Source: Candidatus Tepidifontimicrobium thermophilum (GTDB lineage Bacteria; Sysuimicrobiota; Sysuimicrobiia; Sysuimicrobiales; Sysuimicrobiaceae). From it: a DNA stretch of 64,000 nt. Positions 1-64,000 of this stretch are shown here, piece by piece. The notes below the pieces were generated by a model. The model was given only the letters and a program-made list of their open reading frames with translations, made no database searches and was not told the DNA's origin. Where the stretch lies: positions 1 through 64,000 of the forward strand of contig JAVKHO010000013.1 in the NCBI GenBank assembly GCA_031459915.1. Direction: 5' to 3'. The position numbers and the translations under genes are program-made. Each line of letters opens with the position of its first letter. Position 1 is the first letter of the stretch.

Positions 1-144
1 TGCCGGCCCGGGCCATGCGCTCCCGCACCCAGTCCGGGATGTGGATCCCGGGCACCTCGTGGTGCAAAAACTCCGCGTGCCGCGCGGACTGCAGCGGCAG
101 CACGCCCACCAGCATGGGCAGCGGCGGTGAGCCGACCCTCGTCA
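1..144 (-). repeat. Direct-repeat copy of yitJ positions 1246-1389; probably continues left of the window
   Basis: 1-144 aligns to 1246-1389 with a single mismatch (t128 vs c1373). Confidence 0.95.
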
Positions 145-191
145 GTCGCCCGCCCGCCGCGGGTGCCCGGTCAGGGCCAGGACGTTGTGCA
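144..191 (-). pseudogene. Diverged remnant of yitJ MTHFR-domain coding sequence (copy of about 1642-1689)
   Basis: agtcgcccgcccgccgcgggtgcccggtcagggccaggacgtt vs agtcgccggcccgcggcgggtccccggtcagggccagcacgtt at 1642: 4 mismatches in 43 nt. It joins the 1-144 repeat with about 250 nt of yitJ missing. Confidence 0.8.
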
Positions 192-199
192 GCGGGCTG

Positions 200-634
200 C
201 TACCGGCCCCCCGACCGATCCAGCCAGTCACGAACCTCGCGGGCAAAGACCTTGAACAGGTCGGGTGCCCTGCGGACCATGTCCGCTACCCGGTCCGGGT
301 CGACACGTGTGTACTCGTGCACCAGGACGTTCCGGAATCCTGCGCTGCCCCGAAAGCCCTCCCGGAGGTCCGCAGAGATCACCCCGTGGCGCGCCAGCTG
401 GTCTAGGCTGTCTTCGTAGCTTTCCGCGTGAATTCCAAAGGCCCCCACGAGCAGGTGGTCAGCGACGTTGAACACCACGCTCAGGCCGGCCAGCAACCCC
501 CGCTCGACCGTCCAACGGAGGCTCAGGTCGGCCCGCAGCTGTCCGGCCGTGACAGCAGCGTACCGCCGGAGCTCGTCGGCCACCACGTCGAGCTCGGCCA
601 GGGAGGCCAGGACGGACTCCCTACGCACGACCAC
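200..634 (-). CDS. hepT: HepT-like HEPN ribonuclease toxin (DUF86), type VII TA
   Basis: C-terminal 144 aa of ORF 200..988; RX4HXY motif (GFRNVLVHEY); GTG start overlaps the end of the upstream MNT gene. Confidence 0.88.
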   Translation of the reverse strand: MVVRRESVLASLAELDVVADELRRYAAVTAGQLRADLSLRWTVERGLLAGLSVVFNVADHLLVGAFGIHAESYEDSLDQLARHGVISADLREGFRGSAGFRNVLVHEYTRVDPDRVADMVRRAPDLFKVFAREVRDWLDRSGGR

Positions 635-1058
635 CGGCCAGCTCCCGGCGCTTTCTTTCCAGGTGTCGCAGGCGCACCACCGCGTCCCGGTACCGGGCCA
701 GCACCGACAGCTCGAACGTGTTCTCGACGTCCACACTCCTGCGGTACAGCAGCCTGCCGGTCCGGACGGCTTCGAAGGCCACAAACGGGGACGCCTGCGA
801 GAGGTCCACCAGGTCCACACGGTCTGTCCGCAACAGGCGCGAGATGTCCGCGTAGAACGCTTCGAACCGGAAGGCAGGTCCCGGCAGGTAGGCGAGGTCC
901 ACATCCTCAGGCGTCCCGGAGCCCGGGCGGCCTGCAGAGCCGAACACGTACAGCAGGTCAACGCCGTGGCTGGCGCCCACGTCTGCAAGACCTTCCAGCC
1001 GCTCCCGCCAGTCCGGGGGAAGTGGCGGGCGGCCCCGGTACTTCTCCCTCACCGACAC
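621..1058 (-). CDS. mntA: Minimal nucleotidyltransferase antitoxin (MntA-like)
   Basis: C-terminal part of ORF 621..2462; exact GSX10DXD motif (FGSAGRPGSGTPEDVD) and VDLVDL; directly upstream of the HEPN gene. Start could be 1052. Confidence 0.88.
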   Translation of the reverse strand: MSVREKYRGRPPLPPDWRERLEGLADVGASHGVDLLYVFGSAGRPGSGTPEDVDLAYLPGPAFRFEAFYADISRLLRTDRVDLVDLSQASPFVAFEAVRTGRLLYRRSVDVENTFELSVLARYRDAVVRLRHLERKRRELAGGRA

Positions 1059-1069
1059 CGGGAAGCCCC

Positions 1070-2932
1070 CTACCCCTGGCCGCGGGCCCGGCGGGCCAGG
1101 GCGGGGTGGGCCCGAAGCCGCGAGAGCAGCTCCGCCACCACCTCGTAGCGGCCAAAGGACGGCATCAGGTACACCCCGTCCACCCGGTCCGCGATGCTGT
1201 CCAGCAGCTCCGCCGCCAGCCGCAGCCCCTCCTCCCGGCCCCGGTTGCCGGCCCGGGCCATGCGCTCCCGCACCCAGTCCGGGATGTGGATCCCGGGCAC
1301 CTCGTGGTGCAAAAACTCCGCGTGCCGCGCGGACTGCAGCGGCAGCACGCCCACCAGCATGGGCAGCGGCGGCGAGCCGACCCTCGTCAAGTAGTGGTCC
1401 AGGGTCTCCGGTTCGAAAATCGGCTGCGTCATGACGAAGTCCGCGCCCGCTTCCACCTTCTGGTCCAGCCGGCGCATCTCGCGGTCGAGGGTCTCCGGGT
1501 GCATGTCGAAGGCCACGCCCACGCAGAAGGACGTGGGCCGCCCGACGGGCTTGCCCGCCAGGTCCACGCCCTCGTTCAGCCGCTTGAGGATGCGGACGAG
1601 GCCCACGGAGTCCGTGTCGTAGACCGCGGTGGTGGAGGGGTAGTCGCCGGCCCGCGGCGGGTCCCCGGTCAGGGCCAGCACGTTCCGCACCCCCAGGGCG
1701 TGCAGCCCGATCAGGTCCGCCTGCAGGGCCATGAGGTTCCGGTCCCGGGTGGTGAAGTGGATGATGGTCTCGATCCCCACGTGCTGCTGGACCAGCACGC
1801 ACAGGGCCGCGGCACTCATCCGGACCCGGCCCAGCGGGCTGTCGCCCACGTTCACCGCGTCGGCCCCCCGCTCCTTCACGAGCTGCGCTCCCAGCAGGTC
1901 CTTGGTGGGGTCCGTGCCCTTGGGCGGGTCGACTTCCACGCTGATGACGAACTGGCGGCCCAGCTTGCGGGCCAGCTCCGTCTGGCCCTCCGCGGGCGCG
2001 GACGGCTCCGGCCGCCTCGGAAGCTGCACCACCACCTTCGGCTCGGCGGACGGCCGCAGGTGTCGCACCGCCTCTGCCACGGCGGCGATGTGCTCGGGGG
2101 TGGTGCCGCAACAGCCCCCCACGACGCGGGCACCGAGTTCCGCCATCCGCCGGGCGTGCTCTGCAAAGTACCGGGGCGGGGTGGAGTACACGTAGCGGCC
2201 CTCCACGCGGGCCGGGTAGCCCGCGTTGGGCATGGCCGTGACGGGGAGGGAAGCGATCTGGACCATGGCCGCCACCACGTCCACCATGGGGAGCGGCCCC
2301 ACGCTGCAGTTCGCGCCCACCGCGGCCACGCCCAGGGGCTCCAGGGCCCGTACCACCTCCGCGGGCGTGTGGCCCCGGAGGGTCCGGCCGTCCTCGTCGA
2401 ACGTCATCTGCGCCACCACGGGCAGGTCGGTTACGTCCCGGGCCGCCCGGACCGCGACGCACAGCTCGTCCAGGTCCGAGAAGGTCTCCAGGAGCACCAG
2501 GTCGACGCCGCCTTCCACGAGGGCTTCCACCTGCTCCCGGAACGCCTCGTACGCCTCCTCCGGGCTCACGATGCCGAAGGGCTTGAGGGGCCTACCGAGC
2601 GGCCCCACGGAACCCGCCACGAACACGGGGACGCCGGCCACGTCCCGCGCCTCCTTGGCCAGCTTAGCCCCCGCACGGTTGAGCTCCCGCACGCGGTCCG
2701 CCAGCCCCTTAGCGGCCAGCTTGAACCGGTTCCCGCCGAAGGTGTTGGTCTCGATGAGCTCCGCGCCCGCCCGGATGTACTCCACGTGGACGCCTACCAC
2801 CAGGTCGCGGTCCGTGACGTTCACCAGCTCGAAGGACTGGTCGAAGGGCACCCCGCGGGCGTACAGCATGGTACCCATGGCGCCGTCCGCCACCAGCACC
2901 CCGCGGCGCAGCCGTTCCACGAAGGGGTTCAC
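1070..2932 (-). CDS. yitJ: Bifunctional homocysteine S-methyltransferase / methylenetetrahydrofolate reductase
   Basis: DGAMGT, ETNTFG, GANC and GGCCGT (Hcy-binding barrel) followed by an MTHFR domain (EVDPP, RDRN, LALTGD, TQPIF); GTG overlaps the pgm stop (GTGA). Confidence 0.92.
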   Translation of the reverse strand: MNPFVERLRRGVLVADGAMGTMLYARGVPFDQSFELVNVTDRDLVVGVHVEYIRAGAELIETNTFGGNRFKLAAKGLADRVRELNRAGAKLAKEARDVAGVPVFVAGSVGPLGRPLKPFGIVSPEEAYEAFREQVEALVEGGVDLVLLETFSDLDELCVAVRAARDVTDLPVVAQMTFDEDGRTLRGHTPAEVVRALEPLGVAAVGANCSVGPLPMVDVVAAMVQIASLPVTAMPNAGYPARVEGRYVYSTPPRYFAEHARRMAELGARVVGGCCGTTPEHIAAVAEAVRHLRPSAEPKVVVQLPRRPEPSAPAEGQTELARKLGRQFVISVEVDPPKGTDPTKDLLGAQLVKERGADAVNVGDSPLGRVRMSAAALCVLVQQHVGIETIIHFTTRDRNLMALQADLIGLHALGVRNVLALTGDPPRAGDYPSTTAVYDTDSVGLVRILKRLNEGVDLAGKPVGRPTSFCVGVAFDMHPETLDREMRRLDQKVEAGADFVMTQPIFEPETLDHYLTRVGSPPLPMLVGVLPLQSARHAEFLHHEVPGIHIPDWVRERMARAGNRGREEGLRLAAELLDSIADRVDGVYLMPSFGRYEVVAELLSRLRAHPALARRARGQG

Positions 2933-4335
2933 CCCGCTACCTCCGCGGTCACGCCCCAGTCCACGGGTCCCACTTCGGGGAACCGGGCCAGGGCCTCTTC
3001 CAGCGTCCGCTGGATCCGGCGTAGGGCCTCCGGGGTCGTTCCCTCCGCGCGCACCACCAGCACCGGCTGGGTGTTGCTGGCCCGCACCAGGCCCCAGCCG
3101 TCGCCGAACAACACCCGGGCGCCGTCCACGTCTACCACCTCGTAGCGCTCCTTGAACTGCCGCACCAGCTCTGCCACCACCGCGAACTTGCGGTCGTCCG
3201 GGCAGGGGACCCGGACCTCGGGCGTGGCGTGGTAGCGGGGGACGTCGGCCAGCAGCTCTGACAGGGGCCGGTCCGTGTTGGACAGGATGCGCACTAGACG
3301 CGCGGCGGCGTAGACCGCGTCGTCGAACCCGTAGTACTCGTCCGCGAAGAACATGTGGCCGGACATCTCGCCGGTGAACACCGCACCGATCTCCTTCATC
3401 TTCGCCTTGATGAGGGAGTGTCCGGTCTTGTAGAAGAACGGCCGGCCGCCCAACCGGCGGATCTCGTCCACCAGGGCCTGCGAGCACTTCACCTCCACGA
3501 TGGCCTCCGCCCCGGGGTACTTCGGGAGGATCTCCCGCCAGAACAGGATCATCAGCTCGTCGCCCCAGACGATGCGGCCGCGGTCGTCCACCACGCCGAT
3601 GCGGTCGCCGTCGCCGTCAAAGCCCAGCCCCACGTCCGCTCCTTCCTCCAGCACCCTGCGGATGAGGTCCTGGAGGTTTTTGGGGTCCACGGGGTCCGGG
3701 TGGTGGTGCGGGAAAGCAGGATCGCTGTCACAGTACAGCTCCACCACCTGCACCCCGAGGTCGCGCAGGACCTGAGGTGCGATGACGCTGGCGGTCCCGT
3801 TGCCGCAGTCCACCACCGCCCGCAGCCGCCGCGGGCCCAGCCTCACCCGCTCCCGGATGGCGGCGCGGTACGCGGGTTTGACGTCCACCTGGCGCACGCT
3901 CCCGGGCCCTCGGACGGACGCTCCCTCCTCCGCCAAACGGCGGACTTCCTGGATCTGTTCCCCGTAGAGCGTCCCGAAGCCGTAGGCCAGCTTGAACCCG
4001 TTGTACTCGGGCGGGTTGTGGCTGGCGGTGACCATCACCCCGCCGTCGATCCCCAGGTGCACCCGGGCGAAGTAGAACACGGGGGTAGTCACCAGGCCCA
4101 CGTCCGTGACCTCGCAACCGGAGTCGGCCAGGGCGTCTACCACCGCGCGGTGCAGGGCTGGCGAGGAGGCGCGGTTGTCGTGGCCTACCACTACCGGCAG
4201 CGGGCCCTCCGCGGACGTCCGCTCCCGCAGGTACGCCGCGAACGCCCGGGCCACCCGCGCGGCCCCCTCCGGCGTCAGCTCCTCCCCGAACACGCCCCGG
4301 ATGTCGTACTCGCGGAAGATGCCAGCCGGTACCAT
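2929..4335 (-). CDS. Phosphomannomutase/phosphoglucomutase
   Basis: IFREYDIRG, TASHNP phosphoserine loop, DGDGDR metal loop, GEMSGH; GGAGG RBS upstream of the ATG. Confidence 0.95.
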   Translation of the reverse strand: MVPAGIFREYDIRGVFGEELTPEGAARVARAFAAYLRERTSAEGPLPVVVGHDNRASSPALHRAVVDALADSGCEVTDVGLVTTPVFYFARVHLGIDGGVMVTASHNPPEYNGFKLAYGFGTLYGEQIQEVRRLAEEGASVRGPGSVRQVDVKPAYRAAIRERVRLGPRRLRAVVDCGNGTASVIAPQVLRDLGVQVVELYCDSDPAFPHHHPDPVDPKNLQDLIRRVLEEGADVGLGFDGDGDRIGVVDDRGRIVWGDELMILFWREILPKYPGAEAIVEVKCSQALVDEIRRLGGRPFFYKTGHSLIKAKMKEIGAVFTGEMSGHMFFADEYYGFDDAVYAAARLVRILSNTDRPLSELLADVPRYHATPEVRVPCPDDRKFAVVAELVRQFKERYEVVDVDGARVLFGDGWGLVRASNTQPVLVVRAEGTTPEALRRIQRTLEEALARFPEVGPVDWGVTAEVAG

Positions 4336-4360
4336 CTCCACCTCCTGCACCCGCCGTACC

Positions 4361-4366
4361 ATTGTA
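4361..4366 (-). promoter_or_regulatory. Putative -10 box (TACAAT) for the pgm-yitJ-mntA-hepT unit
   Basis: attgta on + strand, 25 nt upstream of the ATG at 4335. Confidence 0.45.
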
Positions 4367-4388
4367 GTCCACGGCCGTCCGGCGGCGC

Positions 4389-5852
4389 TCAGCGCAGCGG
4401 CTCCGGTACGGCTCCCTGCACCCGCGGGGACGGCACCACGTTGAGGGTGATCCAGAACTGCTGCTGCGGCACGCGGTAGGTCAGGGAGACGTCCAGGCAG
4501 TCGCACAGCCGGCCCGCGCTGACTTCCAGCTCCTCGAAGGACGAGAGCGTCACGTTGTACTTGGCGAAGGTCCGGAACCGCCAGCCCTCTCCGGAAGACG
4601 CGTGCACGGTGGCCAGGACCCGGAGGTGCTGCGGCAGTGCGTCGTACTGCACTGCTACGTCCCAGCTGAGACCTTCCCCGGCCCACCGGTGGCCGAGGGT
4701 GAGCGCGGACTGACGGGTCGGCGCGTCGAACAGGAACGGGGTCGAGCCGTAGGCCTCGGTCCAAGCGTACGAGAGGTAGGCGGACGAGCGTGCGTCCAGC
4801 CGCAGGTCTACTGAGGCCCCGAGGGTGGGCACGAACAGCGCTCGGTCGCGGTACACGCTGTACCGGAAGGACGCGAAGGGGGCGGCAGACCAAGGGCCCC
4901 CGAGCTGCAGGCGCGGCAGCCCCAGGCCCAAGGACAACTCAGCCTTCGGGCTTTCCGCAGCCGTCGCCCGCTCCCGGTACTGCCCGGCCAGCAGCGTTCC
5001 GGAAACAGTCACGCCGGCACCCACCGTCCACACGGGCGGCGTGTACCGCAGTTCGAACGTCTCCACAGGCCGGTTCTCCGAGTCGCGGACGGTACCTGCC
5101 GTGAACTCCACTCTGCCTGCGCCCACGACCGCACGCAGCGTGCTGCGGAACTCGAAGCCCAGGGCCGTGTTGTAGCGGGCGTACGCCTCCGCCTCCACGT
5201 CCCCCAGGCGGTACGGGTACCGCAGGGCGATCCAGTAGCCGGACAGCGCGTCGTAGCCGAGCTGCGGGGACGGGAAGTCCCGGCGGGCGCGCTCGGGGTC
5301 GATGCGCACCTCGTACCTGGGTAAGGTCAGCACGGGTGTGCGGCCGACCCACAGGGTAGCGTCTTCCGCCACCAGTCGGTCGGCCCAGAACACCGTGACG
5401 CGCCGGGCGGTGATGTAGAACAGCGGGGACGCGGGGTCGCAGAAGGTCGCCAGGCCGTCGGCGGCCAGGGCCCGGCCCGGGCCCACCTGCGCCTGGCGGG
5501 CCTGAAGGTAAGCTCCTTCCGCCAGGACCCGCACGTCCGTGGCGAGCCCCTCCTCGGTGTCCAGCCGGTAGCGCACCTCGCGAGCTGCAAGCCGCTGCTG
5601 GCCGCGGACCAGACGCACGTCGCCGCGCAGGAGCACCTCCCGCCGGCCGAGGTCCGCGAACAGGTAGTCCGCGGAGGCGCGAACGTCTTGGTAGGTCAAC
5701 CGCACGCGGCCCTGGGCTTCCACCGTGCGGGCCACGGTGTCGTAGGTGACGCGGTCCGCCTCCACCACCAGCGGCGCCGGCTGAGCCCGTAACCCGCGGG
5801 CAGGACCCAGGGTGACGAGGAGCACCGGGAGGAGAAGGACAAGGCGGCGCAC
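4389..5852 (-). CDS. LptD/OstA-like LPS assembly outer-membrane protein
   Basis: Signal peptide, OstA-like N-terminus (VEADRVTYD...AQGRVRL), TFC...FYITA segment, beta-strand-rich C-terminus. Start set at the GTG 7 nt after TATCCT; the ORF is open to 5882. Confidence 0.72.
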   Translation of the reverse strand: MRRLVLLLPVLLVTLGPARGLRAQPAPLVVEADRVTYDTVARTVEAQGRVRLTYQDVRASADYLFADLGRREVLLRGDVRLVRGQQRLAAREVRYRLDTEEGLATDVRVLAEGAYLQARQAQVGPGRALAADGLATFCDPASPLFYITARRVTVFWADRLVAEDATLWVGRTPVLTLPRYEVRIDPERARRDFPSPQLGYDALSGYWIALRYPYRLGDVEAEAYARYNTALGFEFRSTLRAVVGAGRVEFTAGTVRDSENRPVETFELRYTPPVWTVGAGVTVSGTLLAGQYRERATAAESPKAELSLGLGLPRLQLGGPWSAAPFASFRYSVYRDRALFVPTLGASVDLRLDARSSAYLSYAWTEAYGSTPFLFDAPTRQSALTLGHRWAGEGLSWDVAVQYDALPQHLRVLATVHASSGEGWRFRTFAKYNVTLSSFEELEVSAGRLCDCLDVSLTYRVPQQQFWITLNVVPSPRVQGAVPEPLR

Positions 5853-5859
5853 GGGTCCC

Positions 5860-5911
5860 AGGATATTCGCCGCCGCGGGCACCGCGTCCTGCGCGGAAAG
5901 CGGCCTATAAT
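5860..5911. promoter_or_regulatory. Divergent -10 boxes: TATCCT (-, 5860-5865) and TATAAT (+, 5906-5911), both in leaderless geometry
   Basis: Each lies 6-7 nt before a GTG start (5852 and 5918), with no SD sequence. Confidence 0.6.
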
Positions 5912-5917
5912 GGCCCC

Positions 5918-7042
5918 GTGGACGTGTTGCTGGTCTCCAACGGCCCAGGCGAGCTCACTGGCTGGGCGTTCCCCTTGGCCCGCGCCCTCCGGCGCCTGGA
6001 CCGTCGGGCGTCCCTGCACCTGGCCCTGCCGCCGTGCCAGTACGCCACCGGCAGGGAGCGCCAGGTGGCCGAGAGTTCAGGGCTGTTCGACCGGGTCTAC
6101 GGACCCGCGGAGGTGGTCCGCCTGGTCCTCAGCGGGCCGCGGCCGGCCAGCCGGTGCGTGGTGCACGTGGGAGGCGACCTGTGGTACACGGCCCGCCTGA
6201 GCCGACGCGCGGGCTGCCCCGCGGTGGCCTACGTCGAGCGTGACCTGGTCGCCCCGCGCCACCGGGCGTTCGCGCGCATCGCCACCCACACGGACGGCCT
6301 GGCGGAGGAGCTGGTCCGCCGGGGCGTGCCGGCAGACAAGGTGCAGACCGTAGGGGACCTGCGGGCAGACGCGGTGGACCCCGTGCAGCCCGCCCCAGAA
6401 CCCGAGCAGAGGGTGCTGCTGTTGCTGCCGGGCTCACGCCCCGGTATCTTCCGCGACCTGGCTCCCCTCATGCTGGAAGTGGGAAGGCTGGTCCGCGCCC
6501 GGCTACCGGAAGTCGAGCTGGCCCTGGTCCCCTCGCCGTTCTTGAGCGAGGAGGTCGTGCACGCCGCGGCCCGGGGACAGCACGTGTTTGTGGCGTGGAC
6601 GGCGGAGCAGCGGCGCGCTGTCCTGGCCCGGACGGCGCTGGCACTGACGCTGCCGGGGACGTCCAACGTGGAGCTGGGCCTGCTCGGTGTACCCATGCTG
6701 GTCTGGCTGCCCCTGTACGACCCTTCGCGGGTGCCGCTGGAAGGGCTGGTGGAGTGGCTGGCAAGGGTTCCGGGGGCCGGCAGGGCTCTGAAGGGGTGGG
6801 CCGTCCGGCGCGGGCTGCGCCGGCTGCGCTACGTGAGCCCGGTGAACGCCGCAGTGGGCGAGCCCGTGGTGGACGAGGAGGTGGGGAAGGCGCCGCCTCC
6901 TGCAGTGGCGTCGCGGGTGGTCCGGCTGCTGGAGGACCGAGCGCACCTGCGGCGGGTGCGGGAGCGTCTGCAACGCCACTTCCACCGGCCGCGGGGCGCC
7001 TCGGAGCGGCTCGCCCGCACGGTGCTGGAGCTGGCGTCGTGA
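5918..7042 (+). CDS. Lipid-A-disaccharide synthase (LpxB)-like GT-B glycosyltransferase
   Basis: SNGPGE N-terminus, LLLPGSR, TLPGTSNVELGLLGVPM. Confidence 0.75.
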   Translation: MDVLLVSNGPGELTGWAFPLARALRRLDRRASLHLALPPCQYATGRERQVAESSGLFDRVYGPAEVVRLVLSGPRPASRCVVHVGGDLWYTARLSRRAGCPAVAYVERDLVAPRHRAFARIATHTDGLAEELVRRGVPADKVQTVGDLRADAVDPVQPAPEPEQRVLLLLPGSRPGIFRDLAPLMLEVGRLVRARLPEVELALVPSPFLSEEVVHAAARGQHVFVAWTAEQRRAVLARTALALTLPGTSNVELGLLGVPMLVWLPLYDPSRVPLEGLVEWLARVPGAGRALKGWAVRRGLRRLRYVSPVNAAVGEPVVDEEVGKAPPPAVASRVVRLLEDRAHLRRVRERLQRHFHRPRGASERLARTVLELAS

Positions 7043-8772
7043 GGCTGCCGGGGCTGCTGCGGGAGATCGTCCGGCCACACCAGGCGCTCCTGGTCGCCGC
7101 GGTGGCATGTGTCCTCGCGGCCACCGCGGCGGGGCTCAGCGTGCCCCTGCTGTTCCGGGACCTCGTGGACCGGATCACGGTCACTGGGGACCTAACGCTC
7201 CTGCAGCAGCTCGCTTTGCTGGGACTCGGGGTCTTCGTCCTCCGGTCCGTGTTCCTGTACGGGCAGATCCACCTGAACTTCACGTTCGCCCACCGCGCCA
7301 CCGCGGACCTCCGCGACCTCCTCTTCTCCAGGGTCCTCCGGTGGCCGGTCGACCGCCTGGGCGGGTGGCACAGCGCGGAGGTGATGTCCCGGGCGCTGCA
7401 GGACACCCAGCTGGTGCACACCCACCTTTTGATCGGGCTGGTGGACTTCGTCGCCACAGGGGTCCAGCTGCTGGGTACGGTGGTCATGCTGTTCGTGCTG
7501 GACTGGCGGCTGGCTTCCGCCACCTTCGCCATCCTCCCGGGGACCGCGCTGCTGGCCCGGCACTTCGGGGCCCAGATCCAGCAAACCTCCGCTCTCGCAC
7601 AGCAGCGGGTGGCCGAGCTCGCCACCCGGGTGCGGGACGTGATCGCGGGTGCCCGCGTCGTGCGGGCCTTCGTGCAGGAAACCCGGGAGGAACGCCGGTT
7701 CTCCGAGGAGAACCGGCGTCTGCTCCGGGAGCAGCTGCGGATCGGCCGGCTGGTGGCCCTGGAGGTGTCTGCCATGAGCCTCGCCACCGCGGTGGGGCTC
7801 ATCGTGTTCCTGTGGGTGGGCGGACAGCTGGTGGCCGCGCGCCTGATGACCCCGGGGGAGCTGGTGGCGTTCATCGCGTACGTGGCCATGGCCATCGAGC
7901 CGGGCGTCAGCCTCACGCGCCTTTACAGCCACGCGCGTCAGGCAGCTGCGGCGCTCGAGCGTGTGGAGGAGATCCTCCGGGTGCCGGTGGTGGAGGAGCC
8001 CAGGGGAGCCCGAGACCTTCCCCAGCCCCTGGGCGAGGTGGTGTTCGAGGACGTGTGGCTGGCGTACGAACCCGGCCGTTGGGCCCTCCGGGGGGTGACC
8101 TTCCACATCCGGCCCGGCGAGCACGTGGCCCTGGTGGGGCCCAGTGGCGCGGGCAAGAGCTCGCTGGTCAACCTCCTCCTGCGCTTCTACGACCCCACCC
8201 GTGGCCGGGTGACGGTGGGCGGCGTGGACCTGCGGGAGGTGCGGACCGAGTCGTTGCGCCAGAGGGTCGCCTACGTCCCCCAGGAGACCGTGCTGTTCGC
8301 GGGCACGGTCCGGGACAACATCGCGTACGGCAGGCCAGACGCGTCCCTGGACGAGGTGGTGCGGGCCGCGGTGGCGGCCAACGCGGACGGCTTCATCCGC
8401 CAGCTCCCGCGGGGCTACGACACGCCCCTGGACGAGGCGGCCCTCACCCTGTCCGGCGGACAGCGGCAGCGGATCGCCATCGCCCGGGCCTTGCTCACGG
8501 ACCCGGAGTTCATCATCCTGGACGAGGCCACCTCCTCCCTGGACTCCGAGTCCGAGGCCCTGGTGCAGGAAGCCATCGAACGGCTCATGACAGGACGCAC
8601 GGCCCTGGTGATCGCCCACCGCCTCAGTACCGTCCGGAGGGCCCACCGCATCGTGGTGCTGGCGGAGGGGCGGGTGGTCCAGGAGGGCACCTACGACAGT
8701 CTCATGGCCTCCGGGGGCCTGTTCCGGGCTCTGGCGGAGGTCCAGCTCCTGCCGGAACCCGCGCGGAGGTGA
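7039..8772 (+). CDS. ABC exporter, fused TMD-NBD (MsbA-like)
   Basis: N-terminal TM domain; GPSGAGKS, LSGGQRQR, ILDEATSSLD, AHRLST. Confidence 0.9.
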   Translation: MRLPGLLREIVRPHQALLVAAVACVLAATAAGLSVPLLFRDLVDRITVTGDLTLLQQLALLGLGVFVLRSVFLYGQIHLNFTFAHRATADLRDLLFSRVLRWPVDRLGGWHSAEVMSRALQDTQLVHTHLLIGLVDFVATGVQLLGTVVMLFVLDWRLASATFAILPGTALLARHFGAQIQQTSALAQQRVAELATRVRDVIAGARVVRAFVQETREERRFSEENRRLLREQLRIGRLVALEVSAMSLATAVGLIVFLWVGGQLVAARLMTPGELVAFIAYVAMAIEPGVSLTRLYSHARQAAAALERVEEILRVPVVEEPRGARDLPQPLGEVVFEDVWLAYEPGRWALRGVTFHIRPGEHVALVGPSGAGKSSLVNLLLRFYDPTRGRVTVGGVDLREVRTESLRQRVAYVPQETVLFAGTVRDNIAYGRPDASLDEVVRAAVAANADGFIRQLPRGYDTPLDEAALTLSGGQRQRIAIARALLTDPEFIILDEATSSLDSESEALVQEAIERLMTGRTALVIAHRLSTVRRAHRIVVLAEGRVVQEGTYDSLMASGGLFRALAEVQLLPEPARR

Positions 8773-8776
8773 TCGC

Positions 8777-9682
8777 GTGCGGCTCTCCGTGGTGATCCCG
8801 ACCTACAACCGCAGCCAGGTCCTCCGGGTGTGCCTGGCGTCCCTCGCGGCGCAGACGCTACCGCGGGAGGTGTTCGAAGTCCTGGTGGTGGACGACGGGT
8901 CCACGGACGACACCGAGGCGGTGGTGCGTGGGTTCGAGGCCACCCTGCCGGTCCGCTACCTGCGGCAGGCTTCCAACCGCGGGAGGGCAGCCGCGCGCAA
9001 CCTGGGCATCCGGGAAGCCACGGGAGAGGTGGTGGTGTTCGTGGACAGCGACGTCTTCCCGGTACCCGGCTTCCTCGCGGCACACCGGGCCATCCACCTG
9101 AAGTCCGACCGCGCGGTGGGGCGTGGGCCGCTGCTGCTCACCACGCACGTGGACGACCCGTTCCGAAAGCCGCCGTTGCTGCCCGACCCGTCGCCTTCCT
9201 TCCTCGACACCGCGAACGCCTCGGTGCGGCGCCAGCACCTGCTGGCCGCGGGAGGGTTCGACGAGGAGTTCCGCCACTACGGGTGGGAGGACGTGGACCT
9301 GGGGCTGCGGCTCCGACGCATGGGCCTGCGCCGGGTGTTCGACCGCCGCGCCCTCGCGTACCACTACCAGCCTACGGCCAGCCCTGAAAGCGTGCCGGAG
9401 CTGCTGCGCAGGGAAGAGGAGCGCGCCCGGATGGCGGTACGGCTGGTCCGCAAGCACCCGGGCCTGGCCAGCCGCTTCCTGACGCAACTGACCCCCCTGC
9501 ACAGCCTCCTGTCGTTCCTGCTGACCGCAGGGGGTGCGGTGAACGACCGCAACCTCGCCTCGGTGCTGCGCTGGGTCCGCAGCCGGCGCCTGGCCCACGT
9601 GGTCCTGCGCCTGGCCCTGAACCGGCACTACGTCAACGTGCTGTGGCGCGAATGGCTGGAGCTGTCCCGCAGGACCGCCTAG
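8777..9682 (+). CDS. Glycosyltransferase family 2
   Basis: SVVIPTYN, VDDGSTD, DSD, GGFDE, YGWED. Confidence 0.92.
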   Translation: MRLSVVIPTYNRSQVLRVCLASLAAQTLPREVFEVLVVDDGSTDDTEAVVRGFEATLPVRYLRQASNRGRAAARNLGIREATGEVVVFVDSDVFPVPGFLAAHRAIHLKSDRAVGRGPLLLTTHVDDPFRKPPLLPDPSPSFLDTANASVRRQHLLAAGGFDEEFRHYGWEDVDLGLRLRRMGLRRVFDRRALAYHYQPTASPESVPELLRREEERARMAVRLVRKHPGLASRFLTQLTPLHSLLSFLLTAGGAVNDRNLASVLRWVRSRRLAHVVLRLALNRHYVNVLWREWLELSRRTA

Positions 9683-9720
9683 GACGCCGGAACTACGGAC
9701 GGGCCGTCAGTGCTGCGGAC

Positions 9721-10884
9721 GTGCGGGCGGCCCTGGTGTACCTGACGGCGGGCCTGTTGCCGACGGGCTACGTCCTGGCTGCGGGCATTCCCCTGCTGCT
9801 GGCGTGGGTGTGGGAGAACGCGTCCGCCCGGCGCTGGCCGTGGGAGCCAAGCCCGGTGGACCGTCCCTTGCTCCTTTGGGTTGCGGTAGTAGCCGTCTCC
9901 AGCGCTCTCTCCGCGCACCGGGACCTGGCCCTGGCCAACACCGCCCTGCTGGCCCTGGGTCCGGTGGCCGCTCTGGCGCCGAGCCTGCGCACCCTGAGGG
10001 AGCGCCCGCAGGCACTTGGAACCGTGTGCGCCGCGTGGACTGCGGGCGGGGCTCTGGCGGGCGCGTGGGTGGTCTGGCGGTACCTGCACACGGGTGCAGG
10101 ACGCGGGGACCTGCCGGAGCTGGGGTGGAACGCGGCGGGCACGGTCCTGGCGGCCGCGTCCCTGGTGGCCGCGGGGCTCGCACTGCACCACTCCGCCAGC
10201 GCCGTCCCGGGCGGGCGCGGGCGGCTTCTCCTGGCCTGGACTGCGCAGCTTCCCGTGCTGGCTGGCCTGCTGGCCACCCTCAGCCGGGGAGCGTGGCTGG
10301 GCTGGGTCGTCGGGGTCCTTTGCTTTACCCTTCTCGCGGGGCCCTTCACGCGACGCGCGCGGTGGGGCGCTGTGGCTTCGCTCGCCGCCGTCCTGCTGGC
10401 GGCCTCGAGCGTCTCAGGATTGCGGGACCGTGCCCTGAGCGTCCTAGACCCGCAGCGGAACCAGGACCGCATCCTGCTGTGGAAGGCCGCCCTGCGGATG
10501 GTGGCGGACCACTCCTGGGCGGGAGTGGGATTTGGAGCGTTCGTGCGGGAGTACCCCAACTACCGCCTGCCCGGAGACCCCAACACCACACCCCCCTTCG
10601 CCCACAACCTGCCCCTGAGCCTGGCCGCGGAAACAGGCCTGCCGGGCCTGGCGGCGTTCCTGGTCTTCCTGGGTGCGGTAGTGCGGGCCGCGTCTCGCGC
10701 GGCTTTCCGCGGCCGTGCTCGGGACCGGGCCCTGCGCGCCGGGGTTGCCGCCGCCCTGGCCGCGGTGCTCGTGCAGCAGCTGGTGGACGGCACGCTACAG
10801 TCCTTCCACTTGGGCTTCGCGTTCTGGATTTTAGCCGCCGCGCTCCTCTCGCCGCGCTTTTCCCCGAGCGGAGCTCCGCCATGA
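9721..10884 (+). CDS. O-antigen ligase family (WaaL/Wzy_C) membrane protein
   Basis: Multi-TM; TLSRGAWLG, RILLWKAA, GVGFGAF, AHNLPLSLAAETG. Start uncertain (ORF open from 9643). Confidence 0.85.
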   Translation: MRAALVYLTAGLLPTGYVLAAGIPLLLAWVWENASARRWPWEPSPVDRPLLLWVAVVAVSSALSAHRDLALANTALLALGPVAALAPSLRTLRERPQALGTVCAAWTAGGALAGAWVVWRYLHTGAGRGDLPELGWNAAGTVLAAASLVAAGLALHHSASAVPGGRGRLLLAWTAQLPVLAGLLATLSRGAWLGWVVGVLCFTLLAGPFTRRARWGAVASLAAVLLAASSVSGLRDRALSVLDPQRNQDRILLWKAALRMVADHSWAGVGFGAFVREYPNYRLPGDPNTTPPFAHNLPLSLAAETGLPGLAAFLVFLGAVVRAASRAAFRGRARDRALRAGVAAALAAVLVQQLVDGTLQSFHLGFAFWILAAALLSPRFSPSGAPP

Positions 10885-11882
10885 CCCGGATCACGGTGGT
10901 GGTGCCCGCGTACAACGCCGCGGGGGTGCTGGGGAACTGCCTCCAGCACCTCGCGGAGCAGGACTACCCGAAGGAGCTGTACGAGGTGGTGGTGGTGGAC
11001 GACGGGTCCACGGACGGTACCCGGCAGGTGGTGCAGGACTGCGCCCGGCGCCTGGACCTGCCCCTGCGGTACGTCCGACAGGACAACTCAGGCCTGGCAG
11101 CGGCGCGAAACGCCGGCGCCAGGCTGGCCAGCTACCCCGTGGTGCTGTTCCTGGACCCCGACATGTGGGCGCAGCCACAGCTCCTCCGGGCCCACGCAAG
11201 GCACTACGACGGCGGCCGTGTCGCGGTCCAGGGCACGCGGCTGTTGCACCCCGCTGCGAAGGTCACCCCGTTTATGGAGACCAAGGAGCTGTTACCAGAC
11301 CTCACGCGCCGGAGGCGGGTGGGCTTGTCTCCGTACCACACCGTCATGAGCAACTTCTCCCTCCGCGCCGAGGACCTGTGGAGCGTCGGGGGGTTCGACG
11401 AGGCGTTCCGCGGCTACGGGTGGGAGGACATCGAGATGGGGTTCCGGCTGCACCGCGCGGGGGTCGAGCTGCGCTGGGAGCCGGCGGCCTTCGCCTGGCA
11501 CCACCACGTGGAGTCCCTCGAGGAACGGCTGCGCAAGCAGCGCGAGGCGGGCACGAACGCGGTGTACTTCTGGCGGAAGCACGGAAAGGACGCGCGCCTG
11601 GGGCTGTTCCTGGAGATCCACCCTGCCCTCCTGCCGTTGAAGTGGCTGGTGTACCGCACGGGCATCCTGGCCGGGCCGATGCGGGCCCTGGCGCGAGCCG
11701 CGGAGCGCCGGGTCACTAGCTCCGGCGGCCTGCGGCGCCGTTGGTGGCTGCTCCTGGCCAGCGAGGGGTACAACTTCCTCGTCCACGAAGCGTACTACGA
11801 GGGGGTGTGGCGGGCCTTGCGCGCACCCTCCCCGATGGAGTCCCCCTCTCCGGCACGCGCCCGCAACGTGGGAAGGGGCTGA
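10881..11882 (+). CDS. Glycosyltransferase family 2
   Basis: VVVPAYN, VDDGSTD, ARNAG, DPD, YGWED. Confidence 0.92.
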   Translation: MTRITVVVPAYNAAGVLGNCLQHLAEQDYPKELYEVVVVDDGSTDGTRQVVQDCARRLDLPLRYVRQDNSGLAAARNAGARLASYPVVLFLDPDMWAQPQLLRAHARHYDGGRVAVQGTRLLHPAAKVTPFMETKELLPDLTRRRRVGLSPYHTVMSNFSLRAEDLWSVGGFDEAFRGYGWEDIEMGFRLHRAGVELRWEPAAFAWHHHVESLEERLRKQREAGTNAVYFWRKHGKDARLGLFLEIHPALLPLKWLVYRTGILAGPMRALARAAERRVTSSGGLRRRWWLLLASEGYNFLVHEAYYEGVWRALRAPSPMESPSPARARNVGRG

Positions 11883-11886
11883 CGAG

Positions 11887-12861
11887 GTGGTCCGGATCAG
11901 CGTCGTCATCCCTGTGTTCAACCGGGCAGAGGTGTTGTCGGCCACCCTCGAACACCTCTGCCGCCAGGACTACCCACCCGACGCTTTCGAGGTGGTGGTG
12001 GCGGACGACGGCTCTACCGAGCCCGTCGGCCAGGTGGTGGACGGCTTTAGGTCCCGGCTCCCGGTCCGGCACGTCCGCCAGGAAAACGGCGGCCGCGCGG
12101 CAGCGTGCAATTTGGGAGCGCGCCACGCGCGGTACGAGGTGCTCCTGTTCCTCGACTGCGACATCTGGGCCGCCCCGGACACCCTCTCCCTGCACGCCCG
12201 GCACCACGAGTCCGGCGACCGGGTGGGCGTGGTCACCCTCTCCCGGCACCACCCCGGCACGCGGGTGAACCCGTTCATGGAAGTGAAGGGCCTGTTCCCG
12301 GACCTCACGCCACGCCAGCCGCAGGACCTCTCTCCCCTGCACGCCATCATGCAGTGCTTCTCCGTGCGGGCCCGCGACTTCTGGACGGTAGGCGGGTTCG
12401 ACGAAGGGTTCCGGACCTACGGGTGGGAGGACTTCGAGCTCGCGGTCCGGCTGCGGGCCAGCGGCGTCCGACTCAAGCTGGAGCCGCGGCCTCGGGTCTG
12501 GCACTACCACGTGGAGACCCTGGACTCCGCCCGTGCCAAGCAGCGGCAGGCGGGGACCGGAGCCGTGTACTTCTGGAGGCGGCACGGCTGCCCGTGGGGC
12601 CTGGGCTTCTTCCTCGAACTGCATCCCCTGCTGCTGCCCCTGAAGTGGCTGGTGTACCGGACCCCCCTGTTCGTACCGGCCTTCCGGCACCTAGTCCGGC
12701 TCGCCGAGCGCCGGCTGGAGGCTGCGCGGGGATGGCGCCGCCGTGCGTGGCTTTTGGTGGCACACGAGTGCTACGTGGAACTGCTCTGGCACGCATACTA
12801 CGAAGGGGTGTGGGAGGCCCTACGCGCGGGTCGGCCGGTCCCCGCGCAGGCCCGGAGTTAG
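11887..12861 (+). CDS. Glycosyltransferase family 2 (paralog of the preceding gene)
   Basis: SVVIPVFN, DDGS, DCD, YGWED; shares LE(I/L)HPxLLPLKWLVYRT with the neighbour. Confidence 0.92.
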   Translation: MVRISVVIPVFNRAEVLSATLEHLCRQDYPPDAFEVVVADDGSTEPVGQVVDGFRSRLPVRHVRQENGGRAAACNLGARHARYEVLLFLDCDIWAAPDTLSLHARHHESGDRVGVVTLSRHHPGTRVNPFMEVKGLFPDLTPRQPQDLSPLHAIMQCFSVRARDFWTVGGFDEGFRTYGWEDFELAVRLRASGVRLKLEPRPRVWHYHVETLDSARAKQRQAGTGAVYFWRRHGCPWGLGFFLELHPLLLPLKWLVYRTPLFVPAFRHLVRLAERRLEAARGWRRRAWLLVAHECYVELLWHAYYEGVWEALRAGRPVPAQARS

Positions 12862-12865
12862 CGCC

Positions 12866-14023
12866 GTGCGGGTGCTCCTGGTGTCCAACGGCTACGGCGA
12901 GGACCTCATGGGCGCGGTCCTGGGGCGCACCTTGCGGGAGCGCGGGGCAGAGGTGGCCGCCTATCCGCTGGTGGGGACCGGGCACCCGTATCAGTTGGAA
13001 GGGATCGAGACGCTGGACCCGCGCCGGACGCTCCCCACCGCGGGCTTCGGCTTCCGGACCGGCCTGCGGGCCGCGTGGAAGGACCTGCGGGCCGGCTGGC
13101 TGTCCCTGTCGTGGGCCCAGCGGAAGACCCTCCTGGCGCAGCGCGGCCGGCACGACGCCGTGGTGGCCGTGGGGGACGTGTTCTGCCTGTGGATGGCTGC
13201 TGCCGCGGACCCAGGCGGGGTGGTCTACGTACCCACCGCCAAGTCGGAGTACAACGACCCCCACCGCCCCTTCGAGCTGGCCCTGGTCCGCAGGCTGGCG
13301 CGGGTTTCGTTCCCCAGGGACGAGGTCACCGCCCGGCGTTTCCGCGCCGCCGGGCTCCCCGCGGAGTACGTGGGCAACCTCATGATGGACTGCCTGCAGT
13401 TCCGCGGGGAGAGCTTCGGAATCCCGGAAGGAGCGCCCGTGGTGCTGCTCCTGCCGGGCAGCCGGGCTGACGCGCCCGCGAACTTCGCGTCCCTCTGCCA
13501 GGTGGCACGGACGGTGGCGTCCAGGCGGCCGGAGGTGCACTTCCTGGTGGCGGTCTCGCCCACCGCCGACCCCGTAGCCCTGGCCCGGGCCTGTGGAGCC
13601 GACCTCGTAGCAGACTGGATTGTACTGAGAGAAGTCCGCGTCCGGTGGACCCGCAACTTCGCGGACGCGCTGGCCCTCGCGTGGGTGGTGGTGGGGATGG
13701 CAGGGACCGCTCACGAGCAGGCCGCAGGGCTCGGAAAGCCGGTGGTGGCCTATCCCGCCCCCGGCGGGGTGCAGTTCACCCCCAAGTTCCTCCGCATGCA
13801 GGCGAGGCTGCTGGCTCACGCTCTGGTGGCCGTCTCCGGGCCGGAGGAGGCGTCCGGGTGGGTGGTACGGATGCTGGAGGACCCCGAAGAGCGCCACCGC
13901 CGCGGGCGAGCGGGACAGGAGCGCATGGGGCCGCCGGGCGCCGCCCCCGCCGTGGCGGACCGTATCCTGACCCTCTGCGGTCCGCCTCCGGTAGGAGCCA
14001 CCCGGTCCACCGTCCAACTGTAA
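12866..14023 (+). CDS. Lipid-A-disaccharide synthase-related protein
   Basis: SNGYGED, TAKSEY, GNLMMD, LLPGSR, GMAGTAHEQAAGLGKP, resembling the cyanobacterial LpxB-related family. Confidence 0.8.
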   Translation: MRVLLVSNGYGEDLMGAVLGRTLRERGAEVAAYPLVGTGHPYQLEGIETLDPRRTLPTAGFGFRTGLRAAWKDLRAGWLSLSWAQRKTLLAQRGRHDAVVAVGDVFCLWMAAAADPGGVVYVPTAKSEYNDPHRPFELALVRRLARVSFPRDEVTARRFRAAGLPAEYVGNLMMDCLQFRGESFGIPEGAPVVLLLPGSRADAPANFASLCQVARTVASRRPEVHFLVAVSPTADPVALARACGADLVADWIVLREVRVRWTRNFADALALAWVVVGMAGTAHEQAAGLGKPVVAYPAPGGVQFTPKFLRMQARLLAHALVAVSGPEEASGWVVRMLEDPEERHRRGRAGQERMGPPGAAPAVADRILTLCGPPPVGATRSTVQL

Positions 14024-14051
14024 CGAGCAGTCCAGGCCTTGGGGGTGGGCC

Positions 14052-14459
14052 GTGGCGCAGGACCTTCGGCCGGTGCCGGACGGGCGGTTCCCCGGTGACG
14101 CCCTGGACTCCCTCCTGTGGAACTACGCGGAGTTCGACACCCCGGAAGAGGTGGACGCCCTGTTCCGCGCCCAGCGACGGCTCAGCATAAGCCACGCGTT
14201 GCTGTTCTTCGCGGGGACCCTGTTGCTGCCGGTAGTCCAGGCGGTGTGGCCTGCGTGGACGACCAGCCCCGTCTGGGGCGGCCTTACTCCCGCTTTCATC
14301 GCGGCCACGGTGCTGTACCCCCTGTTCTGCCTCGTGCTCGCGGCTTCCTACACCATGCGCGCGAACCGCCTGGACGAGGACCTCCTGGGCCGGACCCTGT
14401 GGCGGGAGGAGTCGTGGGAGCCGCCGGTCTGGACGTCCCCGCGTGGGGAAGGGGGCTAG
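14052..14459 (+). CDS. Small 2-TM membrane protein, DUF485-like symporter partner
   Basis: Two hydrophobic helices, Y..RANRLD ending, immediately upstream of an SLC5 symporter. Confidence 0.7.
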   Translation: MAQDLRPVPDGRFPGDALDSLLWNYAEFDTPEEVDALFRAQRRLSISHALLFFAGTLLLPVVQAVWPAWTTSPVWGGLTPAFIAATVLYPLFCLVLAASYTMRANRLDEDLLGRTLWREESWEPPVWTSPRGEGG

Positions 14460-14462
14460 ACG

Positions 14463-16283
14463 GTGGCCACCACGGCCCTGGTCACCACCCTGCTGGTCCT
14501 GGCCAGCGCGCTGCTGGCGTCCTGGCTGGTCCGCAGGCAGACCAGTACCAAGGTGGAGTTCTACCTCGCGGGCCGGACCGTGAGCGCGTTCCTGAACGCC
14601 TCCGCGGTCTGCGGCGACTACTTCAGCGCGGCGTCCTTCCTCGGGGTCGCGGGCGCCGTCTACGCCTCGGGCCTGGACGGGATCTGGTTCGGGGTGGGCT
14701 TCGCGGGCGGGTTCGTACCCCTGCTGCTCTTCACCGCCTCTCCCCTGCGGCGGTTCGGCGAGTACACCCTGCCCGACTACTTCGCCGCGCGGTTCGAGTC
14801 CAGCGGGGTCCGGCTGGTGGCGGTGGCTCTGGTGCAGCTCATCGTCCTGTTCTACCTGGCCCCGCAGATGGTGGGAGCCGGTACCGTCTGGGAGCTCCTG
14901 GTGGGTCAGGGGATGTTGGGCCTGAGCCCGTACGCCACCGGCGTGGTCCTCACTGCGGTGGCGATGACCGTGTTCAGCACCCTCGGCGGCATGCGGGGGA
15001 TGACGTGGAACCAGGCCCTGCAGTTCTGGATCATGACCTCGGCCATGGCTCTCGTGGTCGCCTTCGCGTTCGCCGCGGGATTCAGCTACACGCGCGCCCT
15101 CCGCGACCTGAGCGCCGGGCCGCTCGTGAACCCCGAGCGCTGGCGTGTGGCGGACCTGCTGCGTCCCGACGCCTCCGGACAGGCTCCCGCGGACCGGGCG
15201 AGGTCGGTGATGAGCGAATCCTACTGGAAGCAGCACGTGGAACCCCGACTGACCGACCCCCGGGCGGAGGTGGTGGTGCTCATGCCGCAGCAGAGCAAGC
15301 TGCGGCCCGGGCCCGCGGTGTACAACCAGCCCGGCCACCTGTACTCTCCGGCCGACCACGCCTCGCTCCTGTTGACCCTGGTGCTGGGGACCGCGGGCCT
15401 GCCGCACGTGGTCATGCGCTTCTACACGAACCCCACCGGTCCCCTGGCCCGGCGGAGCACGGTGTACGTGGTCCTGCTGACCAGCGTGTTCTACTGGCTC
15501 GCCACCACCGCGGGGATCGCGGGCCGTGCCCTCACCCCGCTCACGGCGCACGGGACTGGGGCGCCGCTGCCCGTGCACGTGGTGGAAGGCCTGCTGGCGC
15601 ACCCCGACCAGGTTCTCCCGTTCCTCGCCCAGACCCTGGGCGGCGACCTCCTGCTGGGGTACGTGGCCGCCGGCGCGTTCGCGGCCATGTTCTCCACCAT
15701 CGGGGGGCTGCTGCTGGCCTCCGCGGCCTCCTGGGGCCACGACGTGTTCGAGCAGTTCCTGCGTCCGGACGCGCCGGAGAGGGTGCGGGTCCTGGTCGCC
15801 AAACTGGCCCTGGTCCTGATGGCCGCAGTCGCCATGGTCGTCGGGCTGACCTTTCCGCGGGTGGAGTTTTTCCGCGCCTTTCCCGCGGTGATCGCCCTCA
15901 TGGTGAGCTGGGCGTTTGCCGTCTCCGCCAGCGGCCTCGTGCCCGTGTTGCTGGTCAGCCTCTGGTGGAAGGGGACCACCCTGCGGGGCGCGCTGGCCGG
16001 CATGCTGGTGGGCGGAGGGACGTGCCTGGTGCTCCTGGCCAACAGCTTCCTGCGGGTCGTGGAGGCGTATCCCTCGTGGCTGACAGGGCTCCCCGCGGGC
16101 CCGGCGCTCCCCACCCTCCTCAGCGCCCCGCTGGCCTTCCTCTCGGTGCTGGCCGTCTCGTGGCTGGACCGCCGCAACGTCCCACCCCACGTGGACGAGG
16201 TGTGGCTGCGGCTGCACGGGACCGCCCGCGAGCGTCAGGAGCGGCTTTTGGAGCGGGTGGTGGCGCGGGCCCGCCTGGCGTGA
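14463..16283 (+). CDS. Sodium/solute (cation:acetate-like) symporter, SLC5/ActP family
   Basis: FYLAGR, GDYFSAASFLG, YTLPDY, GGMRGMTW, GTAGLPHV. Confidence 0.9.
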   Translation: MATTALVTTLLVLASALLASWLVRRQTSTKVEFYLAGRTVSAFLNASAVCGDYFSAASFLGVAGAVYASGLDGIWFGVGFAGGFVPLLLFTASPLRRFGEYTLPDYFAARFESSGVRLVAVALVQLIVLFYLAPQMVGAGTVWELLVGQGMLGLSPYATGVVLTAVAMTVFSTLGGMRGMTWNQALQFWIMTSAMALVVAFAFAAGFSYTRALRDLSAGPLVNPERWRVADLLRPDASGQAPADRARSVMSESYWKQHVEPRLTDPRAEVVVLMPQQSKLRPGPAVYNQPGHLYSPADHASLLLTLVLGTAGLPHVVMRFYTNPTGPLARRSTVYVVLLTSVFYWLATTAGIAGRALTPLTAHGTGAPLPVHVVEGLLAHPDQVLPFLAQTLGGDLLLGYVAAGAFAAMFSTIGGLLLASAASWGHDVFEQFLRPDAPERVRVLVAKLALVLMAAVAMVVGLTFPRVEFFRAFPAVIALMVSWAFAVSASGLVPVLLVSLWWKGTTLRGALAGMLVGGGTCLVLLANSFLRVVEAYPSWLTGLPAGPALPTLLSAPLAFLSVLAVSWLDRRNVPPHVDEVWLRLHGTARERQERLLERVVARARLA

Positions 16284-16334
16284 CCGCCGCGTCCGTGCGC
16301 AGGCGCCGGCCGCCGGCGCCCGGGCGAGGTTGCG

Positions 16335-17063
16335 TCACTCTTCCCGGAGCCCCAGGGACCGCCGGACTGCCGGCGCGAGTCCCCTGCTCACGGGGATCTC
16401 CGTACGCTGGGCGTCGTCCACCACCAGGCTGATGTTGCCCTTGAAGTACGGGACGACCTCCCGGACCTTCGCCAGGTTGACCAGAAAGCGGCGGTGCACC
16501 CGCATGAACCCGTGCGGCCGCAGCCGCGCCTCCAGCTCCCGCAGGGTGAACCGGCAGCCCAGCCGGTCCCGGTGCAGCTTCAGGTACACCTGCTCCGCCT
16601 CCGCGTACGCGAACACGACCTCCTCCGGGGCCACCAGGACCGTGACGTCGTCCCGGTACGCGGGGATCCGGGGCGGGGAGGGAGCCCGGTCCGGCTCCCG
16701 GCTCAGGCCGCCCCGGGCACCCAGGCGCTCCAGCACGTTGGCCAGGCGCTCCTCGTCGAAGGGCTTCAGGAGGTAACCCACTGCGCCCACGTCGAAGGCC
16801 TCCACCGCGTACTGGGGGTAGGCGGTGGTGAACACCACCCGGGGACCTCCGGACCGCGCGAGCTCCCGCGCCAGCTCCAGGCCGCTGCGGCCGGGCATCT
16901 CGATGTCCAGGAACACCACGTCGTAGGGGACGGCAGCGATCAGCTTCCGCGCCTCGTCCGCGGTGGCCGCCTCCCCCACGATCTCCACATCCGGGAACTG
17001 GGAGAGCTGCGCCCGCAGCTCCTTGCGGGCCGGGTACTCGTCGTCCACGATGAGGACCCTCAC
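16335..17063 (-). CDS. LytTR-family response regulator
   Basis: IVDDE, VFLDIEMP, YLLKPF receiver domain; FMRVHRRFLVN and IPVSR LytTR domain. Confidence 0.95.
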   Translation of the reverse strand: MRVLIVDDEYPARKELRAQLSQFPDVEIVGEAATADEARKLIAAVPYDVVFLDIEMPGRSGLELARELARSGGPRVVFTTAYPQYAVEAFDVGAVGYLLKPFDEERLANVLERLGARGGLSREPDRAPSPPRIPAYRDDVTVLVAPEEVVFAYAEAEQVYLKLHRDRLGCRFTLRELEARLRPHGFMRVHRRFLVNLAKVREVVPYFKGNISLVVDDAQRTEIPVSRGLAPAVRRSLGLREE

Positions 17064-17680
17064 CGCACCCCTCCCCACCGCAGCAACTCCTCCACCGTCC
17101 GCACGCCCAGACGCTCCACCAGGGCCACGAACAGCTCCGCGGTGGCCACCGCGTCGCTGGCCGCGTCGTGGCGGGGGTACGCGGGGAGTCCCAGATACGC
17201 TCGCGCCCTGCCCAGCTCCAGGGGCACCGACCCTGCAGTCAGCCAGCGGACCCGGCGCTCCAGGGACTGCAGCAGCCGGACGGTGTCCACCACGGGGACC
17301 CGCGGCCAGCTCATCCCGTGCACGCGGTAGGCCCGCTGCAGCACGGGGAGCTCCACCTGGCTCCCGTGCACCACGAGCACCCCCTCCCGCAGGAAACCGT
17401 CCAGCCGGCGAAGGACCTCCTCGAGCCGCGGTGCGTCCTCCACCTCCTGCGGGAGCAGGTGGTGCGCTTCCGCTCCCCCCCACACCGCACCCCTCCCCGG
17501 CCTCACCCGGGTCTTGTACAGCTGGCCGCACCGCACCACCCCGTCGCGCACCGGCACCGCCGCGGCGGCCACGATCCGGGCAGAGCGCGGGTCGAGCCCC
17601 GTGGTCTCGAGATCCACGCACCAGTACACGGCCTCCTGCCACGGGACCCGCAGCAGAGTTCTCGCCGCCACGATGCGCAT
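17060..17680 (-). CDS. DEDDh 3'-5' exonuclease (DnaQ-like)
   Basis: VDLETTG (ExoI) and HDAASDA (ExoIII); atypical ExoII region HGSQVE. Confidence 0.85.
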   Translation of the reverse strand: MRIVAARTLLRVPWQEAVYWCVDLETTGLDPRSARIVAAAAVPVRDGVVRCGQLYKTRVRPGRGAVWGGAEAHHLLPQEVEDAPRLEEVLRRLDGFLREGVLVVHGSQVELPVLQRAYRVHGMSWPRVPVVDTVRLLQSLERRVRWLTAGSVPLELGRARAYLGLPAYPRHDAASDAVATAELFVALVERLGVRTVEELLRWGGVR

Positions 17681-17697
17681 TGCCCGCACCCTAACTC

Positions 17698-19446
17698 TTA
17701 GCCCCAGAGGTACAGATGGTAACGCCGGCGCAGAGCCTCCTGCAGCTGCCCCGCGATCCACAGGCTCTCCCGCAGGCGCCGGGCCTCCCACCCTGACAGT
17801 TCGTCCACCGCCACCTCGTTGCCCGGCCGCTCCCCGCGCGCCAGCGCCCGGAGCTGGAACTGCAGCCTCAGCCGCAGCCCGAAGGCCAGGGCCTCCTTCG
17901 CGGCGTCCGCGTCCTCCCGGCTCAGCAGTCTCCCGTCTGCTGCGGCGTCCAGGCGCCCGAAGGTGTTGCGCACACGGCTGCCTGCGGCCAAACCCAGGAC
18001 CCGCCCCGCGCACACCACGGGTGCCACCAGCCCGGCCTTAAGGTCCACCCGCCCGTGCCTGGACCGGAGGGTCCGGAAAGGCCCCAGGGGCACTGCAAAC
18101 CCCACACACCCCCTGGCCATGTGCGCTAGAGACACGGGCGTCGTCCGCACTGACTCCACCACCCGCTCCAGGGACTCCAAAGACAGGGACCCTGCCACCG
18201 CCCGGAAGTCCAAAAACACCTGCAGGTGCAGGAGGTTCTCACCCTGGGGATCCGCCAGCCACCCCTGGAACGTCTGCAGCCAGGCCCGCAGGGGCATCTG
18301 CCACCGGGTGGCCATGTAGCCTCCCGCACACGGCGGGAACCCCGCGGCACCCAGGCCTTCTGCCACCGCCTCCGCGAAAGCCCGGAAGTAGTCGCCGTGG
18401 CCGTCCTCCGCCACCACCAGGAAGTTGTCCTGGTCCGTGGGCAGCACCTGTTCCTCGCGTCCCTCCGACCCGCAGACGACCCAAGCGTAGGCCGTGGGCT
18501 CGGAGCCGAGCCGCGCGTGGGCGTCCCGGATGACCCGCCGGCACAGGGCGTCGTGCAGGTAGCTGACCGCCCGACAGACGTGGACGACGTCCACTCCTGC
18601 CTCCAGCAGCGCTGAGGTGGCCCGCGCCACCTCGTCCGCGTAGCGTCCGATTTCCCCCGCCTCGAGACGCTTGAGGAGAAACAGCGGGCTGTGCGCCTGC
18701 AGCCGGATCAGGTCGGTGTCCGTGACCATGCCCGCCACGCGCCCCTCCCGGACCACCGGCAGGTGGTGCACGCCCAGCTCCAGCATCCGAAGCACCGCTG
18801 AGAGGGTCGGGGTGTCCGCGCCCACCGTGTGGACCGGGGAACTCATGATGGAAGCCACCGGGACTTCTGCCCCGAGGCCGCGGGCCACCACCTTCGTCCG
18901 CAGGTCCCGGTCGGTCACGATCCCCACCACCGCCCCCACGGGCAGTCCGTCCGGCTCCGGCGGGCGCGCGGCCACCAGCACCGAGCTCACGCCCTCCTCC
19001 ACCATGCGCTCCGCGGCCTGCCGGCACGTGGCTTCCACGGGGACCCACACCAGGGGCCGCCGCACCAGCTCGCCTACGGGCACCAACACCCCGGACCGCA
19101 CCTGCTCCTCCACCGGGGGCACGCGGCGGACCGAGTCCACCACGGTCGCCGGCCAGCGGTACAGAAGGCTGTCCTCCTCCGCCCACGCCTCCAGGGGAGC
19201 TGCGAAGGCACCCTCCCGGCCTCCGAACACCTCCGCCTCCTCCAGGTGCGCCACCATGCCGTCCTTGTGCACCCGAACCGCGCCCTTGCGGACCAGGTAC
19301 ACGTACCGCTGGCTGGTAGACGCCTCCGCGACCCGCGCCCCCCGCGGGGCGTACACCACTTCCAGGGTCGCGGCCAGATGTGCCAGCTCCCGCTCGGACA
19401 GCTGCCCGAACGGTCGCGTCGCGCGCACGAACCCCACGGGGTCCAC
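17698..19446 (-). CDS. cNMP-binding-like / CBS-pair / DUF294 nucleotidyltransferase protein
   Basis: N-terminal cNMP-like region, CBS pair (GIVTDRDLR, HHLPVV), GSEGREEQVLPTDQDN (GSX10DXD), DFR and DLK C-terminal domain. Confidence 0.9.
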   Translation of the reverse strand: MDPVGFVRATRPFGQLSERELAHLAATLEVVYAPRGARVAEASTSQRYVYLVRKGAVRVHKDGMVAHLEEAEVFGGREGAFAAPLEAWAEEDSLLYRWPATVVDSVRRVPPVEEQVRSGVLVPVGELVRRPLVWVPVEATCRQAAERMVEEGVSSVLVAARPPEPDGLPVGAVVGIVTDRDLRTKVVARGLGAEVPVASIMSSPVHTVGADTPTLSAVLRMLELGVHHLPVVREGRVAGMVTDTDLIRLQAHSPLFLLKRLEAGEIGRYADEVARATSALLEAGVDVVHVCRAVSYLHDALCRRVIRDAHARLGSEPTAYAWVVCGSEGREEQVLPTDQDNFLVVAEDGHGDYFRAFAEAVAEGLGAAGFPPCAGGYMATRWQMPLRAWLQTFQGWLADPQGENLLHLQVFLDFRAVAGSLSLESLERVVESVRTTPVSLAHMARGCVGFAVPLGPFRTLRSRHGRVDLKAGLVAPVVCAGRVLGLAAGSRVRNTFGRLDAAADGRLLSREDADAAKEALAFGLRLRLQFQLRALARGERPGNEVAVDELSGWEARRLRESLWIAGQLQEALRRRYHLYLWG

Positions 19447-19447
19447 G

Positions 19448-20683
19448 TCAGCGCAGGGGCAGCCGCAGGTGCACCGTGGTCCCCTTGCCCGGAGTGCTGT
19501 CGATCTGCAGGCTGTAGGCGTCGCCGTACAGGCGCCGGAGCCGTTCCGCCACGTTCGCCAGCCCCACGCCCCTCCGGCCGCTCCGCCGGTCGCCGTTGCC
19601 GCTCCGGGCCGCCAGCACCTCCGCCACCCGTTCCGGAGGCATCCCCACGCCGTCGTCCCGCACCACCACGTGGACCCTTAGGGTCAGCAGGTCCAGCCGG
19701 GCCCGGATCTCCACCGTCCCCGGGCCGTTCTTGGGGCCGATGCCGTGCCGTACCGCGTTCTCCACGATGGGCTGGACCGACAGCGCCGGGACCCCCACCT
19801 TCAGGACCTGGGGGTCGATGTCGTACACCACCCGCAACCGGTCTCGGAACCGGGCCTGCTCGATGAACAGGTAGTCCCGGATGTACTGGTACTCGTCCGC
19901 AAAGGGGATGATCTGGCCCTGCAGCTCCATGTTCATCCGGAACAGGTCCGCCAGCCGCAGGAGGAGCCGGCGGGCCGTCTCCGGGTCGTCCCGCAAGTAG
20001 CTGACCACGGTGTTGAGGGTGTTGAAGAAGAAGTGGGGGTTGATCTGCGCCCGCAGGGCCCGTAGCTCCGCCTCCGCGGCCAGGCGCGCCTGCTGGTCCA
20101 TGTGGGCCAGCTCAAGCTGCATGGCCAAAAAGCGCGCGAACAGCTCCGCGGAGCGGCACACGTCCTCCACCGCCGGGCAGTCCGGGGCCAGCACCAGGGC
20201 CAGGGCACCCAGCACCTCCCGGCGGTGTGCGAGGGGGTATCCCACGACGACTCCCCCGGGTACGGAACGGCGCTGGGCCCGTGCCTGCGTCCGCGCCCCC
20301 ACCACCACCTGCCCCATCTGCCCCACCAGGGTACTGTCGCCCACGTCGGGGCCCGACACCGCCAGGACCTCCTGCCGGTCCGCCACCGCCACCGCTCGGA
20401 CACCTTCCAAACGGGCCAGCAGGTCCGCGGTCTGCTGCGCGGTGTCCCGGTTCAGGCCGTCCCGGAGTACCGGGAGGGGAGCGGGCAGCCGTGGCAGTCC
20501 CCTGTGCCCGCGGGCGTAGCCCACCTGAGCCACGCTCAGCCGGCCCACCACGACGGCCAGGACCGCGTTGAACACCGCCAGGGAGGCCGCCAGGGAGACG
20601 GGGTCCGTCCGCAGCAGGGAGTACAGGACGATAGTCTCCAGGACGGTCAGCAACCCTGCGCTGGCCGCGGCGATCCGCAGCAC
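19448..20683 (-). CDS. LytS/YehU-family sensor histidine kinase
   Basis: AQINPHFFFNTLN H-box, QPIVENAVRHG, DDGVG, GVGLANV; only two N-terminal hydrophobic segments plus a GAF-like region. Confidence 0.92.
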   Translation of the reverse strand: MLRIAAASAGLLTVLETIVLYSLLRTDPVSLAASLAVFNAVLAVVVGRLSVAQVGYARGHRGLPRLPAPLPVLRDGLNRDTAQQTADLLARLEGVRAVAVADRQEVLAVSGPDVGDSTLVGQMGQVVVGARTQARAQRRSVPGGVVVGYPLAHRREVLGALALVLAPDCPAVEDVCRSAELFARFLAMQLELAHMDQQARLAAEAELRALRAQINPHFFFNTLNTVVSYLRDDPETARRLLLRLADLFRMNMELQGQIIPFADEYQYIRDYLFIEQARFRDRLRVVYDIDPQVLKVGVPALSVQPIVENAVRHGIGPKNGPGTVEIRARLDLLTLRVHVVVRDDGVGMPPERVAEVLAARSGNGDRRSGRRGVGLANVAERLRRLYGDAYSLQIDSTPGKGTTVHLRLPLR

Positions 20684-20744
20684 GCTCTCACCCCGAAGGA
20701 GACGCCGGTGTTTATTTTTGCTGACACCTCCCCCCGCCTCCTCC

Positions 20745-20872
20745 CCCGTTCACGCTGTCCGTGCCACCGCTGGCCCCGCAGTTCACCGGACTTTTTCGCC
20801 ACTTCACCCTGCCGGGCTCCGAGCTTTACCCCGTCCACCAGGCTGGCCACCGCGCGCTGTGCCCCGCTCACC
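20745..20872 (+). promoter_or_regulatory. Putative LytTR-type direct-repeat operator array
   Basis: GTTCAC-like cores at 20748, 20781, 20802, 20833 and 20866 (spacings 33, 21, 31, 33). Confidence 0.5.
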
Positions 20873-20988
20873 GCCAAAGCCTTGTCACGAGCCGGCCGGA
20901 CGCCTACGCAGGAGGCGGGGGTCGGCTCCCAGTCTACCCACCAGACAACGCTTGCGCCGGACCCACGGCGAGAAAAGGGGGGAGGTAC

Positions 20989-21360
20989 GTGACAGCACCC
21001 GTCGAGCACCCGGAGGAGCACCTGCCGGAGCGGTACAAGACCTGGTACTGGGGCCGGTTGGTCCAGGTCACCGCGGTGTTTTTCGTCCTGTGGACGGTGA
21101 TCGCCATCTGGTGGCACATCCCCGCCCCCTACGCGTGGCGGAACGTCCTTTTGTTCGGCAACATGCCCCTGCACTGGTACCTGGCCGCCTTCATCAGCAT
21201 CTGGGTCGGGGTCCTGATGATCTTCGTGTACCACTGGGTGATGGAGGGCGTGGACAACCAGTTCCGCGCCCAGGCCCTCGCGGACTGGGAGGAGCTCCCG
21301 GAGGACGTCAGGATGAGCCTGCGCCTAGCGGGAGTCACCCCCAGCGGGGCTCAGCGGTAG
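20989..21360 (+). CDS. DUF4212-like small membrane protein (symporter small subunit)
   Basis: YW N-terminal motif, two TMs, PLHWY, GGAGG RBS; directly upstream of a symporter. Confidence 0.75.
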   Translation: MTAPVEHPEEHLPERYKTWYWGRLVQVTAVFFVLWTVIAIWWHIPAPYAWRNVLLFGNMPLHWYLAAFISIWVGVLMIFVYHWVMEGVDNQFRAQALADWEELPEDVRMSLRLAGVTPSGAQR

Positions 21361-21369
21361 GAGGGCGAC

Positions 21370-23178
21370 ATGCGGATCCACCCGGAAGTGTACCGAGTCC
21401 TCCTCCCTTCCGTGGCGGGCTACGTCCTGCTTATCCTGATCGCCGCGGCCCTGTTCGGACCGCGCGTGGCCTCGGGCTGGATGGTCATCGGGTCCATCCT
21501 CATGTACATCGCCATCGCCTACGTAGCCCGTGGGACCACCGCGCACGCCATGTACGTGGCGGAGCGCCGCATCCCGCCCGTGGTGAACGGCGCGGCCACC
21601 GCGGCGGACTGGATGAGCGCGGCCAGCTTCCTCAGCATGGCCGGAGCCATCGCCCTGCTGGGCTACGACGGGCTCCCATACATCATCGGCTGGACGCTCG
21701 GCTACACCATCCACGCCTTCTTCATCGCTCCGTATGTGCGTAAGTCCCACACCTGGACGGTCCCGGACCTGGTGGAGACCCGGGCCGGGGGCTACGGCCC
21801 CGCGCGGGTCATCGCGGTGATCATGCTGTTCATCACCTCCCTCACCTACCTGACCGCGCAGCTGGTGGGCGCGGGCGTGGTCTTCAGCCGGTTCCTGGGG
21901 ATCCCAGCGCAGATCGGGGTGTTCGGCGCCCTGTTCGGAATGGGGATCTACGCGGCCAGCGGCGGGTGGAAGAGCATCACCTGGACCCAGTTCGCCCAGT
22001 ACATCGTCCTCATCGTGGCCTACCTGGGGGCCGCGCTCCTCGTGGCCAGCATCGTCGGGATCTGGAAGCCGCTCCCGTGGTTCGGGTACGGAGAGCTGAT
22101 CCAGGCGCTGCAGGCCCGGGAGGTGCAGGCGGGACTGCCCGCGTGGACCACACCCTTTGCCAAGCCCCTGGGCGGTGCCGCGGGCCAGCTGAACTGGATC
22201 CTGTCCGCCGTGCTGCTCATGCTGGGCACCATCGGGCTGCCCCACATCCTGATGCGGTCGTACACGGTGCCGAGCGCGTCCGCCGCGCGCCTCAGCGTGG
22301 GGTGGGCCCTGTTCTTCATCGGCCTGCTGTACTGCACCGCGCCCATGTACGCGGCTATGGCCCGCTACGCCTTCAGCGGGCTGTGGGGCAAGCCCATCGC
22401 GGAGGTCCAGAGCGTGCCCTGGGTGGCCAAGTTCCTGCCCACGGGGCTCATCAAGATCAACGACGCCAACGGGGACGGCATCCTGCAGGCCGCGGAGCTC
22501 AGCTTCCACGGGGACATCGTGGTGATCGGCATGCCGGACATGTGGAACCTGGCGTGGTGGATCGCCCCCTTCGTGGCCGTAGGCGGGCTGGCCGCCGCCC
22601 TGAGCACCGCGGACGGACTGCTGATGGTGATGGTCACCGGTATTACCCGGGACATCTACCACCGGTTCATCAACCCCAGCGTGCCCGAGCACGTGGAGGT
22701 CCGCATGACCCGGGTGCTGGTCATGGTCCTGTCCGTGGCCGCCAGCTTCCTCGCGTTCCTCGCTATCCAGGACCCGCGGTTCGCTCTCTACGTGGCCCTG
22801 CTGGTAGGCTGGGCGTTCGTGTTCGCTGCAGCCAGCTTCACCCCCGCGGTGGTGCTGGGGACCTTCTGGAAGCGGCTGAACCGGTACGGGATCGTCTGGG
22901 GCATGGTGGCGGGGATGGCTACCGCTCTGCCGTACGTCCTGGCGGTGGGCGTGTTCCAGGCACCGCCCCTCTCCCTGTTCGGCCAGCCCATCGGCACCAT
23001 CGGGTGGGGCTGCGTGGCCTTCGTGGTGAACCTGGTGGTTTCCGTGGTCGTGTCCCTGCTGACCCAGCCCGAGGGCGAGGCGGTGATGCGGTTCGTGGAC
23101 CGGATGCGCCTGCCCGAGCTGGCGCGGGTTCCCGCGGTGGCGGGGGCTTCCCAGGAGGCGGACGGCCACGAGCGTTGA
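21370..23178 (+). CDS. Sodium/solute symporter (ActP-like, VC_2705-type)
   Basis: NGAATAADWMSAASFLSMAG, TWTQFAQY, GTIGLPHILMR, AALSTADGLL. Confidence 0.92.
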   Translation: MRIHPEVYRVLLPSVAGYVLLILIAAALFGPRVASGWMVIGSILMYIAIAYVARGTTAHAMYVAERRIPPVVNGAATAADWMSAASFLSMAGAIALLGYDGLPYIIGWTLGYTIHAFFIAPYVRKSHTWTVPDLVETRAGGYGPARVIAVIMLFITSLTYLTAQLVGAGVVFSRFLGIPAQIGVFGALFGMGIYAASGGWKSITWTQFAQYIVLIVAYLGAALLVASIVGIWKPLPWFGYGELIQALQAREVQAGLPAWTTPFAKPLGGAAGQLNWILSAVLLMLGTIGLPHILMRSYTVPSASAARLSVGWALFFIGLLYCTAPMYAAMARYAFSGLWGKPIAEVQSVPWVAKFLPTGLIKINDANGDGILQAAELSFHGDIVVIGMPDMWNLAWWIAPFVAVGGLAAALSTADGLLMVMVTGITRDIYHRFINPSVPEHVEVRMTRVLVMVLSVAASFLAFLAIQDPRFALYVALLVGWAFVFAAASFTPAVVLGTFWKRLNRYGIVWGMVAGMATALPYVLAVGVFQAPPLSLFGQPIGTIGWGCVAFVVNLVVSVVVSLLTQPEGEAVMRFVDRMRLPELARVPAVAGASQEADGHER

Positions 23179-23197
23179 GCCCTGCGCGGAGGGTCTG

Positions 23198-25114
23198 TTG
23201 ACGCTGGAGCTCGTCCCTCCCCAGGTCCGGTCCATGGTGGAGGCCGCCCGGGCCGACCCCGAGGGGTTCTGGGCCCGGGCGGCCAGGGCCCTTCCCTGGT
23301 TGCGTCCGTGGGACCGCGTGTTTCGGCGCGACGGAGCTTCGTTCCGGTGGTTCGAGGGCAGCCTGACGAACCTGTGCGCCAACGCCCTGGACCGCCACGT
23401 GGAAGCCGGCCGGGCTGGGCGGGCCGCCCTCGTGTACGCGAGCGAACGCGGGGACCGCCGGGTCCTCACCTACGGACAGCTCCTGCACCTGGTGCGGCGT
23501 CTGAGCGCCTCCCTCCGGGGCCTGGGCGTCCGCAGGGGCGACCGCGTCACGGTGTACATGCCCACCTGCCCTGAGGCCATCGCCCTCATGCTGGCCTGCG
23601 TGCGGGTGGGTGCCGTCCACTCCGTGGTGTTCGCTGGGTTCGGGGCCGGGGCCCTGGCGGACCGCGTGCGCGCCAGCGGGTCCAGGTGGGTGTTCACCGC
23701 GGACGTGACCTACCGCAAGGGCGTGCAGGTGCCGCTCAAGGGGATCGTGGACGAGGCCCTGCGCCAGGTCACCGGCGGGGTGGAGGGCGTGGTGGTCCTG
23801 CAGCGTAGCCCGGAGGGCTCGCCCCTGGAGCCAGGCCGCGACCTCAGCTGGGACCGCTTCCTGGCGAAAGCCGAAGGCCAGTCCTCAGACTTCGAGCCCA
23901 TGGAGGCCAACGAGCCGGCCTACATCCTGGCCACCTCCGGCACCACCGCGAAGCCCAAACTGGCGGTGCACACCCACGGCGGGTACCAGGTGGGCATCCA
24001 CAGCGCGGGCCGCTGGTGCTTCGGGCTCAAGCCGGACGACGTGTGGTGGTCCACCTCCGACATCGGGTGGGTGGTGGGGCACAGCTACATCGTGTACGCG
24101 CCCCTGTTGGCCGGCTGCACCACGGTGGCGTACGAGGGCGCCCTGGACTTCCCGGGGCCCGAGACCCCCTGGCGGATCGTGGAGGAGCTGCGGGTGACGG
24201 GGATCTTCACCTCCCCCACCGCGGTGCGGCTGCTGATGAAGTACGGGGAGGAGCCGGCCCTGCGGTACGACCGGTCGTCCCTGGAACGGGTGGTCTGCGC
24301 GGGAGAGGTCCTGAACCCGCCCGCGTGGGAGTGGCTGCAGAAGCGGGTGCTGCAGGACCGGGTGCCGGTCATCGACCACTGGTGGCAGACGGAGACGGGA
24401 GGGCCGGTGATCGGGAACCCCTACGGGGTGGCGCAACTGCCCATCAAGCCGGGCTCCGCGGGGATGCCGCTGCCCGGCATGGAGGTGGCGGTGATGACCC
24501 CGGAAGGGGAGGAGTGCGGTCCGGGGGAGCGCGGAATCCTGGTGATCCGCCGGCCCTTCCCCAGCCTCACCCCAGCCCTGTGGGGCGAGCCGGAACGGTA
24601 CGCGCAGGACTACTGGCAACGGATTCCCGGACGGGACGTGTACTTCACGGGGGACGCGGCGCAGGTGGACCCCGACGGCTACGTGTGGTTCGCGGGCCGC
24701 GCGGACGAGGTGATCAAAATCGCCGCCCACCGCATCGGAACCATCGAGGTGGAGACCGCCTTCCTCAAGCACCCCGCGGTGGCGGAGGCGGGGGTGGTGG
24801 GCCGGCCCGACGAGGTGCGCGGGGAGGTGATCTCCGCCTTCCTGGTGCTGAAGCAGGGGTACGAGCCGTCCGTGGCCCTGCGCCAGGAGCTGCTGGACAC
24901 CGTCCGCCGCGAGCTGGGTCCGGTAGCCGTGGTGGGCGAGGTGAACTTCGTCTCGATGCTGCCCAAGACCCGCAGCGGCAAGATCATGCGGAGGGTGTTG
25001 CGGTCCGTGATCCTGGGCCGGGACCCGGGGGACATCACCACCATCGAGGACGAGGGGTCCGTAGAGGAGGCCCGGGCCGCCTGGCGGCAGCTTCAGGCGG
25101 AACTCAGCAGGTGA
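23198..25114 (+). CDS. Acetate/propionate--CoA ligase (AMP-forming), paralog 1
   Basis: TSGTTAKPK, DHWWQTETG, YFTGD, GRADE, PKTRSGKIMRR. Confidence 0.92.
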   Translation: MTLELVPPQVRSMVEAARADPEGFWARAARALPWLRPWDRVFRRDGASFRWFEGSLTNLCANALDRHVEAGRAGRAALVYASERGDRRVLTYGQLLHLVRRLSASLRGLGVRRGDRVTVYMPTCPEAIALMLACVRVGAVHSVVFAGFGAGALADRVRASGSRWVFTADVTYRKGVQVPLKGIVDEALRQVTGGVEGVVVLQRSPEGSPLEPGRDLSWDRFLAKAEGQSSDFEPMEANEPAYILATSGTTAKPKLAVHTHGGYQVGIHSAGRWCFGLKPDDVWWSTSDIGWVVGHSYIVYAPLLAGCTTVAYEGALDFPGPETPWRIVEELRVTGIFTSPTAVRLLMKYGEEPALRYDRSSLERVVCAGEVLNPPAWEWLQKRVLQDRVPVIDHWWQTETGGPVIGNPYGVAQLPIKPGSAGMPLPGMEVAVMTPEGEECGPGERGILVIRRPFPSLTPALWGEPERYAQDYWQRIPGRDVYFTGDAAQVDPDGYVWFAGRADEVIKIAAHRIGTIEVETAFLKHPAVAEAGVVGRPDEVRGEVISAFLVLKQGYEPSVALRQELLDTVRRELGPVAVVGEVNFVSMLPKTRSGKIMRRVLRSVILGRDPGDITTIEDEGSVEEARAAWRQLQAELSR

Positions 25115-25153
25115 AGGCCGTGGGTCGGGCGAACAACGACCCCTAGGCCTTTT
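25114..25153 (+). terminator. Possible terminator/stabilising hairpin between the two acs paralogs
   Basis: aaggcc..gggtcg / cgaccc..ggcctt stem followed by a short T run. Confidence 0.4.
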
Positions 25154-25186
25154 GCACCAGGCAACCAGGGGAGAAAGGGGGGCTGT

Positions 25187-27157
25187 ATGGAGACGGTACA
25201 GACCCAGGCGACGATTGCGGCCCTGCTGCAGGAGACCCGCCGCTTCCCGCCTCCTCCGGAGTTCACCGCGCGGGCCAACGTCCAGGACCCCGGGGTCTAC
25301 GAGGAGGCGGAGCGGGACTTCGAGGGCTTCTGGGCCCGGCACGCGGAGTCCGAGCTGGAGTGGTTCCGGAAGTGGGACCGGGTACTGGAGTGGGACGTGC
25401 CGTGGGCCAAGTGGTTCGTGGGCGGCCAGACGAACGTCTGCTACAACTGCGTGGACCGCCACGTGAAGGGCCGGCGGAGGACCAAGGCGGCCCTGGTGTG
25501 GGAGGGCGAGCCCGGGGACAGCCGGGTGCTGACCTACCTGGACCTGCACCGGGAGGTGCAGCGGTTCGCCAACGCACTCAAGCAGCTCGGCGTGCAGAAG
25601 GGCGACCGGGTGACGATCTACATGGGAATGGTCCCGGAGCTGCCCATCGCCATGCTGGCCTGCGCGCGGATTGGGGCCCCCCACAGCGTGGTGTTCGGAG
25701 GGTTCAGCGCGGACGCTCTGGCCGGCCGCATTCAGGACGCCCAGGCCAAGGTCCTGGTCACCCAGGACGGCGCGTGGCGGCGCGGACAGGTGGTGCCCCT
25801 CAAGCACTTTGCGGACCAGGCCCTGGAGAGCTGCCCCTCGGTGGAGAAGGTGGTGGTCCTCCGGAGGGCCGGGAACGAGGTGGCCATGAAACCGGGCCGC
25901 GACGCATGGTGGCACGAGCTGGAGGCAGGCGCTCCCGCCACCTGCCCGGCGGAGCCCCTGGACAGCGAGCACCCCCTGTACATCCTGTACACCTCGGGCA
26001 CCACGGGGAAGCCCAAGGGAGTCCTGCACACCACCGCAGGCTACCTGCTGGGCGTCCACATGACCACCAAGTGGGTGTTCGACCTCAAGGACGAAGACGT
26101 GTACTGGTGCACCGCGGACATCGGCTGGGTCACGGGCCACAGCTACATCGTGTACGGGCCGCTCTCGAACGGTGCCACCTCCGTGATGTACGAGGGCGCT
26201 CCCGACTGGCCGGACAAGGACCGGTACTGGCGGATCGTGGAGAAGTACCGGGTGAACGTGCTGTACACGTCCCCCACCTTCATCCGTACCGCCATGAAGT
26301 GGGGGCCTGAGTACCCCCGGCGCTGCGACCTCAGCAGCCTGCGCCTGCTGGGCACCGTGGGCGAGCCCATCAACCCAGAAGCGTGGATGTGGTACCACGA
26401 GAACATCGGAGGGGGCCGGTGCCCCATCGTGGACACCTGGTGGCAGACGGAGACGGGGATGATCCTCATCACCCCGCTTCCAGGTATCACCACCACCAAG
26501 CCTGGGTCCGCCACCCTCCCCTTCCCGGGCATCGCGGCGGACATCGTGGACGAGCAGGGCAACTCCCTGCCGCCCAACACGGGCGGCTACCTGGTCCTCA
26601 CCCGCCCGTGGCCGGCCATGCTGAGGACCTTCTGGGGCGACCCCGAGCGGTACGTCCAGGTCTACTGGAGCCGCTTCCCCGGCAAGTACTTCACCGGGGA
26701 CGGCGCCCGGCGGGACGAGGACGGCTACTTCTGGATCCAGGGCCGGGTGGACGACGTGGTGAACGTGGCGGGCCACCGCCTCAGCAACATCGAGATCGAG
26801 AGCACGCTCGTGGCGCACCCCGCGGTGGCGGAGGCGGCCACCATCGGCCGCAGCCACCCCGAGAAGGGCCAGGCCGTCTCTGCCTTCGTGGTCCTGCGGG
26901 CCGGCTACGCGCCCAGCGAGCAGCTCAAGCACGAGCTCCGGGAGTGGGTGGCGCAGAAGATCAGCCCCATCGCCCGGCCCGACGACGTCTTCTTCTGCGC
27001 AGACCTGCCGAAGACGCGGTCCGCGAAGATCATGCGCCGGCTGCTTCGGGACATCGCGGAGGGCCGGGCCCTGGGCGACACCACCACCCTGACGGACCCC
27101 GCGGTGGTGGAGCAGATCAAGCAGCGGTACGTGGAGGAGGGGAAGGAGGAAGCCTAG
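25187..27157 (+). CDS. acs: Acetyl-CoA synthetase
   Basis: [43 protein letters not shown]. Confidence 0.95.
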
Positions 27158-27165
27158 GGCCGAGG

Positions 27166-28038
27166 CTACGCTTCCACCACCCAGAAGGCCGCGGACCACG
27201 CGCGGCCGGAGCTGCGGCCGAGGCACTCTGCCCGGACGAAGCCGTCCTGCGGAGCCGGTTCGTACTGGGCAAAGCCCCGGGCCACCTCCACCCTGAGCCG
27301 GCCGTGGCGGTCGTAGAAGCGCACGCGGGAGGCGTCGCTTTCCACCACCACGCAGCCGTCCCTAACGCCGAAGCGGGCCTGAGGGCCGGTGGTGGCGTAC
27401 ACCGCGCCGGCGCGGAAGGCCTCGCGCAGCGCCCGCTGGCTGACCTCCTCCGCCCGGACCACCACCCACGCCTTCCCGAACTGCCCGTCGTGGTGGAGGT
27501 CGTCGGAGGCCACGGGCGACACGGGGTGCGCGGGCCCGTGGCGCTGCACCACCTCCACCCACCGCCGCGTGTCCAGATCCGGGTCCGAGTGGGGGTTCCA
27601 GACCTCCACGAACCGTATCCCCCGCAGACGGCGCGCTCTGGAGCTAGTCCACCGCCCGGTCCACAGGTTCCCGGTCCACGAGGGGTGGTTCAACCCTGCC
27701 AGTCCGCCGTGGGCGGTGACCTCCTCCACCACCCGCTGCGCAACGCGGGCCCGGGGCAGCTCCCGCACCAACAGGCACCCCAGGTGCGGTCCCAGGGGCC
27801 GCACCGGACCGGGGAGGGTGAGTTCCACCCCCTGAACCACGCAGAACTCCCCGTCCGAAAGGCCGGAGGTGTCCGTCACCACGTCGTGGTCGGTGACCGC
27901 GAGGAAGCTGAACCCCGCGGCGCGGTAGCGCTCCGCCACGGCCTCCGGCGGGTGGCGGCCGTCGGACCGGGTGGTGTGGACGTGCAGCTGCGCCTTCCGG
28001 TCCTGTCCGGGGACCGCGTACGGGTCCAGCACGCGCAT
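27166..28038 (-). CDS. PHP-domain metallohydrolase (CehA/McbA-like)
   Basis: HVHTTRSDG, TDHD, GVE, NHP and SDDLH metal-ligand motifs. Confidence 0.82.
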   Translation of the reverse strand: MRVLDPYAVPGQDRKAQLHVHTTRSDGRHPPEAVAERYRAAGFSFLAVTDHDVVTDTSGLSDGEFCVVQGVELTLPGPVRPLGPHLGCLLVRELPRARVAQRVVEEVTAHGGLAGLNHPSWTGNLWTGRWTSSRARRLRGIRFVEVWNPHSDPDLDTRRWVEVVQRHGPAHPVSPVASDDLHHDGQFGKAWVVVRAEEVSQRALREAFRAGAVYATTGPQARFGVRDGCVVVESDASRVRFYDRHGRLRVEVARGFAQYEPAPQDGFVRAECLGRSSGRAWSAAFWVVEA

Positions 28039-28101
28039 GGTCCTTCTCATTGTGCGGGAACGCGGCCAGGGTGGGGTAGAATGGCGGCGGAGGAGCGTCG
28101 C

Positions 28102-28791
28102 GTGCGGGTCCGGCTGAGGCTGTTCGCGGTTTACCGGGAGGCCGTGGGCTCTCCCACCGTGGAGCTGGAGCTGGACGGCTCGCCCACCTGCCGCGACGCG
28201 TGGGATCACCTGCTCGCTGCGCACCCGTCCCTGGCCAGGCTGCCTTCCCCGAGGTTCGCCGTGGGCGACCGGTACGTGCAGCCCGACCACCCCCTCCGTG
28301 ACGGAGACGAGCTCACCCCCATCCCTCCTGTCAGCGGCGGCGCGACCCACGTGGCGGTGGTGCAGGAGCCCATCCGGACCGACCAGCTGCTGGCGCGGGT
28401 CCAGCACCCCCACGCGGGCGCGGTGGTCCTGTTCCTGGGCACCGTGCGCGACAACCCGGAGGGTCCCCGGGTCCTGCACCTGGACTACGAGGCGTACGAG
28501 CGCCTCGCGGTGGCGGAGATGCAACGTATCGCCCGGGAGGTCACCGACCGCTGGCCCGTGGTGGCCGTGGCCATGGAGCACCGGGTGGGCCGGCTGGAGG
28601 TGGGAGAGGTCAGCGTGGCGGTAGCCGTCTCCGCGCCACACCGCAGGGAGGCGTTCGAGGCCGGGCGGTACGCCATCGACACCCTCAAGGTCCGGGTCCC
28701 CATCTGGAAGAAGGAGGTGTGGGAGGGCGGAGCGCGCTGGGTGGGGTCCGAGGCCGTGGAAGGAGAAACTCCCACAGACCGCGTACTGTAG
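28102..28791 (+). CDS. moaE: MoaD-MoaE fusion (molybdopterin synthase, MoaX-like)
   Basis: MoaD domain (LFAVYREAVG...PPVSGG) fused to MoaE (GAVVLFLGTVR, YEAY, HRVG, VPIWKKE). Start chosen from the GGAGGAG RBS; an alternative ATG is at 28081. Confidence 0.9.
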   Translation: MRVRLRLFAVYREAVGSPTVELELDGSPTCRDAWDHLLAAHPSLARLPSPRFAVGDRYVQPDHPLRDGDELTPIPPVSGGATHVAVVQEPIRTDQLLARVQHPHAGAVVLFLGTVRDNPEGPRVLHLDYEAYERLAVAEMQRIAREVTDRWPVVAVAMEHRVGRLEVGEVSVAVAVSAPHRREAFEAGRYAIDTLKVRVPIWKKEVWEGGARWVGSEAVEGETPTDRVL

Positions 28792-28798
28792 GCCCACG

Positions 28799-29617
28799 AT
28801 GGGGGCTGGGGTCCCACTGGTGGACGTCGTCCTGAGCGTGCGCGGGCTCACCCTGCGGTTCGCCGGGGTGCTGGCGGTCTGGGACGTGTCCTTCTCCCTG
28901 CACGCGGGTGAGCTGTTGGGGATCATCGGACCCAACGGCGCGGGCAAGACCAGCGTCCTGAACTGCATCAACGGGTTCTACCGCCCCCAGGCCGGGCGGA
29001 TTTCTTTTTTAGGGCGGGACATCACCCACCTACCGCCGCACACCCGGGCGCACCTGGGAATTTCCCGCACCTTCCAGAACATCGCCCTGTACCCGCACAT
29101 GACGGTCCTCCAGAACATCCTTTCGGGACGGCTGGCGCACATGCACAGCTCGCTGCTGAGCTGCGGGGTGTACTGGGGGTTCGCGCAGCGCGAGGTCCTG
29201 CAGCACCGCCAGCGGGTGGAGGAGATCATCGACTTCCTGGAGATCGAGCCGTACCGCGACCAACGGGTGGCAGAGCTGCCCTACGGGATCCAGAAGAAGG
29301 TAGAGCTCGGCCGCGCCCTCGCCATGGAGCCGCGCCTGCTCCTGCTGGACGAGCCCATGGCGGGCATGACGGTGGACGAGAAGGCGGACATGGCCCGGTA
29401 CATCCTGGAGCTCCGCGAGGTGCACGGCCTGCCCATGATCCTCATCGAGCACGACATGGGTGTGGTCATGGACCTGTGCGACCGGATCCTCGCCATGGAC
29501 TACGGCCGCAAGATCGCGGAGGGCCCGCCGGAGGAGATCCAGAACCACCCCGACGTGATCCGCGCGTACCTGGGTGAGGAGCACGGGGTGGCGGAGGGGG
29601 TGGCAGGCGGCGCATGA
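28799..29617 (+). CDS. ABC transporter ATP-binding protein (LivG-like)
   Basis: GPNGAGKT, RTFQN, LPYG, LLDEP, IEHDM. Start uncertain. Confidence 0.92.
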   Translation: MGAGVPLVDVVLSVRGLTLRFAGVLAVWDVSFSLHAGELLGIIGPNGAGKTSVLNCINGFYRPQAGRISFLGRDITHLPPHTRAHLGISRTFQNIALYPHMTVLQNILSGRLAHMHSSLLSCGVYWGFAQREVLQHRQRVEEIIDFLEIEPYRDQRVAELPYGIQKKVELGRALAMEPRLLLLDEPMAGMTVDEKADMARYILELREVHGLPMILIEHDMGVVMDLCDRILAMDYGRKIAEGPPEEIQNHPDVIRAYLGEEHGVAEGVAGGA

Positions 29618-31587
29618 GCAGCCAGAGGGTCCTGGAACGCCCCGCGGAGGCGCTGTCCCCGGAGGAGGTCCGGGAGTCCCTGCGCGCGCTGGACACCTTC
29701 CCCAAGCGGCTGGTGCACAACGCGGAGCGGTTCGGCGACCGGGTGGCCTTCCGGGAGAAGGAGTTCGGCATCTGGCAGGAGATCACGTGGCGGCAGTACC
29801 TGGACCACGTGCGGGCGTGCGCGGGGGGCCTGCTGGCCCTGGGGATGCGGCGGGGCGACGTGGTGGCCCTCATCGGCGACAACCGCCCCGAGCTGTACTA
29901 CGTCGCGATGGCCACCCAGGCCCTCGGCGGGGTGTCCTGCGGCATGTACCAGGACACCCTGGCGGACCAGCTGGCCCAACTGCTGGACTTTGCCGACGCC
30001 CGGTTCGTGTTCTGCGAGGACCAGGAGCAGACGGACAAACTCCTGAGCATGGAGGACCGCCTGCCCAAGGTGGAGCGGGTGATCGTGGACGACTGGCGCG
30101 GGATGTGGCGGTACCAGCACCCCAAGCTCCTGCGGTTCTCCGACCTGGAGAGCCTGGGACGGGAGTTCCTGAGCCGGCAGCCGGACCGGTTCCTGCAGGA
30201 GGTGGCCCGGGGACGCGGGGACGACGTGGCCATCTTCTGCCTGACCTCAGGGACCACGTCGCTACCGAAGCTGGCCATGCTGTCCCACCGCAACCTCCTC
30301 GCCCAGGGCGAGAACTTCCTGGCGGTGGAGCCCCACGTGACGGAGCGGGACGAGTTCGTGAGCTTCCTGCCCTTCGCGTGGATCGGGGAGCAGATGATCT
30401 CCTTCACCCTGCACCAGCTGGTGGGGTTCACCGTGAACTTCCCTGAGGAGCCGGAGACCGCCCAGCGGGACCTGCGGGAGATCGGGCCCCACTTCATGTT
30501 CGCCCCCGCCCGCATCTACGAGGGGATCCACTCCGCGGTCACCGTGCGGATGCTGGACGCGGGGCCGGTCCGCCGGCGGATCTACGACGCCGCCATGGCC
30601 GTGGCAGGCCGCCGGGTGGACGTGGAGGCCGCAGGCCGGCCGCTGCCCCCCTGGCTACGCCTGCTGTGGAGGCTGTGCTACTGGACGGTGTACCGACCCC
30701 TCCTGGACAAGGTGGGGCTGGTCCACATGCGGGTGGCGTGGAACGGAGGAGCCTCCCTGGGCCCGGACTACTTCCGGTTCTTCCGGGGCCTGGGGTTGAA
30801 CCTCAAGCAGATCTACGGGCAGACGGAGATCGCGGGGATCTCCTGCGTGCACCGGGACGGGCAGGTGCGGTTCTGGACCATGGGCGCCCCCATCGCGAAC
30901 ACCGAGATCCGCATCACCGACCAGCAGGAGATCGTCAGCCGCAGCCCGTCGGTGTTCCTGGGATACTACAAGAACCCCGAGGCCACCCGGGAAGCCCTGC
31001 GGGACGGGTGGCTGTACTCCGGCGACACGGGGGTCCTGGACCCCAGCGGCGACATCATCCTGTTCGACCGCAGCGGCGACATCATCACCCTGCAGGACGG
31101 GACTCGGATCCCGCCCCGGGTGATCGAGGACATGCTGAAGTTCACCCCGTACGTGCAGCAGGCCATGGTCCTCGGTGAGGGCCGACCGTATTTGACCGCC
31201 ATCCTGAACATCGACTTCCAGAACGTGGGCAAGTGGGCGGAGGACCGTGGGGTGGCGTACACGTCCTACATGGACCTGTCTCAGAAGCCGGAGGTCCTGG
31301 AGCTGCTGGAGAAGCTGGTACGGGAGACCAACGCCCGCCTGCAGCCCGGCTGGCGGGTGCGCGCCTTCGTGTCCCTCTACAAGGAGTTCCACCCCGACGA
31401 CGACGAGCTCACCCGGACCCGCAAGCTCCGCCGCCGCCACATCCTCGAGCGCTACCGCGAGCTGGTGGAGGCGGTGTACGCGGGCGCGGAGCGGTTCCAG
31501 GCCACGGTGACGGTTCGGTACGAGGACGGCCGCGTGGCCACCCTCCACCCCGTGATGGAGATCCGGCGGCTGGAGGCGGACGGGTGA
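29614..31587 (+). CDS. Long-chain fatty acid--CoA ligase (AMP-binding)
   Basis: TSGTTSLPK, YGQTE, GWLYSGD, ELTRTRKLRR. Confidence 0.88.
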   Translation: MSSQRVLERPAEALSPEEVRESLRALDTFPKRLVHNAERFGDRVAFREKEFGIWQEITWRQYLDHVRACAGGLLALGMRRGDVVALIGDNRPELYYVAMATQALGGVSCGMYQDTLADQLAQLLDFADARFVFCEDQEQTDKLLSMEDRLPKVERVIVDDWRGMWRYQHPKLLRFSDLESLGREFLSRQPDRFLQEVARGRGDDVAIFCLTSGTTSLPKLAMLSHRNLLAQGENFLAVEPHVTERDEFVSFLPFAWIGEQMISFTLHQLVGFTVNFPEEPETAQRDLREIGPHFMFAPARIYEGIHSAVTVRMLDAGPVRRRIYDAAMAVAGRRVDVEAAGRPLPPWLRLLWRLCYWTVYRPLLDKVGLVHMRVAWNGGASLGPDYFRFFRGLGLNLKQIYGQTEIAGISCVHRDGQVRFWTMGAPIANTEIRITDQQEIVSRSPSVFLGYYKNPEATREALRDGWLYSGDTGVLDPSGDIILFDRSGDIITLQDGTRIPPRVIEDMLKFTPYVQQAMVLGEGRPYLTAILNIDFQNVGKWAEDRGVAYTSYMDLSQKPEVLELLEKLVRETNARLQPGWRVRAFVSLYKEFHPDDDELTRTRKLRRRHILERYRELVEAVYAGAERFQATVTVRYEDGRVATLHPVMEIRRLEADG

Positions 31588-32507
31588 CCTACCAGTTCGT
31601 CCTGGAAGGGGTGGTGGTGGGCCTGGCGGTGGGGTCCATCTACGCCCTCATCGCGGTGGGGTTCACCGTCCTGTACAAGTCCACCAAGATCCTCAACCTC
31701 GCCCACGGGGAGCTGGTGCTGTTCGGCGGCTACCTCGCCATCGCGGTGACGTCCGCGGCCGGTTTCCTGCCCGTCCCCACCGCCTTCGCTGTAGGGGTGG
31801 CGGTCACCCTGCTGGCGGCCGCGGCTTTGGGCTTCGCGGTGGAGCGGGCGGTGATGCGGCCCCTGTTTGGCCAGCCCCTCCTCTCTGTGATCATCGTCAC
31901 CCTGGCCCTGGGGTACGTGATCCGCGGGGTCATGGTCGGGATCTGGAGCGGGGAGACCCGCACCTTCCCGCCCGTCGTCCCGGCCGCGGTGGTCCGGGTG
32001 GCAGGGGTCCCTGTGTCCCTGGTGGGCGTGTGGAGCGCGGCGGCCGCCGCCCTGCTGCTGGTCCTCTTCGGTCTGTTCTTCCGCTACACGCGGTGGGGGA
32101 TCGCCATGCGGGCCGCGGCCAACGAACAGCTCACGGCCTCCACCCTGGGGGTGAGCCTGAAGCGGGTGTTCGCGTACGCCTGGGCCTTCGCCGCGGTGGC
32201 GGGCGCCGTGGGCGGGATCCTCCTCGGGCTGTGGCTGGGGGTGAACTTCGCCCTGGCCGCGGTGGGGCTGAAGGCCCTGGCGGCGGTGATCCTGGGCGGC
32301 CTGGACAGCATCCCCGGGGCCATCCTGGGGGGGCTGTTGGTGGGCGTGGTGGAGACGGTGCTGGGCGGGTACATCGACGCCCACGTGAAGCTGTGGGGCC
32401 AGCCCCTGCACGGTTTCAAGGAGGTGACGGCCTACCTGGTGATCCTGCTGGCCCTGATGGTGCGGCCCTACGGCCTGTTCGGCACCGAGCACATCGAGCG
32501 GCTGTAA
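31584..32507 (+). CDS. Branched-chain amino acid-type ABC permease (LivH-like)
   Basis: GSIYALIA, NLAHGE, GIAMRA, RPYGLFG. Confidence 0.92.
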   Translation: MTYQFVLEGVVVGLAVGSIYALIAVGFTVLYKSTKILNLAHGELVLFGGYLAIAVTSAAGFLPVPTAFAVGVAVTLLAAAALGFAVERAVMRPLFGQPLLSVIIVTLALGYVIRGVMVGIWSGETRTFPPVVPAAVVRVAGVPVSLVGVWSAAAAALLLVLFGLFFRYTRWGIAMRAAANEQLTASTLGVSLKRVFAYAWAFAAVAGAVGGILLGLWLGVNFALAAVGLKALAAVILGGLDSIPGAILGGLLVGVVETVLGGYIDAHVKLWGQPLHGFKEVTAYLVILLALMVRPYGLFGTEHIERL

Positions 32508-32516
32508 GGGGGGACC

Positions 32517-33560
32517 GTGGCGTACGCGCGGCCGTGCGGGGACTTCAAGACCTCCTACGCGCAGGACATGGCCCTGCTGGACATCCGCCTGTACCGGTGG
32601 GGCTTCGCCGTGCTGCTGGTGGCGCTGGCCCTGGCCCCCTGGGCCCTCGGCCGGTGGATCTACCTCCTCAACGACATCGCCATCTTCGCCATCGGGGCCA
32701 CGGGGCTGTCCCTGGTGATGGGGTTTGCGGGACAGATCTCCCTGGGCCACGCGGCCTTCATGGCGGTGGGCGCGTACACGTCGTGGTTCGTCACCAGCCA
32801 GCTGCGCCTGCCCTTCGCGATCGCCCTCCCCCTGAGCGCCCTCGTGGCCTTCGCGGTGGGCGCGGTGGTGGGGCTGCCCTCCCTGCGGATCAAGGGGCTG
32901 TACCTGGCCATCGCCACCCTCGCCTTCCAGTTCCTGGTGGAGTACCTGGTCGTGCAGACCGTGAGCGGCATGGGCGGCACGCCCGTCCCGTCCATGGACC
33001 TGCTCGGAGTGCCCGTGAACACGGAGGTGCGCTTCTGGTACCTGGTGGCCACCGTCTGGGTGCTGGGCGCGGTGTTCGCCACCAACCTGACCCGCACCCG
33101 CGTAGGGCTGGCCCTCATGGCGGTCCGGGACCGCGACTACGCTGCCCAGGTCCTGGGGGTCAACCTCCTGTACTACAAGACCCTGGCCTTCGCCCTGGGG
33201 GCCGCCTACGCAGGGGTAGCGGGCAGCCTCTTTGCACACTACAACCGGGTGATCGGCGCCGAGCACTTCAGCCTGGCCCAGTCCATCGACTTCGTGGCGA
33301 TGCTGGTCATCGGCGGGCTGGGAAGCGTGTGGGGCCCGCACCTGGGCGCGGCCTTCGTGCGGGTGCTCACTCAGCTGCTGAAGATGTGGGCGCCCGCGCT
33401 GGGGGCCCTGCTGCCAGTGCTGGGCCGGGCCACCACCTCGGTCCACGACATCGTGTTCGGGGTCGTCCTGATCGCCTTCCTCATCTGGGAGCCCGGGGGG
33501 CTTGCGACCCTGCTCCGGAAGCTCAAGCGCTACGTGGACCTGTGGCCCTTCCCCCACTAG
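32517..33560 (+). CDS. Branched-chain amino acid-type ABC permease (LivM-like)
   Basis: GQISLGHAAF, GLYLAIATLAF, IGGLGS. Confidence 0.92.
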   Translation: MAYARPCGDFKTSYAQDMALLDIRLYRWGFAVLLVALALAPWALGRWIYLLNDIAIFAIGATGLSLVMGFAGQISLGHAAFMAVGAYTSWFVTSQLRLPFAIALPLSALVAFAVGAVVGLPSLRIKGLYLAIATLAFQFLVEYLVVQTVSGMGGTPVPSMDLLGVPVNTEVRFWYLVATVWVLGAVFATNLTRTRVGLALMAVRDRDYAAQVLGVNLLYYKTLAFALGAAYAGVAGSLFAHYNRVIGAEHFSLAQSIDFVAMLVIGGLGSVWGPHLGAAFVRVLTQLLKMWAPALGALLPVLGRATTSVHDIVFGVVLIAFLIWEPGGLATLLRKLKRYVDLWPFPH

Positions 33561-34342
33561 GCCAGCCAGCGCTTGCGGCGCTTGTAGCTCTTCACCTCCG
33601 TGAACCGCCGGCGGCCGGACTTGGTCATCCCCAGGTAGAACTCCCGCACGTCCGCGTCCTCCCGCAGCCGGTCCGCGGGCCCGTCCAGCACGATCTTCCC
33701 GTTCTCCATCACGTACCCGTAGCTGGCCAGCTGCAGCGCCATCCGTGCGTTCTGCTCCACCAGGAGCACCGTGATCCCCTGCTCCTGGTTGAGCCGGCGG
33801 ACCAGGCGGAAGATCTCGCCGGCCACCACGGGCGCAAGGCCCAGGCTGGGCTCGTCCAGGAGCAGCAGCTTGGGCCGGGCCATCAGGGCGCACCCGATGG
33901 CCAGCATCTGCTGCTCTCCCCCGGACAGGTACCCGGCCCGGACCCTGCGCCGCTCCCGAAGGCGCGGGAAGTACGTGTACACCAGGTCGAGGGCCTCTCG
34001 GGTGCCCCGGGGGTTCAGGGTGGTCCCCACCAGGAGGTTCTCCTCCGCGGTGAGCTCCTCGAACAGGCGCCTTCCCTCCCGCACCATCACCACGCCCAGG
34101 CGGCCTACCTCCTCCGGCAGCCAGTTCTCGATCCGGTGGCCCGCAAACTCCACAGACCCCCGGGTCACCTCCCCGCGCTCCAGGCGCACGAGGCCCGTGA
34201 TGGCCTTCAGGGTGGTCGTCTTGCCCGCCCCGTTGGCCCCGATGAGGGCGGTGATGCTGCCGGGCGCTACCTGCAGAGAGACGCCCTTCAGCACCAGGAT
34301 GGTGTTCCAGAAGACGACCTCAACGTTGTTGACGACCAGCAC
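33557..34342 (-). CDS. ABC transporter ATP-binding protein (LivF-like)
   Basis: GANGAGKTT, LSGGEQQM, LLDEPSLGLAP, VEQNA. Confidence 0.93.
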   Translation of the reverse strand: MLVVNNVEVVFWNTILVLKGVSLQVAPGSITALIGANGAGKTTTLKAITGLVRLERGEVTRGSVEFAGHRIENWLPEEVGRLGVVMVREGRRLFEELTAEENLLVGTTLNPRGTREALDLVYTYFPRLRERRRVRAGYLSGGEQQMLAIGCALMARPKLLLLDEPSLGLAPVVAGEIFRLVRRLNQEQGITVLLVEQNARMALQLASYGYVMENGKIVLDGPADRLREDADVREFYLGMTKSGRRRFTEVKSYKRRKRWLA

Positions 34343-34343
34343 C

Positions 34344-35603
34344 CTACCAGCCCAGCCAGTCCTTCCGCCGCTCCACCGTGACCGTCTCCACCGGCCGGAT
34401 CCGGCCGCCGCGGATCTGCATGATGCGCGTGGTGGTGGACGGCCGGTGGTCGTCCCGGGTCAGGGTGATGGGCGGGGCCAGGCCCTCCGGATCCCAGTTC
34501 CGGATGAGCTCCAGCGTGGCCCGGATGGAGGCGCCCGTCAGGCCGAGGCGCGCGTACGTGGACCAGTTGTCCACCACCGTCTCCAGGGCCCGGCGCAGCA
34601 GGTACACGTTCAACCACCCTCGGACGTACGAGGCGATGTAGGGAGCGTCCACGGTACCCCACTCGAACTTCGGGACCTCCTTGCCCTGGAACCGGCGGTA
34701 CGCGTCGAAGATGGTCCGCATCCCGGGCACCGGCTCGCCGTAGTACGCGTGCGGGGTACTCCCGTATACCCCGTCCGCCGCCGCGCCGATGCGCTTGATC
34801 ATGCTCTCGTCGAAGCCCCACACGTTCACGAACCACCTCGCCTTGGCGCCCACCTGCTTGGCGTCCCGCACCGTCACCGACGCGGAGCTGGTGGTCCCGC
34901 CGAACCACGCGAAGTCCGCCCCCTGGTCCCGGATGGCGGTCACCTGGGACCGCGCCTCCAGGGCGGTGAGGGCCACGATCTGGTCGGGCAGCACCTCAAA
35001 CCCCAGCTCCTGCGCGTACGCCTTGCCCGCGGGGATCGGAGCCCGCCCGTACGGGTGGTCCGGGTACACGAACACGATCTTGGGCCGGGCGATCCCCTCT
35101 TTCCGGGCCAGGTCCCGGGCGAACTTGACCACCGCGCGGATCTGGTCGGAGTAGCTGGAGACCGGGTAGAAGTTGTAGGGCGTCTTCGACGGGTCGTTCA
35201 GGTGCGAGGAGTACGAAGCGGAGATGAAGGGGATCTGGTCCGCGGCCACCTGCTCCTTCAGGGCCTCGGTGTCGTTGGTCCCCCAGCCGACAATGGCCAC
35301 CACCCGGTCCACGTCCCGGTACTTGCGGTACAGGGACAGGCTCTCGGGGATCCGGTACGCGTAGTCGGCCCACACCAGGTCGATCTTCACCTTGCCCCGG
35401 ATCCCTCCCAGCACCTCGTTGATGTAGCGCACGTGGTCCAGGACCCCTTTGGAGTAGTCCACCCCCACGTCTGAGGTGGGGCCCGTGAGGTCGAACAAGG
35501 CCCCCACCTTGATGCTGGACGGCAGGGGCGCCTGCGCCACCGTGGGAGACGCCAAGGCGAGTGCCACCAACACGACTCCGGGGACCAGCCACCACCCCCG
35601 CAT
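34344..35603 (-). CDS. ABC substrate-binding protein (LivJ/PBP1 type)
   Basis: Signal peptide, IKVGALFDLTGP, INEVLGGI. Confidence 0.88.
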   Translation of the reverse strand: MRGWWLVPGVVLVALALASPTVAQAPLPSSIKVGALFDLTGPTSDVGVDYSKGVLDHVRYINEVLGGIRGKVKIDLVWADYAYRIPESLSLYRKYRDVDRVVAIVGWGTNDTEALKEQVAADQIPFISASYSSHLNDPSKTPYNFYPVSSYSDQIRAVVKFARDLARKEGIARPKIVFVYPDHPYGRAPIPAGKAYAQELGFEVLPDQIVALTALEARSQVTAIRDQGADFAWFGGTTSSASVTVRDAKQVGAKARWFVNVWGFDESMIKRIGAAADGVYGSTPHAYYGEPVPGMRTIFDAYRRFQGKEVPKFEWGTVDAPYIASYVRGWLNVYLLRRALETVVDNWSTYARLGLTGASIRATLELIRNWDPEGLAPPITLTRDDHRPSTTTRIMQIRGGRIRPVETVTVERRKDWLGW

Positions 35604-35673
35604 GCTCCGACCCCCTTTCGCTTTTTGCTCGCGGCGGTTTATTCTGCGGCCCGGGTGGCCGCTCCTGCCACCT

Positions 35674-36702
35674 TTACGGAACGAGGACCACCTTTCCGAA
35701 GTGCTGGCCTGCCTCCAGGTAGGAGTGGGCCTCCCGCACCTCTGACAGAGGGAACACCCGGTCCACCACAGGCCGCAGGACCCCGCGCTCCACCAGGGGC
35801 AGCAGGTCAAACAGCTCGCCCTTGCTGCCCACCCACGTCCCGTGCACGCTCACCGCCCGGCCGAACAGATACCGCACGTCGGTCTGGACCAGCGGTCCGG
35901 AGGTGGCCCCGCAGGTCACCAGGCGTCCGCCTCGCGCCAGGGCCTTCACGCTGACGTCCCACGTGGCCTGGCCCACGTGTTCGAAGACCACGTCGACCCC
36001 GCGGCGGCCGGTGAGCCGGCGGACCTCTGCCAGGACGTCCTGCGTCCGGTGGTTGACCGTCTCGTCCGCCCCCAGCTGCCGCGCGCGTTCCAGCTTCCAG
36101 TCGTCACCAGCTACCGCGATGACCCGGGCCTGGAAGGCCTTGGCGATCTGGATGGCCGCGCTGCCCACCCCGCTGCCGGCGCCCCAGACCAGCACTTCCT
36201 CCCCGGGCCGGAGCCGCGCGTGGGTCACCAGCATGTTCCACGCGGTGAGGAACACCAGCGGGAACGCTGCCGCCTCCTCGAAGCTCAGGTTGGCCGGCTT
36301 GCGGACCAGGTTCGCCTCGGGGACCAGCACGAACTCCGCGTCGGTCCCGTCCCGGTGCTCGCCCAGCAGGCCGTACTCCCGGCACAGGTTGTCCCGGCCC
36401 CGCAGGCACGCGGCGCAGACCCCGCACGAGACCCCGGGGTTCAGAACCACCTCGTCGCCCGGCTTTGCGGACTTCACCCCGGGCCCCACAGCGTCCACCA
36501 CGCCCGCGCCGTCGGAACCGAGGGTGAGGGGCAGGGGGAAACTTACTCCGGGGATTCCCTTGCGCACCCACAGGTCCAGGTGGTTCATGGCCGCGGCCCG
36601 GACCCTCACGCGCACCTGCCCGGGCCCGGGCTCAGGCGTCGGGAGCTCCTCCAGCCGTAGGACCCCCGGACCGCCGTGCTCGTAAACCCGGACCGCCTGC
36701 AT
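35674..36702 (-). CDS. Zinc-binding dehydrogenase / quinone oxidoreductase (MDR family)
   Basis: GSDGAG, structural Zn CxxCxxC..C, GAGSGVG, FGKVVL. Confidence 0.9.
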   Translation of the reverse strand: MQAVRVYEHGGPGVLRLEELPTPEPGPGQVRVRVRAAAMNHLDLWVRKGIPGVSFPLPLTLGSDGAGVVDAVGPGVKSAKPGDEVVLNPGVSCGVCAACLRGRDNLCREYGLLGEHRDGTDAEFVLVPEANLVRKPANLSFEEAAAFPLVFLTAWNMLVTHARLRPGEEVLVWGAGSGVGSAAIQIAKAFQARVIAVAGDDWKLERARQLGADETVNHRTQDVLAEVRRLTGRRGVDVVFEHVGQATWDVSVKALARGGRLVTCGATSGPLVQTDVRYLFGRAVSVHGTWVGSKGELFDLLPLVERGVLRPVVDRVFPLSEVREAHSYLEAGQHFGKVVLVP

Positions 36703-36706
36703 GGCC

Positions 36707-37630
36707 CTACCCTGCCACCGCGGCCCGCTCTGCGGACCGGTACACGTCGATCATCCGCAGGTAGTTGGACTTCACCAGCTCCGCCGCGTCCTGGCGGGGG
36801 AGCCTGCCGTCCAGGTAGCCCTTCACCCCGTCCCACCAGATGGTCCGGCCGATGGCGAAGCCGATGTAGCCAGGGACTCCCGCGCCTGCCTGCAGCCACC
36901 GCACCACCGCGGCCTCGTCCGCGCCGCGGCCCAGCACCACGCACGCCACGCGGTCCCGGCCACCCGACCGCACCTGCGCGCTGGTGCGCTGGCAGTCTGC
37001 CCGGTCGTCCAGCCCCTCGATCTTCCACACGTCCGGCTCCACCCCGGCCTCCTGCAGCTCGCGGATCGCCCGCACCATGAGGGCCGGCCGCACCTCCCGG
37101 TCGTAGCGCCCCTCGTCCCCGCCCACCGACTGCAGCTGCGCGGCCGTCGCGGGCACCAGGAGCTCGAACAGGAACTTCCGGCCCCGCTGGTGCAGCCACT
37201 CGGACAGCCGGCGCAGGCGCCCCGCCTGCCGGGCGTTCAGCTCCCGGTCGCCCTCGGGGTTGTAACGCACCAGCACCTTGGCGAAGGTGGGGTCGAAGGC
37301 CTCGATGTGCTCGCCGAAAGCCTCCCCGTACTCGAAGTCGAACTCGTCCTGCCCGCTGCGCTCCACGGGCATGGCGAACACCAGGCCCCGCCGCCGCGCG
37401 TCGCGGGCGATCTCCGCTCCGAACTGCTCGTCCACGAGGATGCCGGCGGACTCCCGGGGCGCTCCCTCCTCCAGGGCCCGCAGGAAGCCCTCGTAGATGA
37501 CCCGCTTGGCGTCTTGCACCCGCTCCGCCTGCTCCGGCGTCGGCTCGCCCCGGATGCCGGCCAGCTTGAGGAACGAGCCCCGGTGGTCGAACGCGAGGAT
37601 GTACAGGGGTCGTTCGTATCCCAGCTCCAT
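36707..37630 (-). CDS. DUF2090-family TIM-barrel aldolase-like protein (IolC C-terminal-like)
   Basis: LAFDHRGSF, GILVDEQFG, KVLVRY, PDVWKIEG, LGRG, GFAIGRT. Confidence 0.8.
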   Translation of the reverse strand: MELGYERPLYILAFDHRGSFLKLAGIRGEPTPEQAERVQDAKRVIYEGFLRALEEGAPRESAGILVDEQFGAEIARDARRRGLVFAMPVERSGQDEFDFEYGEAFGEHIEAFDPTFAKVLVRYNPEGDRELNARQAGRLRRLSEWLHQRGRKFLFELLVPATAAQLQSVGGDEGRYDREVRPALMVRAIRELQEAGVEPDVWKIEGLDDRADCQRTSAQVRSGGRDRVACVVLGRGADEAAVVRWLQAGAGVPGYIGFAIGRTIWWDGVKGYLDGRLPRQDAAELVKSNYLRMIDVYRSAERAAVAG

Positions 37631-37644
37631 GGCCTCTCCTCCCC

Positions 37645-38451
37645 TCACGGACTGCGCGGCAGGTCTTCCTCTTCCACGCGCATGCGGCTGGGCCCTTCCA
37701 CCACCACGCGTCCCTGCCGGTACCACACCACGACCCGCTGTCCCTCCAGCACGCTGCTGCGCCAGCGCACCCGCACCGGGCCCATGAGGTCCACCCGGCC
37801 CTGCGCGAAGTCCGCCACCGCTTCCCTCGCCACCCCCTGGCCTGCGGCGAACCGGAACGCCACGGGCCCGGCCACACGCGCGGTCTGCTCCCGCAGGCGG
37901 AAGGTGGACTCCTGGCCCTCCAGCGTCCCCTGCGGGGTCTCGAACCGGGCAGGAGCCGCAAGCCCTGCCTGCTGCTCGCGGCTGCGGTACAGGACCCGGG
38001 GGGCCGCGGCGGTTACCTCCCGGCCCGTCAGCACCGCAGGCCTCCCGGTTGCCACCGCCACCCCGCTCCGGGTGTCCAGCTGCACCCGGTCTGCGGAAAG
38101 CGTCCAGCCGCGGGCGTGCAGCCGGCTTCCTCCCTCCGCGTCCACCTGCAGCAGCTGGAGGGCTCGGGTGAACCGGATGCGGGCTGCACGGCTGCGCAGC
38201 TCCCCCTCGGGACCCAGCGCCCGCACCCCTCCGGAGAGCGTGCCGGCGCCGGCTGCGCGATCGAGCACCAGCTCCGCAGCGGTGAGCACCCGGCCGTCGT
38301 CGGTGATGCGCACCTGCCAGGCCCGCAGCCACCCGCGCTCCGCGTCCAGGTCCAGCCGCTCTGCGGTAACCACGAAGGCCGCCTGCGCGGAAGCGGCCCC
38401 CAGCAGCGCCACGAACACCGCGGCGCCCGCGGCCCGGAACAGCGCCTTCAC
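37645..38451 (-). CDS. LptA/OstA-like beta-jellyroll exported protein
   Basis: Signal peptide ending AQA; repeated beta motifs such as TAERLDLD, LSADRVQLD. Confidence 0.6.
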   Translation of the reverse strand: MKALFRAAGAAVFVALLGAASAQAAFVVTAERLDLDAERGWLRAWQVRITDDGRVLTAAELVLDRAAGAGTLSGGVRALGPEGELRSRAARIRFTRALQLLQVDAEGGSRLHARGWTLSADRVQLDTRSGVAVATGRPAVLTGREVTAAAPRVLYRSREQQAGLAAPARFETPQGTLEGQESTFRLREQTARVAGPVAFRFAAGQGVAREAVADFAQGRVDLMGPVRVRWRSSVLEGQRVVVWYRQGRVVVEGPSRMRVEEEDLPRSP

Positions 38452-39944
38452 CCCAGACTGACCGGCTGCAGGTCGATCTGGGCGCGCTGCAGCCGGCCGC
38501 TGTAGTCGATGTACACCGACTTCCACTCGGTGAACACTTCCAGGACCTGCAGGCCACCCTCCCGGTGTCCGTTGCCCGTGAACTTGGTGCCGCCGAAAGG
38601 CAGGTGGACCTCCGCCCCGATGGTGCCGTGGTTCACGTACACGATGCCCGTGTGGATGTCCTCCACGGCGCGCATGGCCTTGTGGATGTCCCGGGTGAAG
38701 ATGGACGCCGACAGACCGTAGCGGACCCCGTTCACCACCTCCACGGCCTCCTCCAGGCTGTCCACGCGGATGAGGTCGGTCACCGGTCCGAAGATCTCCT
38801 CCTGCGCGATGCGCATCCGCGGGTCCACCCGGTCGAACACCGTGGGCCGGAAGAAGAACCCGCGCTCCAGCCCGTCCCCCACCGCGCGCTCCCCGCCCAC
38901 CAGCACGGCGGCACCCTCTTCCCGGCCGATCCGCACGTACCGCTCCACCCGCTCCAGCTGTGCCTGGCTCACGAGAGGCCCCATGTCCGTCTGCGGGTCC
39001 AGGCCGTGCCCCAGACGCAGCCGGCGCGCCCGGTCCACCAGCAGGTCCGCCACGTCCCCGTGCACCTTGGGGTGGACGAGGACGCGGCTGCAAGCGGTGC
39101 ACCGCTGGCCGGAGGTGCCGAACGCGCTCCACGTGAGGGCATCCGCCACCAGGTCCAGGTCCGCGTCGTCCATCACGATGGCCGCGTTCTTCCCTCCCAT
39201 CTCCAAGGACACCCGCTTGCCCCGGGCCGCGCACTTTTCCGCCACCTGGAGACCCACCTCGGTGGACCCTGTGAAGGAGATGAGGGCGACGTCCGGGTGG
39301 TCCACCAGGGCCGCCCCCGTCTCGTCGCCGCCCAGGACCAGGTTCAAGACGCCGGGCGGCAGCCCCGCCTCTTCGAGGATCTCCACGAACTTCACCGCAC
39401 AGATGGGGACTTCCGGAGCCGGTTTGAACACCACGGTGTTGCCGCAGACCAAGGCCGGCACGATCTTCCACGAGGGGATGGCCAGAGGGAAGTTCCACGG
39501 CGTGATGACCCCCACCACCCCCACGGGCTGCCGGACGCAGTACGCGGCCTTGTGGGGCATCTCGCTGGGGGTGGTGTACCCGTGCAGGCGCCGGCCCTCG
39601 CCCGCGATGAAGTACGTCATGTCGATGGCCTCCTGCACGTCCCCCCGGGACTCCAGGAGTACTTTGCCCATCTCCCGGGTCATGAGCTGGGCCAGCTCCT
39701 CCTTGCGCCGGACCAGCAGCTCCGCGGCCCGGAAGAGGACCTCCGCGCGGCGCGGCGCCGGAACCTTGCGCCACTTCGGAAACGCCTCCTTCGCCGCAGC
39801 CACCGCGTCCGCCACGTCCTCGGCGCCGGACCGGGCACAAACGCCGAGCACCTCGCCGGTGGCGGGGTCGACGGACTCGAAGACCGCGCCCGAACGGGCG
39901 GGCTGCCACCGGCCGCCGACGTAGTTGAGGTACGTCTGGACCAT
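38448..39944 (-). CDS. Aldehyde dehydrogenase
   Basis: PWNFP, FTGS, LEMGGKN, GQRCT, EEIFGP, PFGG. Confidence 0.95.
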   Translation of the reverse strand: MVQTYLNYVGGRWQPARSGAVFESVDPATGEVLGVCARSGAEDVADAVAAAKEAFPKWRKVPAPRRAEVLFRAAELLVRRKEELAQLMTREMGKVLLESRGDVQEAIDMTYFIAGEGRRLHGYTTPSEMPHKAAYCVRQPVGVVGVITPWNFPLAIPSWKIVPALVCGNTVVFKPAPEVPICAVKFVEILEEAGLPPGVLNLVLGGDETGAALVDHPDVALISFTGSTEVGLQVAEKCAARGKRVSLEMGGKNAAIVMDDADLDLVADALTWSAFGTSGQRCTACSRVLVHPKVHGDVADLLVDRARRLRLGHGLDPQTDMGPLVSQAQLERVERYVRIGREEGAAVLVGGERAVGDGLERGFFFRPTVFDRVDPRMRIAQEEIFGPVTDLIRVDSLEEAVEVVNGVRYGLSASIFTRDIHKAMRAVEDIHTGIVYVNHGTIGAEVHLPFGGTKFTGNGHREGGLQVLEVFTEWKSVYIDYSGRLQRAQIDLQPVSLG

Positions 39945-39958
39945 ACGTCCTCCCCGCT

Positions 39959-41044
39959 TCAAAAGACGCGGGCCGCCCGCACGCGCCGCGCCGCCTCCCG
40001 GAAGGCCCGCGCGCCCGGGCTGTCAGGGTAGCGCACCACCACCGGTTCGCCCGCGTCGCCCGCCTCGCAGATGCGCGGGTCCAGGGGGATCCGGGCGAGT
40101 AGCGGAACCCCCAGACGGTCCGCCAGGGCTTGACCTCCGCCCTCCCCGAACACCGCCACCGGCTCCGGCCCTTCCAGGTAGCTCATGTTCTCGATGACGC
40201 CTGTTACCTTGAGGTTCACCTTCTCCGCCATCCGCGCGGCTCGGGCCGCCACCTCCACCGCGGCCTGCTGGGGCGTCGTGACCACCAGCATCTCCGCCCG
40301 AGGCAGCTGCTGGGCCACGGTGATGGACACGTCTCCGGTGCCGGGCGGCAGGTCCAAAAGCAGGGTGTCCACGTCGCCCCAGTGCACCTCGGTGATGAAG
40401 GTGACGAGGGCCTTGTGCAGCATGGGACCCCGCCAGATGACCGCCTCGTCCCGGTCCACCAGCATCCCCATGGAGACCGCACGCACGCCCCACCGTTCCA
40501 GGGGGATGATCATCTGGTCGATCACCGTGGGCCGGCCCGCAATACCCAGCATCCGGGGGATGGAGAACCCGTACACGTCCGCGTCCAGCACCCCCACGCG
40601 GCTGCCGGCCTCGGCCAGGGCCACCGCGAGGTTGGCGGTCACCGTAGACTTCCCCACGCCCCCTTTGCCACTCGCCACCGCCAGGACCCGCACCGAGCTG
40701 TGCGGCCCCAGGAAGGGAGACGGCGCACTCCCCTCTGCACCCCGCAGCTTGGCGATGAGGGCCTGCCGCTCCTCCGGGGTCATGACGCCCAGGTGCACGT
40801 CCACGGACCGCACGCCCGGCAGCCGGGCCACGCGGTCGCGGATGGACTGCAGGATGACCTCCCGCAAAGGACAGCCTCCGATGGTCAGGACCGCCTCCAC
40901 CCGCACGTGCCCGTCCTGCACCCGTACGTCGCGGACCATGTCCAGGTCCACGATGGACCGCCGCAGCTCCGGGTCTTCCACGTCCCGGAGGGCCTGAAGG
41001 ACCTGCTCCCGGCTGAGCTCGGGCTCGTGCCGTCCGAACCGCAT
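39959..41044 (-). CDS. Mrp/NBP35 (ApbC/SalA-like) ATPase with N-terminal DUF59 domain
   Basis: DPELRRSI...GCP, GKGGVGKST, DADVYG, WRGPM, DLPPGTGD, ENMS. Confidence 0.92.
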   Translation of the reverse strand: MRFGRHEPELSREQVLQALRDVEDPELRRSIVDLDMVRDVRVQDGHVRVEAVLTIGGCPLREVILQSIRDRVARLPGVRSVDVHLGVMTPEERQALIAKLRGAEGSAPSPFLGPHSSVRVLAVASGKGGVGKSTVTANLAVALAEAGSRVGVLDADVYGFSIPRMLGIAGRPTVIDQMIIPLERWGVRAVSMGMLVDRDEAVIWRGPMLHKALVTFITEVHWGDVDTLLLDLPPGTGDVSITVAQQLPRAEMLVVTTPQQAAVEVAARAARMAEKVNLKVTGVIENMSYLEGPEPVAVFGEGGGQALADRLGVPLLARIPLDPRICEAGDAGEPVVVRYPDSPGARAFREAARRVRAARVF

Positions 41045-41090
41045 GGCGCCTCCCCTCCGTCCCCTTTCCCTCCCATGCTACCACCCGGGG

Positions 41091-42712
41091 CTACCGGGCT
41101 TCCGCGTAGGGGGCCACCACGAGGCCTTCCCGCGGCCGCAGCTCCAGGTCACGCTCGAGGCCCTCTCGGTCCAGGTGCGTGGACAGCAGCACGTACCCGC
41201 CTGCTGCCAGGCGTGCGGGGGTCTCCGCGAAGTTCAGGGCTACCAGCAGGACCTCGCCTTCCACCTCCCGGCGGTACGCGAGCACGCCTGGGGGTGCTCC
41301 GACCGGGACGTAGCGGCCCGCCACCAGTGCGGGGTGGGCCCGCCGCAGCCGCAAGAGCCGCCGGACCAGGTTCAGGAAGGACCGTCCGTCCTGCTCCTGG
41401 GCTGCCACGTGGCGCCAGGATGCGTCGGGGTTGACCGGCAGCCAAGGCTCACCGGTGGTGAAGCCCGCGTGGGCCGTCGCGTCCCACTGCATGGGCGTGC
41501 GGGCGGCGTCCCGGGACCACCTGCCGCCCCACTCCCGGAACCCCGCCCGGTCCCGCACCCGGTCCGGCGGGATGCTCCCGTCCACCATCCCCAGCTCGTC
41601 GCCGTAGTACAGGGTGGGGGTGCCCCGGAGGGTCAAAAGCAGCATGTGCGCGAGCCGGGACCCCTCCTCGCCCAGCCGCGTGGCGACCCGGGGCCGGTCG
41701 TGGTTGCCCAGGACCCAGCTGGGCCAGGCCCACGGTGGGAGAGCGGCCTCGTAGCTGTCCACCAGCCTGCGGACCTCCGTTGCGTTCCACCGCTCCGGGG
41801 GCAACTCTACCAGCGCGAAGTTGAAGGGGAAGTGACACTCGGGCCGGTCAGGGCTGCCGTAGTAGCGGACGAGCTGCGGGACCGGCAGGTACACCTCACC
41901 GATCAGCACCGGGCCGCGGTCCTGGTACTCGTCCAGCACCGCGCGGAACTGCCGGAGGACCTCGTGGGTCTCCGGCTGGTCCTCGGTGTAGGGGTGCAGG
42001 AGCCGGTCCCGCTCCCGCATGCCTGGCCGCCAGGTGGGGTTGGGCGGCTCGTCCCGGAAGGACGCGTCCTCCACCAGCAGCCACGCCGCGTCCAGCCGGA
42101 ACCCGTCCACCCCGCGGTCCAGCCAGAACCGCACCACCTGCACCATGGCTTCCACCACCTCGGGGTCGCGGTAGTTCAGGTCCGGCTGCTCGGGGAGGAA
42201 CTGGTGCAGGTAGTACTGCCCGCTGGCCGCGTCGAAGGTCCACGCAGGCCCGCCGAAGAAGCTGAGCCAGTTGTTGGGCGGGCCTCCGTCGGGAGCCGGG
42301 TCGCGCCACACGTACCAGTCCCGCTTTGGGTTCGTGCGGCTTGTGCGGGACTGCACAAACCACGGGTGCTCGCTGCTGGTGTGGTTGGCCACCAGGTCCA
42401 CCACCACCCGCAGGTCGCGGCGGTGGGCCTCGGCCACCAGCCGGTCGAAGTCCGCGCGGGTCCCCATGGTGGGGTCCACCTCGCAGTAGTCGGACACGTC
42501 GTAGCCGAAGTCCCGCTGCGGGGAGGGGTAGAAGGGAGTAAGCCACACCGCGCCGACGCCGAGTTGTGCCAGGTAATCCAGGCGTTGCAACAGGCCGCGA
42601 AGGTCGCCGACCCCGTCGCCGTCGGAGTCCTGGAACGACCGGGGGTAGACCTCGTAGAAGGCCTCCCGCTGCCACCACGCGAGGCCGCGGGACCGGGGGG
42701 ATTCCTGGCCCA

Positions 42713-42713
<1 letters not shown>
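41091..42713 (-). CDS. GH13 alpha-glucosidase / oligo-1,6-glucosidase-like
   Basis: YPRSFQDS, DLVANH, GFRLDA, IGEVY, GNHD, RTPMQW. Confidence 0.92.
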
Positions 42714-44835
<2,122 letters not shown>

Positions 44836-44839
<4 letters not shown>

Positions 44840-46707
44840 CCGGAACCCTCCCAGCGCAGGAAGACCACCGCCAGAGGCGGCAGGACCAGCCGCAAAGAGT
44901 AGGGCCGGCCGTGGCGGGCAACCGGCTCCGCCTGCACGCCTCCGAAGTTGCCCCACCCGCTGCCGCCGTACTCCCGCGCGTCGCTGTTGAGCACCTCCTC
45001 CCACCGTCCGGGTTCGGGCACGCCGACCCGGTAGTCCTGGCGGGGGACCGGGGTGAAGTTGCACACCACCGCCACCGGCCGGCTTCCGCGGCCGCGGCGC
45101 AGGAAGCTCAACACGCTGGACTCGCGGTCGTCGGGGTCGATCCACTCGAATCCCCCGGGTTCACAGTCCAGCTCGTGGAGGGCAGGTTCCGTTCGGTACA
45201 GCCGGTTCAGGTCCCGGACCCACCGCTGGATGCCCGCGTGGCGTGGGTCCGCCAGCAGGTGCCAGTCCACGCTCCCCTCGTGGTCCCACTCCCGCCGCTG
45301 CCCGACCTCCCCGCCCATGAACAGCAGTTTCTTGCCGGGCTGCGCGTACTGGTAGCCTAGCAGCAGCCGGAGGTTCGCGAACTTCTGCCAGTCGTCCCCG
45401 GGCATCTTCTCCAGCAGGGAGCGCTTCCCGTGCACCACCTCGTCGTGGGACAGGGGCAGGAGGAAGTTCTCGGAGAACGCGTACAGCATGCGGAAGGTGA
45501 GCTCCTGGTGGTGGTACTTCCGGTACACGGGGTCGCGGGACAGGTACCGCAGGGTGTCGTGCATCCACCCCATGTCCCACTTCAGCCCGAACCCTAAGCC
45601 GCCGGCGGACGTGGGGCGGCTCACCATGGGCCAGGCGGTGGACTCCTCCGCCACCGTCTGAACCCCGGGGAAGTCTCTGTAGACGGACTCGTTCAGCTGC
45701 CGAAGGAACCGGATGGCGTCCAGGTTCTCCCGTCCGCCGTACTCGTTGGGCAGCCACTCGCCCTCCCGTCGGGAGTAGTCCAGGTACAGCATGGAGGCCA
45801 CCGCGTCCACCCGCAGCCCGTCCGCGTGGTAGCGGTCGAGCCAGAAGTGCGCGCTGCTGAGCAGGAAGCTCCGGACCTCCGGACGCCCGTAGTCGAAGAT
45901 GGCGCTGCCCCAGTCCGGGTGCCACCCGCGCCGGGGGTCGGGGTGCTCGTACAGGGCGGTCCCGTCGAACCGCGCCAGGCCGTGGGGGTCCGTGGCGAAG
46001 TGGGAAGGGACCCAGTCCAGGAACACGCCCACTCCGTACTGGTGCAGGGTGTCCACCAGCTCCATGAACTCCTGCGGCGTACCGTACCGGCAGGTGGGCG
46101 CGAAGTAGCCCGTCACGTGGTAGCCCCACGACCCGTAGAAGGGGTGCTCCATCACCGGGAGGAACTCCACGTGGGTGAACCCCTGCTCCCGCACGTATTC
46201 CGCCAGCCTGGGCGCCAGCTCCCGGTAGGTGAGGTGCCGGCCGTCGTCCCGGCGCCTCCACGATCCCAGGTGCACCTCGTACACGCTGAGGGGCGCGTCC
46301 AGAGCGTTCCGGCGAGTGCGTTCGGCCATCCACGCCCCATCAGCCCACGCGTACGCGAGATCCCAGACCACCGAAGCGTTCCCCGGAGGTGGCTCGGACC
46401 AGAAGGCGAAGGGGTCGGCCTTGTCCAACGGGGGCCCTCCTCCCCGCGGGACCACCCGGTACTTGTACCGGTGGCCGGGCCTCGCGGACCGCACCAGCCC
46501 TACCCAGATCCCCGAGTCTCCCAGCGGCTCCAGGGGGTCTGAGTCCGGGTCCCAGCCGTTGAAGTCCCCCATGACGCGCACCGCCGCGGCGTTGGGCGCC
46601 CACACGGCAAAGCGCGTAGCTTCTTCCTCCGGATGGGCCCCGAGCTTCTCGTACAGCCGCGTGTGGGTGCCCTCCCGGAACAGGTACAGGTCCAGCTCGC
46701 TTATCAC
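44836..46707 (-). CDS. glgB: 1,4-alpha-glucan branching enzyme
   Basis: [47 protein letters not shown]. Confidence 0.95.
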
Positions 46708-48635
46708 GGGTGCCGACTCCTCCGGGCGGCCAGGTCCTGCAGCGTCTCCGACACCTCCGGCAGCCCGTCCCAGGCCTCCACGGGATACCGCAGCCGCCTG
46801 CGCCAGTTGGGGTGCTGGTCTCCGGTGGTCCCGGGCACATTGTGGCAGGCGGTCGCCAGCCACAGGTCCTCCAGGTGCACCAGCACCGAGCCCGCGGGGC
46901 TTTCCGCCAGCCAGCGCAGGGCCGCGTGGAGGGCCGTCCGCGGCGAGGGGTCCCGGAGGCCCAGCTGGCGGGCCAGCGCCGTCACCACGGCCTGACGCCG
47001 GCCGCGCTCCGCGGACATCTGCTCTGCCGTCATGCGGCCCAACCCGTGGAGTTCTACTAAATCCAGACCCTCCCACCAGCTGGCGAAGGGAGCCGTGTCG
47101 TGGGTCCCCAGCGACGCCACGGTGTCTGGAGCTGGCGGGCGCAGGGGCTCGGAGCCGGCCTCGAAGGCCAGGACGTACATGCGCCACAGGCCCCGACGCT
47201 TGAGCTCCCTCCGGACCGTGCCGGGCACCGTACCCAGGTCCTCGCCCACCACCACCGCGCCCGCACGGACCGCCTCCAGCATCACGGCGGCGTACAGCTC
47301 GTCCGCAGGGTAGCGCACATACACCCCCTCCGTGGCCGGGAACCCCTTCGGGATCCAGTACAGCCGGTGCAGGGCCATGACGTGGTCCAGGCGGACCATA
47401 CGGGCCACACGGAACAGCCTGGCCAGACACGCCCTCAGGTAGGCGTACCCGTCCTCCCGCGCCCGCTGCGGGTGCACGGGCGGAAAGCTCCAGTCCTGGC
47501 CGAGGTCCGAAAAGGGGTCCGGCGGCGCTCCCGCGGAAACGCCCTCCACGAACAGGCCGCGGAACTGCCACGGGTCGAACCCGTCCGGGTGCGCACCCAG
47601 GGGCAGGTCCAGATACAGGCACGCCCCGGTCTCCGTAACCGCCTGTAGCTGCCGGTCCGCCAGCCACTGCGCGTACGCGTACACGTCCCGAGCTACCGGG
47701 TCCGCGCCCTCTAACCGGACGCCCGACCGCGCCACTTCCGGCCAGGCCCTCCAAGGCCGGCGCTGTCGTTCCAGGTAGGCCCGGAAGGCGGTGTACGGGG
47801 CCAGCCACGGTTGCCGCCGGGCCCACGCCCGCACTTCCTCCTTCCGCCGGTCCGGAAGCTGCCGCCAGCTCTCTTCCAGCAGGGCCCGTTTTTCCGCGAA
47901 GGCGGCCCGGTAGTCCACGAGCCCCGTGACCGCGGTCCTGCGGGAGCCGGGCAGGTGCACGAACAGCTCGTTCCAGAACAGGCGGCTGGCCGGCAGGTAA
48001 GGACTGGGCTCGCAGGGCTCGTCCAGAAGCGCCGCAAAGAGCGGCAGGGTCGCCAGAACGCCTGCCCCACGCGCCAGGGCCCAGCTGGCGGCCCGGCGCA
48101 GGGCTTCGAAGTCCGCGCAGAGGCCGTCGGTGCGAGACCACAGGCCGTACGTGGGGACCCACAGGCCCAGGCGGGGCGGCGCAACTCGGGGCAGGCGGCG
48201 GGGGGCCGACAGCACCACCGTGTGCAGCCTCCGCCCGCCGGTGGTCACCACCGCGCGGTGGCAGCCCCAGGGCAGTCGGCCCGGGAATGCGACGTGGCAC
48301 TCCACCCCACCGTCCCGGCCCCGCACGTGCCGGACGCTCAGCTCCGACTCCTCCAGCTCGCCACCACCCTCCAGCAGCACCGCGCAGCGCACACGGTCCG
48401 CAGGGCCCGGCAGCCGGAGCTTCAGACGCAGGCGTCCGTCCCACGCCACCGTGACGGGCTCCACAGCCGGCGGCGGCGCGGCGGCGTCGACCCCCAGGGC
48501 CTCCACAACCGCGCGGACGGCCTCGGGCGAGGCCCGGCGGAGGCGGCCGCGAACGTCCCAGTAGGCGAGCTGCACGCCGGCCCGCCGGAGCACAGGTGCA
48601 AGGTCTCGGGACGACCTCACACGGGCCGACGTCAC
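46704..48635 (-). CDS. malQ: 4-alpha-glucanotransferase (GH77)
   Basis: SPY, YLDLPLG, GAPPD, RLDH, GEDLG, THD. Confidence 0.92.
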
Positions 48636-49354
48636 AGACCGTCCGTGGCCGGCTGCACGGGTGCAGGGCCGCCCCGCCGGCGGCGCTTGCGCCGGCGCCG
48701 ACGGGGCGGCTGTCCGGCAGGCTCCGGCGGAGAAGCGGGTGGCGCCGTCTCCCGCACGGGCTCCGCGCGGGGCTCGGCTGCCTCCCCCCGGGCCTCCTGG
48801 GCCGCGGGGCGTACCTTCATCAGCCGGACCTCCTCCGCCACCAGCTCCCGCTCCGCGCTCCACTTCATACGGTCCAGGGTCCGCTCCACTTCTTGCACCG
48901 CCACCCGGCGGACCAAAGCCTCGTCCAGCATCGCGATGCCCGGGTCCAGCTCCACCGTGTAGCGCACCCGCACACCGTCCTCCACGGGTTCCACCTCGAA
49001 CTGGCCCGCGTAGTGGAGAAGGGTCCCGTGGGCCTGACGCCACCGCACGGCCTGACCGGGCTCCAGCTGGGCCCGCACCACCGACTCCACCGGCAGACCT
49101 GCCAGGAAGCCCCGAAGACGCAGAACCCACCGACCTGCCCGTTTTTCCAAAGTGTCCGCCCGCATCCACAGGTCGGACCAGCGCGGCAGGTGCTCCAGGC
49201 GGCTGGCCATGCCGTAGGCCGCCGCGAGGGGGACACGAAGGAGGCGGTGCCCGGTGGCCACCACTCCGCGGGCGGCGGTCACGGCTGCCGCCGCCTCCGC
49301 CGCCGCGGGGGGACGCACCCGCCGGCGCCGGCGTCTGCGACCGGGGCTGTCCAC
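48632..49354 (-). CDS. SRPBCC/START-fold protein with poly-Arg tails
   Basis: Central region fits the polyketide cyclase/CoxG pattern (E.LP.W, VRWRQ..G, G.FEVEP, YTVELD). Confidence 0.6.
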
Positions 49355-50341
49355 CTAGACCACCGACCGCAGCTCCTCCCGGGCCCGGCGGGCACCCTCC
49401 ACCATGGAGGCCAGCTTGCCCACCGCCTCGTCGATGGTCCGCGTCTTCAGGCCGCAGTCCGGGGACACGTACACCTGACGGGGCTCGAACACCTCCAGGG
49501 ACCGACGGATCCCGTCCAGCACCTCCTCCACCGTCTCCACGCGGTGGGAGTGGGCGTCGATAACCCCGAGTCCGATGTCCTTGGTGAACCGGTGCCGGCG
49601 GAACACCTCCAGGAGGGCGAAGTCCTCGTTCTTCAGGGCCAGGTCGATCTGGCGGACCGGTAGGTCCAGCATCCTCGGGTAGATGCGGGGGACGTCCCCG
49701 TAGCACACGTGGGTGATGGTGTAGGCGCTGAGCCCGTCCGTGACGACCTCCATGGCCTCCCGGGCCAGCTCGAAGTCCTCGTCCGGGCGGGTGTGGATGG
49801 CGGGTTCGTCGATCTGGATGAACCGGGCCCCGGCCCGTTCCAGGTCCACCGCCTCCTCGTGGATGGCCCGGGCCAGCTCCAGTACCAGCTCCCGCCGGGT
49901 CGGGTAGTACTCGTTGAAGGACCACTCCGCGATGGTGTACGGGCCCGTGAGCATCCCCTTCACCGGCTTGCCCGTCAGCGACTGGGCGAAGCGGAACCAC
50001 TCCACGGTGATGGGCCGCTTGCGGCCCACGGGTCCGGTCACCACGGGCTTGGGATAGTAGCGGTTCCCGTACGACCGAACCAGGCCCGCGATGGCAAACC
50101 CGTCCATTTCGTCCGCGAAGTACGCCACCATGTCGCCCCGGTACATCTCCCCGTCGACGAAGACGTCCAGGCCCAGCTCTTCCTGACGCTGGATCCACTC
50201 CCGCGTGGCCTGCTCCTCCAGCCGGCGCAGCTCCTCGGGCTCGATCTGGCCCCGCAGCCGCTTGCGCCGCGCCTCCAGCAGGTACGGAGGCTTGGGGAAG
50301 GACCCTACCGTGGTGGTCGGGAACAGGGGCAGGTCGCTCAC
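49355..50341 (-). CDS. metE: Cobalamin-independent methionine synthase, catalytic half
   Basis: TTTVGSFP, DGE, KGMLTGPYT, QIDEPA, Zn ligands HVC and PDCGL. Confidence 0.88.
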   Translation of the reverse strand: MSDLPLFPTTTVGSFPKPPYLLEARRKRLRGQIEPEELRRLEEQATREWIQRQEELGLDVFVDGEMYRGDMVAYFADEMDGFAIAGLVRSYGNRYYPKPVVTGPVGRKRPITVEWFRFAQSLTGKPVKGMLTGPYTIAEWSFNEYYPTRRELVLELARAIHEEAVDLERAGARFIQIDEPAIHTRPDEDFELAREAMEVVTDGLSAYTITHVCYGDVPRIYPRMLDLPVRQIDLALKNEDFALLEVFRRHRFTKDIGLGVIDAHSHRVETVEEVLDGIRRSLEVFEPRQVYVSPDCGLKTRTIDEAVGKLASMVEGARRAREELRSVV

Positions 50342-51318
50342 CGGGTCACCTCCACAGCCGCCCGCTTGACCTCCGACAGCCGCACCAGCTTGGCCTTCGC
50401 GGCCCGCCGGGGCAGGAACTCCAGCCCTGCGGTGGGGCCCAGGTCCACGCGGTCCAGGGAGACGAACCGGGACACCCGGTCCAGGGCCCGCAGGACTTCC
50501 TCCACGGTCTCCAGGCGGGTGTTCCGGGCGTCCAGCACCCCGAAGCCCAACCGCCGGTCCGGGGGGAACCCCTCCGCCTCCAGGACCTCCCAGTTCCGAG
50601 GGCCTGCCACGAAGTCCAACCCCACCGCCTGCACCGGCAGTTCCACCAACGCCCCCAGCAGGCCCCGGGCGTCGCCGAAGTACGTGTACAGGGCCACGGG
50701 CGAGCGCACGCCCTCCAGGACGGCCGCCATGGCCTCCCGGAACAGGGGCAGGTCGTCCTTGTAGTGCAGGATGGCGGGTTCGTCCAACTGCACTGCGGGC
50801 GGAGACTCCGCGTCCAGGGCCCGCAGTTCCTGGTTCAGCGCCCGGGCCACGGCCAGCACGAAGTCCGCAAACCTCGCGTAGTGGCGGTTCTGGCTGAGCC
50901 GGCTCAGGGTGTATGGGCCGGTCACCACCGGCTTGACGGGCCTGGGGCTGTGTCGGCGGGCGAACCGGTAGTCCTCCACGGTGATGGGCTCGCGCCAGCT
51001 CACGGGGCCCTCCGCCACCGGCTGGCGGTAGTACACGTTGGTGTCGAACCACCGCTGCAGCCCGTCGATGGTGAACCCGGACAGGCGGCGGGCGAAGTAC
51101 GTCTGAGGGTCCTCCCACCGGATCTGCCCGTCGGTGATCAGGTCCAGGCCCGCCTCCACCTGGTCCGCGATCGCCTCCAGGGTCACCTCGTCCTCCACCT
51201 GGCGGAACTGCTCGCGAGTGATCTCGCCCCGCTGTAGCTTCTCCGCGGCAGTCCGCCACCGGCCAGGTGCCGGCAAGTCAGGGATCTTCGGGTAGCTCCC
51301 CACGTGGGTGGTGCGCAA
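50338..51318 (-). CDS. Cobalamin-independent methionine synthase, non-catalytic N-terminal half
   Basis: ITDGQ, RWFDTNVYY, KPVVTGPYT, QLDEP, YTYFG; lacks the Zn ligands (PTAGL). TTG start. Confidence 0.82.
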   Translation of the reverse strand: MRTTHVGSYPKIPDLPAPGRWRTAAEKLQRGEITREQFRQVEDEVTLEAIADQVEAGLDLITDGQIRWEDPQTYFARRLSGFTIDGLQRWFDTNVYYRQPVAEGPVSWREPITVEDYRFARRHSPRPVKPVVTGPYTLSRLSQNRHYARFADFVLAVARALNQELRALDAESPPAVQLDEPAILHYKDDLPLFREAMAAVLEGVRSPVALYTYFGDARGLLGALVELPVQAVGLDFVAGPRNWEVLEAEGFPPDRRLGFGVLDARNTRLETVEEVLRALDRVSRFVSLDRVDLGPTAGLEFLPRRAAKAKLVRLSEVKRAAVEVTR

Positions 51319-51337
51319 GGCTTCCCTCCTTCTGCGG

Positions 51338-52480
51338 TCACGTGCCCCGCAGCACCGCGCGGGCGACGATCAGCCGCTGGATCTCGCTGGTGCCCTCTCC
51401 GATCTCGCAGAGGCGCACGTCCCGATAATACCGCTCCACGGGGTAGTCGCGGATGTACCCGTAGCCGCCGTGCACCTGCAGGGCGCGGTCTGCGGCCCGG
51501 TGGGCTGCCTCGGAGGCGTACAGCTTCGCCATGCTGGCCTCCTTGCGGAAGGGCAGGCCCTGATCCGCGAGCCAGGCGGCCCGCAGGACCAGCAGCCAGG
51601 CAGCGTCCAGCTCCACCGCGGAGTCCGCCAGCATCCACTGCACCGCCTGGAACTCCGCGATGGGCTTCCCGAAAGCCACCCGGCCCTTCGCGTACGCCAC
51701 GGCTGCCTCCAGGGCCGCCCGGCCGATGCCCACCGCCATGGCCCCGATACCGATCCGGCCGCCCTCCAGGACCCGCATGGCCTGGCCGTAGCCCTCCCCT
51801 TCGGCACCCAGCCGGTTCTCCTCCGGGACCTCCGCGTCCTCGAACACCACCTCCGCGGTGTCGGAGGCCCGCAGCCCCAGCTTGTCCTCCTTCTTGCCCA
51901 CCCGCAGGCCCGGCGTCCCCCGCTCCACCACAAAGGCGCTGATGCCCCCGGGCCCTTCTCCGCCCGTGCGCGCCAGCACCACGTACACCCCCGCCACGGA
52001 GCCCTGGGTGACGAAGACCTTCGTCCCGTTCAGTACGTACCGGTCCCCCCGCCGGTCCGCCCGGGTCCGCAGGGCCGCGGCGTCGCTGCCCGCCTGAGGC
52101 TCCGTGAGGCACCAGGCTCCCAACACCTCCCCGCGGGCCAGCCGCGGGAGGTAGCGGCGCTTTTGCTCCTCGTTGCCGAACAGCAGGATGTGGGCGGTGC
52201 ACAGGGAGTTGTGGGACGCCACGGTGAGGGCCAGGGCCCCGTCGCCCCACGCGATGCGCTCCACCGCCAGGGCCGCGGACACCGCGTCCATGCCGCTGCC
52301 TCCGTACTCCTCCGGCACCGCCAGGCCCAGCAAGCCCAGCTCCGCCAGCTGCGGCACCACCTCGTGCGGGAACCGGCCTTCCCGGTCCCACCGGGCGGCG
52401 TGAGGCCGCACCCGTTGCGCCGCGAACTCCGCCACTGCCTGGTAGACCAGCCGCTGGGACTCCGTCAGCTCGAAGCGCAC
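51338..52480 (-). CDS. Acyl-CoA dehydrogenase
   Basis: [42 protein letters not shown]. Confidence 0.95.
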
Positions 52481-52483
52481 CCT

Positions 52484-53938
52484 TCACCCCTTCACCACAC
52501 CGATGGGCCGCATCTTCGCTACCTTCCGGGAGATCCCTGCCCCGTGGCAGACCTCCACCACGTCGGCCACGTCCTTGTAGGCCTCGGAGGCCTCCTCCGC
52601 CAGGAGGGACCGGTTCTGCGCCCGTACCAGAATGCCGCGCTTCTCCAGTTCCGCGGCGATGTCCACACCCCGCAGCTCCCGCACCGCGGCCTTCCGGCTC
52701 CGCACGCGTCCGGCGCCGTGGCAGGTGCTGCCGAAGGTCTCCTCCATGGCCCGCTCGGTCCCCACGGCCACGAAGGAGTACCGCCCCATATCGCCCGGGA
52801 TCAGCACCGGCTGGCCGATGTCCCGGTACCGGGCGGGGATCTCCGGGTGGCCGGGCGGGAACGCCCGCGTGGCGCCCTTCCGGTGCACCACCAGTCGGAC
52901 AGGACGGCCGTCCACCGGGTAGGTCTCCAGCTTGGCGATGTTGTGGGCCACGTCGTAAACCACCTGCAGCCCGATCTCGCGCAGATGCCGGCCCAGCACC
53001 TTGCTGAAGGACTCCCGGACCCAGTGGGTGATCATCTGCCGGTTCGCCCACGCGAAGTTGGCCGCGCAGCACATGGCCCGGAAGTACTCCTGGCCCTCCG
53101 GGGACGAGAAGGGAGCGCACGCCAGCTGTCGGTCCGGCAGGCTGATCCCGTACTTCCTGAGGGCACGGTCCGCCACCCGGAGGTAGTCCTCGCACACCTG
53201 GTAGCCGAGGCCCCGGGACCCCGTGTGGATGAACACCACCACCTGGCCGGGGAAAAGCCCCATGACCTCCGCGGCCCGGCGGTCGTACACCTCCTCCACC
53301 ACCTGCACCTCGAGGAAGTGGTTCCCCGAACCCAGGGTGCCGATCTGGTCCTTGCCGCGCTCCTTGGCCCGGGGGCTCACCGCGTCCGGGTCCGCGTCCC
53401 GGAGCTGGCCGGAGGCCTCGATGCTGTCGAGGTCCGCGGGAGTCCCGAAGCCCCGCTCCACCGCCCAGCGCGCCCCGCCCCGCAGCACGTCGTCCACCTC
53501 CCGCAGGGAGACCCGGACCTTCCCGGTGCTGCCCACGCCGGAGGGCACGTTGCGGAACAGCTCCTCCACCAGCTCCCGCAGCCGGGGGCGCACGTCGTCC
53601 TCCGTGAGGTCGGTGCGCAGCAGCCGGACGCCGCAGTTTATGTCGTAGCCCACGCCGCCCGGGGAGATCACCCCGTCGTCCGCGCGGAGCGCCGCCACCC
53701 CGCCCACGGGGAACCCGTAGCCCCAGTGGATGTCCGGCATGGCCAGGGAGTACCGGACGATCCCGGGCAGGGTGGCCACGTTGGCCACCTGCTCCAGGGC
53801 TTGGTCCTGGCCGATCTGCCGCAGCATGGTCTCGTCCGCGTACACGAGCCCCGGCACCCGCATGCCCGGCTTGTAGTCCTGCGGGATCTCCCACCGGTAC
53901 TCGTCGATCTTGCGCAGCACCCGTGTCCACTGCGTCAC
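52484..53938 (-). CDS. rtcB: RNA-splicing/repair ligase RtcB
   Basis: MPDIHWGYGFPVG, GYDINCG, GSGNHFLE, HTGSRG, HNIAK, HRKGAT, CHGAGR, EAYK. Confidence 0.95.
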   Translation of the reverse strand: MTQWTRVLRKIDEYRWEIPQDYKPGMRVPGLVYADETMLRQIGQDQALEQVANVATLPGIVRYSLAMPDIHWGYGFPVGGVAALRADDGVISPGGVGYDINCGVRLLRTDLTEDDVRPRLRELVEELFRNVPSGVGSTGKVRVSLREVDDVLRGGARWAVERGFGTPADLDSIEASGQLRDADPDAVSPRAKERGKDQIGTLGSGNHFLEVQVVEEVYDRRAAEVMGLFPGQVVVFIHTGSRGLGYQVCEDYLRVADRALRKYGISLPDRQLACAPFSSPEGQEYFRAMCCAANFAWANRQMITHWVRESFSKVLGRHLREIGLQVVYDVAHNIAKLETYPVDGRPVRLVVHRKGATRAFPPGHPEIPARYRDIGQPVLIPGDMGRYSFVAVGTERAMEETFGSTCHGAGRVRSRKAAVRELRGVDIAAELEKRGILVRAQNRSLLAEEASEAYKDVADVVEVCHGAGISRKVAKMRPIGVVKG

Positions 53939-53951
53939 GGCCGCACCTCCC

Positions 53952-53983
53952 AAACAAAGAGCCCCCCACTTCCGTGAGGGGCC
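53952..53983 (-). terminator. Intrinsic terminator-like hairpin between nifU and rtcB
   Basis: Minus strand ggcccctcac-GGAA-gtggggggct followed by ctttgttt. Confidence 0.6.
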
Positions 53984-54009
53984 CCGCGGACTGCGTCCGG
54001 CTGACGCGG

Positions 54010-54264
54010 CTAGAAGGGCACGGCCTCCACCGCCTGGATCTCCGGGACCTCCTCGCGGATCATCCGCTCCACCCCGGCCTGCAGGGTCATCATGGAGTAC
54101 ATGCAACCCACGCAGGCGCCCGCCAGCCGGATCTGTACGATGCCGTCAGACACGTCCACCAGCTCGATGTCCCCACCGTCCGCCTGGATGTAGGGCCGGA
54201 TAGCCTCCAGCACGCGCTCCACGCGCGCCCGCACGTCCAGTTCGTTCGAAACCGCCTCGCTCAT
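54010..54264 (-). CDS. NifU/NfuA-family Fe-S scaffold
   Basis: IRPYIQADGGDIE, GACVGC. Confidence 0.92.
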   Translation of the reverse strand: MSEAVSNELDVRARVERVLEAIRPYIQADGGDIELVDVSDGIVQIRLAGACVGCMYSMMTLQAGVERMIREEVPEIQAVEAVPF

Positions 54265-54278
54265 CCCCGCCTCCCCTG

Positions 54279-54647
54279 CTAGGCCTGCCGGGCCTCCTCA
54301 CACGGCTGCGCCTCGCCCGCGTCGTCCGCGGTCTTGAAGGAGTGCCCGCAGCCGCACGTGGCCACCGCCCTAGGGTTGTGAACCGCGAACCCCTCTCCGA
54401 ACGGCGTCTGCCGGTAGTCGATGCGCGCGCCGTCCATCACCCGCCAGGTCAGGGGGTCCACCACCAGCCGGATCCCGTACTGCTCGGTGACCCGGTCGTC
54501 CGGCTGGACCCGGTCGTCGAATCCCATCCCGTAGGTGAACCCCTCGCACCCGCCCTTGGTGACGAACAGGCGCAGGTAAACTTCCCCCGGCTGGTCCGCC
54601 ATCAGCTCCCGGATCTTCTGGGCCGCGACTTCCGTCAGGGTGATCAT
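54279..54647 (-). CDS. HesB/IscA-family Fe-S carrier
   Basis: ITLTEVA, GGCEG, NP, CGCG.SF. Confidence 0.92.
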   Translation of the reverse strand: MITLTEVAAQKIRELMADQPGEVYLRLFVTKGGCEGFTYGMGFDDRVQPDDRVTEQYGIRLVVDPLTWRVMDGARIDYRQTPFGEGFAVHNPRAVATCGCGHSFKTADDAGEAQPCEEARQA

Positions 54648-54693
54648 GCCGCCTCCCCGGCCCCGCGGAAAGCCTCCGCGGAAACCCGACTCG

Positions 54694-54722
54694 ATTCTAG
54701 GGGCCGGCCCGGGGCGTGTCAA
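54694..54722 (-). promoter_or_regulatory. Sigma70 promoter for iscA-nifU(-rtcB)
   Basis: TTGACA-17 nt-TAGAAT on the minus strand. Confidence 0.75.
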
Positions 54723-54742
54723 ACGCCTGGTCGCCCGCGCGG

Positions 54743-54771
54743 TTGGCCCCGTGCGGCGGGTGTGCTACAAT
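54743..54771 (+). promoter_or_regulatory. Sigma70 promoter for yjbQ
   Basis: TTGGCC-17 nt-TACAAT with an extended TG. Confidence 0.6.
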
Positions 54772-54854
54772 CCCGCTGATCTCGCAGGAACCCACGGACG
54801 GACCCTCGCCGGCCGCCAAGGCCGCGCAGGGTGTGACAAGGGAGGTATGCAGGC

Positions 54855-55316
54855 GTGAAGCGGGCGGCCGAGGCGGCTTCGGGGCTGTTCAAGGTCTTCA
54901 CGGAAACCTTCCAGATCCACAGCACGGAGCGGTTCGAGGTCCGGAACATCACCGACCTGGTCCGGAACCTCCCCGCCCTGGCGGAGGTCACGCACGGGAT
55001 CGTGCACCTGCAGTCCCTGCACACGACCACCGCGCTGTTCCTCAACGAGTTCCAGGACGCCCTACTGCAGGACGTCCGGGAGCTGCTGCAGCGGCTGGTA
55101 GCCGAGACGGAGCGCTACTTCCACAACGACCCCGCCTACTCCGACTGCGACCGGAGCAACGCCACCTCTCACCTCCGGTCGCTGCTCCTGGGGAACAGCG
55201 TCACCATCCCCATCCACGAGGGGAAGCTGCTGCTGGGCCGGTTCCAGAGCGTGATCTTCGCGGAGCTGGACGGCCCGCAGACGCGCCGGATCGTGGCGCA
55301 GGTCATGGGCGTCTAA
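54855..55316 (+). CDS. yjbQ: YjbQ/UPF0047 family protein
   Basis: HTT..L.LNE, NA.SHL, LGRFQ, ELDGP. Confidence 0.9.
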   Translation: MKRAAEAASGLFKVFTETFQIHSTERFEVRNITDLVRNLPALAEVTHGIVHLQSLHTTTALFLNEFQDALLQDVRELLQRLVAETERYFHNDPAYSDCDRSNATSHLRSLLLGNSVTIPIHEGKLLLGRFQSVIFAELDGPQTRRIVAQVMGV

Positions 55317-55333
55317 AAGACCCGTCAGGGGTC
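55314..55333 (-). terminator. Possible short terminator downstream of moeB
   Basis: Minus strand gaccc-ctgac-gggtc followed by tttt. Confidence 0.35.
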
Positions 55334-55358
55334 GCGCCGAGGGGGAAGGAGCCCGCCC

Positions 55359-56543
55359 TCAGGTCCGGCCTGCGGGCTCGCCCTCCGGTTCCGGCAGGCC
55401 CGTGCGGACCGGCCGGCCCGCGTTCTGCCAGGCGAGGATCCCACCCACCAGGTTGAACACGCGGTCGTAGCCGCGCTCCCGGAGCCACTGGGTCACCTTG
55501 CCGCTGCGCTGGCCGGAGGCGCAGTACACCACCACGGTCCGGTCCCTGGGGATCTCGTGGTACCGGGCCTCCACCTGGCCCATGGGGATCCACCGCATGC
55601 CCTCGATGTGGGCCTGAGCCACCTCCCAGGCCTCGCGCACGTCCAACAGCACGGCCCCCTCCCGGAGCAGCCCGTCCACCTCCGCCACGGACACCTCCGC
55701 GGGAGCCGGCTGGACCTCCACGGAGCGGTCGTGAGCCGGCACCCCGCAGAAGGCCTCGTAGTCGATGAGCTCGCGGAGGGTGGGGTGGTCGCCGCACACC
55801 GGGCAGTCGGGGTTCCGGGTCCACCGGACGAAGCGGATCTCGCCGGAAAGCGCGTCGAACAGCATGAGCCGGTTGGCCAGGGTCTCCCCCACCCCCAGGA
55901 GGATCTTGATGGCCTCCAGGGCCTGGTGGGTGCCCATGAAGCCGGCCACCGCCCCCACGATCCCGGCCTCCGCGCAGGAGGGCACCGCCCCCGGCGGCGG
56001 GGGGCTGGGGAACAGGCAACGGTAGCAGCCCCGGCCCGGGAGGAAGGTGGTCGCCTGCCCCTCCCAACGCAGGATGCTGGCGTCCACCAGGGGCTTCCCC
56101 AGCAGCACGCACGCGTCGTTGACCAGGTAACGGGTGGGGAAGTTGTCGCTGCCGTTGATGACCACGTCGTACTGCGAGAGGATCTCCAGGGCGTTGGCGG
56201 AGGTCAGCACGGTCTGGTGGGGCACCACCCGCACGTCGGGGTTCACGTCCTCCAAGGTCCGGCGGGCCGACTGGGTCTTGGGCCGGCCGATGTCGTGGTT
56301 GAAGTGCAGGATCTGCCGGTGCAGGTTGGTGAGGTCCACCCGGTCACCGTCTACGATCCCGATGGTGCCCACTCCCGCAGCGGCCAGGTACAGGGCCGCG
56401 GGCGACCCGAGCCCTCCGGCGCCCACCACCAGCACGCGGCCTTCCAGCAGCCTGCGCTGGCCCCCTACCCCGACCTCCTCCAGGATGATCTGCCTGGAGT
56501 ACCTCTGGAGCTGTTCCTCCGTCAGAGCCTCGACCTTCGTCAT
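55359..56543 (-). CDS. moeB: MoeB/ThiF adenylyltransferase-rhodanese fusion (MoeZ/MoeBR type)
   Basis: RYSRQ, GAGGLG, NLHRQ, CYRC...CPVC, C-terminal rhodanese CASGQRS. Confidence 0.93.
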   Translation of the reverse strand: MTKVEALTEEQLQRYSRQIILEEVGVGGQRRLLEGRVLVVGAGGLGSPAALYLAAAGVGTIGIVDGDRVDLTNLHRQILHFNHDIGRPKTQSARRTLEDVNPDVRVVPHQTVLTSANALEILSQYDVVINGSDNFPTRYLVNDACVLLGKPLVDASILRWEGQATTFLPGRGCYRCLFPSPPPPGAVPSCAEAGIVGAVAGFMGTHQALEAIKILLGVGETLANRLMLFDALSGEIRFVRWTRNPDCPVCGDHPTLRELIDYEAFCGVPAHDRSVEVQPAPAEVSVAEVDGLLREGAVLLDVREAWEVAQAHIEGMRWIPMGQVEARYHEIPRDRTVVVYCASGQRSGKVTQWLRERGYDRVFNLVGGILAWQNAGRPVRTGLPEPEGEPAGRT

Positions 56544-56621
56544 ACTCGTCTCCCGAACGCCTGAGTGGGTTCCGAATCCGGACAACGCGGGACGCGCGGG
56601 GGTATCCTCCCGAAGCGGGGT

Positions 56622-56672
56622 CTACCCCCGCCGGGGACAGATGCACTCGCGGGGCTTTCGCAGGCCTCCCAT
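56622..56672 (-). other. Candidate 16-aa leader peptide MGGLRKPRECICPRRG
   Basis: ATG...TAG mini-ORF just downstream of a predicted promoter, within the moeB 5' leader; translation not demonstrated. Confidence 0.3.
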
Positions 56673-56684
56673 GGGTCCGCTAGG

Positions 56685-56713
56685 AGGGTACCCGACCCGA
56701 GGGCCGGTGTCAA
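56685..56713 (-). promoter_or_regulatory. Sigma70 promoter for moeB (implies a leader of about 135 nt)
   Basis: TTGACA-17 nt-TACCCT on the minus strand. Confidence 0.6.
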
Positions 56714-56784
56714 ACGCGGAGGCAGCCCCAACCACGCGAGCGGGGTCGCTGACATGGGTGAACGGCGCGGGCGCCCGCACCCTC

Positions 56785-56793
56785 TGCTAAAAT
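56785..56793 (+). promoter_or_regulatory. Extended -10 (TGcTAAAAT) for the FNR gene
   Basis: Lies upstream of the AAGGAGG RBS and the ATG at 56821. Confidence 0.55.
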
Positions 56794-56820
56794 GCCCGCA
56801 GAACGCGTCAAGGAGGCGTC

Positions 56821-57834
56821 ATGGACCTGTACGACATCACCATCATCGGTGCAGGCCCCACCGGGTTGTTCGCGGCTTACTACGCGGGGTTCCGGGCCCT
56901 GCGGACGAAGATCATCGACAGCCAGTCCGACCTGGGTGGTCAGGTCACCGCCCTGTACCCCGACAAGTACATCTACGACGTGGCGGGATTCCCCAAGATC
57001 CTCGGCAAGGACCTCATCCGCAACCAGATCGAGCAGGCCATGCAGTACAACCCCACGGTCGTCCTCAACGAGCGGGTGGAGGTCCTGGAACGGCTGCCCG
57101 ACGGCCACTACCGCCTGGTCACCCACACGGGCCAGGAGCACTTCACCCGGGTCGTGCTGATCGCCGCGGGGATCGGTGCGTTCACCCCCAAGAAGTACAA
57201 CCGCCCCGAGCTGGACCGGTACGAGGGGCGGGGCCTGTTCTTCTCGGTCCGCAACCGGGACGACTTCCGGGGCCGGCGGGTGCTGGTGGTGGGAGGCGGG
57301 GACAGCGCCCTGGACTGGGCCCTGAACCTGCTGCCCATCACGCGGGAGCTCACCCTGATCCACCGGCGGGACCAGTTCCGCGCCCACGAGGACTCCGTGC
57401 GCAAGCTTATGAGCTCGGAGGCCAGGGTCAAGCTCTTCTACGAGCTGAAGGCCCTGGAGGGGGACGAGCGGGTGGAGCGCGCGGTCATCTTCAACAACCG
57501 GACCAAAGAGGAGGAGGTCCTGGAGGTGGACGCGGTCCTGGCCTTCCTCGGGCTGGTGAGCAACCTGGGGCCCATCCGGGAGTGGGGGCTCCAGATCGAG
57601 GACGACTCCATCGTGGTGAACACGAAGATGGAGACGAACCTGCCCGGCGTGTACGCGGCCGGCGACATCACCACGTACCCCGGGAAGCTCAAGCTCATCG
57701 CCACCGCGTACGGGGAGGCAGCCACCGCGGTCAACAACGCCTACACGTACCTGAACCCGGGCGCCAAGGCCTTCCCCGGACACTCCAGTGCCATCATGGA
57801 GAAGAAGGAACGGGAGGCAGCCCGGGCCGGCTGA
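56821..57834 (+). CDS. TrxB-like ferredoxin--NADP+ reductase (YumC type)
   Basis: GAGPTG, LYPDKYIYDVAG, GGGDSALDW, HRR, AAGDI, KLKLIA; no CxxC. Confidence 0.9.
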   Translation: MDLYDITIIGAGPTGLFAAYYAGFRALRTKIIDSQSDLGGQVTALYPDKYIYDVAGFPKILGKDLIRNQIEQAMQYNPTVVLNERVEVLERLPDGHYRLVTHTGQEHFTRVVLIAAGIGAFTPKKYNRPELDRYEGRGLFFSVRNRDDFRGRRVLVVGGGDSALDWALNLLPITRELTLIHRRDQFRAHEDSVRKLMSSEARVKLFYELKALEGDERVERAVIFNNRTKEEEVLEVDAVLAFLGLVSNLGPIREWGLQIEDDSIVVNTKMETNLPGVYAAGDITTYPGKLKLIATAYGEAATAVNNAYTYLNPGAKAFPGHSSAIMEKKEREAARAG

Positions 57835-57858
57835 AATTCCCTACCGGACCGGCCGGGG

Positions 57859-58524
57859 TCAGTCGCCGCCCCGGACGGCGGCCACCGGTTCCATCCTAAG
57901 AGTGCGCTTGGCCACCCACGCCAGCCAGCCGCCCACGGTCCACCGGGCGGGCTTCCGGGCCAGGTTGCGGAAGCCCACGGACAGGGCGTCCGCCACCGCC
58001 TGCTGCACGGCCTCCGGGGTGACGGGCCGGCCCAGCCGCAGGAGCTCGCGCTCCACCGCCCGTCGCAGGGCCGGCAGGTCCTCGTCCGCCAGCCGGTCGA
58101 AGGCCTCCCGGTCACCGGCCAGGGCCCGGTCCAGCAGCTCCCGTTCCTCCAGGAGCGTCCGCTGGTAAGCCTCCACCGCTTCCTCGGGCAGCGAGGCACG
58201 ACGGCGCTCGTGGGCGTGCTCCCGCCTGAGCTGGGCCTTGTACCGGGACAGCTGCTGCTCCAGGTCGTCGAAGGCGGCCCGGATCCAGCCCTCCGGGGTC
58301 GCGGACCGGTTGCGCCGGGCGTACAGCACCCGCCCGGGAAGGTACAGCCGGGCGCTGCCGGTGTACTCCTCCTTCCGGGCGGCCCGCTCCACCTGGACCT
58401 GCAGGTGCACGAGATCCGCCCGGAAGTGACGCAGGCGGCGCTGTAGCCGCGCCAGGGAGCGGTCCAAGACCTCGCGGGCGTACTCACCCAGCTCGAACCG
58501 CCGTGTGGTCACGTGCACTTCCAT
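57859..58524 (-). CDS. HPF/RaiA (S30EA) domain fused to an ECF-sigma region-2-like domain
   Basis: N-terminus MEVHVTTRRFEL...AAFDDLEQQLSRYK fits the HPF pattern; C-terminus ELLDRALAGDREAFDRL...GWLAWVA fits ECF sigma region 1.2/2. Confidence 0.7.
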   Translation of the reverse strand: MEVHVTTRRFELGEYAREVLDRSLARLQRRLRHFRADLVHLQVQVERAARKEEYTGSARLYLPGRVLYARRNRSATPEGWIRAAFDDLEQQLSRYKAQLRREHAHERRRASLPEEAVEAYQRTLLEERELLDRALAGDREAFDRLADEDLPALRRAVERELLRLGRPVTPEAVQQAVADALSVGFRNLARKPARWTVGGWLAWVAKRTLRMEPVAAVRGGD

Positions 58525-58982
58525 GCCGTCTCCTCCCCACTGAGTTCCTGCCAGGCCGGTTCCACCCCACACGTGCCGCACTCCGGCTCCTGCACCCCCA
58601 CCCACCGCACCGCTGCGTCCACCTGCTCCCAGTCCGGCTCCCCGGGGTGCGCCAGAACCCAGCCGGCGGCCACTTCCCCGCGACGGTCCAGCACCAGCAC
58701 CACCGCGTCCGCCTCCGGGCCGTACTGCCGGCGGGTGCGTCCCGTAGGGTCCCGCACCTGGGGGAACGGCGCCTCCAACCCTGCTTCCTCCTCGCGGACT
58801 CCCAGCGCCTCCACGCCCCAGGAGGACCACGCTCCGGCCCGCCGGCCCGCCGCCCGGGCCAGCTGGCGGCAGCTGAGGCAACCCGGACCGTGCAGGACCA
58901 GCACCACGTGCGCGTGCAGACGCCAACTCGGTAACGTCTGTCCCTGGCCGCCGTCCTCCACCCATACCGTCGCGGGTCTCAC
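58509..58982 (-). CDS. Redoxin (AhpC/TSA-like thioredoxin fold) protein with two CxxC motifs
   Basis: VVLVLHGPGCLSC, FPQVRDP.G, VLVLDRRGEV, C-terminal ECGTC; GTG overlaps the lipA stop. Confidence 0.62.
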   Translation of the reverse strand: MRPATVWVEDGGQGQTLPSWRLHAHVVLVLHGPGCLSCRQLARAAGRRAGAWSSWGVEALGVREEEAGLEAPFPQVRDPTGRTRRQYGPEADAVVLVLDRRGEVAAGWVLAHPGEPDWEQVDAAVRWVGVQEPECGTCGVEPAWQELSGEETAWKCT

Positions 58983-59854
58983 CGTACCGCCGCCCTCTGG
59001 ACCTGTTCGTCCGCGTGGTAGCTGCTGCGCACCAAGGGCCCGGACTCCACGTGGCGGAACCCCATCGCCAGGCCCAGCCGTTTGATCTCCGCGAACTCCT
59101 CCGGGTGCCAGTACCGGTGCACGGGCTCGTAGCCCGGGCCTGGGCTCAGGTACTGCCCCACGGTCACGATGTCGCAGCCCACGGACCGCAGGTCCCGGAG
59201 GGTGTCCACCACCTGGTCGAAGGTCTCGCCCAGGCCCACCATGAGGCCGCTCTTGGTCAGGCACGGGTATCCCCACCGCTTCACCCGCGCCAGCAGCTCC
59301 AGGGATCGGTCGTAGTTGCCCCCGCTGCGTACCCTCTTGAACACAGGCCGTACCGTCTCGATGTTGTGGTTGAGGATGTCGGGGCCGGCGTCCAGCACCG
59401 TCCGGAGCGCTTCCGGGTCGCCCTTGAAGTCCGGGATGAGGACCTCCACGGTGCAGTCGGGCTGGAGCTGGCGGATCCGGCGGATGGTCTGGGCGAACAC
59501 CGCGGCCCCACCGTCCCGGAGGTCGTCCCGGTCCACGGAGGTCACCACCGCGTGGCGCAGCCCCATGGCCGCCACCGCCCGCGCCACCCGCTCCGGCTCC
59601 CTCCAGTCCACCTCCGTGGGCAGCCCGTGGGCGATGGCGCAGTACGAGCAGTTCCGCGTGCAGACGTTCCCCAGGATGAGGAAGGTGGCGGTCCGCCGCT
59701 CCCAGCAGTCCCCGATGTTCGGGCAGCGCGCTTCCTCGCACACCGTGTGCAGCCGCTGGGAGCGCATGATGGCCACCAGCTCGCGGTAGTTGGGGCCGGA
59801 GGGCAGGCGGGCCTTCAGCCACGGCGGGCGCTGCGGGACAGGCGCGATAGCCAA
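58979..59854 (-). CDS. lipA: Lipoyl synthase
   Basis: CEEARCPNIGDC, CTRNCSYC, RSSY. Confidence 0.96.
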   Translation of the reverse strand: MAIAPVPQRPPWLKARLPSGPNYRELVAIMRSQRLHTVCEEARCPNIGDCWERRTATFLILGNVCTRNCSYCAIAHGLPTEVDWREPERVARAVAAMGLRHAVVTSVDRDDLRDGGAAVFAQTIRRIRQLQPDCTVEVLIPDFKGDPEALRTVLDAGPDILNHNIETVRPVFKRVRSGGNYDRSLELLARVKRWGYPCLTKSGLMVGLGETFDQVVDTLRDLRSVGCDIVTVGQYLSPGPGYEPVHRYWHPEEFAEIKRLGLAMGFRHVESGPLVRSSYHADEQVQRAAVR

Positions 59855-59873
59855 GACAGGACCTCCTCTGCAT

Positions 59874-61049
59874 TCAGCGCGTCACAGGGTCTACAGCTTC
59901 CAGGCTGGCTTTCACGTGGTTGAGGAACTGCACCGCCACCGCGCCGTCGAACACCCTGTGGTCGAAGGACAGCCCCAGGTGCATAACCGAACGGATGGCG
60001 ATGGCGTCGTCGCGGACCACCGGCCGCTTCACGATGGCGTCCGTGGCCAGGATGGCGGCCTGCGGGTAGTTCACGATGGGGAGCGACCACACGGACCCGA
60101 ACACCCCGGGGTTGGTGAGGGTGAAGGTCCCGCCCTGCACGTCCTCCAGGGTCAGCTTCCCCTCCCGCGCGCGACGGGTGAGGTCTTCCAGCTCCCGGGC
60201 GAGGCCCACCAGACTCTTCTCCTCCGCCCGGTGGACCACCGGCACCACCAGCCCGTCCTCCACGGACACCGCGATGCCGAGGTTCACGTGGGGCTTGAAG
60301 ACGATGGCGTCGTCCGCCCACTGCGCGTTCACCACGGGGAACGCCCGCAGGGCCTCCACCGCCGCGCGGGCGAACAGCGCGGTGTAGGTGAGCCGGACCC
60401 CGTGCTGCTGCTGGAAGGCCTCCCGGTGGGCGTCGAACCACCGGACCAGGTCGGTGACGTCCGCCTCCACCACCCCGTACGCGTGCGGGACCTCCCGCTT
60501 GGCCCGGCTCAGGCGCTCCGCGATGGTCCGCCGCACGGGCGACAGCGGCACCCGGCGCTCCTCCGCCACCGGCGCGGCGGGGGCGGCGGGAGGCGGGACG
60601 GGCTGAGCGGCCGCCTGCTGCTTGCGGCGCTCCACGTAGCTCAGGACGTCCTGCTTCGTGATCCGGCCGCCCGTGCCCGTGCCGCGGATCTGCGCCAGTT
60701 CGTCCGGGGTGATCCCGTGCTCCTGCACCAACCGGCTCACCAGGGGCGAAAGCCGCCCCGCGGCGGGGGCCTCCCCCCGCGCGGGTGCCTCTGGTTGGGC
60801 CTGCGCGGGCGCTTCCTCCTCCACCCGCGCGATGACCGAGCCCACGGGCAGCGTCTGCCCCTCCTGCGCCACGATCTCCACCAGCCGGCCGGCCACCGGC
60901 GAGGGCATCTCCACGTTCACCTTGTCCGTGATGAGCTCCACCAGCGGCTCGAAGCGCTCCACCCGGTCACCCGGTGACTTCAGCCAGCGGCCGATGGTGG
61001 CCTCGTAGGTGCTCTCCCCCAGCTGCGGAAGGCGGACGTCCGTGGCCAT
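59874..61049 (-). CDS. Dihydrolipoamide acyltransferase (E2)
   Basis: Lipoyl domain TDKV, E3-binding GTGTGGRITK, DHRVFDG. Confidence 0.95.
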   Translation of the reverse strand: MATDVRLPQLGESTYEATIGRWLKSPGDRVERFEPLVELITDKVNVEMPSPVAGRLVEIVAQEGQTLPVGSVIARVEEEAPAQAQPEAPARGEAPAAGRLSPLVSRLVQEHGITPDELAQIRGTGTGGRITKQDVLSYVERRKQQAAAQPVPPPAAPAAPVAEERRVPLSPVRRTIAERLSRAKREVPHAYGVVEADVTDLVRWFDAHREAFQQQHGVRLTYTALFARAAVEALRAFPVVNAQWADDAIVFKPHVNLGIAVSVEDGLVVPVVHRAEEKSLVGLARELEDLTRRAREGKLTLEDVQGGTFTLTNPGVFGSVWSLPIVNYPQAAILATDAIVKRPVVRDDAIAIRSVMHLGLSFDHRVFDGAVAVQFLNHVKASLEAVDPVTR

Positions 61050-61056
61050 ACGCACC

Positions 61057-62040
61057 TCAGTAGTGCGCCAGCTTGCGCACCGCGGCCAGGATCTTCTCCT
61101 GGTTGATCCAGTACCACTGTTCCAGGGGACGGGCGAAGGGGATCCCGGGCACGTCCGGGCCCGCCAGGCGCATCACCGGCCCGTCCAGATCCTCGAAGGC
61201 CTCCTCCGCAATCAGGGCCGCGATCTCGGCCCCGAACCCGCCGAAGCGGTTGTCCTCGTACACCACCAGAGCCTTGTTGGTCTTGGCCACGCTGCGCAGG
61301 ATCGTGTCCTTGTCCAGGGGCCGCAGGCAGCGGACGTCCACCACCTCCACCTCGATGCCCTCCCGGGAGGCTGCCTCTGCGGCCTGCAGGGCCTCGTGCA
61401 GGGTCCAGCCGTAAGTGAACAGGGACAGGTCCCGCCCCTCCCGCCGGACCGCCGCGGGGCCGAGCGGCACCGTGTAGTCGCCGTCCGGAACGTCCCCGCG
61501 CACCAGGCGGTACATCCGCTTGTGCTCCAGGAACAGGACGGGGTCCGGGTCGCGCACGGCCGCCTTCAGCATCCCCTTGGCGTCGTAGGCCGTGCTGGGC
61601 GCCACCACCTTGAGGCCCGGCACGTGGGCGTAGAAAGCCTCCACACACTGGGAGTGGTACAGGGCCGTGCCGTGGGCCCCGCCGTAGGGCACACGGATCA
61701 CCAGGGGGACTCCGAAGGCCCCGTTGGACCGGTACCGCATGCGGGCCGCCTCGCTCACAATCTGGTCGAAGGCGGGGTGGATGAAGTCTGCGAACTGGAT
61801 CTCCGCGATGGGCACCAGCCCGTGGCACGCCATCCCGATGGCGCAGCCCACGATGGACGACTCCGCCAGGGGCGTGTCGATCACGCGGTCCTCGCCGAAC
61901 CGCTCGAACAGCCCCTGGGTCACCCCGAACACCCCGCCCTTGCGGCCCACGTCCTCGCCCAGCACCACCACCCGCTCGTCCCGTTCCATCTCCTCGTGGT
62001 GGGCGCGGTTTAAGGCGTCCACGTACCGCAGCTCCGCCAC
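61057..62040 (-). CDS. 2-oxoacid dehydrogenase E1 beta (branched-chain type likely)
   Basis: GEDVG..GGVF, DTPLAE, EIQFADF, HSQ, EHK. Confidence 0.93.
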   Translation of the reverse strand: MAELRYVDALNRAHHEEMERDERVVVLGEDVGRKGGVFGVTQGLFERFGEDRVIDTPLAESSIVGCAIGMACHGLVPIAEIQFADFIHPAFDQIVSEAARMRYRSNGAFGVPLVIRVPYGGAHGTALYHSQCVEAFYAHVPGLKVVAPSTAYDAKGMLKAAVRDPDPVLFLEHKRMYRLVRGDVPDGDYTVPLGPAAVRREGRDLSLFTYGWTLHEALQAAEAASREGIEVEVVDVRCLRPLDKDTILRSVAKTNKALVVYEDNRFGGFGAEIAALIAEEAFEDLDGPVMRLAGPDVPGIPFARPLEQWYWINQEKILAAVRKLAHY

Positions 62041-62076
62041 AGTCCCCCTCCTCCCGGCTTCCGTCGCGCCCGTCCC

Positions 62077-63132
62077 CTAGGGGCCCGTCCACCACACGGG
62101 GTCCGTGGGGCGGTCCGGGTCGGGGTCGTAGTACACGTGTCGCGCCGCGGTGGCCGGGTCCGGGTCCGGTGCCCGCTCGGCCTCGTCCGTGGCCGCGTCC
62201 ACCTCCCGCCGCACGCGATCCCGCAACGCCCGCTCCCGCTCCTCGTCCCACAAGCCCACGGACTCCAGGTACTCCCGGAATGCGGGGATGGGGTCCCGCT
62301 GGCGGGCCGCCTCGATCTCCTCCCGCGGCCGGTAGCGTTCCTGCTGGTCGTCGCTGCTGTGGGACCCCAGCCGCTCCACGCGGAACTCGAGAAGGGTCGG
62401 TCCCTCGCCGCGCTTGGCACGGTCGTACGCTTCCTTGGCAGCCCGGTAACACTCCAGGACGTCCGAGCCGTCCACGCTGACGCCCGGCATGCCGTAGCCC
62501 TGCGCCCGCACGGCCACGCTGGGGACCGCCATCTGTTTGTGCAGGGGCACGGAGATGGCGTACCGGTTGTTCTCCACCGCGAACAGGCAGGGCACCTTGT
62601 GGATGGCGGCGAAGTTCAGCGCCTCGTGCCAGTCCCCCTGGCTGGTGCCACCGTCCCCGATGGTCACCAGGACCACCTCGCCCGTCCGCCGGACCTTCGC
62701 GGCGTAGGCCAGGCCCGCGGCGTGCGGGTACTGGGTGCCCACGGGACTGCTGGTGGACAGGATCCTGTACTTGACGTGGGCGTAGTGCCCCGGCATCTGC
62801 CGGCCGCCGCTGCTGGGGTCTGTGGCCTTCGCCAGCACCGCCAGCAGGATCTCGGTAGGGGTCATGCCTTTCACCAGCACCGCCGCCACGGACCGGTAGT
62901 AGGGGACGAACCAGTCCCGCTCGCGGTCCAGGGGCCACATCATACCGACCTGCGCGCCCTCGTGCCCGGGCCCTGAGATCACGAACATCGCCTTGCCGGC
63001 CCGCTGCAGCTGCCACATGCGCTCGTCCAGCGTCCGGGCCAGGACCATGTAGTAGTACATCTGGAGCACGTCCTGGTCGGACAGGCCCAGCTCTGCGTGC
63101 CGGGCCTCCGCCCGCACTTCCCTGGCGCTCAT
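62077..63132 (-). CDS. 2-oxoacid dehydrogenase E1 alpha (BkdAA-like)
   Basis: GHEGAQVG, PYYR, DPSSGGRQMPGH, GDG...ENN TPP motif, HSSDD. Confidence 0.93.
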   Translation of the reverse strand: MSAREVRAEARHAELGLSDQDVLQMYYYMVLARTLDERMWQLQRAGKAMFVISGPGHEGAQVGMMWPLDRERDWFVPYYRSVAAVLVKGMTPTEILLAVLAKATDPSSGGRQMPGHYAHVKYRILSTSSPVGTQYPHAAGLAYAAKVRRTGEVVLVTIGDGGTSQGDWHEALNFAAIHKVPCLFAVENNRYAISVPLHKQMAVPSVAVRAQGYGMPGVSVDGSDVLECYRAAKEAYDRAKRGEGPTLLEFRVERLGSHSSDDQQERYRPREEIEAARQRDPIPAFREYLESVGLWDEERERALRDRVRREVDAATDEAERAPDPDPATAARHVYYDPDPDRPTDPVWWTGP

Positions 63133-63150
63133 CCCGCTCCCTCCCCCGTG

Positions 63151-64000
63151 CTACAGGTGCACCACCCGGCCCAGGGCGTCCAGGGCGGCCTCGTGGATCG
63201 CCTCCGCCAGGGTCGGGTGCGCGTGGACCGCCGCCGCCACCTCGTGGATGGTGGCTTCGACGCTCTTGCCTAGGATCCCCTCCGGCACCAGTTCGGTCAC
63301 CCGAGGTCCCACCATGTGCATCCCGAGGATCTCCCCGTGCCGGGCGTCCGTGACGACCTTCACGAAACCCTCCCGCTCCCCCAGGATCAGGGCCTTGCTG
63401 TTGGCGGAGAACGGGAAACGTCCCACCCGCACCTCGTACCCCCGCTCCCTTGCCTGGACCTCCGTGAGGCCGAAGGACGCCACTTCCGGGCTGCAGTACG
63501 TGCAGCGGGGGACGGCGTCGTAGTCCAGGGGAGCTACCGCGTGGCCGGCCATGTCCTCCACCGCCCGCACCGCCTCCTCCGAGGCCACGTGGGCCAGCAT
63601 GGGCTGTGCGTGGATCACGTCCCCGATGGCCCAGATGCCGGGCGCGGTGGTGCGGTACACCCCCTGGGTTCGGACGAACCCCTGCCCGTCTACCTCCACG
63701 CCCACCTCCTCCAGACCGAGGCCGTCCGTGACGGGGCCGCGGCCCACCGCCACCAGGAGACGGTCTGCCTCCACCCCCTCCACCTTCCCGTCCCTCTCCA
63801 CGGACAGCTGCAGCCCGGTGGGTGTGCGCTCCACGGACTTGAGGCTGGCGGACGTGAGCACCCGGATCCCGCGACGGGCGAAGGCCTTCTCCACCGCGGC
63901 GCTTACCTCCTCGTCCTCCGCGGGCAGCGCCCGGGGGAGGATCTCGATCACCGTCACCTGGCTCCCCAGGCTGGCGAAGGCGCTGGCGAACTCCACGCCG
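63151..64000 (-). CDS. lpdA: Dihydrolipoamide dehydrogenase (5' part outside window)
   Basis: EFAS, AIGD, LAHVASEE, PEVAS.G, HAHPTLAE. Confidence 0.93.
   Translation of the reverse strand, partial: GVEFASAFASLGSQVTVIEILPRALPAEDEEVSAAVEKAFARRGIRVLTSASLKSVERTPTGLQLSVERDGKVEGVEADRLLVAVGRGPVTDGLGLEEVGVEVDGQGFVRTQGVYRTTAPGIWAIGDVIHAQPMLAHVASEEAVRAVEDMAGHAVAPLDYDAVPRCTYCSPEVASFGLTEVQARERGYEVRVGRFPFSANSKALILGEREGFVKVVTDARHGEILGMHMVGPRVTELVPEGILGKSVEATIHEVAAAVHAHPTLAEAIHEAALDALGRVVHL

What the first reader, a model, noticed from the sequence alone, without database searches (positions are those of the whole stretch)
57859..58524. Ribosome hibernation factor (HPF/RaiA) fused to a lone ECF-sigma region-2 domain
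Seen: the first ~100 aa follow the S30EA/HPF pattern, ending AAFDDLEQQLSRYKAQLR. After a charged linker comes EERELLDRALAGDREAFDRL...AVQQAVADALSVGFRNL...GWLAWVAKR, which matches ECF sigma region 1.2/2. The protein then stops, with no region-4 HTH and a degenerate DAED motif. Known: HPF binds 70S ribosomes, and sigma region 2 binds the RNA polymerase beta' clamp and the -10 element; long HPFs normally carry a dimerisation domain instead. Inference: one protein might link ribosome hibernation to RNA polymerase (a sigma decoy, or half of a split sigma). I know of no characterised example.
Basis: partly seen in the sequence, partly recalled or inferred. Interest (0 to 1): 0.78.

Follow-up and report, generated by a model that had tools for sequence, protein, structure and literature searches.

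The report
Hibernation factor with half a sigma
This real, conserved gene joins a ribosome-hibernation domain to the front half of a stress sigma factor; it is a shortened branch of an already reported but untested fusion family, and it likely protects idle ribosomes rather than steering RNA polymerase.

Summary
Observation confirmed. Window 58524-57859 (-) encodes 221 aa: an HPF/S30AE domain (residues 1-104) and an ECF sigma-2 fold (125-212), with no sigma-4. It is not a frameshift: 41 homologues of 201-252 aa share the architecture, both halves are under purifying selection, and sense reads cover it in one metatranscriptome. The fusion idea is not new. A 2025 preprint reports untested 'SigE-HPF' chimeras, and this scan has noted the full-length HPF-sigma2-sigma4 family on other DNA, including orf11 of the E. 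coli heat-resistance island. New here is a distinct sigma-4-less clade in Sysuimicrobiota and Chloroflexota, probably derived from the full-length family. Its sigma-2 has lost the polymerase-binding Asp and Gln (0/36 each), which argues against a sigma decoy, and conserves a basic/aromatic loop instead. Five of 7 Chloroflexota carriers also encode an HPF-less sigma2-sigma4 relative, usually coupled to a baeRF10 gene; the window's genome has none. Best reading (0.45): a second, stress-type hibernation factor whose sigma-2 domain is repurposed to cap ribosomal RNA, like the cold-shock domain of HPFcold. Binding of either ribosome or polymerase is untested.

The parts
57859..58524 (-). HPF-sigma2 gene, 221 aa (P0001)
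   Evidence: dN/dS 0.04-0.20 in both halves against 5 relatives; sense reads in run X5
58213..58524 (-). HPF/S30AE domain, residues 1-104
   Evidence: Pfam PF02482 E 1.6e-8; fold match to solved HPF/RaiA
58153..58212 (-). Helical, charged linker, residues 105-124; R107 and R109 invariant
   Evidence: alignment; model helices 77-111 and 114-135
57889..58152 (-). ECF sigma-2-like domain, residues 125-212; no sigma-4 follows
57988..58011 (-). Degenerate region-2.2 core-binding segment, residues 172-179 (AVQQAVAD where ECFs have DAEDxxQE)
   Evidence: gap-free register from W200; role of the DAED motif from PMC8999054 passages
57940..57957 (-). Conserved basic/aromatic loop R190-W195 between helices 2.2 and 2.3
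   Evidence: K 35/36, P 36/36, R 32/36, W 33/36 in alignment A1
58530..58536 (-). Shine-Dalgarno-like GGAGGAG
   Evidence: sequence
58509..58982 (-). Upstream 157-aa ORF with two CxxC motifs; overlaps the lipA stop and the start of the HPF-sigma2 gene
   Evidence: translation; no Pfam hit
58979..59854 (-). lipA (lipoyl synthase), end of a 2-oxoacid dehydrogenase gene run upstream
   Evidence: same order in relatives of two genera
56821..57834 (+). Convergent pyridine nucleotide-disulphide oxidoreductase gene

Best explanation
The gene encodes an HPF domain fused to a sigma-2 domain that has lost two of the three conserved polymerase-binding residues, and the protein likely acts as a second, stress-type ribosome hibernation factor rather than on RNA polymerase. 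Inferred steps: the HPF domain would plug the tRNA/mRNA channel of the 30S subunit; the helical linker would carry sigma-2 towards the mRNA exit; sigma-2, a single-strand nucleic-acid binder in ECFs, would use its conserved basic/aromatic loop to hold the 16S 3' (anti-Shine-Dalgarno) end or a neighbouring ribosomal protein and shield 70S monomers, as the cold-shock domain does in HPFcold. It probably arose from the HPF-sigma2-sigma4 family by loss of sigma-4.
For: Shown: both folds. HPF basic residues are largely kept: K/R at positions 26 (25/36), 29 (24/36), 94 (34/36), 96 (26/36), 100 (35/36); median net charge +5.5, against +5 for 9 comparison HPFs. R94 aligns with T. thermophilus Arg93, a 16S h44 contact. 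The genome keeps a separate canonical long HPF, as the preprint reports for chimeras. Three of 7 Chloroflexota loci have a baeRF10 gene within about 2 kb; others have USP, DUF2267 or ClpB genes alongside. baeRF-HPF linkage is published (PMC6514570 passages). The core-binding Asp and Gln are lost in 36/36. Isolated sigmaE region 2 binds single-stranded -10 DNA (PDB titles 4lup, 2map). In HPFcold the appended domain binds the anti-SD (PMC13392368 passages); the long-HPF linker passes the 16S 3' end (PMC6177447 passages). A rooted HPF-domain tree nests the short clade (92/84) inside the full-length family.
Against: No binding was tested; the anti-SD step is an analogy. Two basic positions of HPF helix 2 are reversed: canonical K87 is acidic in 32/36 (it aligns with Thermus Arg86, an h44 contact) and K/R90 in 29/36, and the conserved Tyr before helix 2 is lost. 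Solved, ribosome-bound HPFcold also has Asp at 87, but keeps Arg at 90. An acidic residue is kept at the third core-binding position (32/36) and often at -11 (E 20/36). Domain orientation in the model is unsure (pTM 0.51). The loop Trp and Arg are less conserved in the most distant members. In the window the gene ends a pyruvate-dehydrogenase/lipA run, not a stress operon. The tree root rests on a distant outgroup and 107 columns.
Confidence: 0.45

Rival explanations
1. Sigma decoy or bridge: sigma-2 binds the beta' clamp helices, blocks real sigma factors or tethers idle polymerase to hibernating ribosomes.
For: The sigma-2 fold and region-1.2 'L..AL.GD..AF' segment are well kept. Acidic residues remain at -6 (32/36) and -11 (E 20/36). 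The full-length relatives keep D/E at -10 in 35/40.
Against: Asp at -10 in 0/36 (H 21, Q 11, E 2, R 2) and Gln at -7 in 0/36, against 9/9 and 8/9 in the genome's own sigma-2 domains. An ECF lacking the acidic DAED motif, EcfP, is inactive until phosphorylated (PMC8999054); no Ser/Thr is conserved there in this family. No sigma-4 for a second contact.
Confidence: 0.2
2. Partner of a split system: the short protein is the HPF half of an HPF-sigma fusion that separated with a duplicated sigma-2, and it binds the HPF-less sigma2-sigma4 relative or titrates its zinc anti-sigma, so that free versus ribosome-bound protein sets a stress output (a PhyR-like switch).
For: 5 of 7 Chloroflexota genomes with the short gene hold an HPF-less sigma2-sigma4 of the same family (E 1e-34 to 1e-44), and a sixth a sigma-4-only ORF 1.4 kb upstream in the same apparent operon. 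In L031 that sigma precedes a zf-HC2-baeRF10 fusion about 2 kb from the short gene (zf-HC2 E 0.005, below cut-off).
Against: No such partner in the window's genome (96% complete; best partner-profile hit 36.5 bits, an ordinary ECF) or among listed matches of 94 Sysuimicrobiota genomes (best other match E 1.4e-20), yet the sigma-2 half is under purifying selection there. The sigma-4-only ORF has just one other homologue. One Chloroflexota genome (G098) shows none.
Confidence: 0.15
3. The sigma-2 half and linker are a replacement dimerisation module that pairs ribosomes into 100S particles.
For: It sits where long HPF has its dimerisation domain; a long amphipathic linker and three conserved tryptophans could form an interface.
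Against: No homology to the long-HPF C-terminal domain; the genome already has a long HPF; HPFcold keeps 70S monomers.
Confidence: 0.1
4. The HPF domain no longer binds ribosomes and the protein has another RNA- or protein-binding role, possibly tied to the lipA/dehydrogenase operon.
For: Charge reversals at 87 and 90 and a new conserved basic patch (R50, R59, R70, R71) not found in canonical HPFs; fixed position after lipA in two genera.
Against: The lipA context is limited to one family; neighbours vary elsewhere. Repeated linkage to baeRF10.
Confidence: 0.1

Closest known systems
'SigE-HPF' / 'HPF-SigE' chimeric HPF isoforms (bioRxiv 10.1101/2025.11.04.686544, outline, passages and sections 9-10 read; named again in PMC13392368, passages read)
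   Same: HPF domain fused to an ECF-sigma-like part in place of the dimerisation domain; coexists with canonical HPF; variable locus, often near aeRF1-like genes; no functional test seen in what I read.
   Different: The widespread form found here has sigma2 + linker + sigma4 (about 315-385 aa); this clade stops after sigma-2 and has lost the region-2.2 Asp. I could not see the preprint's Fig. 6, Fig. S2 or supplements and did not fetch pEc78, so whether it includes a sigma-4-less form is unknown; the main text does not mention Chloroflexota or Armatimonadota.
orf11 of the tLST/LHR heat-resistance island (PMC8290217, PMC8407380; passages read)
   Same: Belongs to the full-length family (hhalign 99.9%, 337 columns), which links to the short family at 99.9% over 211 columns.
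   Different: 381 aa with sigma-4; direct match to the short family is negligible (probability 1%). Described as unlike known proteins; its deletion did not change membrane lipid oxidation after chlorine.
HPFcold of Coxiella burnetii (PDB 9T0Z; PMC13392368 passages)
   Same: HPF domain plus a borrowed nucleic-acid-binding stress domain; best PDB hit of the family profile (E 1.2e-4); shares Asp at helix-2 position 87.
   Different: Its second domain is a cold-shock OB fold on a six-residue linker and is shown to bind the anti-SD; here it is a helical sigma-2 on a ~20-residue linker, untested.
Long HPF, short HPF and RaiA/YfiA (Pfam PF02482)
   Same: N-terminal fold and most basic residues.
   Different: No dimerisation domain; helix-2 K87 and K/R90 reversed; below the TIGR00741 cut-off (27.5 against 40.9 bits).
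ECF sigma factors (sigmaE/AlgU/BldN) and the PhyR sigma-like mimic
   Same: Sigma-2 fold, gap-free register from helix 2.2 to the region-2.3/2.4 Trp.
   Different: No sigma-4; DAED/QE motif degenerate. Even full-length relatives lack the GTV-SR recognition-helix motif (GT 0/44) and often score on the PhyR sigma-like model.

Membership tests
HPF/RaiA (S30AE) family | S30AE profile and fold | tested here: met
HPF/RaiA (S30AE) family | Basic rRNA-contact residues on helices 1 and 2 | tested here: inconclusive
   R26, R29, R94, K96, R100 kept; positions 87 and 90 acidic; HPFcold also has D87
HPF/RaiA (S30AE) family | Binds the 30S tRNA channel and inhibits translation | not testable with these tools
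   needs pelleting, translation assay or cryo-EM
Long HPF | C-terminal dimerisation domain | tested here: not met
   no such Pfam hit at E<=1; the C half folds as sigma-2
ECF sigma factor | Sigma-2 domain | tested here: met
ECF sigma factor | Sigma-4 helix-turn-helix in the same chain | tested here: not met
   stop after residue 221; 12 of 13 related loci stop at the same place, one runs off its contig; no sigma-4 downstream
ECF sigma factor | Acidic DAED / D-x-x-Q-E core-binding motif in region 2.2 | tested here: not met
   D 0/36, Q 0/36, D/E at the last position 32/36
HPF-SigE chimeras (preprint) | HPF fused to a SigE-like part instead of the dimerisation domain | tested here: met
HPF-SigE chimeras (preprint) | Coexists with a canonical HPF at another locus | tested here: met
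   C8:44633-45199
HPF-SigE chimeras (preprint) | Frequently adjacent to Balon-like (aeRF1-like) genes | tested here: inconclusive
   baeRF10 near 3 of 7 Chloroflexota copies, not near the window's copy; whether baeRF10 is a Balon or an active release factor is open
HPF-SigE chimeras (preprint) | Same domain extent as the preprint's figure | not testable with these tools
   figures and bioRxiv supplements not available
Split sigma / PhyR-type sigma mimic | Cognate sigma-4 or sigma/anti-sigma partner encoded in the same genome | tested here: inconclusive
   none found in G000; present in 5 of 7 Chloroflexota carriers, sigma-4 only in a sixth

The most novel reading that the evidence does not exclude
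The protein is a ribosome-tethered sigma fragment: its sigma-2 still docks on the beta' clamp (or on the anti-sigma of its sigma2-sigma4 paralogue), so the pool of idle ribosomes directly sets polymerase availability or stress transcription, and the HPF-sigma family, including orf11 of the heat-resistance island, is a physical coupler of translation and transcription shut-down.
Probability: 0.2. Interest if true: 0.8.

Novelty: new variant of a known kind. Interest (0 to 1): 0.5.

Why it matters
HPF-sigma chimeras are widespread and ride on stress islands, yet I found no test of them in the papers searched. The sigma-4-less clade is a natural deletion experiment: it shows that HPF plus sigma-2 is kept by selection without the -35 reader and without the usual polymerase-binding residues, so sigma-2 has some other job. 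At 221 aa, and with close relatives in hot-spring samples, it is a handy object for cryo-EM, and the answer bears on orf11 of the E. coli/Klebsiella heat-resistance island. A sigma domain reused as a ribosome-binding module, or a direct ribosome-polymerase link, would both be new.

Tried and rejected
Frameshift or truncation artefact: rejected. Search for longer forms of 442-2000 aa found none, weak evidence; the 315-385 aa forms came only from the profile search. A weak match of the C half at C8:21098-20871 beside a baeRF10 gene lies inside a radical-SAM gene: spurious. Candidate stand-alone sigma-4 ORFs in the genome: C33's end overlaps C2's start, one ECF cut by the assembly; C32 is an ordinary ECF with a frame break; C4 looks like YlxM (recalled, not tested). 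The first Pfam scan of the upstream gene used the wrong frame; repeated correctly, no hit. No sigma70-type promoter or terminator found. ESM Atlas: related 192-240 aa clusters with S30AE in 19-34% of members, leads only, not followed. tblastn of the short protein against plasmids: one weak hit. Runs X3 and X4 gave 2 reads each, none on the gene; X1 contigs cover it without strand information. PMC7764885 (passages) gave no residue data. Literature searches; only two papers hold HPF-SigE/SigE-HPF. PMC10901736 passages were read for Balon operons. A findings search for a sigma-4-less form returned nothing.

Full report
Observation. The - strand of 58524..57859 is an open 221-aa frame holding the quoted motifs, with GGAGGAG 5 nt upstream. 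Residues 3-100 match Pfam Ribosomal_S30AE above its cut-off (E 1.6e-8). The C half gives only weak sigma hits by sequence. An AlphaFold2 model from 36 of the family's 42 sequences (mean pLDDT 86.5, pTM 0.51) matches solved HPF/RaiA over residues 1-104 (Z 13.5) and ECF sigma-2 over 125-212 (BldN Z 9.6, AlgU Z 9.4, sigmaE region 2 rmsd 2.0 A over 85 columns). Both domain calls hold.

It is a real gene, not a broken sigma. 41 homologous clusters of 201-252 aa cover 82-100% of the query at 41-96% identity. Of 13 genomic loci, 12 stop at the same place and one runs off its contig; none has sigma-4 downstream. Against 5 close relatives dN/dS is 0.04-0.17 for the HPF half and 0.13-0.20 for the sigma-2 half. 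In one stranded hot-spring metatranscriptome (X5, about 5% read, 109 reads on 4.5 kb) the gene has sense depth 1.7-5.1 and opposite depth 0-0.9, similar to its neighbours; two other raw-read runs gave nothing on it. Record titles place close relatives in Sysuimicrobiota/Armatimonadota and distant ones in Chloroflexota. Nine of 94 genomes of the window's phylum carry it, 8 of them in its own family. The genome also has a canonical long HPF and a baeRF10 gene on another contig.

The wider family. A profile search gave 979 representatives at E<=0.001. I scanned 85 of the 150 listed, chosen as longer or full-coverage hits; 47 of 85 carry both S30AE and Sigma70_r4_2 at E<=0.01. Named ones come from Acidobacteriota and Binatia, and a full-length query matches 302 plasmid records, mostly Proteobacteria. 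The short and full-length profiles align at 99.9% over 211 columns. One member is the gene between hdeD-GI and trx-GI on an E. coli plasmid, which by gene order is orf11 of the tLST island (PMC8290217); another lies among Hsp20, groESL and dnaK. On a tree of the shared region, 25 short and 31 full-length rows fall on two sides of one branch (SH-aLRT 100). Rooted on 8 canonical HPFs, the HPF-domain tree puts 16 short rows (92/84) inside a paraphyletic set of 21 full-length rows; full-length was one group in 2% of bootstrap trees. Loss of sigma-4 is therefore likely, not proven. Rows for both trees were hand-picked subsets.

Functional surfaces. In gap-free register from W200, the ECF motif D-x-x-Q-E reads H/Q-x-x-A-D: Asp 0/36, Gln 0/36, acidic last position 32/36. 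Nine of the genome's ten sigma-2 hits were translated (the frame-broken one left out): Asp 9/9, Gln 8/9, Glu 7/9, read by eye. Full-length relatives keep D/E at the first position in 35 of 40 rows that have the Trp. The acidic DAED motif is needed for beta' binding (PMC8999054 passages). The short family instead conserves R-K-P-A-R-W in the loop between helices 2.2 and 2.3; that this loop reads the -10 strand in ECFs is recalled, while PDB titles show region 2 alone binding single-stranded -10 DNA. The full-length sigma-4 lacks the GTV-SR helix motif (GT 0/44) seen in the genome's own ECFs, so even the parent may not be a working sigma. In the HPF domain, helix-1 and late helix-2 basic residues are kept and net charge is normal, but positions 87 and 90 are acidic where 8 of 8 canonical long HPFs are basic. 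Thermus Arg86 and Arg93 contact h44 (PMC6177447); the second is kept, the first reversed, as in ribosome-bound HPFcold.

Context and partners. In the window's family the gene ends a dehydrogenase-lipA-CxxC-protein run. In Chloroflexota neighbours vary; 3 of 7 loci have baeRF10 close by, and single loci have USP, DUF2267 or ClpB. Five of those 7 genomes encode an HPF-less sigma2-sigma4 of this family, one has a sigma-4-only ORF in the same apparent operon, one shows none. Four of the five partners lie directly before a baeRF10 gene (three by Pfam, one partial gene by likeness), two amid Hsp20, BON, PsiE, DUF2267 or ferritin-like genes. No such partner was found in G000 or among the 150 listed matches (111 weaker ones unlisted, at most 22 candidates scored per genome) in 94 Sysuimicrobiota genomes. 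The short protein is thus maintained without it.

Mechanism. Shown: architecture, selection on both halves, low-level sense transcription, loss of the core-binding motif, kinship with a stress-island family. Inferred: ribosome binding, and a role of sigma-2 at the 16S 3' end by analogy with HPFcold (PMC13392368) and the path of the long-HPF linker. I put this at 0.45, a polymerase decoy or bridge at 0.2, a split or partner-switch system at 0.15, a dimerisation module at 0.1 and a non-ribosomal role at 0.1. Co-folding was not available.

What is known. bioRxiv 10.1101/2025.11.04.686544 reports previously uncharacterised HPF-SigE chimeras that coexist with canonical HPF and often lie next to Balon (section 10); PMC13392368 repeats the name. 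These were the only two papers holding the term. I saw no experiment and no mention of a sigma-4-less form, but could not see the preprint's figures or supplements, which may bear on this. Earlier notes of this scan describe the full-length fusion and orf11 on other DNA (read after I had made those links); none listed describes the short clade.

Verdict. A genuine, conserved HPF-sigma2 protein; a new variant of a reported but untested kind. Interest 0.5.

Noticed in passing
L032:5575-6720 (NZ_CP061755.1): orf11 of the tLST/LHR heat-resistance island is a member of the full-length HPF-sigma2-sigma4 family; already noted by earlier scan findings.
   Followed up: partly
L089, L090, L091, L092, L110 (Chloroflexota G094-G097, G101): HPF-less sigma2-sigma4 genes of this family, mostly coupled to baeRF10, in stress clusters with Hsp20, BON, DUF2267, PsiE or ferritin-like genes.
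   Followed up: partly
L031:1872-3248: Putative zinc-finger (zf-HC2, anti-sigma-like, E 0.005) fused to a baeRF10 domain, directly behind the HPF-less sigma.
   Followed up: no
L030:2940-5416: Order sigma4-only ORF, baeRF10, small gene, HPF-sigma2: looks like a circularly permuted HPF-sigma/baeRF operon; the sigma4 ORF has a poor start and only one other homologue.
   Followed up: partly
L024:4700-4981 and L030:4464-4742: A 92-93 aa protein without Pfam hit (shared GYRDPPG motif, 38% identical) directly precedes the short gene in two loci; not found in the window's genome.
   Followed up: no
window 58509-58982 (-): 157-aa twin-CxxC ORF overlapping lipA and the HPF-sigma2 start; no Pfam hit.
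   Followed up: partly
L011 (G038:C13:9172-9540): A ~120-aa HPF-only protein that groups with the short clade on the tree (long branch) and has no sigma part; followed by a phosphoribosyltransferase-like ORF (label recalled).
   Followed up: partly
G000:C32:101815-102409: An ECF sigma whose sigma-2 and sigma-4 parts lie in different frames (pseudogene or assembly error).
   Followed up: no
G000 C2 start and C33 end: The two contig ends overlap within one ECF sigma gene and probably join.
   Followed up: no
G000:C8:21887-23086 (L035:6888-8087): baeRF10 gene about 21 kb from the canonical HPF, followed by a radical-SAM gene.
   Followed up: partly
P0049: 270-aa family member with a ~50-residue acidic insertion in the linker, suggesting that linker length is not fixed.
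   Followed up: no
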